Source: Gnetum montanum
Lineage: Eukaryota; Plantae; Gnetophyta
DNA: 64,000 nucleotides
Assembly: GCA_015680685.1 (NCBI GenBank)
Contig: MNCI01000673.1
Span: forward strand, 496,253-560,252
Reading direction: 5' to 3'
Made by a program: the position numbers and the translations under genes. Of the stretch, positions 1 to 64,000 are shown one piece after another. The stretch's first letter is position 1; every line of letters starts with the position of its first letter. The notes under the pieces are model-generated. The model was not told the DNA's origin, searched no databases, and was given only the letters and a program-made list of their open reading frames with translations.

Positions 1-172
1 TTCAAATCTCACTAACAAAAGCTCTTTTTTACCTTCAAATGATTAATTCATAACCCTAATATCCCTATGCTACCTTAGGAAGCCAGAAAAATATAAATTT
101 TGACCATGGGATGAAAAAATCCATTTTTCTCAAGGAACCACACTAAGGCCATATTGGCTAGTGTAGTCCTAG

Positions 173-1669
173 TGAAACACCACTAGAAACACATGTTGTA
201 AGCTTCTTATTGGCCATGTAATCCCCATACAATTAAACCCAAGGCTAAGCTTCATTGTAAATGTGAAGATTGGAATCCAGATGGTGTAATCTCACATACT
301 TTATACTTTTAGGGCTAAAAAATGCCTCATAAGTAGTTAAACCCTCATCCCCTAAGTGAAAAAATCCATTTGATATTTATATTTGGGCTTGGGGGATTAA
401 AAATGACTTTTGGGATGCAAAAATTAACATTTTGATGGGTTTTATGAAGGGTATAACATTTTCCATGCTAGAGATACTTGTTGGGGGGGGGCGGGAGGGG
501 GGAAAGCAGAGGGGGTGACCTGCTTACCCTCAGTGTTTAGGGTTAAAACACCAACCATGATCACAATGGGGAGGTATAACCCTTACCCCAACTTTGCCAT
601 TGCATCCTCCCAACTTTGACATTGCATTCCCCCAATGCAAATGTAGCATGGTCCAAGATTCTAGCATTGCACCAACTCCAACAAAGATCCTATATATGAA
701 TGTTGTTCTTGGAAGGTTGAATGTGGGTGGAAGAAGCCAAAAAGGGTGAAATTTCCATTTATTATTTTTAGTAAATGGAATGGCTTTGATGCTATGGGGG
801 TATAACACTTATCATCCATAGTAACACTAGATTTTAACACCCAACACACCTACATGTAGCTATAATTTTGTATAATTTGTAGCTAAATTTATGGCCAAAT
901 TTGCAACGATTAACTAGAATTTGCAACACTTATAAAACATAATTTGTAGCCAAATTTATAACCCAAACCCTATAAAACCCAAGCACCAAGACCATGAAAG
1001 GGTTACAAACTTATATATTTTCAAACATTTTGTTACATTTGAGAGCTTTGAGCACACAAAGAGCTTCTTAAATCCCCACCATGTAACCCATAGCCATTGT
1101 TATTCCTATTATTCCCCTTTGAGATCAATGAGATTATGGTATTAATGATGAGCTCCTAGGAACCCAAACTCCTAATGTTTCTCACTTTTTGATCCAAATC
1201 CCTCACACCTCCTATCCCTCCTACATCAACAATATAGTAGATCTAGTGCAACAAAAACCAAGGTTTGAAAGCATTGGGAGTGGTAGAACCTCTAGATCAT
1301 AGAGTTGATTGTAGTAGTTTCAACGAATTCTAAACCCCCACCCAAGTGAACTCTCCTAATCTCTTCTTAAGTGAAATTTTATACATATTTTTGGACTTTT
1401 CCTTTACTTTTGAATAAACCTTACAATTCCATTTGTGTGCAATTTATATTTATTTTTTCTTATTCTTGGTCCATTTATTATCAGATATACATTTTATATT
1501 TTCATCTTTGTTATTCCATTTTGACCTCTTTAAGTTCCTGGGTGATCTACCAAACTATCCAAGGCACCTCAAATCCTACTTTTTGCCAAGGCCCTTGGGA
1601 TCTTGGCTTAAAGCTATTATGCTAGAAATTTCCTGGTTTCTCCAACAACTGAGATTTTTACTCGTTATA
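173..1669 (+). repeat. 5' LTR of element A
   Basis: TGAAACACC start; ends ...CTCGTTATA (CA to TA), matching B's LTR end ATCGTTACA; clearly similar to the LTR at 4619 over the first ~300 bp. Confidence 0.8.
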
Positions 1670-1675
1670 GTTTTC

Positions 1676-1692
1676 TAGCACTAGAAAGAGTA
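1676..1692 (+). promoter_or_regulatory. Primer binding site (degenerate, tRNA-Asn GUU)
   Basis: TAGCACTAGAAAGAGTA versus consensus TGGCGCTAGAAGGAGGG, 6 nt after the LTR end. Confidence 0.7.
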
Positions 1693-1850
1693 CCTTCACT
1701 CAAATTCTACATCTAAACATGTTTCTTGTGCATCAACATTAGTTGTAACTACAAAATTTTGAAGTCTAAAAAATATTTTATGCACATTTTGTTAACCCCA
1801 CTTTTGGCTACCACAACCAACACTATAATTCATCCACCACTACCACAATA

Positions 1851-4618
1851 ATGTCTTTCAAAAAGTAGACTATCCTCTTCATTGAATTCACTAACAATGG
1901 ATCCAACTAGTAAGCTATGAAGATATGTGACCCCAAATACCATGCTATGATTGAGTGTAGGTAATCCTTGAGGCTTAGGGGGTGAAGCCCTGAGTTCTCA
2001 ATTATACATGAAGACCATTATAACTTCATTTGTGCTAAGATTTAGGTTGGTATGGTGATTCCTTGCATGGAAGCAAAGGCTAAGTGGGATTTTGAACTTA
2101 TACGATGCAATGGGAAGGAATATATTCCTTCCACATATGACCAAATACCCCTCAATAAAACTTATGCACACATCTTATCTCAGTTAATTAAGATGGATGA
2201 ATTAAATGAGAAGGTTAGCTTGGATGAGCATCAATAGGAGGATGAGTTTATGGTAGAATCCAAACATGAAAACATCTTGGATGCACTTTTCTAATAAGCA
2301 ATCCCCAAGGCACCAAAGCCTACCTCCACTTCTCTTGTATCCTCCATGGAATAGATTCCACCATCCTCTACCCCTTCTTACTTGACCATGTTCAAGCCAA
2401 CACTAGTCATAGTCACACACCAAACACAATTGGTGTTGCATTCCATCATTCTCCATTTCTCCATGCCATTCACCACCCATCCTTGAATAGTATGACCTTT
2501 GTTAGTGGTTTTTACCACCATCAACTCGTAGATCACCTAGATGGAACCCACTATGGGACCCCAAGTAATCTAAGGGTTGCATACCCCTATCATCCCATTT
2601 GTGTCCTAGATACTAGCACAAACTTCATTTTCTTTGTTTTTCCCATCCACTACCATGATGATGCAACCCTTCCCTTTAGTGCTACAACTAATAGTGAAAA
2701 CATAGACCTTTCAATAAATACTATAGACTTTTTTAGAAACACCATAATTGACAAGGGCATCCCAGGACCTAAATCAAGCCTTTCAAATGATTCGAAACTT
2801 GACTAAGTAATTGAATGGTCTTAAGACCTTTAAATATCAAGCTGTTAAGATCACAGAATTTTACCAAGATGATCCCATTAGTCTTATAATCCCATATTTA
2901 ATGCTTCCTCTAGGTGTTACAATTTCTTAGATCATAAACTACAATGACAAAGGTAATTGTAACACTCACCTAATAATCTTCTACTTAGAGTACTTGTTGT
3001 TAGAAGCTTCACTACAGACTATCATGATAACATTCCCTATGTTCCTTCTGGGGAAAGCACTTGACTGATACCATGTCCTACCAAGAGGATCTATATTCTG
3101 TCTTAAAGACATGATCACACAATTCATTAACCATTTCAAATAGAACTTGAAGCTCAACACCATCCTTGACTAACTAATGAAGGTCAAGTAGTGACCTCTT
3201 GAACTAACATAGAAGTTCATCTAATGATGGAATAGTCTACTTAACAAGATACTTGAATCTATATATGAGACCCACATTTTGGCTATATTCAAGGGGATGA
3301 TTAAAAATTTCATTAAGTCCAAGCTATACTACCTTGACTTGTAGTCACTCACTCAAGCATTCTCCCAGACTAAGAACATAGAGGATGCTATGGAAGCTAG
3401 TCACAACCCTACCTACGTGGCATACAAGAACCAAAACATGCAAAGGGATAAAGATAGGGATAAGAAAAACAACATGGCTATATCAACGATGGCTAAGGAA
3501 ACCAAGATAACTAACAAGGGGCCAAGAACTAATTAACCTAGGACCCCTACTAATAACCATGAAAATCAACCTTCAACATTTAGGGCCATAGCATTACTAC
3601 CTCTAGGCCCAACTTCAAGTAGAAAGAAAAGACTAAATACACTAAGCTACCTTTAAAGTCATCTAAGGTCTTAGACCAATTTTTGAAGAGTAAGAGAATC
3701 TAATACAAGTAGATGACTAAAACTGTTCATAAAAAACATGAAATGCTATGCGAGATAGCCAAGGATCCCACTCAAATGACAAAACATCACCCTTAGGTAC
3801 CTAAGTATTTCAAAATTAATCACCTTTACCACTATCATCAATTGTGTAGTCATGACACAAACTTCTACCTTCTATTGAAGGATGACCTACAAAATATGAT
3901 AGATATAGGTGAGTTTATTCTAGATGCTTCTAATCCTATCTAACCTTAGAACAAGTCAGTTCATATGTATAAGAACCCATTGATGCCTCTTAAACAAAAA
4001 AACACAACTTTGAGCTTGTATGACTTGATCATGACTTTTGCTACACATCTTGAAGCACTAGTCAAGATGTTGACTTCTATTACCATTAGTGATGACATTT
4101 TTGCTAATGAAGAATCCATCCATGTAGCGATAGTGCCTTCTTCATCCAAAAAGATAAAGCTAATATCATTGGTATTTCATGATAGCAAAACAAAAATAAG
4201 TCCCCAAATTGGCAAAGTAACTGAGGCCCTTCCTTTTATTACAATTTGAGTGGGGCAATACAAGATTCATCGGGTGCATGTAGATGATGGAGCTATGACA
4301 AATGTCATTCCATGCACTATAGTTAAATGTATAGAATTAACTAAAAAAATACAACACTTAATGATGTTAGCTCTCAAATCCTTTAATGAATCACATGTTT
4401 TTGTTAAGGGGTCCATCACCTTAGACTCTGTGGTGAGGAAGAAATTCCCCACAACCATTGATTTCTTGGTCGTAGACAAAACACCAAGATTTAATCTTAT
4501 CCTAGGAAGGTCTTAGTTGGCTAAACTATAAGCTGTATCCTCACCTATCTACCAAGAAATTCACCTTCCTTACAAGGAAGGTGATATCATGATTCATGAT
4601 GACAATGTGGTTCCCCTA
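1851..4618 (+). pseudogene. gag: gag-protease remnant of element A (many stops and frameshifts, internal deletion at ~3985)
   Basis: Fragments EDHYNFICAK..KEYIPS, retrotrans-gag core (~2930-3330), YHQLCSHDT Zn-knuckle-like motif, protease RVHVDDGAMTNVIP...FNLILGR (ORF 4250-4516). Confidence 0.85.
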
Positions 4619-6192
4619 TGAAACACCAGAAAATTTTGCATGTTATAACCAATCTTCATCACATAGGTTTCACTCCATGAAACCTAAAGCAAATTTTCAT
4701 TGTAAATGTGAAAATTATAATCCACAATGGGAAATTTCACATGCTTTATACTTTTGGGACTAAAACATGCTTTATAAGAGGTCAAAGCCTCATTCCCTAA
4801 GTGAAAAATGTCATCTAGTATCTATATTTAGGCTTGGGAGGGTCAAAAATGCCTTTTGGAATGCCAAAATGGTAATTTAATGGGTTTTAAGTGGGGTATA
4901 AATTTTTCTACACTAGAAACACTTGCAAGGAAGTAGATCTCACCAATCTCTAGCATGGATGGATCAGGGATTTGGAGACTTTCACCTATTCAATGTGGAG
5001 ACCAAATGAACAACTTGAAAACTTTTTCCCAACCTAGACACTTTTCCCCTCTTAGCTTGAAAAGTTTCTCCCCAACATGGAACTTTCCCCTAGCATGGAA
5101 ACATTTTCTTTAGCTTAGAAAACTTTCTCACAAAATGGAAAATTCAATTCCCCAAGTCACAAGAAGCAAAATTCATCAATTTATGCACTTCAATGTTGAC
5201 TAGCCACTTCAACAAGTGAGGTGGATAGCTTAGCATGGAAAGTTCAGCTCCAACGTGGAAGGTGTGCCCCAGATACTATTTATAGTAAATAGAATAAGAA
5301 TGGGGAAGAATTTACTATGTATAGTAAACCCCCTCCCTTGCCACCCTTCCCCCCCATCCCCTCCCACCCCCCACCAAAAAAAAATTTGGGCACCCATCTC
5401 ACTTAAATTTGTAATCATATTTTAGTCAAATTTGCAACTATTTCATAGCCAATTTGCAGTCAAATCATAGCCAATTTGTAGCTGCCTCATTTATGACTTA
5501 AAAAACCTATAGAAGCCAACCTCAAATACTATTTACAAGGTTAACAATTTTTGATAAACTTCTTGCAATTTTTCTCATGGTTCAGCAACTTTTAGGCATT
5601 TTCAAGCAATTTGCATACACAAAATTCCACACCTGGGGAATTTTCAAGCACTCAAGAGCTCTTACAAATTTGCATACTCTCATTCTCTTGAATCCTAGCA
5701 TGGAGCAACTTGTCATTCAAATTTTCCACCTTCCTTGTCCCTCACTGCCTAGTAGTAACCCAATTGGTAGATCCAAGGTTCTAGTAGTGAAGGAAGGTTC
5801 AATACCATCAATAGTGACTTAGCACTCAGATGATGGAGTAGATCACATCAGCTTCAATGGGCTTTGACCTCCTGCACAAGTGAACCACCCATTTTTTTCT
5901 CATCCAAGCACCATTTGTACACATTTCTTTAACTTATTTTTTATTATTTTCTTAATAAAGTTTTAAGTTTTGAGTTTTGTGTTCAAAAGTAGATTCATTT
6001 TTTATGCATTATTTGGATTGGTTTATAATCCAATGTTTTGCATCTCATAAGCCCTTGGTTGATCTGCTAGACTAGCTAGGGCACCTTAAATCCCCTTTTT
6101 TTATATATCATGAAGGCCCTAGGAATTTAGATTTCAGGAACTACTTGCACTGAGGATCCTTGATTTTCATTCCAATGATTGAGGATTTCAGT
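4619..6192 (+). repeat. 5' LTR of element C (main part; last 7 bp at 23927-23933 displaced by insertion of B)
   Basis: TGAAACACC start and homology to LTR A. Removing B joins ...TTTCAGT to CACAACA, which is followed by a PBS at 23942. Confidence 0.85.
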
Positions 6193-7579
6193 TGAAACAC
6201 CGTGAAAATTTCAAGGCCTCGGCAGTTCAGTAAAAAGCTGGTGATTCAGGAAAAGGGTCACAACAAGGCGCGACATAGCAAGTTCCTTTTCAGATTAAAA
6301 GCCTGTCCTGCCACACTACGTGGTACAGCACAAATGAATTCCAAAAGATAGAGCAAAATGACGAGTGCACAGCGACAAGTTTTTGACCTTTCAAATTTTC
6401 TATGTTCTGAGAACCTTACCTTTTGGCATCTTACGCTGCATTATGTAACACGATGTAATGCAACAGAATGTCAGAAAGAAATCCGCCACAACATCAAGGA
6501 TGGCAAAGTCCCCAAAAAATAAAAAAAACTTCAGCAACACTTCGATGTTTTTTGTAAGTGCATTGTTTTACGCTGAATTACGCTATGAAGCGTAATTTAG
6601 CATGGTGCAGCATAATCTAGTATGGTGTAGCGTAATACGGGCATAGACAGAAATGACATAATATAAGCATCAGCAATCCATGCGGTGCAATACACTCTCC
6701 ACTATATTGTAGTGTAATCAAGAAATCGTCTATCGCTGAAGCTCCAACAAGAGCAGTTTACACCCTGTTACGCTTTAGAGCGTAAGGCCGTGTGGCACCG
6801 TAGACCTCAACAACCACCACATCAAGTCAACGGTAGTTTGCAAATTTAGGACATGCATCATCTAAACCATGTCTTTCTCTTGACTTTAACCTTATAAATG
6901 CTCCAGCTGATAAGGATCAAAGAGGGCAAAAAATTTCTCCTAAGATTGAATGAATTTTCTCTGTGATCGATTTTTTCCCTTTCATTGATAATCATTGATA
7001 GCCTTTGACAAGAGAAAAAAAAGGATCAGTAATCGCAAGAAGATCGAAGGTGATTGGCAAGAATCTCTAGTCAGGAATAGCAGGTTGATAGACATTCTGC
7101 TTCAGACCAGCTCCCTTGTACACTGCTAGAACGACGTAGATTGACCTTTGCTAGCTTCATCTTTGAACAATTTTCTAGTTATTGGCACATGCTTCGCCCA
7201 GATCAAAGTATGCTTGTAATAGTTATATTCAATATACTTTGTTTGGTGAATCCCAAATCTCAAGATTTTCCACGTCCTAAATCTGATCTCTTGTGCCTCA
7301 TCTACACGAATCTTGCAAATCTTCATAAATCTATTTCATCACTTTCAATTACCCACTAAGTTAACAATATCATATCTTCCTGTAAAGATCCATCATTTTA
7401 TTATCCAAATATCATAAAATTCTTTTTGTTACTGACCAAGTAAGTCCCTGTCTAATCGACAAGACTATACGCAGGATTCGTTTTCTCTCTAGCACGGCCC
7501 TCGCACAGATCTAGGATTAAAACTATGTACGCAGACTTTCGTTCAGTATTTCCACCGATTGACTTTTTCCATCGTTACA
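6193..7579 (+). repeat. 5' LTR of element B
   Basis: Colinear with 22530-23921, roughly 90% identical by eye and mostly transitions; TATA-like TATAAAT at ~6893. Confidence 0.95.
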
Positions 7580-7585
7580 GTTTTC

Positions 7586-7602
7586 TAGCGCTAGAAGGAG
7601 GG
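7586..7602 (+). promoter_or_regulatory. Primer binding site, tRNA-Asn(GUU)
   Basis: TAGCGCTAGAAGGAGGG is a 16/17 complement of the plant tRNA-Asn 3' end ...CCCTCCTTCTAGCGCCA (tRNA sequence recalled, not searched). Confidence 0.85.
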
Positions 7603-7889
7603 CCTTCATATCCGATCCGCATTTTATGGGTAGTCTTGTAAGCTTTCTGTACCCATTTTCAATCAACGTAAATGTAATACCTCCAAGGTTGTTTATGAAA
7701 TTGTGTGGTGTAGATCAGTCGCTTCGACGATTCCTTTGGAATCCTACAAGATAGAAAGCCCCGATTATTATCTCATTTCACCTTTGTCCTTCTGATCTCT
7801 ACTTTTATCGTAATTATTTCTGAATTGCATGGAAAATGGTTACATCAACCATAGCTGTTGACACTACCAACCTAGAAAACCCTTGAACC

Positions 7890-10800
7890 ATGCAAGTTGC
7901 ACTTTCAGTGGTCAAGCCACCAACTAGTCCGATGCAATCCCATCACTTCCTCAGGCTTCAAAATAAAGAGCTTGAGGGACATGCTTGACATAAGGAACAC
8001 TACAATTTCCTCTGTGTTAAGCTAGTAGCAAGCTTTCCCTTGTATCCACAAGAGCTCGAGCAAAAACGAGAGTACGAGTTCATGTATTACAATGAGAAGG
8101 AATTTATTCCTTCACCGAATGCCACTGTGCCCCTGACAGATCAAAAAAAGTGGATCCTAGATCAAATGTTGATGGCAAAGACATTGCCAGAATAACTAGA
8201 GGTCTTGTTTCATGATGAAATGCTTCACGATGGGCAAGACGATCTAGAATCTCACTCTGAAGGAGGCAGTCATGCTGATTTCACCATGGCCCCTCCCTCC
8301 ATGACATCCTGCGTAAATCCATTGTTCATGGTTACCACGCCTTTGACATTATCCAATACCAATCGAGTCCTGCATTCGCTGCGTTTACATTTTCTCTCTT
8401 TGACTATACTTCTGGGTGAAGGTCCCTCATAGATCATTCCCTAGCAGGCACAATTACCTAATCCACCCCATCGTATGCTTGCGCTTGTGTCACCACATGT
8501 ACATGTGATACCTATGTCCCAATTACCTACAACACCAACTTTGCTCCCAACTCACATGACAAACTCTACCACCACAGCATGGTGGACTCCCAATATGTCT
8601 CTTGTTGCCCATCTTCTGTAAATGCACCACCATCAAAGTCAAGTCCGACAAATGCTAAACCTAGCTACGGGATCACTGCTCATGCCCCCGGCTACACAAA
8701 CAGCATACCCAATAGTGTAGCCTATAGCAGTCACTCCATCTACACCAACCACCGGATGGTGGATTCCACAAGCAACACTACCTACAGGGACTGTCCCGAT
8801 GGCACCAACCATCGGCCAAGCCACTACCTTTGTTCCGCCACCTGGTGTGGCTCCACCCGCCGTTCCACAGATGACCTCATCATCTACGAGTTTGGATCAA
8901 CACTTCTAGCTTAATCAGACCCTTAGAGAGGATGTCAAGTGTCTCAAGGCTGCTGGTTCTGACATGGTGCAAGTCATGGATTTTTACCATGACGATCCTA
9001 TTAATCCAGCAGTCCCTGTCCTATCACTACCACTGGGGATGCCCCTTTCCCATTTCATAAAATACAATGGGGAAGGTGATCCCAACACCCACCTGGTCAC
9101 TTTCAGGTTAGAATCCTTATTATTGTAACAATGGCCATATACTATAATCTGTGTTTTTGCTATGTCCTTAATGGGTAAAGCTCTAGATTGGTATCAAGCC
9201 CTCCCATGTGCCTCCATTTCAACTTTGGAGGAGCTATTAACTTGGTTTGTAACCTGTTTTAAGTATAACTTAAAGCTGGAAGTCACACTAGACCAACTCA
9301 TGGGAGTTAAGGAAGACCCACTCGAGCCAGTTCAAAGGTTCATACAGTGGTGGAGCACCACCTTGAATGAAATCCCCAAACCCATCGCAGAAGCCCATCT
9401 ACTGGCAATCTTCAAGGGAGTAGTTAATGACTTTATCAAGTCTAAACTATATTACCTCATGCCCTACTCCCTCATCCAAGCCTTTGCTCAGACTACGAGT
9501 ATTCAAGATGTGGCAGAGGCTAGTAAAGACCCAGCGTATGTGGTCTATAAGAATGCTCACAGAAAAGGCAAGGACAAAGGCAAAGCCACGACAACTACAG
9601 TTGCAACGGTTGCTGAAGGGGCCAAGAAGAAGAACAATAACAAGAAAATGCTCGTAGAGCCTGTTGAACCAACAACTAGCTCAAATTACATTAATCAAGA
9701 AACTCCTTCTGCCCCTGAAGCACCTCTATAGCTGAGGCCTAAATTTGAATGTAAGGATCATTCAAACTATGTGACCTTACCCGTAAAGGCTTCTGACCTC
9801 CTCAAAAAATTACTGGGAATGGGACATATTCAACATAAGACGGTGTCCAAGGAGGCTCTGAAATGCCATAGACACCATTGTGAGCTACTCAAGAATCCTT
9901 CTTTTTCCCAACCTAATGAACCACTAGTGCCCAAAAACTTTAAGTTGGACCGGGTCTACGACTACCACCAATTGTGTGGCCATGACACAGACTATTGCTA
10001 AGTATTGAAGGATGACATTTAGTTTCTGATAGATCAAGGTGACTTGATCTTAGATAGCAGTAGCCTGACACATCTGGAAAACTAGGCCATGCATGTGTAC
10101 CAAGACCCGTTGAATGGAAATAACGTAGGGTACACAATCAACGTGGTAGGGGCAGAGGGCGATAATCAGGCGTAGCCAAAACGGCCTTTTATGTTGCAAA
10201 CGCATCCTCACTCACCCCAAACAACAGGTCCATTAGCACCGACGACTGGTGCTCCAAGGCAACCTTTCATCCTTTGAACTCCATTTTAGAATGCTTCCCG
10301 ATAGCCCCCTTTCATTAAAGCTGCAGCCCAACCTACACCCACATCCAGGGCACCCTTAGTCATCAGGGTGCCAAAATCATCAACTATACCACCTGTGCAA
10401 GGAAAATCTTTTAAATCAACCTCTCGTACTATTAATACGGCCAAGGACCCTCTTACTCTGGGGTTTCCCAAATCTCAACCCCTCGCTTTTGTACCCTTGG
10501 CCCCACTTACTAAAAATGACAAGGTCACACAAACACAACTATCTCCTCCTGGCCAAAGGAAACGCAACCCTTGGCCAAATGTCACTCCTCCCCATGAAAT
10601 TCTCCTCTTAGGGCGAATGGAGGAGGAAAAGGGTGACAAACAACCCGATCGTGGGCTGGATGTCTTCGATGTCGTGGCACAAGTCAAACAGGCTTTGAAA
10701 AAAAATACAACATTGAGCCTTTATGACTTGCTCATGATGTTACAGACACATTGTGAGGCTATGGTTTGCATGCTAATGTCTATACCTGTGGACGAGAGCC

Positions 10801-11546
10801 TATTAGTGGATGAAGAAGCAATCCATTCTATCATGCTTCCCCCCACCACTAAAAAAATTGATCCTACCCCATTGACCTTTCACAATGAATCCATTAAGGA
10901 CAATTCTAAAGGTTAGGTGACAACGGTGCCTATGTTCATCACCATCCAAGTTGGCCAACACTGAATACAGAGGGTACATCTAGATGATGGGGTGGCCACT
11001 AATGTCATCCCTTACCCCATAGTGGATAAATTAGGCCTAATCGATTCGATCAGTCCTACAATGACATCATGCCTAAAGTCATTCAACGGAGCACGAGTGC
11101 AGGTCAAAGGGACAGTCCACATCAATTTTGTGGTAGGGGACCAATTCCCCACAGATGCTACATTTATCATCATTGAGGAGATGCCTAGATTCAATTTGAT
11201 CCTTGGGAGGTATTGGTTAGCCCAACTGACGGCAGTTTCATCACCCATCCATGAGGAAGTCCATTTGCCTTACGCAGGAGGAGCAGTGGTTATCCGCAGT
11301 GATGAAATAACCCCCCAGGCTATTAATAACATAGAAACAAAACAAGGGTTAGAAATCGAAACGCCTGAGAATCAATCCCCTATCCAAGTACCTGAGCAAG
11401 CTGAAATAGTGGCTGATGATAGCCTAACTTGGGCTAAGCTACCGTTCCAAGGACAAGATGGTGACATGAAGAAAAAGGACCATAAATCTCCCCGTCCTTA
11501 TGCACCATTAAAGATCAAAGAAATTAAGAAACGGTTGCAAAGTTAG
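7890..11546 (+). pseudogene. gag: gag-protease polyprotein of element B (disrupted), ending in its own stop codon
   Basis: KYNGEGDPNTHL...SLMGKALDWY retrotrans-gag core, YHQLCGHDTDYC knuckle, protease RVHLDDGVATNVIP...FNLILGRYWL; TAG at 11544-11546, at the homologous position in C, E and F. Confidence 0.92.
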
Positions 11547-11719
11547 CTGGTAAACAATGTTGTCCAACTATTATAGTTCCATCATCTATTCTATTCATGT
11601 TTACTAGTTATAATTTATGCATGTATTTACACTTTCCACTAGCTAGTCTCATTATGCCTATGTTTATCTTCATGTTTATGTTTATGTTTCCACTAGTTAT
11701 CTTCCTTACTCCTCTAACT

Positions 11720-12145
11720 CAAAAGGCTTGAAATGGCCTTAAACTAGCAATTTCATTTACGCTTTGTATCTGAATCTCATTTATGCTTGGAACCCAAATT
11801 TCATTTACGCTTTATACCTGGATTTAATTCACGCTTTGTACCTTAAACTATCTAGGGCCTAAAATGGCATAAAACTAATTACAACCTGCCATAGCTTAAA
11901 AATGGCAACTTGATGTTTATTTCATTCCTTCACTCATATAGCAAGGGCCCGAAATGGCCTTAAACTATCCATGGCCCGAAATGGCCTTCAACTATCTATG
12001 GCTCACAATAGCTTTAAACTATATCTACTTCAATCACACCTTACACCTGCACTACTCAAAAGCCTGAAAGGCTGTAAACTAACAATTTCATTTATGCTTT
12101 ACATTTGAACAATTTAGTAGCCCGCAATGGCTTCAAACTAGTAAC
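11720..12145 (+). repeat. Array of AAATGGCCTTAAACTA motif copies downstream of gag-PR
   Basis: About 8 degenerate copies, e.g. at 11731, 11862, 11952, 11978, 12126; equivalent arrays follow gag in C, E and F. Confidence 0.8.
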
Positions 12146-12352
12146 TGCATTAACACCACTCTCAAAACTAATTATGATTTACCATAACGTCAAAACCTAC
12201 GATCCTACTTGCGCTTTACATAAAAAGAAAAAAAAACAAAGAAGTCCATCAAAATTAACACCAAAATTTGTATCAAATATGTTAAGAGAAAAGAAAAACA
12301 TTGTCTTTTGTTTTGTTACACCAAAATAAAACCCGAGGCTAATTTAGCCACA

Positions 12353-15300
12353 TTATGCATCTCCCTTGTTACCACTATCTCCTGTATCCCCCAGTTCAAC
12401 TTCTACTTCAAGCAGGTCATCCTCATAGGGGCCATCCCTTGCATGAGGAACCCCTTCGTGAGGTAGACCCTCTTTGTGAGGCTCTTCAGTGGGGGATTGC
12501 TCACCATGGCAACGACTAGCTTCATTATGCTCTATTTCCTGTAAACCCTCTTCATGAAGACCACCAACTTCGTTAGCTTCACCCTGTTGAGGATTCTTCT
12601 CAGGTCACTCCTGTGATCAGACATGATACATATATTAACATCATCTTCAAAACTAGGAATAACAAAAATGCAATAATACTGCAAGTTACCTGTGATGGTC
12701 CTGCATTAGTAGCAAAGGGGACTTGTTCTAAGACAATCCATAGATGTTGCATGATTTCATCCTTGGTGAGCTTAGATCAAACCTCGTCCCCTAGATTACT
12801 TCGAGCCTTGACCTTCCCCTTTTCCATGAAAGTCCATCATGGTGGTTCGGGGAAGAAAGAAGGAATGGTAGTCACACCTCCAGGAAGAGTCACTTCCCTT
12901 TCCGGAGAGGCACTCACCATCACTTGTTCCTAGAATTTCTCAAATGCTCTCGAAGCATCAATAACATCAAGGAATAGCTGAAGGGACTCAGCCTCAACAA
13001 CAGAATCCCTATAATATTAATGATAGGTAGTGCTTTCTTGTTTGTAGACCTATTTATGATCTTTTTGTGTCTGCCCCCACTCTTGGATACTCACACTAAA
13101 GTCCTTCCAGTCCTGGTTCTTTTGAGCTAGGAGATCCATTTGCATATGTTGCTCAACTAGTTCATGACTAGTTTGGACACTGTTCCTGATGACACTCCAA
13201 TAATGGGCATATTCAACAATAGTTATCCTCCAGTCCTCACTTCCTATTCCCTAGGCTTGCAAGAATTCATTCCTTGATCTTAAATCCCCAACCTCATCAC
13301 ATAGGGCCACCCTCTCCTTCTCCGACCTTTGCAACCTCTTCCAAAGATCCTCATTTATGCTTTGACATTCCCATAAGGAGTGAGTAGTCAACAATAGTTA
13401 TCCTCCAGTCCTCACTTCCTATTCCCTAGGCTTGCAAGAATTCATTCCTTGATCTTAAATCCCCAACCTCATCACATAGGGCCACCCTCTCCTTCTCCGA
13501 CCTTTGCAACCTCTTCCAAAGGTCCTCATTTATGCTTTGACATTCCCATAAGGAGTGAGTCGAGCATACAACACACTTATGCATCTCATCATAAATGTTG
13601 TGTGGCATGACGATCGCTTCTGATGGGGGTTCAGTGGCATCTAAATCAATAGGCTCTGACAGATCCCATTTGAGGTGAGCTCCTAATAGCATAAAATGAT
13701 AGTTCGGCATAATTAGGTAGTGTAACTCCATAATGACTGTAACGTACTAGCTTCAGGATAAATTCACTCTAAGTGACTGATCATGTCTTGGACGACACCT
13801 TCCATGAAGGTGACTTTATCAGGAAATTCTCCCTAGGATTGAGTCGCCACTATTGCCAAGCGTACGCTCTAGTCACCTATTATGCAGAATACATTCCATA
13901 TAAGGACATGACTGAGACATTACGATGACCAGTACAACCTTTAGAATTTTTCTAAAGTCTACTATGCTATAAGAATTAATTTTATCGAGTAACAAACCAC
14001 TTGCCTTGTCTAGTCCCAGCTGAAAGAACTTTGGCATCCTCAACTACTACTTCCTCTTCCTACGCAGGAGCTTGTTCACTCCTTGCCTTATTGACTGGGG
14101 CCTCTTCTTTCAAAATTGAGGCCCCTTCTCTACACCGTAAGACTATAGTCCCTATTTCAGGGGTCAACCGTTCCACAACCCTTTCCTTCGCTATCATGCA
14201 AAATAGCTAGTTAACATAAGATTTCACTTTTGTTCAACGAATATTATGCTATGCAATGGTGTTTCTACATAAATCATGACCATTGGTATATTTCACCACT
14301 TACTGCCTGAAGGATTACTCTAAAACCTGAATTGCATTTTCTTCCCCACGAAACCCACTGGCTCGGCAGATTCCTTGGTCAAGCGAGACTTTTTCCGTGG
14401 CACTAATGAATCCATTATCTCGACAGCCAGATGCTTCCCCCTCAATACATCGCCAGTGTAAGAGGGGGGTGCCCCACCCACGCTATCTTGGCAGTGTGTT
14501 CGAGGTGCCACCATACTTCTAGTTGTTACCGACAACGACTCCCCGATCCCTTCAGGAGGGTCTTGCAACCAGATAGTGCCGAAGACATGGGAAATCCATG
14601 GTTTGGAAATCTGATTACGGTCCTATTGCACCCAGATCCCATTCCTCTGGACTACCAAAAATTTGGCAAAATGCCAAAAACAAGCTATGAAGAAGGTGAA
14701 ATGCACATTGAAGTGGGACTCAAGCTTCTTCCGAAGCTTGATCATCTCAACGTGCAAGGCTTTGACAAAATAGCTTGCAGAATTGAATCGTGTCCCCTCC
14801 TCTAGGACCTCTCACATAATTCGGGCCTGCTCGATAGTGAGAAATCTCCCTTGTGAGAGTGTCTTGGGAAAGGCCTAGGCCCAGAAAAGGGGGTAAATAC
14901 TATGGGCTACCTCCAACTCGATCCTTTCAGCAAGGATTCCCTTGACTTTCTTCTTAACGCCTAGCCACTCCTCTATCTCTTGCTGGTACTTGGTACTCCT
15001 CTTCGATTTTTCATCTATAGGAAAATCGTTAGAGGGAACGCCAAAGAGATTAGCAAATAGTTGAGTGTCAATGTCAAAATTTACGTGCACATTATGCACG
15101 TGTATGCAGATATGCTTAGCTTCTTTGCTGAAGGAGTTGACTAAGGTCAACATTTCACCTGCAGTAGCATCAGGGGTTATGGCCAAGAAAAGGTCCATTA
15201 ATCTAGCCTCCCGAAGGTTATTGGTTATCACAATTGGGGCCACTCTATGGCTGAGCCAACGTTTGGGGCCTCCTTTATATCACCATAACGGAAGAGGAGA

Positions 15301-16868
15301 CTGTTAGCCTCGTGATGGGAGGCCATGATAGTAATCTCCCGTGATTCCCTAACTACTAACACGAAACAATAGGTAAGTCGACACCAACTGATAACATTGA
15401 CATAATTCATCATCATGATAAAGCTTACCAGGCCTGAAAGGTAAAGGAAACAGAGGAATTTTCCTTGACACATCTGCAACGGTAAGGGGAGGGTCCAAAG
15501 TCCACTCCCTATCTAGCCATCCGAGTTTCTTGCATCTAGAAAAGAAGTTGGCATAATGGGTAGGGTATTCTGGGATCTTGAACACCAGTTTTTCTATGAT
15601 GGTAGCTCGTACATTGCTGATAGAGGTAAACTCCCATATAGCCCTTTCGTTCAATGATAATGTATCATTATTTCCCAAAAGGTCATTTTCATTGATGAAA
15701 AATCTACACCATAGACAATCTCTTTACACTCAATACACATCTAAACAATAGTTAGCACATTACAATACTATGAAGCGAAATGGAACTTACCCACCTGTGT
15801 AATGCACGGTACCAGGTGTATTTTGGAAGTAGGTTGTGAGATGACGAGCCATGAACAAAGTGTTATAGAAGTCATAGCAGTTAAACCTGGGCATCTCCCA
15901 GATCTAGCCCAAATGCCTTAAACACCTAGCACTCTATTCGCAGTCTTGCACCTGCATTGTTTCGATTGCACCATCTGACAAAAATGCCAAGATGCTCTGT
16001 GTTGAACCAACCAATAGCATCTCTAAAATGGTAGTAGCTTCATCACCTGGTAGATGCGACTAGATGATTACACTATAATTACGGAGCAAAAATTGCAAAA
16101 AATTCTACACGCCCCTTCAGAACCAAACTCCCTCCTCCTTTATACGAGCATGAGGAGGAGGAACATTGGCCATGAGAACATGAATGCAGCATAGAACACC
16201 CACAATGTCCAAAACGATTAGGATGGGATTTAGCATAATACTGTACGATAAAAAAAATGTATTACTATCAGACAAACTATTTGGACAGAAAGATTCATCA
16301 CACTACACTAGGGTTCGCACGATTCTCAGAAAATTACAGAGTACACTGGAGACGCATGACCAAAATTGTCCAAACCCTTGCAACAACTCAAGGTTTGTCC
16401 TTGACAACGACGATGAAAGCAACACTGCGTATTACCCCAGCATACTAGATAACTATTACAAATGATAAAAAAGAAAGAAAATAGGACTCCAATTACGCCA
16501 TGCATGGATACAATACTTAGATTTTTTTTAGCTATACATCTACACAGCATTACTCCATACTCCCTAAACTTTCATAATAATACAAAGTCTATCAAACCGT
16601 AATAGCCCAGCTTACGTAAATAAACATTAACGTTTGACGCAACATGCGTATCCAAAATAGAAAAAATGCAACATGCGTATTCAAAATAAAAACAACTACA
16701 ACGCTGTAACAAACGTGACAATAGTGCAAAGGGGTAGACAACAACTTACTGGTTAAGCAGAGTAACTTCCCGAGCCTCTACTCTTGCCTATGAAGCCTAC
16801 TGTAGACTCTCTTGCACTTCATCAATCCTAGCCAACTTGGTGTTCTTTCCTTTGACCTTTGGTGCCAT
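12353..16868 (-). pseudogene. Antisense multi-exon accessory gene of B: basic N-terminus, FCP1/SCP-like (NIF/HAD) domain, PMD-like domain, coiled coil, acidic tail
   Basis: Exons with GT-AG borders: 16868-16750 (MAPKVKGKNTK), 16240-15791 (LIVLDIVGVL...FLQFLLRNYSVIIWSH...YNTLFMARH...FQNTPGT), 15703-15429, 15355-~14304, ~14207-14004, ~13875-13749, ~13684-12690, ~12610-12353. Frame is preserved across the first three junctions; homologous in C, E and F. Confidence 0.85.
13213..13560. repeat. 175-bp near-perfect tandem duplication in the antisense gene
   Basis: TCAACAATAGTTATCCTCC... starts at both 13213 and 13388; one mismatch seen. Confidence 0.92.
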
Positions 16869-17463
16869 GGATGCAATCAAACAAAATCTTCATAAAGTTG
16901 TCTACTCACACTTTACTTACGCTCCCTTATTGCTATAGCCAGATCCAAATTCGCAATATTGGTAACCTATTTTGAGTATGAACCATTAGTTTATAAATAA
17001 AACGCTTGAAACTAACTGATTCTTTCTGCTTGATCGACATAGAACTTTCCCGAAACACTGGTGTCAGTATGATATGGAACACGAAGGTCAGGGCATTAAT
17101 TTAGTAGATATCACACGAGTTATGGTCTGAAATGACCTTAAACTAATACATAGCTTATCACCTCATAATCTAGTTGCATTAACTACTGTCTATACAAAAT
17201 TTTAAATCCAATTATTTCGACACACTAGACATGCCATGTTACATCTTGCAACCTATTTCATATGCTAGCATCTAGGAAGCCTAGCTTGTCATTTCTTTTT
17301 ACAAACTATGCGTAGTTGTAACAGTCCACTAATACCTTAAACTGGAAACTCCTTTGACATGTAATTCTGACATAGAAACAAACAAACATTTATCATTCAA
17401 TAGATTGGCAGAAAGACAATGTAACAACTTCCATTTTTGGCAATTTTGCAAGGCCATTCGTAA

Positions 17464-20400
17464 ATGGATGCAGCTTTAACTACACCCTTAGCCTTGATAG
17501 GGCCACAAGGGAAGATCATTAGGCAGTTCAATCACACGCTAGTAGGAATGAACCTTTCCCTTTACGATGCAACCATAGCAACATTGGAAACATCCCCAGA
17601 CTAGCCAGAACATCTAGCCCAAACACTCAACCTGGAGGCTAGTGATGTAACCGAGGATTCTCTCAGTGAGGTCCCTGTGATTACGCAGAAGGGTGAAAAT
17701 AAAACTCTTAGGGTTAGTTCTCTCCTAGACCAATAGATGAAAAGTGATATAACACAAGTTCTCCAAAACAATGCTGTTGTATTCGCATAGTCATATGAAG
17801 ACATGCCAGGTTTAAACCCAAGATTAATAGAGCACAACATAATCTTAGACCCATGCATCAAACCAATTAGATAGAAGGCACAAAAGATTAAGCCAGAAAT
17901 TATGCTACTAGTGCGTAATGAAATCACCAAGTTGTATTAGGCTGGTTTCATTCACATGGTCGATTACTCAGACTGGGTATCCAACATCGTAGTTATTTCT
18001 AAGAAAATGGGAGGTATACGCATTTGCATAGACTTCTGGGATCTGAACAAAGCTACGGTTAAGGACAATTTTCTGTTACCTAGTATCGACCAATTGATCG
18101 ACACAACAGCTAGTCACGCGCTCCTATCCTTTATGGATAGCTTTTTAGGCTATAATCAAATTCTTATTAATTTAGAACATCAATTGACTACAACATTCAT
18201 GACACCCTAGGGAACCTTCTGTTACACCATGATGCCTTTTGGGTTAAAAAACGTCGAAGCAATGTACCAATGAGCCATGACATACATTTTTAGTGATTAT
18301 CTCTTAGGGAGATTGAATGACTACATAGATGACATACTTGTCAAATCTATAAAGTCAGAAGATCATTTAGAAGACCTAGAGTTAGTCCTTAAACGATGTC
18401 TCAAACATGACTTACGGCTCAACCCAAAGAAATCTGTATTCGGAGTCAAAACTAGATGCATGTTGGGGTTTGTTGTATTAGAGATTGGCATCCGAGTTGA
18501 CTTGAAAAGGTCAAAGCCATCATTGATTTAACGCCACCTACAAACCTCAAGAAACTACGTGGGTTACAAGGCAGGCTTCAATTTATCAAATAGTTCATTT
18601 CAAAGTTAATAGATAAATTACACCCCATGAAACATATTTTGAAGAAGGGTGTTAATTTTGAATGGACATATGACTACCAGTGTGCATTCGAAAATTTAAA
18701 AGAAGAGCTACAACATTTGCCAATAGTTTTCCCACCACAAAGGGATCAGCCTTTTTACATCTATCTAGAAAACTCGGATGTGTCTATAGCTGCGCTACTT
18801 TGCCAAAAGAGAAACGATGGGTCAGAAGCTCCTATCTATTACCTTAGTCACACTCTATTTGCGTACGAGAAAAGGTACAATGAAGTGGAGTGTAACTATT
18901 TGGCATTGGTTTTTGCACTAAAAAAATGTAGGCATTATCTCTTCCGTAGTCAAGTCAATATCATTTGCAAAAATAATGTTCTGCGAGCTATCTCAAACAA
19001 ATTGTTTGAGAGTAGTAGAATAGCTCACTAGAAGGCTATCACAGCAAAATTCGATTTACATTATGTTGGCTAGTCATCCACCAAAGGCTAGGCCATAGCT
19101 GACCAATTAGCAACATTGCCGATTAACGATCAAGCTACAATAGAGGCAGAATTCCCGAATGAACATGTACACAGTTTAAGCCCTATGTCAATAGGCCTTG
19201 AAGCAACGTTATACTTTGACGGGGCCTCAACCACTAGAGGTAGTAGTGCCACCACTGTTATTACACTTTCTCCTGAGGATGTGCATCCATCAGCTTACCA
19301 CCTAACATTCTCTTGTACTAACAATGTGGTAGAGTATGAGGGGCTCCTTATAGGATTGTTGAAAACTAGAGCACTTAAAGTTTAACACTTGGTAATCTGA
19401 GGTGATTTGATGCTTGTCATCAATCAAATCATAGGAGTCTATGCCTACAAGGCCATGCACCTACAGTCCTACTGCGATATGGCTAAAGATCTCCTGAAAC
19501 AATTTGTGACAACCGATGCCCAACACGTGCCACGTAATGAAAACGTTGTGGCCGATGCACTGGCCACATTGGCTCTAAACATGCCACCACACTTGTTTGC
19601 CACTTGGCCCACTTTAATGATAGAATGTGCAGATCCTGTCATTCAAGCAGTACAAATCTATTCATTAAAAGTGGGAGGAACGCCAGGATGGTACGATGAC
19701 ATTAAGAATTACCTTCTACATGGCGAACCACCACACAAGCTAACACATGCGCAAAAAGATGCAGTGCGCAAGCATGCCAGGAAATATGTCATCCTTGGAG
19801 ACAGTACTCTCTGTAGACGCTCTTTCAATGGGGTATTACTTACCTGCGTTAACAGTGACCAAGCACAACGAATAGTGTCCACAAGGGGCTGTGCAGAGGA
19901 CACGTAGCCCCACGAGAAATGGCTGCTAAAATCAGACGCCTAGAATATTATTGGCTATACATGGAAAAAGACTGCCTTGTCAAGGTTAAGACATGTGACA
20001 CCTGCCAATGTTATGCAAATCTAATACACGTGTCACCAATTGAGTTGCACACTACACAGATTACTTGGCCATTCCAACAATGGGGACTAGATATCATAGG
20101 TCCCATCGCACCCAAATCTTCCGTAGGGCATAGCTTCATTATCACCACCACTGAGTATTTCACGAAGTGGGTTGAGGCCATTCCCCTATGGAAGATCACA
20201 TCTCAGTAGGTTTGCCATTTCATCTTAGACAATATAGTAACTAGATTTGGACTTCCTATGACTATTGTGACTGATAATGGGCCATAATTTAGTAGTAAAG
20301 AAACCAAATCCTTTTATGATAATCTTGGCATCAAGCAGTCTTTTTCTTCACCATATTATCCCCTCAAGCAAATGGTCAAGCAGAAGCAACAAACAAGGTA

Positions 20401-20925
20401 ATCATTAATTTTCTTAAAAAGATTCTCAGCAACAATAAAAAATGGTGGCATGAAAAAATCCTCTACGTGCTATGGGCATATCGTATGACCTACAGAATAG
20501 CTATAGACAGGACACCCTATAGCCTAGTCTATGGATCCGAAGCAGTGTTTCCCTTGAAATTCCAAGTTCCCTCATTGTAGATGGTCCTATCCATGGTTAT
20601 AAATGAGACTCAGCACAATGAGTCTAGAATCGTGGATTTGGACTCAGTAGAGGAGAAGTGCATCCAAACGCTCGACACCATTGAAAGATATTAGGAAAAA
20701 CAAAGATAGAAGCATCAGCACAATCTGCACTAGCAATTGATCAAGAAGGGATACTTAGTTCTCAAGGCCATTCGTGAACCAATAGGCAAGTTCTCTACGA
20801 ACTGGGAAGGCCCTTTCTTAGTCATCGACACATATGGTAACAGAGCATTCAAGTTATCAGATATCGACAGCAACGAGCTACCAAATCTAGTGAATCATTT
20901 GTATCTCAAATGGCATCACATCTAA
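17464..20925 (+). pseudogene. pol: pol of element B: RT - RNase H - archaeal-type RNase H (aRH) - integrase (disrupted)
   Basis: WVSNIVVISKK..GIRICIDF, YIDD, RNase H PIYYLS..EKRY, aRH LYFDGAS...TNNVVEYEGL, integrase CDTCQ/WGLDIIGP/EYFTKWVEA, NWEGPF; no chromodomain. Confidence 0.95.
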
Positions 20926-20956
20926 GCATCGACTCGGCTCAAACTCAGGTAACAAA

Positions 20957-21320
20957 CGTCTGCTACGATGTAAAACTGGCAAAGTTGTAAACATCTGCTA
21001 TGACGTAAAACTGACATTTTTTGCACATGTCCACCAAGATGCTAAAATGGCAAAGTTTTTGACCGTCCGCCATGACGTGAAACTAGCAAGGTAAGCACAC
21101 GTCTACTGAGATGATAAACTAGCATAGAATTGTCCCTAGGTCATGACATAAAATTGACACCCACAGCATGGTCTTCTAGGACCATAAACTAGCCCTTCCA
21201 CCATCCGCTATGATGTAAAACTAGCAAATATCAATCTGCCCAGATGTTAAACCAGGACCACGATTTGCTGAGACTTAAAGCCAGCAACAACGGTCAACCA
21301 AGAACCTAAACTAGAATCTG
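20957..21320 (+). repeat. 3'UTR array of ~11 GTCYGCYAYGAYGTAAAACTRGCA units with variable spacers
   Basis: Units visible every ~28-41 bp directly after the pol stop codon. Confidence 0.85.
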
Positions 21321-22513
21321 TCAATAGGAAATTCATGAAGCAAGCAAGCATGATCACTCTTGCACTACATCCCTACCAGATGGAGCAGGCAAGGCATTGG
21401 AATAGACACAACATAGTTACCCCATCGGCATCCTACTAATTCCTTGAACATGCTGAAAGGCATACTACTGACCCCTTGGAGATGTTGCTACAACAGCCAC
21501 TTCTTAGTTGCTGCTCCTGGGATCAACTTCGCCACTTGGGACCCTAAAGAAACTATGGCCATCCATAGTCTCAACGGCCTCCATCCATCACCGTCACCAG
21601 ATTCTAGCTTAGCAGATTCATCTGACATGTTCTTTGCACAGTCCTTTGAGCAAGATGAATCTGGCCATTGATGGAAACTTTATGAACCACGACATCAACA
21701 TTGACATCCTTGCTCCTTGCTATGGTCCTTGTTTCAATGGTCTACACTCTCCTTGTCACTTTGGACAGTGCTTGTTTCAATAGCCTCCTTCCTTAGTGAT
21801 CAGGACGTTTATTTCTGGCTCTCTGTTCTTTGTTATGTTTAGCAGGTTACTTGTTACAACAGCATTGATTGAGAACACTTTCATTGGAAGGTGAGGTGTT
21901 GTGGCATTCTAAGGTGGTTGCTCAGACTAGCCTGGCTACTTAGAAGTGCAAACCCTACCTCTTCCTCCATCAGATGCCTTACTTTATTTTCCTCTTTCCT
22001 TATCCTTACAATTATCCTTACCTTCGTCTCTGCTTGTACAGAACGTGAGCATTAAGTCAATCCTTTTGCATCATCATGTCCACGAATAGGCATAACGCAG
22101 CTCACCTTGTGGGATGAAATCTGCACTTTTTCTAAAAAGAAGAAAGTGCAAGGGGTAACACTTGGCAAAATGGATGTAAAACAACTCATCCAGGCCATGC
22201 GGGTGTAACATAACTCATCCTTGCAGGCCCCCCCCATACGCGGTATGCTGACGTAACCTTTCGCAAACACATTAGCGAAAGGATGTAATGACTTGATCGA
22301 AAAAGCTTCATGTTCACTTATTTGAGTCTTCCTCGAACCTACCATCTCTAACTCCTGTAAGATCCCTCCTATACCCTATGGCCCTCCATCCTTGCACTTC
22401 TAAGTTGGACAAAATCACATTTAAGTAGTCTCCGATAGACGTTGTTGATGCCTTTACCTTTCTGGTGTTTCGTATTCTTTGTCGATGTCTTTTGGAAAAG
22501 CTCTCTAAACATC

Positions 22514-22529
22514 AACAAAGAGGGGCCAC
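22514..22529 (+). promoter_or_regulatory. Polypurine tract of B
   Basis: AACAAAGAGGGGCCAC immediately before the 3' LTR TG; near-identical tract in F. Confidence 0.85.
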
Positions 22530-23921
22530 TGAAAAACCATGAAAATTTCGAGGCCTCGATGGTTCAACAAAAAGCTGGTGATTTAGGCAAAGGGTCGCAA
22601 CAAGACATGGCACAGCAAGTTCCTTTTTAGATTAAAAGCCTGTCCTACCACACTACGTGACACAGCATAAATGAATTCCAGAAGACAGAGAAAAATGACG
22701 GGTGCACAGAGGCAAGTTTTTGACCTTTCAAATTCTCTATGTTCCGAGAACCTTAGCTTTTGGCATCTTACGCTACATTACGTAACATGGTGTAATGCAG
22801 CATAATTTTAGAAAGAAATCTACCACAACATCAATGACAGAAAATGCCCAAAAAAAAACTTTAGCAACACCTCAATTTTTTTTGCAAGTGCATTGTTTTA
22901 CGCTGAATTACACTATGAACCGTAATTTAGCATGGTGCAGCGTAATCTAGTATGGTGTAGTGTAATACAGGCATAGACAGAAATGACATAATATAAGCAT
23001 CACTGGTTCATGTGGTGCAATATGCTCTCCAGTGTATTGTAAAGTAATCAAGAAATTATCTGTCGTCGAAGCTCCAACAAGAGCAGTTTACGCCACATTA
23101 CGCTTTAGAGCGTAAGGTGGTGTGGCACCATAGACCTCAACAACCACCACATCAAGTCAATAGCATTTTGCAAATTCAAGACACACATCATCTAAACCAC
23201 GTCTTTCTATTGAATTTAACCTTATAAATGCTCTAGCTGATAAGGATCAAAGAGGGCAAAAAATTTCTCCTAAGATTAAACGAATTTTCTCTGTGATCGA
23301 TTTTTTCCCTTCTATTGATAATCGTTGACAGCCTTTGATAAGAGAACAAAGAGGATCAATAATCACAGGAAGATTGAAGGCGATTGGCAAGAATCTTCAG
23401 TTAGAAATAGCAGGTTGATAGACATTCTGCTCCAAACCGGCTCCCTTGTACACCGCTAGAACGAGGTAGATCGACCTTTGCTGGCTTCATGTTTGAACAG
23501 TTTTCTAGTTATTGGCATATTCTTTGCCCAGATCGAAGTCTTCTTGTAATAGTTATATTCAATATACTTTGTTCATGAGGTGAATCCCAGATCTCAAGAT
23601 TGCTCACGTCCTAAATCTGATCTCTTGTGCCTCATCTACACGAATCTTGCAAATCATCGTAAATCTATTTCATCGCTTTCAATTACCCGCTAAGTTAACA
23701 ATATCATATCTTCCTGTAAAGATCCATCATTTTATTATCCAAATATCACAAAATTATTTTTTTCTACTAACCAAGTAATTCCCTGTCTGATAGACAAGAC
23801 TGTCTAGGGCACCTCAAATTCATTTTCTCTCTAGCATGGCCTTCACACGAATCTGGGGTTAAAACTGTGTATGTGGACTTTCATTCGGTATTTCCAGTGA
23901 CCGACGTTTTCTGTCGTTACA
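22530..23921 (+). repeat. 3' LTR of element B
   Basis: Copy of 6193-7579; ends GTCGTTACA followed by TSD TTAGT. Confidence 0.95.
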
Positions 23922-23941
23922 TTAGTCACAACAATTTTTCT

Positions 23942-23958
23942 TGGTGCTTGAAGAAGAA
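23942..23958 (+). promoter_or_regulatory. Primer binding site (degenerate tRNA-Asn) of C
   Basis: TGGTGCTTGAAGAAGAA after the reconstituted LTR end. Confidence 0.7.
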
Positions 23959-24049
23959 CCTTCACCTAAATTGTATAGCTAGATCTACTCTTTTTGTTAT
24001 CATCTTGTAAGCTTTTTCTTGATTTTCACAGCCAAAACCTTTAAAAAAT

Positions 24050-24900
24050 CAATAGTAGTTCTTCCTCCCCTATGACCAAAACTATAGCATGGAAGTTGCA
24101 AGTAGTTGGGTTTTGGCTTTTTACAACATTTTCTATAAATTTTACAGCCTAAAGCCAATGTTGATATCTCTTTGCCCCCATTGTTTTTACTACCAAAATT
24201 TTATTTTCTAGCTTCTAAAAGTGGATGGTTCAACTCATCTATAAGTTTCCTTTTCCCCCATTTTTCCAAGTTGAGAAACTTAGTAGCTACCTAAAACCAA
24301 TTTTAGTGGAAAGACACCAACTTTCCACTTTGGTTTTCAACCTTTACTACCCATCAATGTTGAGGTAGGATGTGTGAGATTTCCATCATCTCACCCCTCC
24401 TTTCTTTTACCCTTTTTCAAACCCAACATGAAAGTATTTGGGAGGCCAATTTTGATGAAGTTTGGAACTAATTTAATAACCAAAACTCTCAAGGAATCCA
24501 ATGCTGGAATTATTGCATCACTCCCCCTCCCCCTCTTTATAGTAGAAACAGTAGCATGGAAGCTATAGGTGGTTTGGGTGTTGAAATTTCACAACATTTA
24601 TTGTGAATTCCTAGAGTAAAGCCAAAATGGAAGCCTTAATAAACATTTAATTTTTATTGCCATATTCTTTGCCACTAAACTAATGTTAGTTTCCATACCA
24701 ACCAAGCCAACTTTTCCCTCCTTTTCATAAAAGGAGTCAGCTTACCAAAACCATCTTTGGAAACTACCAAGTTTTCATTTTGGTCTCCAAACTTCCTCCT
24801 CCTCTCTCCCCATCCCTCTCCTCTCTCTAAAATGTTGGAATAAGAAGGTGTGAGATTTCATGATTAGTAAAGGGGTATGAAGCCAACATTGACAATATTC
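24050..24900. repeat. Degenerate ~465-bp duplication in the 5'UTR of C
   Basis: TAGCATGGAAG..TTTGG..ACAACATTT..AAAGCCAA at ~24085 and ~24552; GTGTGAGATTTC at ~24372 and ~24848. Confidence 0.6.
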
Positions 24901-25073
24901 CATTTTTAGTAAAGGGGTAAAGCTCCTCTTATCCCCCCACTTACTAATTATAGTAAGTACATAATTTTTTGTCATTCTTATTCCTTGTAAGAGGTTTTAA
25001 ATTTCATTTAATAGTATTTACTCCTATTTTACCATTTATAGCCTATTCTTAAGCGATCCTCAGCACCATAGCC

Positions 25074-28000
25074 ATGCCTTTTCAAAAGTCCACCAAATTT
25101 CCCTTCACCTACACTAGCAAAGATAATAACCAACACGTCATGAGGATGTATGATGCCAAAGATCCTATCATCATTGAGTGTAGGTGATCCTTGAGAGTTA
25201 GAGGGGAGATTCCTATGTTTTCAGCCATTAATGAAGACCATTATAACTTCATTTGTGCCAAAATATAGGTAAGTATGCTAATTTCATGCATTGAAGCTAA
25301 TGCCAAAAGAAAATTTGAGCTCATACACAAGGGTGGAAAAGAGTACATTCCTTCCCTATATGAAGAAATTCCTCTTAATGACATCTATTCTAGCATCCTA
25401 GCCTAATTGATTACCATAGAAGAGGAGGATGACTAGCCTACCTTTGGGGAAAAATAAGAAGAGGAGGATGAATTTAGGGAAAAATCTGAGCCTAAAGACA
25501 TCCTTAAAGGACTATTCCAACAAACATCAGCCAAAGTCATAGAACCTTTTTCTAATGCTTTTCTTTTTTCCATGGGCATGATGGCACCATCTTCTAGTCC
25601 TCCATACCCTACTATGGTAGATCCCACACCAGTTGTAGCCACACATCACACATAGTCAATGCCACAAACAACAAACTATAATACATGAATGTCATTTACA
25701 ATAAAGTCTTGATATGTAAAACCATCAATAGTGGCTTTTACCACCAGAAATCCATTAACTACTCACATGGAGTCCACCATGAGACCCCTAGCAACACAAG
25801 GATCACACACCACATTTATTCCGTTTGTGCCTCAAGTACTAGCACAAACATATTTTTTGTTGTTTGGCCCACAAGCCACAACCATAGCATGTCCTTTTCC
25901 TTCTATCATGAAATCCATAATAGGGCCATAATCCTCACAACATATGCCCCAACCTTATGTACAAACCTTGCAAACTATGGGACCATTGTAAGGCTTAGAT
26001 CAAGCCCTCAAAATGATCTAAGACCTAACAAAGGAGTTGAAGAGGCTTAAATCCTCAACCACACAAACTGTCAAGATTATGAACTTCTACTAAGATGATC
26101 CCATAAGTCCTGTATTCTCACCCTTGACACTTCCTCCTGGTGTCCTCATTCCCTAATTTAGAAAATATAATGGAGAAGGTGACCCCAGTGCTCACCTTAT
26201 TACCTTTTGATTTGAATGTTTGCTCTTGTAGGTATGGCCTCATGCCATCATGAGGATTTTCCCTATGTCTCTGACTAGGAAAGAACTTGATTGATATCAT
26301 GCATTGCCTAGAGGATCCATATTCTCTTTGAAGGATTTAGTATCCTAGTTTTTCATCTACTTTATGTATAACTTGAAGCTTGACACAATGTTTGACCAAC
26401 TCATGAAGGTCAAGTAGGGGTCCTTAGAACTTATACAAAAATTCATTCAGTAGCAGAAGGAAGTACTAAATGAAATACCAAAGCTCATAGCCAAAGCTGA
26501 CTTATTAGCCATATTCATGAAAGTAGTTAATGACTTCATTAAGTCTAAACACTACTACCATGATTCATAATATCTTAGCCAATCATTCTCACAAACTAAA
26601 AATATTGTGAATGCCATGAAGGCTAGCCATGATCCAAACTACATATCAAATAAAAACTAGCATAGTTGAAGAGACAAGGAAAAGAGTAAATAAAACAATA
26701 CTACCATAGCAACTATAACCAAGTAAGCCAAGACCATGAACCAAGGGCTAAAGGTCAACCTACCTAAGGCCACCAACAATGACCACGATAACCAACCATC
26801 AACTTCTAGGACAACTACATTGACAATAAGTAGATTAACTTCAAAATGAAGGATAGGTCTAAATATCCTACCTTCCCATTAAATCCATCTAAGTTGCTAG
26901 AGAAACTATTAATAAGTGAATTCATTCAACATAAATAATTGGTTGAAGTCACTTGAAAGAAATATGAGCAACTATGCAAAAGAGTGAAATATCCCACTTA
27001 GGCAATGAAGGATGATCCCTAGTTGTCTAGATACTTCAAGCTAGACCACTTATGCCATTATCATCAACTACTTGGTTATGGTACAAACTTCTACCTTGAA
27101 TTGAAGGATGACCTGCAAAGAATGATAGATAGGGGGGAATTGGTTTTAGATGCTTCTAACCTAGTTTAGCCACAAAACTAGTCAATTCAGATCTACAAAG
27201 ACCCTCTAAATAATAATGATAGCTTCTATGTTATCTCAGAATTCAACTTTAATGACAATCAAAGACCTACAAGAGAACCATTCATGATTCAAGTAATCCT
27301 CTATAATAAAAGGATTTCTTTAGCTTCCCATAGCTCAAGATCCCCTTTTGTTGTGAGTACCATCATGAATGTCTCCAAGGAAAACTTTTTTCATTAAGGT
27401 CTGCTAACCCAACACAACTCAAATAGCTATAGCCTAATCAATTGCACAATGACCCCCTATGATAGCCAATGCTACTACCTCTTCCTTATAGTGAATAGCC
27501 AACTACCAAAAACTTATAACTAATCAAAGTAAGAAGCTTAATCAAAAGCTTAATAACAAGTGGTATAAGTAGATAGAGGCATACAAGAAACTAGGCCCAT
27601 GGAATCCCACTCCCATTTTGGCTATACCCATGACCTCCTTTGCCCCATATCCTTTGACCAAGAAGCCATAGGAGGACATAAAGCCCTTAACCAAAAAAAT
27701 AAGGAAGAATCACAACAACCATAACCTAAAGTTGAAATCTACATTTTGGGATGCATAGAGGAAGTAACGCACAACTAGGATGACAAGCCCATGACCAACG
27801 ACAAAAATTTCCTTAGTGCAATGGACCAAGTTAGGTAATCACTCAAGTAGAAAAACAAAACCTTAATCTTATATGACCTATTTATAATTTTTGCTAGACA
27901 TTGTGAGGTGCTAGTCAAAATTTTGTCCTCCATACCCATTAGTGAGGATATTCCTACTAACAAGAAAGTCATCCATGCAGTGATGATTCCTCCATCACCA

Positions 28001-28708
28001 GGGAAGAAGAAGTCATCATCCTTAAGATTTCATAATAGTAAAATTAAGGTTAATCCTCCAAAAGGTGAACTGACTATAGCCACTTTATTTATAACCATAT
28101 GCATAGGAAAATTTAAAATACATTGGGTGCATCTTGATGATGGAGCTACAATAAATGTCATCCCATGCACCATCATTGAACACTTAGGCTTAATTAAGCA
28201 AGTACAGCCTACAACCACATACCTCTTAGGTCTTTCAATGTATTAAGAGTTTCCATAAAGGGGTCTATCTCCTTCAATTTTTAGCTAGGGAATAATTCCA
28301 TATAACCACAAATTTCTTGGTGGTGGAAGAGACACCAAGATTCAACTTGATCCTAGGAAGATCTCGGTTGGCTTAGTTACAAGCTATGTCCTTGCGCATC
28401 CATCGAGAAATTTACCTTTCTTACGAGGAAGGTGAAATCATCATTCATGATGAAAATGTGACTCCCCTAGCTATCAGCAACATGGACATAGAATAGGGGT
28501 CCAAAGTGGAGCTTTAGAAGAAGCTCCTAATCATGAAGAGAAAAAACCCAAGATAAGCAATGATGACAATGATAAGCAATGCAATACATTATGGGATGAA
28601 CTCCCTTTTAATATTGTAAGTGAAGGGGATCACTAATATAAGATTTTGTAGAATAGGCCTTACTCACTCTTTAATCTTGCAAAAATTAGGAAGGGTTTGC
28701 ACAAGTAA
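25074..28708 (+). pseudogene. gag: gag-protease remnant of element C
   Basis: EDHYNFICAK, KYNGEGDP, YHQLLGYGTNFY, protease WVHLDDGATINVIP, FNLILGRS; terminal TAA 28706-28708. Confidence 0.88.
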
Positions 28709-28894
28709 AGATCACCTTAACCTTTCCATCCACTAATAGCCATGTAGCCTTACTTGTCATTTATAGTTTATTACATATGCAATTGTTTTTTTATGCTTTA
28801 TGCACATAGCCAAATGCATGTATCATAAGTACAATAATCTTTATTTATTTTTACTTATGTTTTAAACATTAAAAATGCATGTCTTTTAGATAGT

Positions 28895-29045
28895 CCACTA
28901 TGACCTTAAACTAGTATTCTTGTCTACTAAGATGTTAAACTATCACTACAGTCTGCTAAGACTCTAAATTAGCGATATGGCCTGTCATGGCCTTGAACTA
29001 GCAAAACTATATAGCTTATGCCCATAATGGCCTAAAACTAGCAAA
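28895..29045 (+). repeat. ATGRCCTTAAACTAGCA motif array after gag of C
   Basis: Five copies (TGACCTTAAACTAG, GATGTTAAACTATC, GACTCTAAATTAGC, TGGCCTTGAACTAGC, TGGCCTAAAACTAGC). Confidence 0.75.
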
Positions 29046-29361
29046 CATCTCTTTTATTACTCTTTTCTTAGCCTATTATCACATTGATTAGTCATTTGAT
29101 TTTATATCCAAAAAACATCAACATAGCCATTTTCAAGGTTTACAACATTTACAATATTCACTACTACTATAGATGCATATATCCAAGAAATAAAACCAAA
29201 CATTTAAATTTAAAATTAAATGTCCATAACATATACAATCATAACCACAATGTTTAGTAATGATGCCAAAGACTAACCATCCATAACATAGTTTTGATTA
29301 ACCATAGTCATCAACATCAAAACAAAAACAAATATCCAACACATTAAACTAAAGGAGGTTG

Positions 29362-32300
29362 CTAAGTAGCATCTGGAGGAGGAAGTGGTGGATCATTTCC
29401 ACCCTGTTGGGGTCACCAATGTCTCTTGAGGCCTAAAATGGAACAACATATAGCTAGGTTGTAACCCATAGCCAAAATCATGACTCAAAATAAAGACTAA
29501 AACACAAAATATACCAAACTTACAAAGAGCTTGGCTCCATCACTTCTACTGGTAGATGGGGAAGGCCTTCCTCTAAATGATGGACGATCTGGTCCTTGAT
29601 CATGTTGATCTAGTTAGCATCACCAAGATCAATAGTAGAAAAAATGTTGGTCCTATCTATAGGAGTCCATGTAGGTGGCTTATGATTAACAATAGTTGTA
29701 GAAGTCTCACCTGCAATGGTAGTAACCTAAAGAGTAGGGGATTGCTCCACATTTATAGTACTTTTGAAAAGCTGATAAGCACTCTTTGCTTGGATCCCCT
29801 AAATGAATATCTCTATCTTGTTTCGTTGAATCAAATCTTCCTTAAACCCCTTTAAGTAGCCCACATGATAAGCCTTATACTAATAGTTGTGGGCCTTTTG
29901 GGTCTTGGCCCACTCTAAGACCCAAGCACAATGATCCTTCAATTCCTCAACCTTTTGGAAGATGAGGTTCATCTACATACATTATTCCACCATCTCCTAT
30001 AGGACTACTACTTTAGCCTAAATGACATGCTAGTAGCGGGCCCAAGTAATCTTCTTAGTCCATAACTACCCCAAGTTAGCCACTTGGTCTTCCACAAAGG
30101 CTTTATGGTCTCAAAGATTCCTAATTATATCCTACTTCCTTTGAGTCTTTTCCCTTAAGGCTAGAACTTCCTTTCACAGGAATTTGTTTAACCTCTCTAG
30201 TTCCCATGAAGCTTTTGTGCATGATATTGCTAAATTAGTGGTAGTGTTGTATAGCTTCATGGGTATACTAGACATATCAAAGGAAAGTCTAGGAAAGGAG
30301 TCTACCTCCATGTCTCTATTGGGATTCCACTCCATGGATAGTACTACAAAAACATAAAATATAATCATAAAACACAACCTTGAATAACTATAATGCAAGT
30401 AAACCCTATGATTAAAACACATAAAACAAAATCCTTACCTATCTCAGATGCAACTTGATACAGTTGATTGATGATATCCTTAGCCATCCCATATAAGAAC
30501 TCCACTTTGTCTAGAGTTTTAACCCATGGTTTCACATGAAAATTAGGGACAGAAGCTTGCACTAGTGGATCAAGAACTACTGTAAGCATGACAATCATCA
30601 AAAGGTTAGGATGATAACTGAATATAACCAATAAGATATAATAAAAAATAGTAAGAAATAAGCATACTTGGCTCCTTCTCCATTGGGATGATGATTGGAG
30701 ATGTACCTAGTATTGCCTCACCAAAAAAGGCATCTAAATCATCTTTACTTACATCGATAAGTCCTTCAACCATAGCTTTCTTTAGGAGTGGCTCTTCTGC
30801 ATGGCTTTGTTCTACCTCTGTAGTAGCTTGGGCTACTAGAACCTAACATTTATCTACAAGAACAACACATACAAAATTGGTTAACACTTCAAACCATAAA
30901 GTACCCACAAACTTTTAAAACATGAAATAGAAAAAATTAAACAATTCATACCTACAACTACCTATTGTCATGGTTTAAGCTTAAACATAAGCTCCTTCGA
31001 GGTAGGCTAATTTGATGCTAGGTGTGCCTCCTTCATAGGTCTCTTGAGTTTCTCTCTAGTTGCTACTTTGACCAACTTGCATCATCATCTGACATCTTAC
31101 AAACTAGCAAGAAATAAGAGGGGCTCATCATCATCAGTACTATCAGAAGACTTGTGTTTCCTAACATCAAGACTCTTAGTGGTGATGGATAATGTTTCAT
31201 CCATCCCCTTTGGTGGGTTTCCAGCCTACACTATTGGATAAATGAGCTTTATATAAGGCCTAGAAAGTTGTCTTAGATCTTGGGAAATTCATTGTCCATT
31301 CCTATACACCACTAGAAACTCCAAAAATCTCTTTAGATAACTTACAGAAAAAGCAAAGTGCATATGGATTATCATAGAGGTGTCAACACGGAGTCTAAAG
31401 ATCTCCTCTGGAAGCATAGTACCCAAAGTAGTAGCCCAATAAAATTTGATATCCTTCATTAAGACCTTCTTAAAGGTCCACCCTTGTGCTAGGTTAATTA
31501 CCTTTTTTTGTGATAGAAGTTTGAAGAATGCATAAGACCTAAAAAAAGGATATCATTCCTTTGCATTAAGGTTCATGAAGCTATCCATCAAAATTCAAGA
31601 GTGGCCCATGTTGGCATCAAGCCACTCTAAAACTTCACAATGGCCCGATTCCCTCACTATCCTAGTGGGAACCTTTTCCCCATAAACAACAATACCAAAC
31701 AAGTCATAAAAGAGGCCAGCAACTACCTCCATGTTTATCTTAACACCTTGGATGGTGCTAAAGCAAGTAACCTCATCATCAAAGAAATTAATGACATGTA
31801 GCGTCTTCGCAAAAGCAATGGAAGGGATAGGTGCCATAAATACATTAAGCAAACCTTCATGTTGTATTTTTTCTTGAACATATCTAGGTGCCTACTCCAT
31901 TAGCCACTCTTGTGCTAATGTCACATCACTAGACTTTAGGATGAGGGTGTCTTCATGACATGAACATGGAAGTAGTATAGTAACATCAGCTTTGGTGAAA
32001 GGACTTGTGAAGTAATAACCAAAGGTTAGCATCCATATGAACAATTTCAACAATCATGAAAATCAATAAAACACTAGAAACTATATGTTCACCTTTACTT
32101 CTTGTCTATGTTCTAGATGTTCTAGCTACAAGGATCCAATCTATGCTATTGGCATCCACCCACTAGCTGTGCATCATCCAATCATCTTTGCACCTTTTGT
32201 ATATAACATTAAACTTGGTGGCATATTCATCAAAGTCCCCTATTAACTATTCATACATAATAGTTTTGATTTGGGGACTCTTGGTAAATTTATCCAAAGT

Positions 32301-34496
32301 AATTTGAGCCATTGCCAGGATTTGATCATTGATGATGAAACCCTGATCAGTGACCTTGTACCTACAAGAAGTTGTAAAATCAATGAAGCTGGATAAGGTA
32401 ATCAAGAAAAAATTATAAAAACATTATAATAATCATGTTTACCCCTGTAGATGGTACATGGTGCTAGGTGGATTTTCGAATGATGTGTAGACTCTATGTG
32501 TCACCATTAGAGTATTGTTAGTATTATACTAACTATACTTTGGCATCGTCTAGATCTATGAAAGGTAATGTGAACTTATGGCATATCAATGGTCCCCTTG
32601 TAGTCTTCAAAACTAGCCTATGAGTAATATACTTGGTAATCAGGCTAGATGGCTAAGGCAACAGGGTCTCCACAATGACCACGACTATATCTAAGGATAA
32701 CTATAACCACAGCATTACACTAAAGTTCCTAAGAAGGTAGGTAAGCAAGTCCCTTGTCCCAAGTTGAAACCATAATGAGAGCTTTCCAAGAGGCATGGAA
32801 ATGGTGGAGTATTGGTCTTGGGATTACCAATGTAGCACAAAATACCAACTAGATCTACTATGATGAGAGTAGGAGTCAAGAAGACCACACATGAAACAAA
32901 ATAAAAACATTGTGACCAATTAGAATTTCTGAACAATTTAGATAAAACATCTAGTTAGAAGTGAAATTAGCCTTTGTAAAAAGCTCTAAGGTGTTTAATT
33001 GAATAGGCTTAAGGAATTCCACAAAAAGACATTATTACAACCTTTCAAAGCAAAAATGTTATAACCTATTAGAGTTAACAAATTTAGACAAAACATCTAG
33101 TCAGAGGTGAAATTATCCTCTATAAAAAGCTCTAAGGTGTTATCTGAATAGGCTTAAGGACTTCCACAAAAAGGCATTATTACAACCTTTCAAAGAAAAA
33201 ACATTATGACCTATTAGAGTTAACAAATTTAGACAAAACATCTAGTTGGAGGTGAAATTAGCCTCTATAAAAAGCTCTTAGATGTTCATCTAAATTAGCT
33301 TACAAAATTGCATAAAAGCATTGTTACCATATTTCATAGCCTTTATAGCTTAAACTATATCTTAGTCTAAATTATGCATAAATTTAGAAAAAGCATCTAA
33401 CTTATGCATAAATTTGAAAAAAAAAACATGTAAACTATGCACAAATTTAGAAAAAGCAAGATAAACTTAGAAAAATCCATGTAACCATAGTAAAATATTA
33501 TTTAAAATAATAAAAGCTTTTACTCTTATAGAAAAAGCATATCAACCACTTCTATTTTGGGTAATGTACTACAACCATGACTTTTGCCTTGATTCACACA
33601 GCCATAGCAAAAAATTTATAAAAAATTTGTTTTAAGTCTAATCGGAGTGACTTCACCCTATTGGGAAGCTAAAGCCAAAGACTATGTAGCTATGACTAGA
33701 AAATGGAAAAAACCATTTCCATTTTCATATGAAAATTTTACAAATCTACATGAAATTACAAAAGAGGCACAAATAACCTAACTACACAATGTTAGGGAAA
33801 TAGCCATAACTTCTTCATGTCAAAGTGAAATTAAATGAGAAAAGAACTATCAAAAAGCATTAAGAAAGGGCTACAAATGCATAACCTTTAATGTTACAAC
33901 TATTTAGCCATTTCACTGAGCAAAAATACACAACTTTACCTACTTTTTCATAGCAAACTTCAGAAATCTCAAAGCCTAAATTTCACATAGCCATTAAAAT
34001 GGTTGAAATAACCAAAACCATTGAAACCCATTTAAATTCACATCAAAATAATGCAGTAGGATTTTGTAAAAATTTAATTTTAACCAATACTGAGACACAG
34101 ATCTAAAAGAAATTTCCATACCCTAAGATTTTGAGAAAAAAGCATAAAATAGCAAGTCCTATTTCCAAAATCAAATATACAAAAGCTAAAGAAATTAAAA
34201 AAACATAGATCTAAATGGGAAAAGAAAAAAATACAAGATTGGATTTTATCAAAATTTCATTTTAATCACTCTAATAATGTAGATCTAAAAATATGGCTTG
34301 AACATTTGAAAAGAAAAAACCTAGAGAAATCACAAAAACCAAAGGCAAAAATAGGTAAAATTGCCTACCTTGGAGAAGTGACAAATAGGGCCTAGATAGA
34401 GATAGGCCTAGGAACCTTTAACAACTCCATAGAATGATCATACATCCTCTAGATTCTAGGATTTTTACCTTTTTCTCCTTTCTATTTGGATGCCAT
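29362..34496 (-). pseudogene. Antisense multi-exon accessory gene of C (homolog of 12353-16868)
   Basis: Exon 1 34496-34369 (MASK*KGEKGK, GTAGGC donor); NIF-like exon ~32890-32443 (LIIVDLVGIL...YNTNNTLMVTH...FENPPST); PMD-like ORF 31595-31852 (FYDLFGI...EVLEWL); coiled-coil exon ~30350-29530. Confidence 0.78.
32932..33330. repeat. ~145-bp tandem repeat (about 3 copies) in intron 1 of the C antisense gene
   Basis: AACAAATTTAGACAAAACATCTAG... at 32932, 33077 and 33222. Confidence 0.85.
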
Positions 34497-35420
34497 GGTA
34501 GGCTTAATGTTGAGGATGATGGAAACTATGAAAATATGGGAGTTCTATGTTGGCTACAAAGGAGATGGGAGGCTTCCATGCTGAAGATTGGTTGTGACTA
34601 CCACAAAACTTTCTGATAGAGCTCTCATCTAATGCATTGTTGTTGTATAATGATAATTATGATCAAAAATTACAAAACTTGACATATAATACTCATTCAA
34701 AACCTAAACACCCTAGCTACTAATTCAATGCCTCATAACTACAAGTGCATTGAAGAAAAAGGGGGAAAAGTCTAGTTCATGTTGGTTTTGCATGGGAAAC
34801 AAATTCACTTTTGAAAATTTTAAATTTTGGAATTTTGGGCCCCATGCTACACCTCCACTTTGGACCAAAGCTTGCATCAACACTAAGATTGTTTCCAATT
34901 TTGACACTTAAAACAACATGTTAACATTATCCCTATACATCCACATTGAGAATACCATGACCAACATGGAAGCATGTTTATCATTGTACAAATTCATTAT
35001 ATTTAAAAATATCTTTCTATTTTTGGTAACCCAAGCCTACCTTTTTCAACCCCCAAGTTTCCAAAATTGGACAAAACATGAGCAAGGCTAAGTACCATGG
35101 ACTTCAATGTTGGGGAAATAGTGCCTAGTGTGGAAGAAGGGTGGTAACACTTACTATTACCTCCCAACACTCATCTAGCATAATTTTGACCCCAAAGTGG
35201 ACCCCACATGATCTAGAATTCCTCCAAGTATTTTTGATAGCCTTGAAACCTCAGCAAACCTTGGTAAAACTAGTCAAAACTTGTCAAAATCTAGGATTTG
35301 GTACTTTCAACATGGGGGAAAGATTTTCCTATGCTAAGCCTCTTACCCTTAGCATGGAGAGATGGGGGGAAGCTAAAAATGATATAAATTGATGATATAA
35401 TGATCACCTTGATGCCTAGT

Positions 35421-37429
35421 TGTAACACCACTAATTTTGGGCCCTTGTCACTCAGCATCAGAGCATTGAAACTTGGGAAAAAATTCTCTAAGCCTAATGT
35501 CACACTATGCTACGTAGATAGCATGGCACGTTGGAAGTCCTAATGCCTGAAAAAAATTTTCTAAGTCTATCTACTACGCTCCTTAGCATAGTCGGTGTAG
35601 CACCTATTTCCAAGGCTAGTTTGCACAAAAAGGACACTGAGGATGGATTGAACAGTTCAACAAATTTTCTATATTTTGGGCCATCAATCTTGCTACACTA
35701 TTTAGCTTGCCTAGCTTGACACATGTCTTGGTTTCCAGTCCATCCAAATGCCAAGCTAGGAGGTGTCAAAAATGCTTAGGATGTACTAAAAAATTTGGAA
35801 AATTTTCAATCTTTGGACCTGCTACACTCAGCTATGCTGCAAAGTGTAGTAATAAGCCATGTAGGACTAAAATTTTCCTAAGTTCTAGACCAAACATGGA
35901 AGGAACATTTGGCAATTCTTTGACCTCCAAGACTACCTGTCATACTTCATCCTCAAAGCTTGATCATCATCCCATGGGAAAGCATTGCAAGTTTGATCAA
36001 GATTCATTCAAAATTGGGTGTCACCCTATGCTACATTGCATAGCGTAGACAACGTAGTAGTGGTTTCAAGACCAAAAATTTTCCAAGTATGAAACAAGGA
36101 GGTATCAAGCTCTTTTAACATGGAAGATGCATGTGTTGGCCTCTAAAAAATGTGTGCCTTGCTAAATTCCAATACGGTAATTCTTTCAAAATGGATGCTA
36201 CACTCTACTACGATGTTTAGAATAGATAGCATAGTAGGATAGGATTGCAAAATTGTTTTAAGTGTTCACACCACGCTTCGTTACATTGGGTAGCATAGAT
36301 AGCGTAAAACTTGGAAAAGGCCTTTGAATGGTTTTAAAAGCCCCCAAAACTTAGCATCATCCCTCATTTTAGCTCTAGCATCTCTTTAGTGGTCAAGATT
36401 AGTGGTTTGCTTTGTTGTTGGACCCCTTGTTGATCCCCTAAGTTGTTCCTAGACTTGATCCTACTCAGAAGAGTAGGGAAGATGTAGTCCTAAAGCATAA
36501 GCTCCAATTTGCATTTGTTCTAGGAATTGTTGTAAGTACATGGTAGTTCCTCAGACTTTGGCACATGTAGTTTGGGCAATATGGTCACATTTGGTAGATT
36601 TTTAGTCTCTATTCTTGTCCTTTAGAGCGTAGCACCATTGGGCATAATACTTTGAGTGTAGCACATCAACGTGACACATTCATGATTATGCTACATGGGG
36701 CCTAGGACACATGGCATCTAGACCATGTCTCCCCAAAAACCTTGGCTCTATAATTACCCTAGTAATTAACATTCTAAGGGTTGGCTTCTGCAGTTGGCTT
36801 TGGCAAGTGATTGGCAAGCAAAAGGTTGATGAGTGGCAAAGCTTAGTATTAAGAGCATTCCTAATGTCTGCCTCACTCCTACACTCAAATGTGACACGAG
36901 CACCTCACACACATATAGCATAGCAACTACCAGCCTAGCAAGCTTTAGCTCCTTATTAGTATCACTAAATTTGCAATGACCCAGGAACTATGACCATGTT
37001 ACCTTGATGACCAGCTATGCCTATCTAACATTATGTACCAATTGTACACATCATTTGATCAAAAGTCACATCCCCTAATCTTGGGGTAGTGCATTTCCTC
37101 ACTTACACTCTCATTTTATATTTTCATAGCACATATTTTAAATTTTTAGTGTACCTATTTATTTTTATTATCATGATGCATGCATGTTAATACTCTCTCA
37201 CTATTATGCATGTTGTGTTCCTTCTTATTTCAACTCCTATGCATGATGCTCTAAAATGATTATTTGAAAATGGTTATTGGACACCATGTAAGTCCCTTAC
37301 TAATTGACTAGACAGTTCAAGGTGCCCCATTTCTATTTTCTCTAGCATGGCCCTCCTATGGATTTCAAGTTATACTATGCGCTTGTTGACCTGTTAGTGT
37401 TCCAGCCACTAACATTTTTCGATGCCATA
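35421..37429 (+). mobile_element. Solo LTR D (~2.0 kb) of a related Tat family
   Basis: Starts TGTAACACCACTAATTTT (compare F, TGAAACACCACTAATTTT); last ~150 bp homologous to the end of B's LTR; perfect 5-bp TSD CTAGT at 35416-35420 and 37430-37434; no PBS or PPT. Confidence 0.88.
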
Positions 37430-37734
37430 CTAGTGACCCCTAGACCCTACTTGAACCCTCTAAAGCTTCCAAAAGTTACAAAATGGGTTAAACATGGTAC
37501 AAATTTGTCATTTCCCTCTCATCTGCTCTAAGTCCATCATTTCTAGCATGTAAAAATGTTGGGAGATTGCATGAGGCACATAGAAGCCTCTAAATTATAA
37601 AATGTTAACACCCAACATTGACAGTTGACATCAACAACCTTAGAGGTTGACATGCATGGTCAATCAACTATTGATTTATCTTGGATATACCTTTCTTAAT
37701 TGGGGGAGATCTCTTCCATGTTGAACCTTCCACC

Positions 37735-38760
37735 CTTAGCATGGAAAAAAGGAGGGAAGCTCAAAAACCCCCTCATAACCTTTAAAACAATTAGATCTTG
37801 ATCTTATGCACTGATGGTCAACACTAACAACCCTGTGACAACTCATGCATAGCTAGATCAATAAAAAATGATCAAAAAAGATTTTTCTCCAATTTTCCAT
37901 GCTGAGAATGGAAGACCCAATATGGAAAAAGAGGGAAATTCCTAAAATGTATCTTATGATCATTGAAATAGTTAAATTTCAATGTTATACAGTATTTGTC
38001 AATACTAGCAACCTTAGGACCTTGGATGCATCTTTGAAAATAATAAAAATTGATAAAAAATATTTTCCCCCAATTTTCCACATTGAGCATGGAAGCACCA
38101 ACATGAAAGAAGGAGGGAAGCTCAAAAATTACCTAGTGACCCTTGAAACAACAAACTTTTGGCATCAGATGCTAGGCATTTACACCAACAACCTTTTGAA
38201 CATGCATGCATGACTGAAAGTGATCATAAAGTACCAAAAGAATTTTCCCAAAATTTTTCATGCTAAGCCTAGAATCACCACAATTGAAAAAGAGGTAAAG
38301 TCCAAAAACCATTCATCAACCCTCTAGACAGCCAAATTTTGACACCAAGCATTAACCATTATTGCTAGAAACCTTAGAATATTACATGCATGTTCAAAAG
38401 TAATTTAAAATGACTAAAAATATTTTCTCCAAATTTTCCACACTAAGCATGGAAAACCTAATGTGGAAAAGTGGGGAAAGTTTAAAAACCACTAATCAAC
38501 CTTCAAGATAGCCAAAGTTTGACACTATTCATTGACCATTATCACTAGTAATCTTAGGGAATTACATGCATGATTGAAAACATTGCAAAAACATGAAAAC
38601 CTATTTTTTCCATTTTTCCATCCTAAGCATACTCTTTCTAATGTGGAAAGAAATGGGAAATTTCAAAAAACACTTAGAAATAATCAAAATTACCAAAACT
38701 TGACACTAAACCCTAATCCTTGACCCTGGTATCCCGAGAACCTAACATCCACAATTGATT
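37735..38760. repeat. Degenerate ~181-bp tandem array (5-6 units)
   Basis: AGCATGGAA..CAAYRTGGAAAA..GGGAAAG..AAAAA recurs at ~37738, 37905, 38086, 38266, 38446 and 38626; related sequence at 34700-35420 and 1-172. Confidence 0.7.
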
Positions 38761-39094
38761 GAGGTTAAAATTAGCTTAGATATAACTTGCATGGTTATTT
38801 CACACTAAGGATCACTTTTTCCACACTAAGGGTGGTATCGTGAGCATTGAAACTCAATGGATGACTTGTTTGAGGCTTCTAAAGAGCTCAAAATAGCATC
38901 AAATGACCTTTGATGCACTCTAGAACCTTGGCAATAGCTATTGGAGCCCTTAAACTTCACAAAACTATTCCTAGATGGAAAAAAATCCATTTCCCCTTAT
39001 TTTCCATGTTGAGCTCTTTATACCCATCATGGGAGAAAGGGGGAAAGTAAAAAAATCTCTTAAGGATGTCCAAAACTACTAAATTTTGTTATAG

Positions 39095-42000
39095 ATCGAT
39101 AACCCTTCACGATGGGCAAGAGGATTTTGAATCCTATTCTAAAGATGGTGGCCCACTCTATCCTACAGTCTCACAATCCACCTCTGTATTTCTTTCACAC
39201 CAGTCACAATCCTCTACCTCTTTTGCCATGGCTACAACACCTCCATAGCTCAAACCTTCCTTGGTGATAGGAAGCCATCAAATGTTATCAATACAATAGC
39301 ATGTAGGGCCTTTAGCCTCCTTTCCCTTTAGTATTCTTTCATAGTCCATCTAGGTTTTGTAACCAATATCTATGATGCCTACATTACCATATGTGCATAC
39401 TATGTCTACATCACAATCACAAATGGGCCCTATTTCCATTACCTCCTCTACACCAATTCCACCACTAGTAGTAGCTCCAACCTCAACTACATGGTGGGCA
39501 GTGACATCCTTTTCTACTACCCAGTCATCTCAAATGCCATAGTATATACATCCCCAAACATATTAAGCTTCACATATGGTGCAACCAACTACGGGGTTGT
39601 GGGCTACTCCAACAATGGGTAGGTAACCATTCCCACTATACCACCAATGGTAGTTGCTCCAGTGGCACCACGCATAGGGTTGTGGACTGCTTAGATGGTG
39701 CCACCAATGGGAGCTTCTTCAGTAACATCCACAATGGGAATGGCGACTGCACCAATAGCACCACCAATGATGGTTTCTTTGATAGTACCATTGGCAATCC
39801 AACTCATGTAACCTTCCATAACACCCTTGAGTTTGAACCAAGCCTTTCATCTTATTCAGACCTTTACTAACAAAGTCAAGCAGCTTAAAGCTACTGGTTC
39901 TAAAATAGTCCAAGTAATGGACTTTTGCCATGAGGATCCTATTAGTCTTGTTGTCCCTTCACTTACATACCTCTTGGGGTATAACTTCCCTAGTTCACAA
40001 AATATAATGGAGAGGGTGATCCAAATGCCCATCTAGTTACCTTTCAATCTAAGTCCCTATTACTACAGCCATGGTTGCATGTCATCATTCATGTTTATAC
40101 CATGTCCTTGATTGGTAAAGCTTTGGACTGGTATCATGCACTTCCTCGTGCATTTGTTTCAACACTAGAAGAATTGCTAAGTCAATTTGTCACTTGCTTC
40201 AAGTATAACTTGAAGCTAGAAGTCACCCTAGACCAACTCATGAATGTCAAAAAAGAACCATTAGAACCCATCTAGAAATTTATACAATGTTGGAGTGCTA
40301 CCTTAAATGAAATTCATGAGCCAATTACTAAAGCCCATCTACTAGCCATTTTCAAGGGTGTTGTGAATGATTTTATCAAATCTAAGCTATAATATTTAGC
40401 ACCATGCACCCTTAACTAGGCTTTTGCATAGACAAAGAGTATACAAGATGTAGCAAAGGATTCTAGAGACTTAGCTTATATAGCTTACAAAAATGCACAT
40501 GCAAAGAAAGAGAAGGAAAAGGGAAAGGCTACAACAACCACTATGGCTATTGTAGCTAATGAAACCAAGTCCAATAATAATAAGCATGCTACCAAAATGC
40601 CTAAGGCCATCACCACTACTGCTAAAATGTCAAGCTCTAACAACACAGGAGCTAGCCAACCTCTAATGTCAATGACCATGGAACAAACTTTGTCAAGGCC
40701 AACTGTTGAGCGTAAGGATCATTCGAAATACACCCCATTGCTAATTAAGCCATCAAAGCTATTAGATCAACTATTGAGTGCTAGGCACATTTAATATAAA
40801 AAAATGTTAGAGGAGGCCTAAAAATGGCATGAGAGGTATTGTGAGATCCTTTGAGACCCCTCTATAGCAATGCATAATGAGCCTCCAGTGCCTAGAAATT
40901 TTAGGCTAGAACACTTTTGCAATTATCACCAATTGTGTGGCCATGACACAAACTATTGCTTGGCATTGAAAGATGAAATTTGACATATGATTGATTAGGG
41001 TAAGTTGATCCTTGATGAAAATAGTTTAGTCCAACTAGAAAACCAATCTATGAATGTCTATAAGGACCCATTGAACACTAACAGTGTAGGCTATATCATT
41101 AACGCTATTAGGGTTGATGACAATGTAGAAGCAACACATAACCCATTTGTGATCCATGCACCTTCTTATGATGTTGAAGCTTTAATGTTACCTAGGTCAC
41201 AACCCCCCTAGGGGCCTATCACACCTTTTGTAGTTAAGGCCCCTCAATGCACTATTGCAACAACTCGGGCATCTTTTGTTTTAAGAGTGTCAAGGCATAC
41301 AAGCTCACTACCTACCTAGAGTCCAATGGTCAGAACTACATCACAACCTTCTCACTTAAGGAAACATGACCAGCATCTAGTTGACAAAATTACTAGGGGA
41401 TGCATTACACTAGGCCCCCCTAAGCCAACCCCATTATTAGTACTTCCCATGATTGCACCACCTAAAGATAAGATGGAAATGCATTCATGACAAGCAAATA
41501 CCAACACCTGGAATCCAAACACCCAAAAAAAAGCCAAGTGTTCTCATTCTTAGGAAATTTGTCTTTTAGGATGTATAGAGGAAACAAAAACCACCAAAAA
41601 ATTGGATGGTGGACAAGATTTCTTAGATACACTAAAACAAGTTAGATAAGCTTTAAAGTAAAAAAATACAACTTTAAGCTTGTACGATCTAATAATAACT
41701 TTTTCTACACACCATGAGGCTTTGATCCATATGATGGTATCTATTCCTATTAAGGAAGCTATTCCACTAGACGAAAAAGCCATTCATGCTATTATGCTTC
41801 CATTTATGGTTGAAGAATCATAGGCAACTTACTTGACTTTTCATGATGAAGCCATTAAAGCTAATTTTGAAAGGAAATAAGTAACCACTAATCCTATGTT
41901 TATAATAATTTGTGTGGGCCAATATAGGATTCCTAGGGTGCATGTTGATGATGGGGCAGAAACCAATGTAATTCCATTCTCTGTTGTTGACAAGTTGTGC

Positions 42001-42534
42001 CTGGTGGATGAAATCAAGTCCATGGAACCTTCTTATTTGAAGTCATTCAATGGGGCATGCATTGTGGTCAAGGGGACCATCACTATTAACTTTGTAGTAG
42101 GGGATCAATTCCCCACTAGTGTATAATTCATCATGGTAGAAGAAATGCCTAGGTTCAATTTGATTTTGGGAAGATCTTGGTTACCCCAACTAAGGGCTAT
42201 CTCTTCACCGATACACCAATAGATCCACCTAGCCTATGCGGGTGGAGAGGTGGTGATCTTTGGTGATGAGGTAGCCCCTTGGGCTATCAACAATATAAAC
42301 AAAGAGCAAGGGTTGAAAATAGAAGTCTCCAAATATGTGTCACCTGTCCATGTTGAAACCCAATGTTGTTCCACCAATATGTCAGACAAAACTAATGACC
42401 TGCACGAAGAAACTATATGGGAAAAGTTGCCTTTTTCAACAGTAGATGATAACTTAGAGGAGTATCACCTTAAATCCTCTATGCCATATGACCCTCCTAA
42501 CCCACATCAATTTAGGAAACAACTACGTGATTAG
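39095..42534 (+). pseudogene. gag: gag-protease remnant of element E
   Basis: SLIGKALDWYHAL, CNYHQLCGHDTNYC, RVHVDDGAETNVIP; stop at 42532-42534. Confidence 0.9.
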
Positions 42535-42639
42535 GGCATCACCCTACTTTACTTCTCTGATTCTTTTGTCTTTAACATTTTTGTTTTTATAGTTTTGATT
42601 TTGTATTATATTTACCTTTTGCATTAGTTATATCAAACA

Positions 42640-42718
42640 ACCTGAAATGACCTTAAACTATCACATGGCCCGAAATGGCCTTAAACTAGCTATGGCTTGA
42701 AATGGCCTTAAACTATAG
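42640..42718 (+). repeat. GAAATGRCCTTAAACTA x3 (~27-bp period) after gag of E
   Basis: Three clear copies at 42644, 42672 and 42699. Confidence 0.85.
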
Positions 42719-42904
42719 TATGGGACCCACAAGGGGCCTAACTACATCTATAAGAATGCTAAGCAAAAGATATAAAATAAACTTCTTACTTTTCATTAAA
42801 TTGCAAATGAAATATAGAGTCTAAAATTATGTTTACCCTCAAACTTGCAACATTGCCCTACAATGGGGGTTACATTTCAAAATTTCAAAATATCAATGAG
42901 TAGG

Positions 42905-45900
42905 CTATGGGTTATCCATTTCCTTGTTAGGTCCTACATCCTCATTTGGATCCTATATAAATCAAACATAAAATAATAAACTAATGGATGAGGAAGGTAA
43001 TGCATAAGGTTATCATGAAATAAATTGCAATAAAATAGACTTGGCTAACCTAAGATGGGCCTACATCCATGTTTGGTGGTATTTTTTCAAGGCCAAACAC
43101 CAAGAACCAGAGGATTTCCTCCTTAGACAAATTTTCCTAGTCTTCCTCCCCTAAATGGACCCCTACTAATATTTTTTCTTTCTCCATGGTCATCCATTAG
43201 AGTGGCCCTAGAGAAAATGTAGCAGATGTGGCCTCTTCAGAAGGCATGGTAATTTCCATTTTGGGAGATTCATTGACTAGTAAGTGTTTTGCAAATTTAT
43301 CATAGGCCTAGGTAGCACCAATCACATCAAGGAATAACTCACAACCTTGCCATTCTATAGATGCATCTCTATACTTTTGGTAGTAAGCAGCACATTCCAT
43401 TTTATACATATGTTTATGATTCTTTTGTGCTTACCCCCATTCATATACCTTGGCACTATAATCTTTTCAATCCTGATTCTTCTGGGCCAAGAGATCCATT
43501 TGTAGACATTATTCAATTACTTCATGTGTGGTCTTATTTTTGCCCCTTATGGTCAACCAATATCTAGTGTAATCAATTATGACCATACACCAACTACCAT
43601 CTAAATTTTCATGGACCATTAGGAATTCATTCCATGACCATAGGTCTTGTAGGTCAGCTGCCTGACTTACCTTTTCTTTTTTGAGTTTCTAAACTCATTT
43701 CCAAAGATCTTCATTGACGGTCCTACACTCGCATAGTGATTGTGCTGAGTGTAGCACACATTTTCTTATCTCATCATATACATGATGAGGCACCTCTGCT
43801 ACCTCTAGAGAGAGTTCAGGCATGGCTTCCACTTCAACTAGCTATTTATGGTCCCATTTAAGTCATGAAGCTATTATACCAAAAATAAGGAAATGTTGGT
43901 CATAAGATAGTAGAAAAAGAAAATGCATTAGCCTAGATGCACCAATATTAGGATCGATTTGCTTTAAGAAATCAATCATATCATCCACTACATCTTTCAT
44001 AAAAGAAAATTTATCTAGGGTTTACACCCATGGCCATAGGTAGAAAGTGGATGAAGAATCAGGGCCCTTAGCAAAAGTAGTACCCACTATGTGATAAAGC
44101 ATGTTAGCATTATCAAGAAAAAATGAAAAAGCAAAAGAAAACAAAAAAAACAAAAAAATAGAAGAGGAAGAGAGAAAAGAGGGAAAGTGATAATATAAAT
44201 TACAATGCAAAGCTCTTACCCAACAAACCCTCAAGGGTGAGAGTAGAGGGATCACCCATCTACACACTATCAAATAAACCAACAAAATCACCATCCTTGA
44301 AATGTAGCCCTTATTCCTCAAGATGACTTAAGAGTGTGGTGGCATCCTCAACTATCATATGTCCCTCAGGCTATGGGACACTATTTGCAAAAGGCTCCTC
44401 TATGGTAGGGGCCTCCTCTTCTGTAGCAAGGGCCTCCTCTTCTATGGCAGGTGCCTTCTCTTCTATAGCAGGGGCCTTTTCTCTAGCAATAGAGATATCT
44501 TCCTTGTCTACCATGCAAAAGCTAAGGTTAGGATGCCAATCCAACATATATGCATGAAAAATAAATAAATAAAAAGTAATAAATAAGCTAGCTAAAGCAT
44601 ACTCACCAACAAGCTTAGACCACACATAGTGGGCTTTGATGCATAGACTTTTGCCTCTTCCTTTGATCACATGTGAGGTTTCCTATACATGACAAGGATT
44701 TTTAATCTATAAATTTGATTTTACTATCTCCATAATGCAATGTGATCCCCTCACCACATTACCCATGTTGGTGAGGGGAGCCTCTCCAAGGTTTTCATGC
44801 TCATGGAAGGACAATCCTACCAGATCATTGGTGGTCATGGAAAAAGACTTCCCAATAGCCTCTGGAGGGTCTTGAGACCGGGTGGTGTGGAATATGTGGT
44901 GGATCCATGGTTTGGATACTTGGATATGGTCTTGCATCACCCAAATACTTGGAAAATCATGAGCTTAGAAGATGGGATAAATATGTTGGACTACCTCCAA
45001 TTTGACCTTTTTCATATAAATTCCCTTATGATCCTTGTTAGTGCCTAGCCATTCCTTGATGTTTTCTTGATGGTTCAGATCCTTGCTAGTATTTTCACCC
45101 ATGGGTAAAACATTAGAGGGGACACCAAAGAGATCTAAAAAAAGATCATCAGTGATCTCAAAGACCACTTGCACGTTGTGAACTTGTGTGCGAAAGTGGT
45201 CAACACTTTTTGTGAAGGAATCAACAATGGTAATCATTTCCATTACTGGCATACTTAGGTTCATAGCCAAAAGGAGATCCATAAGCCCAACCTCTTGAAC
45301 ATTTTGGACAATTGTTACAAGGGCCCCATTGTATAACCAACGTTGTGACTCATTGACCTTAGCATATTTAAAGAGAAGGTTAGCCTCATTATGCCCTAAG
45401 ATAATTACTGTAACCTCCTTGGATTTGGTTACTACTATAGTAACAAAAAAGAGAAATAATATAGAATTAGCCATGTAAAAAGAAAAAAACATCAAATCAA
45501 GAATGCATGAAAATGAACACATAATATAACTTGCCTAATACAAATGGCATAGGGAATGATGGTACTTGTAGTAGTACTTCTTCTATAGTGAGTATCCGAT
45601 GGATGTCCATTCATCATCTAACCATCCAAGCTCTTCACACTTCACATAGAATTTAGAGTACTTGGTCAGATAAGTTCTAAAATCTATTGCAAGTTTCTCT
45701 ATAACACCAACATGCATGTTCTCAATGGAGAATAACTCTTGTAGGGCCATTTGAGCTAGGGCTAATGCCCCCTCTCTATCATGAATATTGTCTTTATCAA
45801 TCAAAAATTGGACAACCGATAAAACATAATAAATACTTCAAACCATACAAGATGAACAAAAAAAATGTCTAATCATCTTAATAGAACTCGCCTGCCAACA

Positions 45901-46342
45901 TAGTAGATGGTTCTAGGTGGGTTTTGGAAGATTGTTCCCATATGATGAGCAACAAACAAGGTATTATATTTGTGATAGCATTTGAACTTTGGCATTGCCA
46001 AAATCCAAGACAAGAGTCTTAAGCCTTTTAGTCATTGACTTGAGCCCCCTACCCCTTCCACCTTAGTAGATATATTTATCATGAATTTTAGGATGCCTCG
46101 GTTCACTCCAGGAACTAATGTTTTAATTAGGGTGCCTACTATTTTAGTAGATAAATGTGACCATATCATTATGCTAAAGTGACGAAGTAGGAATTCTAAG
46201 AATTCCTAGGCATCCTTCCAGAACCAAATTTTTTAAATTTCCCACTCGAGCATGGGGTGTAGGGACATTGGGCACAAGGGCCCTTATATAGCACAAAATC
46301 CCTACTAGCTCAACTACGATCAGGATTGGCTTCAACATAACC
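42905..46342 (-). pseudogene. Antisense multi-exon accessory gene of E (exon 1 displaced beyond F)
   Basis: NIF-like exon 46342-45892 (ILIVVELVGIL...FLEFLLRHFSIMIWSH...YNTLFVAHH..IFQNPPRT); ORFs 45583-45804 (LGWLDDEW), 44965-45522 (GLMDLLLA...FLDLFGVPS), 44707-44940 (SKPWI..QDPPE); EEKAPAI repeats. Confidence 0.85.
44390..44495. repeat. 21-bp coding tandem repeat (about 5 copies) encoding EEEAPTI/EEKAPAI on the minus strand
   Basis: GGCCTCCTCTTCTRTRGCARG repeated; ORF 44371-44670. Confidence 0.8.
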
Positions 46343-46660
46343 CTGTATTTCATAATGAAAATGTTAGTGCATAGTAAGGTAACATTTTTTTTAAAAAATA
46401 TGTTTGAAAATGTTTTTCTAGGTGTTGGTTACGCTCTTATAGAACGTAACAATTTCCTATGTAAAATTACTCTAAGTGTCAGCTACACTTTTGTAAAGTG
46501 TAGCAATCTTCTATGAAACTTTTTTCTTGAATATAGAGCATGAAAACCATATGACAAGTAATTAAACCAAAATTCTTTCTAAGTGTTCATCTTGCCCCTA
46601 TGATGTCCTGCATAGTGTAGCAACTATAGCATCCCGCGTAGCATAGCAATTAAACCTGTG

Positions 46661-48091
46661 TGAAACACCACTAATTTTGGACCAGCACTTTTAAATGAAA
46701 ATGACTCAAGCCCTTTCGAAGTTCCAGGAGGAAAAAATTTGACTAAGGTAGTTTGCTCACCCTTAGCATGAGCAACTCCTAACAATGTCAAAATCAGGTC
46801 AATAGTCCAACATCAAAATTCTAGCATCAGCGTCAAAAATTGCAAGTTTTTTAGGTCACATTGCAGGTCATGCTGTAGCATGACCACAACGTGACCTACC
46901 CAAAATAGCATCAAATTAGACACATTCAAGCTCAAATTTCTAGATCCATATCACACATAGGTAGGTAGTAGTTGTACTTAGAAATAGGCTTCAAAAATTC
47001 AAATTTTGGTGTCAAAATTGCATTTTACCTGACTCATGCTCAAGTCACGCTGAGGTCACGCCTAGCGTGACTACCCAACATGACTGTAGCATGAATACTG
47101 GTCACGCTTACATAAAAACACTTCAAACACATGCTGAAGAAACACTAAAGCCTAGAAAACTCATGCTGCGAGCCTTGGCAGAGATGCCTCAAACAGTCTC
47201 AAATTGACATCTTGACATCCTAAAGCAATTGATCCATGGTCAAGCAAGCCGGGGTTAAATTTCTCTTATTTTTCATTTCATTGTAACTCTTCATTTATGG
47301 GCTTGTCAGGCCCTTATGGTCTAAATTGTATGTAATCCCATGGGCTTGAGTAACCAACGATTTGTAAAATGCAATGTACCTAGTCAAGAACGTGACTTGC
47401 CGACACACATCCAAGTCATGCACAACTATCCACCAGACACATGTCACTTGATCCATTTTTCTCTCATCCCTTAGCCATCGATTAGACTCTTGGATTCCAA
47501 ACCCAAGTCCGGACTAGCCCTATAAATACCCTATAAATTCACATAAACCAGGGTTTGTAATTAGAGACACTTGTAATTCGAACAACATACAGCAAAACTA
47601 GAAAATCCTTAGACACTCAGCACACTTGACTCTTGGTGTCAAAGAACTTCTCACATACATCATCACATCATCACATCACCACATCACATCACCTCGAGGC
47701 TAGGAATTTGACTTGTCATCCACACATGTGCAACTACACTTTGACTGGTGCACATCTTTTCTAAGCAATATAATACAGTTTGTTTTGCCAACCATTGTTT
47801 CTGTTTACTTTGTTTTATGTTTAGTTTATCTTTTGTTTACGTTCTACTTACATTCTTCTTATGTTCCTATTTACATTTTGTTTGCAATACACTGCATATA
47901 TTTATGTTTACATTTTATGCACACTATTCAAGTTTTAAGACATCAATTATGATAACCCCAATGCAATGTACTCTACCTTTGTTACCTTTTCCAGCTTGCC
48001 CTCAAGCGAAGGCAGGGTCAGCTATGCCTGCCCGATGATCTTTCAGTGTTTGTTTCCTTCTAGCCTTACACCGATGATTTAGGTTAGAATA
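46661..48091 (+). repeat. 5' LTR of element F
   Basis: Colinear with 63183-64000; TATAAATA at 47521; (CATCA)n at ~47658-47692; ends AGAATA before the PBS. Confidence 0.9.
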
Positions 48092-48097
48092 GTAAAT

Positions 48098-48114
48098 TGG
48101 TGCTAGAAGAAGGG
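48098..48114 (+). promoter_or_regulatory. Primer binding site, tRNA-Asn(GUU)
   Basis: TGGTGCTAGAAGAAGGG, 15/17 match to consensus. Confidence 0.85.
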
Positions 48115-48199
48115 CCAACTTGCTTGTTATCTATTAAAATTTTGATCACGCAACCTGTCAAAACTTATTCATCTTGTCCTTGTGAGTCTCCTGTCGTAG

Positions 48200-48480
48200 T
48201 TTCTCACACTATAGCTTGCTTCCTGTTGGTCACTCTATGGTTTTTTCACATTACAGCTTGCTCCTTATTGGTCAGATTGTGGTTTGGTTATGTTGTAGCT
48301 TGCTCCCTATTGGTCACACTGTAGTTTGGTCACATTGGTCACGTTGTGGTTTGGTCACGCTGCAGCTTGCTCCCTATTGTTGGTCACACTGTAGTTTGGT
48401 CATGTTGTGGTTTGGTCACATTGGGCAGACTGTGGTTTGGTCACGTTGTAGTTGTGTCACTTTGGTCATACTGTAGTTGT
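48200..48480. repeat. GGTCACRYTGTRGTTT tandem repeats in the 5'UTR of F
   Basis: More than 12 GGTCAC-core units. Confidence 0.85.
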
Positions 48481-48521
48481 TTGCAATTCAACTCATCTAG
48501 CCTAGTCTGTTCACGTTCATC

Positions 48522-51500
48522 ATGCAATCCTCCCAAATTAACCTAGTAACACTGCCAATCTCTGACTTTGGGGCTGAAACTTCAAACCCTGTGACTGCTC
48601 CAAAATCCATAACCATCATTGAATAGATAAATCCCCAAGGTCCTACACACTAGTCACTAAGGCTACAGGGCAAAGGCCCTACTTGTGTGACTCTTACAGC
48701 CCAACAATAAAATTTCATCTATGTCAAGATCCAAGCCAACCTACCTATCAACCATATAGAGAGGGAAGTCAAGCGAGAATATGAATTTATCCACAATGGA
48801 GGACATGAGTTCATCCCTTCAGCATTTGACATAATCTAATTATCTAAAAACCATCATAAACTCATATCCTAGCTTCTTATGGCAAGAAGTCAAGCCTTAC
48901 ATCTACCGCCAATAGAGCCTCAAGATGAGGAAGATGACTTTGCAGCCCAATCTGAACATGGAGATTCCTACCATACTATCATTCCCCATGCCTATACAAA
49001 TCCATTATTCCACCCTTTTTTAGAAAAAACTATGCTTCCCCCTTCATCTACAAACACTCGAGCACCAGTTTCATGACAAGAGGTACCTGCTTCCATTGCT
49101 ATCTTCTCTGTGCTTAATAATGTTCACTCTGATGCATCTACTTCCATTGTAGCCCCACAAGTACAATCCCAACAACTCCCTCACCAAACTAACATAGGGT
49201 CAATCTTTCGACCTCAAGTAATTGGGATGCCATTAGTCATACCAGCTTCCACATCCATCCATTACATACCTCAGGTGCAGATCCATGAAGCACCATTGAT
49301 TACTCCAACCCAACACATTCAGGGTGTTACTCCACAACCTATGGTTGGGCAGTGGGTTCCACTGGCTGTAGTCGTAGTCCTAAATACCATCCCACCACAA
49401 AAAATGTTAGCCCAACAACCTATATTTCCAAATAATGCAACAATTGAACCATTATCATCCACAATCTGCTTAATTCACTAGTTTTCCTACCGCCCAAGAA
49501 TGGGCAGACACATAAAGAATGATGCACTTGTTGGTAGAAGAATTAAAACTCCTTAAAAGTATGAACACTGAGGAAGTGAAGATACTAGATTTCTATCAAG
49601 ATTATCCAATTGACCCCTCAATTCCACCCTTAACCTTGCCAAATGGAGTCTCATTACCCCAGTTGACCAAGTACAATGGAGAGGAAGACCCAAATGCCCA
49701 CCTAGTCATATTTCGATCCAAAATTCTTTTACTTCAGGCATGGCCCCATGGAATTTTGTGTGTGTTTTCTATGTCCTTAACTAGAAAAGCCTTAGAATGG
49801 TATGAAGCTTTACCTTGTAGCTCAATATCTTCCCTAGAGGATTTGTTGCACTAGTTTTTCACCTGTTTCAAGTACAATTTGAAACCTAAAGCCACGTTAG
49901 ATAGCTTGATTCAAATTAAACAAGTGCCATTAGAGCTAGCACAGAAATTTATCCAAATGTGGAGTATAGCCTTGAATGAACTTCACGAACCCATCCCTGA
50001 AACATGTCTACTTACCATCCTTAAGGCGGCTATGAATGACTTTATTAAGTCAAAACTTTACTAGCTGAAAGCCTGCACATTGAGCCAGGAATTCCTGCAA
50101 ATCAAAGACATAGAAGAGGTGGCACAAATAAGTAATGACCCAGCCTACTCAACCTTTCAGAGCTAAGATACAAGGAAAGATAAATCCAAAACAATGGTAG
50201 CAGTAGTGGCTGAAATAGCTCGACTTAGTCATCCAGGACAAAAAGGAAAACAACTTGTTGTCCCAAACAGCTATGAAAGAACCACACCCACTCCTACATC
50301 CAAACATTATTCAAATAGAAATAACAACATAGGTCATGCTCGTACATTCAAAAGAAAAGACCCCACTCAATACACATCATTTCCCATGAATCCTTCACAA
50401 TTTCTTAATCAACTTCTAAAGGCTGGGCTAATTCAACACAAACAAATGTCTCCTACGGCCTCCCAAAGACATGATCGATTTTGTGAGTTGGCCAAAAATC
50501 CAACTCTAGAAATGGCCAATGAGCCACCCATTCTAAAGGGTTTTAGGTTCGATAGTTTTTGTGAATATCACCAATGGTGTGGTCATGGAACTGATTACTA
50601 CTTTACATTGAAATAGGATATACAATGCATGATTGATAGGGGTGAAGTAGTATTCGATGAGGCAAATCCAGTAAGACACGAAAATCAACCCATGGGGGTC
50701 TATAAGAATCCTTTCAATACCAATGATGCATCATACATGATTAGTACTATCCATGTGAAAGATAGATAAGACATTCCATAAAAACCTTTTGTGATTTACA
50801 AGCCTTCAAAAAACACACCTACCCAAGCACATCCTCAAAGCCCTTTCATCATGTGCACATCCCCCGCACAACCAAAACCATTTGTCATCCATGTACCTCC
50901 TTCTATTGCAGCTACAACCACACCATCTGAAAACCAACCCATTCCCTTTGTGATCTGGGTGCCAAAACACCCTGATACACAACCCACCTCCATTTCCCCA
51001 TGACCTATGCAAGAACGTCTTGCCGATAAACTAACAAGAGAATGCTTGGAAAAAGTAAACCATCAATACAAATTAGGACCACCAAAGCCAACACCACTAA
51101 ATGTTGTTCCCATGGGTTCACCCATTAATGAGCCTAGTACAAGTCATCAAAATAAGGATAATGTCACAAGTCATCAAAACAAGGATAATGTCACAAGTCA
51201 TGTCCCAAACTCAGCATCTTTAGTAAAATCCCCTCCACAGGAAATACGAATGCTAGGTCAAATGGACCAAATCTCTAATGACAAGGGTGTCCCAAATGGT
51301 AAAGACCTAGCAAATGCATTTACCTAGGTCACACAAGCTTTGAAACAAAAGAATACTTCTTTAAGCTTGTATGATCTAGTAATGAATTCACCAGTACATC
51401 GAGAAGCTCTCGTGAATATGATAACTTAGGTCCCTATTAGTGAGGACCTTCCCGCAGATGAACCATCCATTCATGCAGTATTGTCCACACAATCTCAGGA

Positions 51501-52254
51501 ATCAAAGACTACCTCCCTAGACTTTCGTGCTAAGGAAATTAAGCTAGATGACAAAATAGGAGACATTACTACAACCCCTATGTTCATAATGATATAGGTT
51601 AATCATTTTAAGATACATAGGGTGCATGTCAATGATAGTGTGGCAACGAATTCAATACCTTTTTCTATCATCAAAAAACTAGGACTTACTGAAAAAATAC
51701 AGCCCATGACAACCTCTTTCCTAAAATCCTTTAGTGGTTCCCATGTTGGAGTGAGAGGTATGGTTACCTTGGATTTCGTAGCTGGGGACCAATTCTCCAC
51801 ATCAGATAAATTCATAGTAGTCAATGAAATGCTAGGATTTAATATAATCCTAGGGCATCCCTGGTTGGCTCAACTTAAAGTCGTATCCTCATCAATCCAT
51901 CAAGAGATCGACCTACCTTACAAGGGTGGTGAGATCATCATATATGGGGATGCAATACTACCACCTACTTCCTCACACCCTAGAGTAGATCAAAAGTTAG
52001 AAATTGTGTTCGTTGAGCCTAAGCAAGGAACCATGAGCATACTTCAAAACATAAATCCAATGTTAACTCCCAATCATATTGAAATTGAAGAAACACTAGA
52101 CAAGACAAACATAGGTGCCATCCCTACTGATGTCTCTTGGTCGGAATTACCCTTTGATATCACCGATGAAGGGGAAGGTGAGTATAAGATCTTACCCACA
52201 TGCCCAACCCCACATGTTAAGCTACAAAGGATCAAGATGCAACTCAACAAATAG
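48522..52254 (+). pseudogene. gag: gag-protease remnant of element F
   Basis: KYNGEEDPNAHL, SLTRKALEWY, CEYHQWCGHGTDYY, RVHVNDSVATNSIP, FNIILGHPWL; stop at 52252-52254; 27-bp duplication TSHQNKDNV at ~51140-51200. Confidence 0.9.
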
Positions 52255-52269
52255 AACTAAGTAACAACT

Positions 52270-52530
52270 ATCTGAAATGACGTTAAACTACAACTGTTTG
52301 AAATGACATTAAACTACCAATCATCCGGTATGACATTAAACTACCAACAAATGTCCACAATGACATTAAACTAGCCACGATTAGAAATGGCTGGTTCTGT
52401 TTAAAATTTTTTGAAAATGTTACTACCTTTGGCCCACCTGGTAATTCTTTCTTTCTTTAACAACAAATGAAATAGTCCATCATGACTTTAAACTGATGTA
52501 CCCAGCCTAAAATGGCTTTAAACTAGACCC
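52270..52530 (+). repeat. ATGACRTTAAACTA motif array after gag of F
   Basis: Four copies in 52277-52375 plus two at ~52482 and 52512. Confidence 0.85.
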
Positions 52531-52903
52531 AACAAGTTACAGATTCATGAACTCCCATCATTTTACATCGAACTTTTGTTTACAAGTTACAAGTTATAAT
52601 TTAAATTCATGCACGGTCATTGCCTTATTTTTCAAATATTTACCTTACATTTTGCTTTACATTTTAGAAATTTATGCTACCTTTAGTTGCATGCACATGT
52701 TCACAAAAAGAAAATAAAAACAATGAAAAACATGGAAAATAACAAAAATATACATATATATACATGGGATAGCAAAGTAATGAAAGAATGAAACCATTTT
52801 ATACCACAATTAAATCTAGGTCATTACATCAATCTTTATACATTCTATCAAACATCCAAAAATCTAAAAACACTTAGTGGCCTAAGTATGACTAATGCAA
52901 AGC

Positions 52904-55900
52904 TCATGGATGGGGCTGGTCCCCAAGATCCTCTTCATCATCTGTTCCTACTCCACTAGGGCCAACTCCATCATTAACATGTCCCTAAAAATACAAAATA
53001 GAAGAAAAAAACAAAATAGGAAAGGGTAATAAACAAATCATAAATACAAAAATTAGAAAAATAGTAATACTAACAATGAAAACAATAAAATCATACAAAA
53101 AATAAATGCCACAATAAAACACTCACAAGTGAGGAAGGCCCCAAGTTGGTCTCTAGATGCCATAGAATCTCCTTCTTGGGCACATTTGTCCAATCCTCCT
53201 CCAAGCCAAGGTCAATGCCAACGAGTGCTTTGCCCTTGTCCACTGGGGTCCAAGTAGGGTGATCAAGAGAGAACATGCCTGTTGCAGTCTCCCTAAAGGC
53301 AATGGTAATCGTTCTCTCTAGAGATCCCTCCACCTCGCTACATTCGACAAACCTATCATAAGTAGGACACAAACCTAACCCATAGATGAACATCTCCACC
53401 CGGTGACGTTCAGCTGACTCTTCCTTTAACCATTTCTTATATTGATGTTTGTGGTCCTTCTGGTCTTGGCCCCACTTTTGTACTTTGGTAGCGAAGGATT
53501 TCCAATCTTGACATTTCTTATTCAATAAATCTATCTATGCTCTTTGTTCTACTAAGTCACATGTAGCCTGCACCTTACTATTTAAAATCGTCCAATAACA
53601 TGCATAGGTAATTTCGGATGAGCACCATGTGCTATCACTAGACAACCTAGCAGCAGAAAAGTCATAACGGGATTGGAGATCCCTTTTCTCCTCTCTCTCT
53701 CTTTTGCTAGTGTCTCCTTCAATGTGTGAACCTCATCCCATAGATGCTTAGTTGAACATCTTAAGGTCTAGATTGTCTTAGCATTCTGTATGATGCAACC
53801 AGAAACTGCATCATAAATCTTTATTGGGACTTGCTCAATGTCCCCTAGCAATTCAAGGTGAGCATTAATGTGGGTAGATTTAGAAGGATCCCACTGGATT
53901 TTGGTGCCTTCAAGTGCACACAAAAAGTAGTCGTGATGGAAAATAAACACAAAGAAACACAGTAAAACTAGACACTTAGCATGACATGTAATGTACACAC
54001 ACCTAGTTTTGGATGAGCTTCTTGTAAGTGGGTGACCACCTCATTAACAATGCCTGTAACAAAATCCATTTTGCTAGGTATCTCAAGCCATGGCCTCAAT
54101 GAATCAGTTGATGTGGGATGAGTAGGGGAGGTTTCTTCAATTAGAACCTATGATCCTGACACTGCTTCCCAAGACATAGGTGCCTTAGGAATTTTAGAGT
54201 TTATCCCAAAATGGTCAAAATAATCAAGAACAACACATAAAAATCAAAAGATGCAGAATATAGATTAAGCTAAAGAGGAACATACCAAAAAGACCTTTGC
54301 TATCCAGCCTAGGTGGATCACCAAGCTACAAAGAATCTATCAAAGAAACCATCAAGAACATCCCTTTGATCACTTGAATGCCTAAGTACATCTAAGACCT
54401 CCACAAGATTCATTCCCAAGTTTCTTGTCCCCTCCTCTTCTTGTGGGGCAAGAATTTCTCCTTTGATTTCTTTTTCTTTTTCTTTTCCTTCCTCCTCAAG
54501 TATCAAAGCCATGACCTCTCTCTCCTTCTCTGGACTTTCCTTTGAAATAGCACCAGAACCTTAAAGTTAGTTTGATATAGCTCATAGGTACATCCAATAG
54601 CATATAAAATAGAAATAAAAGGCAAATATATAATAATAAAACAAACCACTTACCCTCCACTAGCAGTATAAACAAAATATTCTTTGCCCTTGGGGGCCTC
54701 ACATCTAAAGTAGATTCCTTTACACATTCCTTCCTTTTCACCTTTGCCTTGGACTTTCCAATAGTCTTACTAATTAAGTGTTCAACCCTCTTGATAGATG
54801 TGCGTAGCCTAGGTGGTTCCAATCCCAAGTTATCATGGGAATGATGAGAACGGCTTGCCATACCTCCACTAGTAACCGATACAGACTCCTCAATGTCTTC
54901 CGACGGGTCCTGGGATCTAGTGGTGCTATATAAGTGGCATATCCAAGGGTGGGATAATTTCAAATGGTCTCTCAAAATGTAGTGGTTATCCTCATGAACT
55001 ACTAGGAATTCAGTGAACCTATGTAGGTATCCCGCAAAGAAGGCAAAGATGAAGTGGAATTTTGCATGGATGCTTGAATGTAACTTGATAATTTCCCCAC
55101 GAAGGCCAGATTCTAGAAATTGTACTTAATTGTATTGCATGCCTATCTCCAAAAGCACATGCATCACATGCGCAGACTTGATCCCAAGGTTTATCCCTTG
55201 AGAAAGAGATTTGGGGAATGCCCTTGCCCAAAAGAGAGGATATAAGAAGTTCACTTCCATCGATCGGGTATCCTCTCACATGGTAAATCCCTTGGGGCCC
55301 TTAGACAAACCTAGCCACTACTCAAGCTCCCTTATGACTTATTCATCCTTAGTTGCTTTGTCCATGGCTACCATGGCACCATTCATGGGAATGCCAAAAA
55401 GATCATAAAGAAACTCAATGATTAGGTGGAATGATACCTTTACTCCTCAAACCCATGTGGTAAAATGAGAAGCATCACCACTAAAAGAGTCAACAATCGT
55501 AACCATCTTAGCAGTCGGAACGCTAGGAGTCAAGGCTGTAAACAAGTCCATCAAACCGGCTTGGGTGAGATGACCAATAATCAAATCAGAAGCTCACTTC
55601 CGTAACCACTTTTTAATTGCTCTACCTCCCCATACTTTGTGAAAAGTGTAGCCTCAATATGCCCTATAGTAATAGTAACTTCTTTGGGGGGGATGACTAC
55701 TATAAAAGAAAAACATAGAGTGAAAAGTTAGAAAAGGGACATGACATACAATGATGCAAAAAAGGAAAAGAAAATAGAGTCTAAGGTGTAGGGTCACTTA
55801 CCATCTGTGACTAGTGAAGGCAAGGTGGGCGTAGGATCAATCCTTTGGGAAAGAATTGGCCTATTAAGAGACCAATCCTTATGTAATCAACCGTGAGCTG

Positions 55901-57540
55901 GGCAATGCTCAAAGGCTCTTGAAAATTGCTTATGGGAGTCAACAAGGGTCATCTTTGTCTAGTCTAACACTGCGGCACAAAGAATGGGGCCCACCATAAA
56001 TGTCCCTATTGTTGTGCACATTAAAGAAAGCCCACCATCATCATCGCGCATCCCATGTTCATCAAAATGGGGCCTACATAGGAAAACAACATTCACATTT
56101 AAATGATGACATAAAATTAAAAAGAAATTACAAGTTAAAGTAAGACACAAAGGAGCATACCTGTCCACTTTATATACTATCCTGGGTGGGTTCTGAAATA
56201 AAGTATGCACATGAAGGGCCAGGAAAAGTGTGTTTCTACTATTATACTGACTATAGTCAGGCAGCTCCCTCACACGAGTTAAAGTACGAGTGGATCTAGG
56301 ACCTTCAGTAGGGCCTCCCTCAACTCTAAAAAGTCCCTCATTGATATCAGTGATAAAGGCTAGCATGTCTTGTGTAGCCCCAGGAAAAATGGTCTCAATA
56401 ATATCATGGGCCATCTATTCAATTAGATGAGACCATATGACAACACTAAAATTTTGTAGTATAAATGAAAAAAATGAACTGGCATTGGGATAGAACCATA
56501 TTACATGGGGCCCAATTCGCATGTCATAGGGAGGTGTGTCTAGCCCAAGGGGTCCAAACCAAGCAAGTACACCAACAAGCTCAATGACGAGGAGAGAAGA
56601 TTTAGGTCCCCTGCACATAATCAAAACATTGGGTAAGTGAAAAATCCAAGAGATAACAATAGATGAACATCACATAAACAAATATCACACCCCATGAGAT
56701 AAGGAAACTAACATCTATTTAGTGTAATCTTATACTTAATAGGGTACATTGAAATTGGTTTTAGAGAAAATCCATGTTTAAATCATTAATCCTAGAAAAA
56801 TAATAAACAATATAAAATTTAGAAATCATTGAACATCTTGGAAAATTAATTTTCAAAGCAAGGAAGACTTGACACTCACACCACAACCTCTCAAAGGCAA
56901 CTCACACTAGAAGGTTATTCCAACTAAGTCACGTAGTCCTCCCTCGACACTCATGCTAGGTGCTTACAATTGTTATCCAGAACCTAGCAATCATATAGTA
57001 GCCAATGGAAAAACAGCAAAGGGAATAGCCTTCTCCAAATGAATCACACTGACCAAGTCACATTAGGCCTTCCCACCCCACCATCAGCTCACGCTAGGTC
57101 TTCATCCCTAAAACTCATGCTAGCCTTCCCAGATTCTAGCTCTCGCTGGAACTACAACTAGTTCTAAAAACTTTGCATTAGCTTCCTCTACAACTAGTCA
57201 TGCTAAGAAAGCTCAAAACCCTATAACTATAACATCGATAAAGCTAGAAATTTTGCAGCCAAAATGCCAAGGAAACTGAAAACCTGTGCACTCATGCCCC
57301 AAATCGCAAGCCCAAAAATCCCAAGCACAAATTCTCATCCTAAGTAATGCTCCTTGCAGAAATACTAGTGAAAAATTGGGGGTAAATAATTTACCTGTGC
57401 AACACCTTATTCCACATCAGAATCCTAACTTGGGGGAGACATTGGAGGAGCTCTTCACTCTCCTCCACAAACACCAAGGCTTCCTACTTCCTTCCCTTAC
57501 CCCTACTTGCCTTCCCCTTGCCCTTGTCTTTCATGGTCAT
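52904..57540 (-). pseudogene. Antisense multi-exon accessory gene of F
   Basis: Exon 1 57540-57395 (MTMKDKGKGKASRGKGRK); NIF-like exon 56610-56161 (LLVIELVGVL...FFSFILQNFSVVIWSHL...YNSRNTLFLALH..LFQNPPR); PMD-like exon (GLMDLFTA...LFGIP ~55560-55385; SHPWI..SQDPSE); coiled-coil ORF 53091-53525; acidic last exon ending in TGA at 52904. Confidence 0.85.
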
Positions 57541-57907
57541 GCTGATGCTAATGCTAACGCCTTGGCTCACGCTGCACTTTGGGAAGGTCCTTATTCAAAA
57601 TTCCCTTTTCTATCCCTCCCTATTTATTTAATTTTTTAAATATAATTTTTAGCCTTTTATTTTAGTTCCTCTTCTTTACTTTGGTTACATGTTGTTGTTC
57701 AAACCATCGTTGCCTGGTGATGCCCTAGCTTTCCTTGTCATTCCAACCCCCAAAATGGGGTCCAAAATTTCTTATGAAAGAGAGGAAAGTGATGAAAAAT
57801 AAAAAATAAAAAAATAAACATATATAAACATTTGGAAAAGGCATAAATTCATAAAAATTTAAAAGTCAAAATTTAAAATTTAAAAATAGTGTAAGTCAAC
57901 ATTACTA

Positions 57908-57990
57908 GCCCAATATGGCCTTAAACTACCATGTGGCCCAATATGGCCTTAAATTACCATGTGGCCCAGTATGGCCTTAAACTACCATGT
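57908..57990 (+). repeat. 28-bp tandem x3 (GCCCAATATGGCCTTAAACTACCATGTG) just upstream of pol
   Basis: Three near-identical copies with the same core motif as the post-gag arrays. Confidence 0.9.
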
Positions 57991-58110
57991 CTATGTCATC
58001 GCATCTTCTATTGTTGTTGATTACCTTGTGTTCATTTACACTTTGTAATTCTCATACCAAAAGGGTGTCTCTTACTTTGCTCCCATTTTAAATTGGTAGG
58101 AGTGAGCACT

Positions 58111-61100
58111 ATGGCCACGAAGAACATCCTCTCAACATTGTCTATCAGTGGACCATATGGGGAGGTAGAGAGAGTGATCAACCCAGAATCCTTGGATCTA
58201 AATCCATCCACCTATACCAATTTGATAGCCTCCACTCAAGAAACCTTATACTGGCTTAAAAACATGGCTAAAAATCTAGATCTAGAAGCTAACAATATCA
58301 CTGAAGATCCTCTTATTGAAATCCCCATTACCATGGTCAATGGCAAAGCTAGAACATTAAAATTAAGTGACTTACTAGACTCAAAACATGTAGGTGACAT
58401 CACCCAGGTGTTAAAAGATAACATAAAAACATTCGCATGGTCATATATAGACATGCCAAGATTAGATCCCTAAATCATCTAACACAACATTATCCTTGAT
58501 GAAAAAATTAAACCAGTGAAACAAAAAGCACAAAAGGTTAGACCTGAGGTGGCGTTACCAATCCACACTAAAATCACAAAGCTCTACCAAGCTGGTTTCA
58601 TCTGAGCCATTGATTATTCCAACTAGGTATCAAACATTGTTGTAGTTTCCAAAAAGAATGGTAGTATACGCATATGCATCGACTTTCGTGATCTCAATGT
58701 AGCCACTATAAAGGATGATTTCTTATTGCCTAGCATTGATCAACTTATTGACATGACTATTGGGCATGCATTATTGTCCTTCATGGACGAATTTTTGGGC
58801 TATAATCAAATAAGAATCAATCTGGAACATCAACTTAGAACAACTTTCATGACACCATGGGGCACATTCTATTATACGATGACACCATTTGATCTTAAAA
58901 ATGCAGGTGCCACATATCAACAAGCAATGACATACATATTTAGTGATTACATGCTCAATTTTCTCAATGATTATGGTGACAACATCACAGTCAAATCTAA
59001 AATAACTAAACAACATGAAAAAGATCTAGACTTAGTGCTTAAACGTTGTCTCAAGTATGACCTTAGACTCAACCCAAAGAAATGCATTTTTGGCATTAAA
59101 ATAGGCAAAATGCTCAGTTTCCTAGTCTCCAAAACAAGGATACAGGTAGACCGTGATAAGGTTAAAGCAATAACCAATATGCAACCACCAAGAAACCTCA
59201 CCGAACTACGTGGCCTCTATGGTAGACTGCAATTCATCAGACGCTTTATTGAAAGACTGATGGATAAGTTGAGTCCCATGCAACATCTATTATGAAAGAA
59301 TGTACATTTCCAATGGACTCAACAATGGCAGGAAGCATTTGAGAACATAAAATAAGAGTTGGCTAAACTATCAACTATTTATCCTCAACAAAGTGATAAA
59401 CCTTTCTTCATCTACCTTGCAACTTCTAATACATCCATTACATCGATGCTTTGTCAAAAACATGAGGATGGGGTCCAAATCCCTATATATTACTTGAGCC
59501 ATGCATTAATCACCTATGAGCAATGATACAATGATGCAAAAAAAATCATGTCTTTCCCTTGTCTTCTCCCTAAAGAAATGGTGGAATTATATCTTCCATA
59601 ATCAGGTTTACATAATTTGCAAGGATAATGTTCTCCATCCCATCACTAATAATATCTATGAGTCAAATAGGTTGGCTAGGTGGAAAGTGATGATCTCAAA
59701 GTTTGACTTGCACTATGTCACTCAATCTTCCACAAAAGGTCAAGAAATAGTCATGCAACTAACTGTCTTACCGACCCATGATCAAATGACAATAAACCCC
59801 GAATTCCTAGATGAGAATGTTAATAGTGTAGACATCGTACCTGATAACTATGAGGCAATCCTCTACTTCGATGGAGCTTCAACCTCCCGAGGAGGAAGTG
59901 CTACGACCATTTTAACATATCCCTATGGAGAAATCGAACCCTTCACCTACTGATTAACCTTTCCTTGCATCAATAATGTGGCAGAGTATGAGGGTCTTCT
60001 TCGAGATCTTCAAATAGAATTAACTTCAAGAATCTCACATCTTGTAGTTTGAGGTGATTCACAGCTAGTAATTAATCAAAACACTAAGGTCTACTCATGT
60101 AAGGCTCTTCATTTGCAACTGTATTATGATTTGACCAAACAGTTGGTGAGGAAACTAGTAGAAGTGGATATACAACATGTCCCCAGAAGTAAAAACACAA
60201 TTTCCGATGCACTCGCTACACTAGCCTTAAACATGACACCTGAAATGTTCCATGCGTTGCCTAGCTCTATAACAAGTTGTGCCAAACCTATAATTAACAC
60301 TCCAGATGAAGTACCTATAGCATCTGTTAGTACAACACATGCAATAGAATGGTATGATGACATAAAAGAGTACCTTCTAAGAGGCAAACCTCCACAACAC
60401 TTGACAAATTCTTAAAAGGATGTCGTGTGAAAACGTTCCTAACAATACGCATTAATAGGAGACACCTTGTATCATAAATCCTATGAAGGCATTCTGCTAA
60501 TGTGTGTTAGTAGCATTAACAGTCAAAAAATCATAGAACAAGTCCATGAAGGTTTGTGGAGGGCATATATCACCCAAAGAAATGGCAACAAAGATTAGAC
60601 GCTTAGGCTATTACTGGCCACACATGGAGTACGATTGCATCTCCAAGGTAAGAATGTGTAACATTTGCCAAAAGCATGGTAATCTAATACATGTGCCACC
60701 TAACGAATTACATACAATATAAATCACATGGCCATTCCAAAAATGGGTTTAGACTTAATTGGACCAATAATGCCATCGTCTTCAGCAGGACATACCTTTA
60801 TTATCACTACGACTGAATATTTCACAAAATGGGTAGAAGTTATTCCCCTTAGGAAGACCACCTTAAAGAACATTTGTACTTTCATAATAGAAAATATCGT
60901 GACCCATTATGGTATTCCAATGACCATCGTTACTGACAATGGATGACAATTCAACAGTGTAGATACTAAAAGCTTTTGTGAAAGCCTGGGTATTAAACAT
61001 GCATTTTCANGACAATTCAACAGTGTAGATACTAAAAGCTTTTGTGAAAGCTTGGGTATTAAACATGCATTNCCCACAAAGCTATCATCATGGTGCTTAA

Positions 61101-61610
61101 AAAGATGCTAAATCAGAGCAAGAAACAATGGCACGAACAATCATTCTACGCATTGTGGACTTACAAAATGACACATCAAACATCCACAGGTAAAAATCCA
61201 TATAGTGTTATGTACGGATCTGAAGCTATTTTACCTTTAGAGTTGTAGGTTTCCTCATTACAGATAGCTCTCTCCAACCTCCTCAATGAAAGTTAAAAAA
61301 TGAATTGCGCATTGCTGACCTTGATTCGATAGAGGAGGAACATGTATGAACATTTGATCAAATCAAATGGTACTAGAAACAACAGTGGAAATGACACAAA
61401 CATGATCTATACAAATGCCTGATCAAAGAAGGAGACTTAGTCCTTAAAGTCGTATGTGAACACTCGGAAAAATTCTCAGCCAACTGGGAAGGGCCTTACT
61501 TAGTCACCAAGCCATACAATAATGGAGCGTTCAAACTTGTTGATATGAATGGGAATGAGTTCACTAATCCTAAAAATCACTTATACCTAAAATGGTACTA
61601 TATCTCATAA
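58111..61610 (+). pseudogene. pol: pol of element F: RT - RH - aRH - integrase (disrupted)
   Basis: FAWSYIDMPRLDP, RICIDFRDLN, LKNAGATYQ, aRH LYFDGAS..NNVAEYEGL, integrase GLDLIGP/EYFTKWVE/VTDNG, NWEGPY; stop at 61608-61610. Confidence 0.95.
61010..61072. other. Assembly gap artefact: 61-bp duplicate of 60945-61005 flanked by single Ns
   Basis: N at 61010 and 61072 bracket a repeat of the preceding integrase sequence; part of the integrase is missing after it relative to B. Confidence 0.85.
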
Positions 61611-61625
61611 ACTTGAGGTACATCA

Positions 61626-62035
61626 TAGTCCTAGCATCATGACTTAAAACTGATATCACAGAGTAGTCCTAGCATCATGACTTAAAACTGATACCACAGA
61701 GTATTCCTAGCATCATGACTTAAAACTAATACCACAGAGTAGTCCTAGCATCATGACTTAAAACTAATACCATGGAGTAGTTCTGAAGTCATAACAATAA
61801 ACTAACACCACAGAGCTTTGTCTCGTATGATGCTAAACTACCACATTTGTTCACCATGACATAAAACTAGCACCCAAAGTCCACTAAGACTATAAACTAG
61901 TTTCTCTCTTCACAGTCTTTCATGACTATAAACTAGCAATGCACCATCTGCTACGATGCTAAACTAGCACCATCCAAAGGGTTATGACATGAAACTAACC
62001 TGCAACAGTCCGCTAAGACTATAAACTGGCGATAT
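61626..62035 (+). repeat. 3'UTR motif array of F: five ~38-bp near-identical units, then ~7 divergent ATGACNTAAAACTRGCA units
   Basis: TAGTCCTAGCATCATGACTTAAAACTRATAYCACAGAG x5, followed by degenerate copies. Confidence 0.9.
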
Positions 62036-63166
62036 CATCAATGACCAGGAAAAACTTGAAAAGATGTGTTGCTGTAATTGGCTATTCATGTTTCACAAAG
62101 ACTTGTTGCATGATTTGTCCCATGGAACCTAATGAAGCTGATGCCATTCATGATTCTATCTATTTCTCCCTGTTTAAAGTGCTTAGCTAACCATTTCATT
62201 TGTGGTTTTCTTATCTTCTTGGAGTTCTGTTTGCAAGATGACACTCCTGAGGCATTTGGGCATAGATACACTTCATCATGAGGACAAGGTATCACATTCT
62301 TCCTAATGCACGTAACTAGGTTAATCAATCCATTCATAAGTACATTCCTAAATCCTAATACATTCCTTATTCCCCATCATGCCCCTTTTACTATTCAATT
62401 ACATTTCCTAGATACATTATATTCTACTCACCTCAAAACCCTTGATACACTATTACATACTATAACTCCCTAAGCAGTTGCAATGCAAAATACAATACAC
62501 GATGCATGACCCAAAATACAAGTGCTCAAACATGAGCATAACATTAAAAGAAAGATCTTTCAAAAACACCCAAAATAAAAATAAAAGGAAAACACAAAAC
62601 AAAATAAAAAAACAAGAAAAGAAAACAAAAGGGTCAAAGAGAAAGATGCATGGAAAAGGTCTTCATGACCCCGTTGACATCATAAGCAAAAGACTATTGG
62701 CTATTCTCATACAAGCCCTATGCGAGAAGGAAATTATCTTGAAAAATAGTTACATTCATGTCTCAAAGAGATCATGTTGCACATCATCGCGTGGCTTTGG
62801 CTGTTTACAATAGGCCTTACAAATACTCTATAAGAGTCCCATTTCTCCAAAGAATGTACCTCGTATGTCTTGGTTCTAAGTCTATTGAAAACCCAGCTAT
62901 TGGCAAGGAACAATGACATAACTTGTTCATGTGAGAGCATTCCTCTCCCAAAATTCCAACAACAATTATCACCCTTGACCACCTCCCAACTTCCCAGTTA
63001 CAACCAATCCCTTGCATCTTGAAAAACATTCCCTTGATCCCATGTACTTTTGAAAATAGAGCGATGACATCTAGCCAAGGGTAGATAGACAATGCTTGGT
63101 ACTTGGTTGTTCATGGTGTTTTGCACTTCTTTATCAATGCCTCTTGGGTGGATTCCTCCAGACGTC

Positions 63167-63182
63167 AACAAAGAGGGACCAG
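63167..63182 (+). promoter_or_regulatory. Polypurine tract of F
   Basis: CAACAAAGAGGGACCAG directly before the LTR TG. Confidence 0.85.
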
Positions 63183-64000
63183 TGAAACACCACTAATTTC
63201 GGCCTCGCACTTTGAAATGAAAATGACTCAAGAATTTTTAAAGCTCTGGGAGGAAAAAATGTAACTAAGGCATTTTTCTCACCCTTAGTGTGAGCAACTC
63301 CTAATAGTGTCAAAATTAGGTCAATAGTCTAGCATCAAAATTTTAGCATCAGCATCAAAAATTGCAAGTTTTTTAGGTCACACTACAGGTCACGCTGTAG
63401 CGTGACCATATCATGACCTACCCAAAATGGCTCCAAATTAGACATATCCAAGCTCAAATTTCTAGATCTAGATCACATAGAGGAAGGTAGTAGTTTTACT
63501 TAGAAATAGGCTTTAAAAATTTGAAATTTGGTGTCAAAATTTGCATTTTACTTGACTCATGCTTAGGTCACACCCAGCGTGACTGCAACGTGACTACCGG
63601 TCACAATCACATAAAAACACTTCAAATGCATGCTAAAGACATACTAAATCCTAGAAAAATCATGTTGGGAGCCCTAGTAGAGATTCCTTGAATAGCCTCA
63701 AATCGACATCTCGACATCTTCGAGCAGTTGATCCATTGTCAAGAAAATCGGGGTTGAATTTCTCTTTTTGTTCATTTCATTGTAACTCTTTATTTGTGGT
63801 TTTGTCACGCCCTCACAGTATAAATTGTATGTACTTCCATGGGCTTGAGTAACCCACAAGTTGTAAAATGCAATGTACCTAGTCAAGAACATAGCTTGCC
63901 GACACACATCCAACTCATGCACAACTATCCACCAGACACATGTCACTTGATCCATTTTTCTCTCATCCCTTAGCCATTAATTCCACACTTGGATTTTGAA
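63183..64000 (+). repeat. 3' LTR of element F (partial)
   Basis: Colinear with 46661 to ~47500. Confidence 0.93.

Follow-up and report, generated by a model that had tools for sequence, protein, structure and literature searches.

Four LTR retrotransposons in the window (the whole 64-kb stretch of DNA that was analysed) carry a minus-strand gene, spliced in this family, whose second exon appears to encode the core of a NIF/FCP1-homology domain of the HAD superfamily, beginning at motif I and ending shortly after motif IV. The residue comparisons support the view that this domain is catalytically dead and that the loss is ancestral rather than the decay of single copies. The pattern of codon conservation indicates that the NIF-like exon was kept under purifying selection after losing its catalytic residues. 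The coordinates of the exons and of the elements that hold them, designated copies B, C, E and F, are collected in Table 1.

The sequence-only reading had proposed a peptide for exon 2 of copy B and had placed the same exon in the other three copies. Translation of the minus-strand frame 16239-15790 reproduced the peptide as it had been written, the five stops (16119-16117, 16107-16105, 16062-16060, 15936-15934 and 15906-15904) being read through. The exon is bounded by consensus splice sites, with the AG of the acceptor at 16242-16241 adjoining the end at 16240 and a G/GTAAGT donor, whose GT is at 15790-15789, by the end at 15791. A tblastn search of the 64-kb window using the copy B peptide as a query, with an X at each stop, found C, E and F, all on the minus strand (the match in copy F extends over 56606-56172), and the motif strings quoted for B, C, E and F were present as written. 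The pairwise amino acid identity of exon 2 among the four copies is 38-49% over 106-139 codons. The alignment scores were 217-322 vs 14 at most for codon-shuffled controls and, therefore, the kinship of the four copies is far beyond chance. Exon 2 is also alike in B and F in its length (450 nt), codon and intron phases, and splice sites. None of the four copies in the window is intact, all of them having stops, frameshifts or both. These copies are dead relics, and the expressed ones are sister copies located elsewhere in the genome.

Table 1. Features of the antisense gene and of the elements that carry it. Positions are those of the window.
Feature	Start	End	Strand	Details and evidence
Copy B exon 2, NIF-like domain core	15791	16240	-	450 nt, 5 in-frame stops; reading and splice consensus
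Copy F exon 2, NIF-like domain core	56161	56610	-	450 nt, 1 stop (56417-56415); sequence, splice sites and RNA joint
Copy E exon 2 homologue	45894	46341	-	Frameshift between 46243 and 46229; stops 46208-46206 and 46034-46032
Copy C exon 2 homologue	32442	32885	-	Three frames with stops; part of the middle missing
Copy F coding part of exon 1	57395	57540	-	ATG at 57540, Lys/Gly/Arg-rich start, stop 57486-57484
Copy F intron 1	56611	57394	-	784 nt, GT..AG; RNA joint 57394 to 56609
Copy F intron 2	56074	56160	-	Splice consensus; donor GT at 56160, acceptor 56074
Copy B downstream exons, same antisense gene	12651	15705	-	Blocks ~15705-15267, 15240-14400 and 13620-12651; tblastx
Copy B 5' LTR (part, found as repeat)	6193	7427	+	Partner 22530-23761, 87-95% identical
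Copy F 5' LTR (part, found as repeat)	46660	47372	+	Partner 63182-63871, 82-86% identical
Copy B protease-like ORF, end of gag side	10992	11546	+	Retropepsin-type ILG..WL motif; direct reading, weak
Copy B pol	17956	19907	+	RT 17956-18531, RNase H 18627-19031, added RNase H (RVT_3) 19407-19907; Pfam

Four RNA runs from the same species, three of them oligo-dT RNA-seq, provided the data over positions 53000-58000. The oligo-dT runs contributed 4, 12 and 9 reads, 25 in all, with a joint between 57394 and 56609. This joint has CT..AC ends on the plus strand, i.e., GT..AG on the minus strand, and taken together with the sequence it places the start of exon 2 at 56610, which coincides exactly with the beginning of the NIF match. 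RNA depth was near zero at 56841-57341, within intron 1, and the exons were covered. RNA depth over 57342-57675 supports exon 1 of copy F, whose reading frame continues across the joint into exon 2; conservation of exon 1 was undetectable in the other three copies. Another RNA joint, 56185/56075, includes 22 diverged exon letters from sister copies and is compatible with the exon 2 donor (GT at 56160) being spliced to the acceptor at 56074. More minus-strand introns, recognized by their CT..AC joints, were found at 55802/55699 and 54003/53893. Since the reads are 80-95% alike to copy F, mostly below 90%, they derive from sister copies. Splicing was thus observed for the family rather than for copy F itself, and it does not imply that the expressed copies have open frames. 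The spliced minus-strand gene predicted beforehand was therefore found in the RNA, with oligo-dT reads spliced GT..AG at the boundary expected for exon 2.

Downstream of exon 2, the minus-strand blocks of copy B are conserved at the protein level in E, F and C (30-48% identity, up to 228 bits, the latter vs E). Because these blocks run down to 12651, exon 2 is part of a large gene. It is the second exon of a multi-exon antisense gene that lies between a protease-like (PR-like) ORF upstream and RT, RNase H and RVT_3 downstream. None of the stop-free pieces of the downstream blocks matched a Pfam family, and a protein homologue search with the 134/139-aa block returned 94 candidates, none of them significant. 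The C-terminal part of the antisense gene looks coiled-coil-like.

By their domain content, we classify the elements as Tat-lineage Ty3/gypsy LTR retrotransposons, since they include LTR pairs, RT, RNase H and an added RNase H (RVT_3). The Pfam families identified in the copy B pol are RVT_1, RT_RNaseH(_2) and RVT_3, and the RT of copy F is located at 58726-59295 (Pfam). The protease-like ORF, whose counterpart in copy F is at 51622-52254, had no Pfam match, its assignment being a direct reading of the motif. The distance between the PR-like ORF and RT is ~6 kb, a gap that holds the whole antisense gene. The NIF-like gene is indeed borne by the retrotransposons, as had been claimed, for it is found inside LTR pairs and antisense to gag-PR and RT. 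The RT regions of the four families are only ~69% identical in DNA; the best match to the RT of the elements was 57% identical, and a Ginkgo gene model was 56% identical. All four elements are old and diverged.

The two halves of the domain were profiled separately, a joint MAFFT alignment (A3) having been dropped because it stacked the N and C halves. The N-half profile (A4), built from stop-free pieces of all four copies, was compared with 1.84 billion proteins using HMMER and gave nine matches at E<1e-3. Seven of them are true NIF (PF03031) proteins, with E-values from 6e-6 to 8e-4, which align at A4 positions 3-61 starting from position 1 of the NIF model. The same seven proteins match Pfam NIF with E-values from 1e-12 to 1e-42. 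The other two matches were low-complexity repeats and were discarded as noise. The nearest proteins to the transposable element (TE) domain in the library are ordinary NIF proteins (36-42 bits), and none is closer. The profile of the C-half pieces (A2), which took no part in choosing the NIF proteins, aligned to the same proteins collinearly, right after the N-half match (P 8.7e-4), pairing NTL-(F/M)-x-(A/T) with tLL-i-D-D and NPP with NPP. Only the library-wide E-values and this C-half test are free of circularity; the hhalign probability of the N-half (98.6%), the bit scores and the alignment are partly circular, since the host set was picked by the N-half profile. The copies, read through with an X at every stop and frameshift, were scored locally with an HMM built from nine host NIF domains. 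Copy F reached 49.8 bits, B 40.3, E 38.1 and C 37.9 (in two stretches), vs 4.7 bits for the best of 1000 shuffles. In B, E and F the core is collinear from motif I through motif IV, covering positions 5-154 of the 195 in the host profile (6-153 in B and 6-151 in F).

Other searches gave a less uniform picture. A Pfam scan of 20 stop-free pieces, ten from exon 2, was blank or noise apart from one NIF match of 11.8 bits and E 0.2, at model positions 45-77, in the piece 46035-46205 of copy E. This match is to the family that the sequence-only reading had named and is weak, falling under the NIF gathering threshold of 21.8 bits in a scan that scored stop-free pieces only, every copy being broken. 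The top ESM Atlas clusters for the N-half of copy F were all NIF (0.80-0.83, taken as a lead only), and those for the C-half were HNH_2 noise below the recognition level. The half-domain profiles had no matches among solved structures at E<=10, and a word-indexed protein search with the C-half of copy F returned zero candidates. Exon 3 was considered as the end of the NIF domain and rejected, there being no signal: a visual resemblance, an acidic stretch with L-L-G after it, lacks statistical support, and the last ~40 positions of the host domain were undetectable in it.

The label FCP1/SCP-like that had been given to the exon holds as far as the NIF family is concerned. It does not hold at the level of the subfamily, since the nearest relatives are D-x-N-G NIF proteins and not the DxDxT CTD phosphatases proper. 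The closest are a Sphagnum tandem-NIF protein, KAH8970694.1 (cluster of P0003), and a Helianthus "putative FCP1 domain, HAD superfamily protein", KAM0004709.1 (P0005). The other members of the D-x-N-G branch that were matched are protist-like metagenome proteins. The TE domain shares with this branch the order and spacing of motif I (hydrophobic run, D, x, x, G, x, L) and the W-x-R-P..FL.F....F.V.VWSS and NTLL....K....NPP.T blocks. The Gly after the +2 residue and the NPP after motif IV are hallmarks of the branch. The host proteins, which are found outside retrotransposons, have invariant Asp, Asn, Lys and Asp-Asp residues, whereas in the TE domain these positions read D/E-x-V and K or R, and the acidic pair is missing. 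FCP1, SCP1, UBLCP1 and CTDNEP1 (solved structures 1ta0, 3shq and 8ujl) belong to the same Pfam family as the TE domain transitively, with the host subfamily profile matching the structures of UBLCP1 (8e-8), CTDNEP1 (6e-5) and SCP1 (4e-4). The TE domain has neither the DxDx(T/V) nor the acidic motif IV of these enzymes, and the TE profiles had no direct match to FCP1/SCP1-type enzymes at E<=10.

The catalytic residues were compared in gap-free stretches (motifs I and IV) with the invariant residues of the host proteins. Motif I, D-x-N-G in the host, is D-I-V-G in B, D-L-V-G in C, and E-L-V-G in E and F. At motif IV, which is anchored by NTL and NPP, the host Asp-Asp is replaced by A-R (B), T-H (C), A-H (E) and A-L (F). 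The host W-S-S of motif II is W-S-H in E and F and x-S-H in B, where a stop occupies the position of the W; the motif is lost in C. The motif III Lys is present in E and is an Arg in B and F, in an alignment that is less certain due to nearby gaps. Among the residues expected in an active phosphatase, the motif II Ser is found, while the motif I pair formed by the Asp and the +2 residue and the Mg-binding pair of motif IV are not. The Val at the +2 position of motif I and the absence of the acidic pair are common to all four families. In a tree, the four TE copies form a single clade (100/100 support) that is set apart from the host proteins by a long branch. These shared changes, together with the single clade, indicate that the catalytic loss is older than the divergence of the families. 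The motif I and IV alterations listed beforehand were all seen in the gap-free alignment, and attributing them to an ancestral change is in keeping with their presence in every family.

Between families, pS is 0.76-0.81, which is saturated, and pN is 0.32-0.44. No numerical dN/dS is given because the synonymous sites are saturated. The identities at codon positions 1, 2 and 3 are 0.51-0.58, 0.62-0.72 and 0.32-0.40, vs 0.38, 0.50 and 0.29 in a codon-shuffled baseline taken through the same alignment procedure. Third positions are therefore about random between families, and the first and second are conserved. The finding of random third positions in an exon that kept its protein, its 450-nt length and its phases points to a long period of purifying selection after the catalytic loss.

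Three other explanations were weighed against these results. If the cargo were, or had been, an active NIF phosphatase, the missing residues would reflect post-insertion decay, or catalysis would proceed via other residues. The stops and frameshifts show that all four copies are visibly decayed, and some of the expected residues are in place, namely the nucleophile Asp in B and C, the motif II Ser in three copies and the motif III Lys in E. However, every family has Val as the motif I +2 residue. In place of the first motif IV Asp, three copies have Ala and one has Thr, and no copy has an acidic residue at the second position of that pair. These coincidences occur in families that differ at 51-62% of the residues and whose synonymous sites are saturated. 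Independent decay would not strike the same positions in the same way and, therefore, the changes are better assigned to the common ancestor, after which they were conserved; an active enzyme is very improbable. Chance or composition as the source of the NIF resemblance, with the exon encoding an unrelated retrotransposon protein, deserves even less credence. It would be in agreement with the lack of a Pfam score above threshold on any stop-free piece, the blank solved-structure searches and the noise obtained with the C-half in the ESM search. Nonetheless, it does not account for NIF proteins being seven of the nine library-wide matches, over the full profile and at the right end of the domain. 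Nor does it account for an independent collinear match of the C-half or for copy scores of 38-50 bits, which lie 33-45 bits above the best of the 1000 shuffles.

A less remote alternative, although still an improbable one, is that the NIF-like exon is a passive host-gene fragment that was transduced once and has been drifting without a function for the element. Captured host fragments occur in LTR retrotransposons (PMC7264820), and the exon has lost its catalytic residues and has an undetectable C-terminal end, as might a drifting fragment. Yet transduced pieces are usually limited to a single copy or a few (PMC7264820, PMC11963269), whereas this exon was retained in four families as divergent in their RT as described above. 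Drift is also difficult to reconcile with third codon positions at the random baseline while the first and second are well above it, or with the length, phases and splice sites conserved between B and F. Furthermore, sister copies are still transcribed and correctly spliced.

We consider it probable, as a whole, that these elements have a captured, dead and maintained NIF domain in an antisense Tat accessory gene. The domain would have originated in the plant/protist D-x-N-G branch and was apparently captured once, before the four families diverged. By divergence, the Asn at the motif I +2 position would have become Val, the nucleophile Asp would have become Glu in two families, and both motif IV Asp residues would have been replaced. 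The domain would then have been maintained in an accessory protein of roughly 900 residues, encoded by a gene that is transcribed from the minus strand, polyadenylated and spliced. Since the gene is antisense to the genomic RNA, its introns would survive retrotransposition. TIM50, the mitochondrial presequence receptor, has a NIF-fold domain without the catalytic Asp that works as a peptide-binding module. The TE domain may likewise be a binding module without catalysis, clamping a peptide or phosphopeptide in the manner of TIM50 or other pseudophosphatases, and in this way the accessory protein would engage a nuclear host factor. TIM50 serves as a working analogy only, for it belongs to another cellular context and another subfamily. 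That the clamp is directed to the Pol II CTD or the silencing machinery is possible, although doubtful. The more specific proposal, in which the pseudophosphatase of this Tat clade binds a phosphorylated host target (the Pol II CTD or a silencing component) as a reader or decoy, seems to us rather unlikely. If it were true, the reader or decoy would let the element raise its own transcription or blunt silencing, and would mirror, on the side of the TE, the phosphatase-like silencing modules of the host.

One such host module, PMD-PP7L, consists of MAIN/MAIL1 and the inactive PPP-type phosphatase PP7L and participates in TE silencing (PMC7156037). Its likeness to the system described here is conceptual only, that of a TE-related protein working with a phosphatase-like protein. 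PP7L has a PPP fold rather than HAD/NIF, and a PMD in this antisense gene has no Pfam support. The search for PMD (PF10536) and TRP28/Transposase_28 (PF04195) found neither in the 20 stop-free pieces at E<=10, a negative limited by the HMMER filters and the broken frames. The antisense extra ORFs of Tat/Retand elements (eORF/aORF) are located between pol and the 3' LTR and include PMD, coiled coil or Transposase_28 (PMC4408406, PMC11963269, PMC7264820). They resemble the present case in being an antisense accessory gene kept across Tat-lineage families. They differ from the gene described here, which is flanked by the PR-like ORF and RT, is interrupted by several introns and begins with a NIF-like domain. 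In Ogre elements, gag-PR is split from pol by a spliced intron (cited in PMC4408406). The Ogre elements and those in the window have in common a sense-noncoding stretch between gag-PR and RT and a dual RNase H; the difference is that the separating stretch is ~6 kb here and contains a whole antisense gene.

A phosphatase-like domain goes unmentioned in PMC11963269, PMC7264820 and PMC4408406. No description of an LTR retrotransposon with a NIF/FCP1-like domain was found in a full-text literature search, in line with the earlier claim that the cargo is undescribed in these elements. Two scans of metagenome contigs found no relatives of the TE domain. The extra ORFs of Tat, Retand and Ogre elements have been a puzzle for about two decades, as they mostly include PMD and TRP28 domains that offer no biochemical handle. 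The accessory gene described here opens with a domain from an enzyme family that is well understood; its catalytic residues are gone, and its scaffold has been conserved through very deep divergence. A scaffold without catalysis leads to concrete and falsifiable predictions, namely the absence of phosphatase activity, a defined binding groove and binding partners. The domain would be a new type of captured host domain for LTR retrotransposons, and a multi-intron antisense gene between protease and RT is in a position unreported in the literature searched. Given the abundance of the elements in this genome, their products could be relevant to transcription or silencing in the host.

In copies B and F, two of the four old Tat-type Ty3/gypsy LTR retrotransposon copies in the window, about 6 kb lie between the gag/PR-like side and RT, and this space holds the entire antisense gene, the spliced minus-strand gene whose exon 2 encodes the NIF-like domain. 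The split between gag/PR and RT in these two copies resembles that of Ogre, but it is far larger in scale.

Intervals between the gag/PR-like side and RT in two Tat-type copies (window positions)
Copy	Interval
B	11547-17950
F	52255-58725

The distance from exon 2 of copy E to the start of the 5′ LTR of element F, which lies upstream of that exon, is approximately 320 nt (interval 46342-46660). Therefore, the exon 1 and pol of copy E were severed by the nested insertion of element F.

In copy B, the part of the antisense gene that codes for the coiled-coil-like C-terminus includes a 175-nt tandem duplication (13210-13559) with 99% identity. This duplication is far younger than the rest of the damage found in that copy. 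In copy F, the final conserved block of the antisense protein (53133-53534, minus strand) is the stretch that matched the C-terminal end of DUF7745 in Pfam, a weak match that fell under the cut-off (E 0.013, 15 bits). The counterparts of this block in copies B and E are coiled-coil-like in appearance.

RNA-seq reads of the same species, which originated from sister copies, were aligned to copy F. A segment of 42 nt (14 codons) at positions 54829-54870, with non-canonical GT..CT ends, was skipped by 13, 11, and 5 reads in three runs. The simplest reading of this skip is that the copies differ in length here while staying in frame, rather than that an intron is removed. A further run labelled "transcriptomic other" (X1) was strongly one-sided, with the first mate on the plus strand across exon 1 (57342-57675) and on the minus strand across 54837-55504, and 23 of its molecules started at position 55399. 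A possible source of both the one-sidedness and these starts is a tag-type library or an internal start.

Among the host NIF proteins nearest to the retrotransposon domain, which belong to the D-x-N-G branch, P0003 from Sphagnum has two NIF domains in tandem, and P0005 from Helianthus combines two NIF domains with a C-terminal DUF724.
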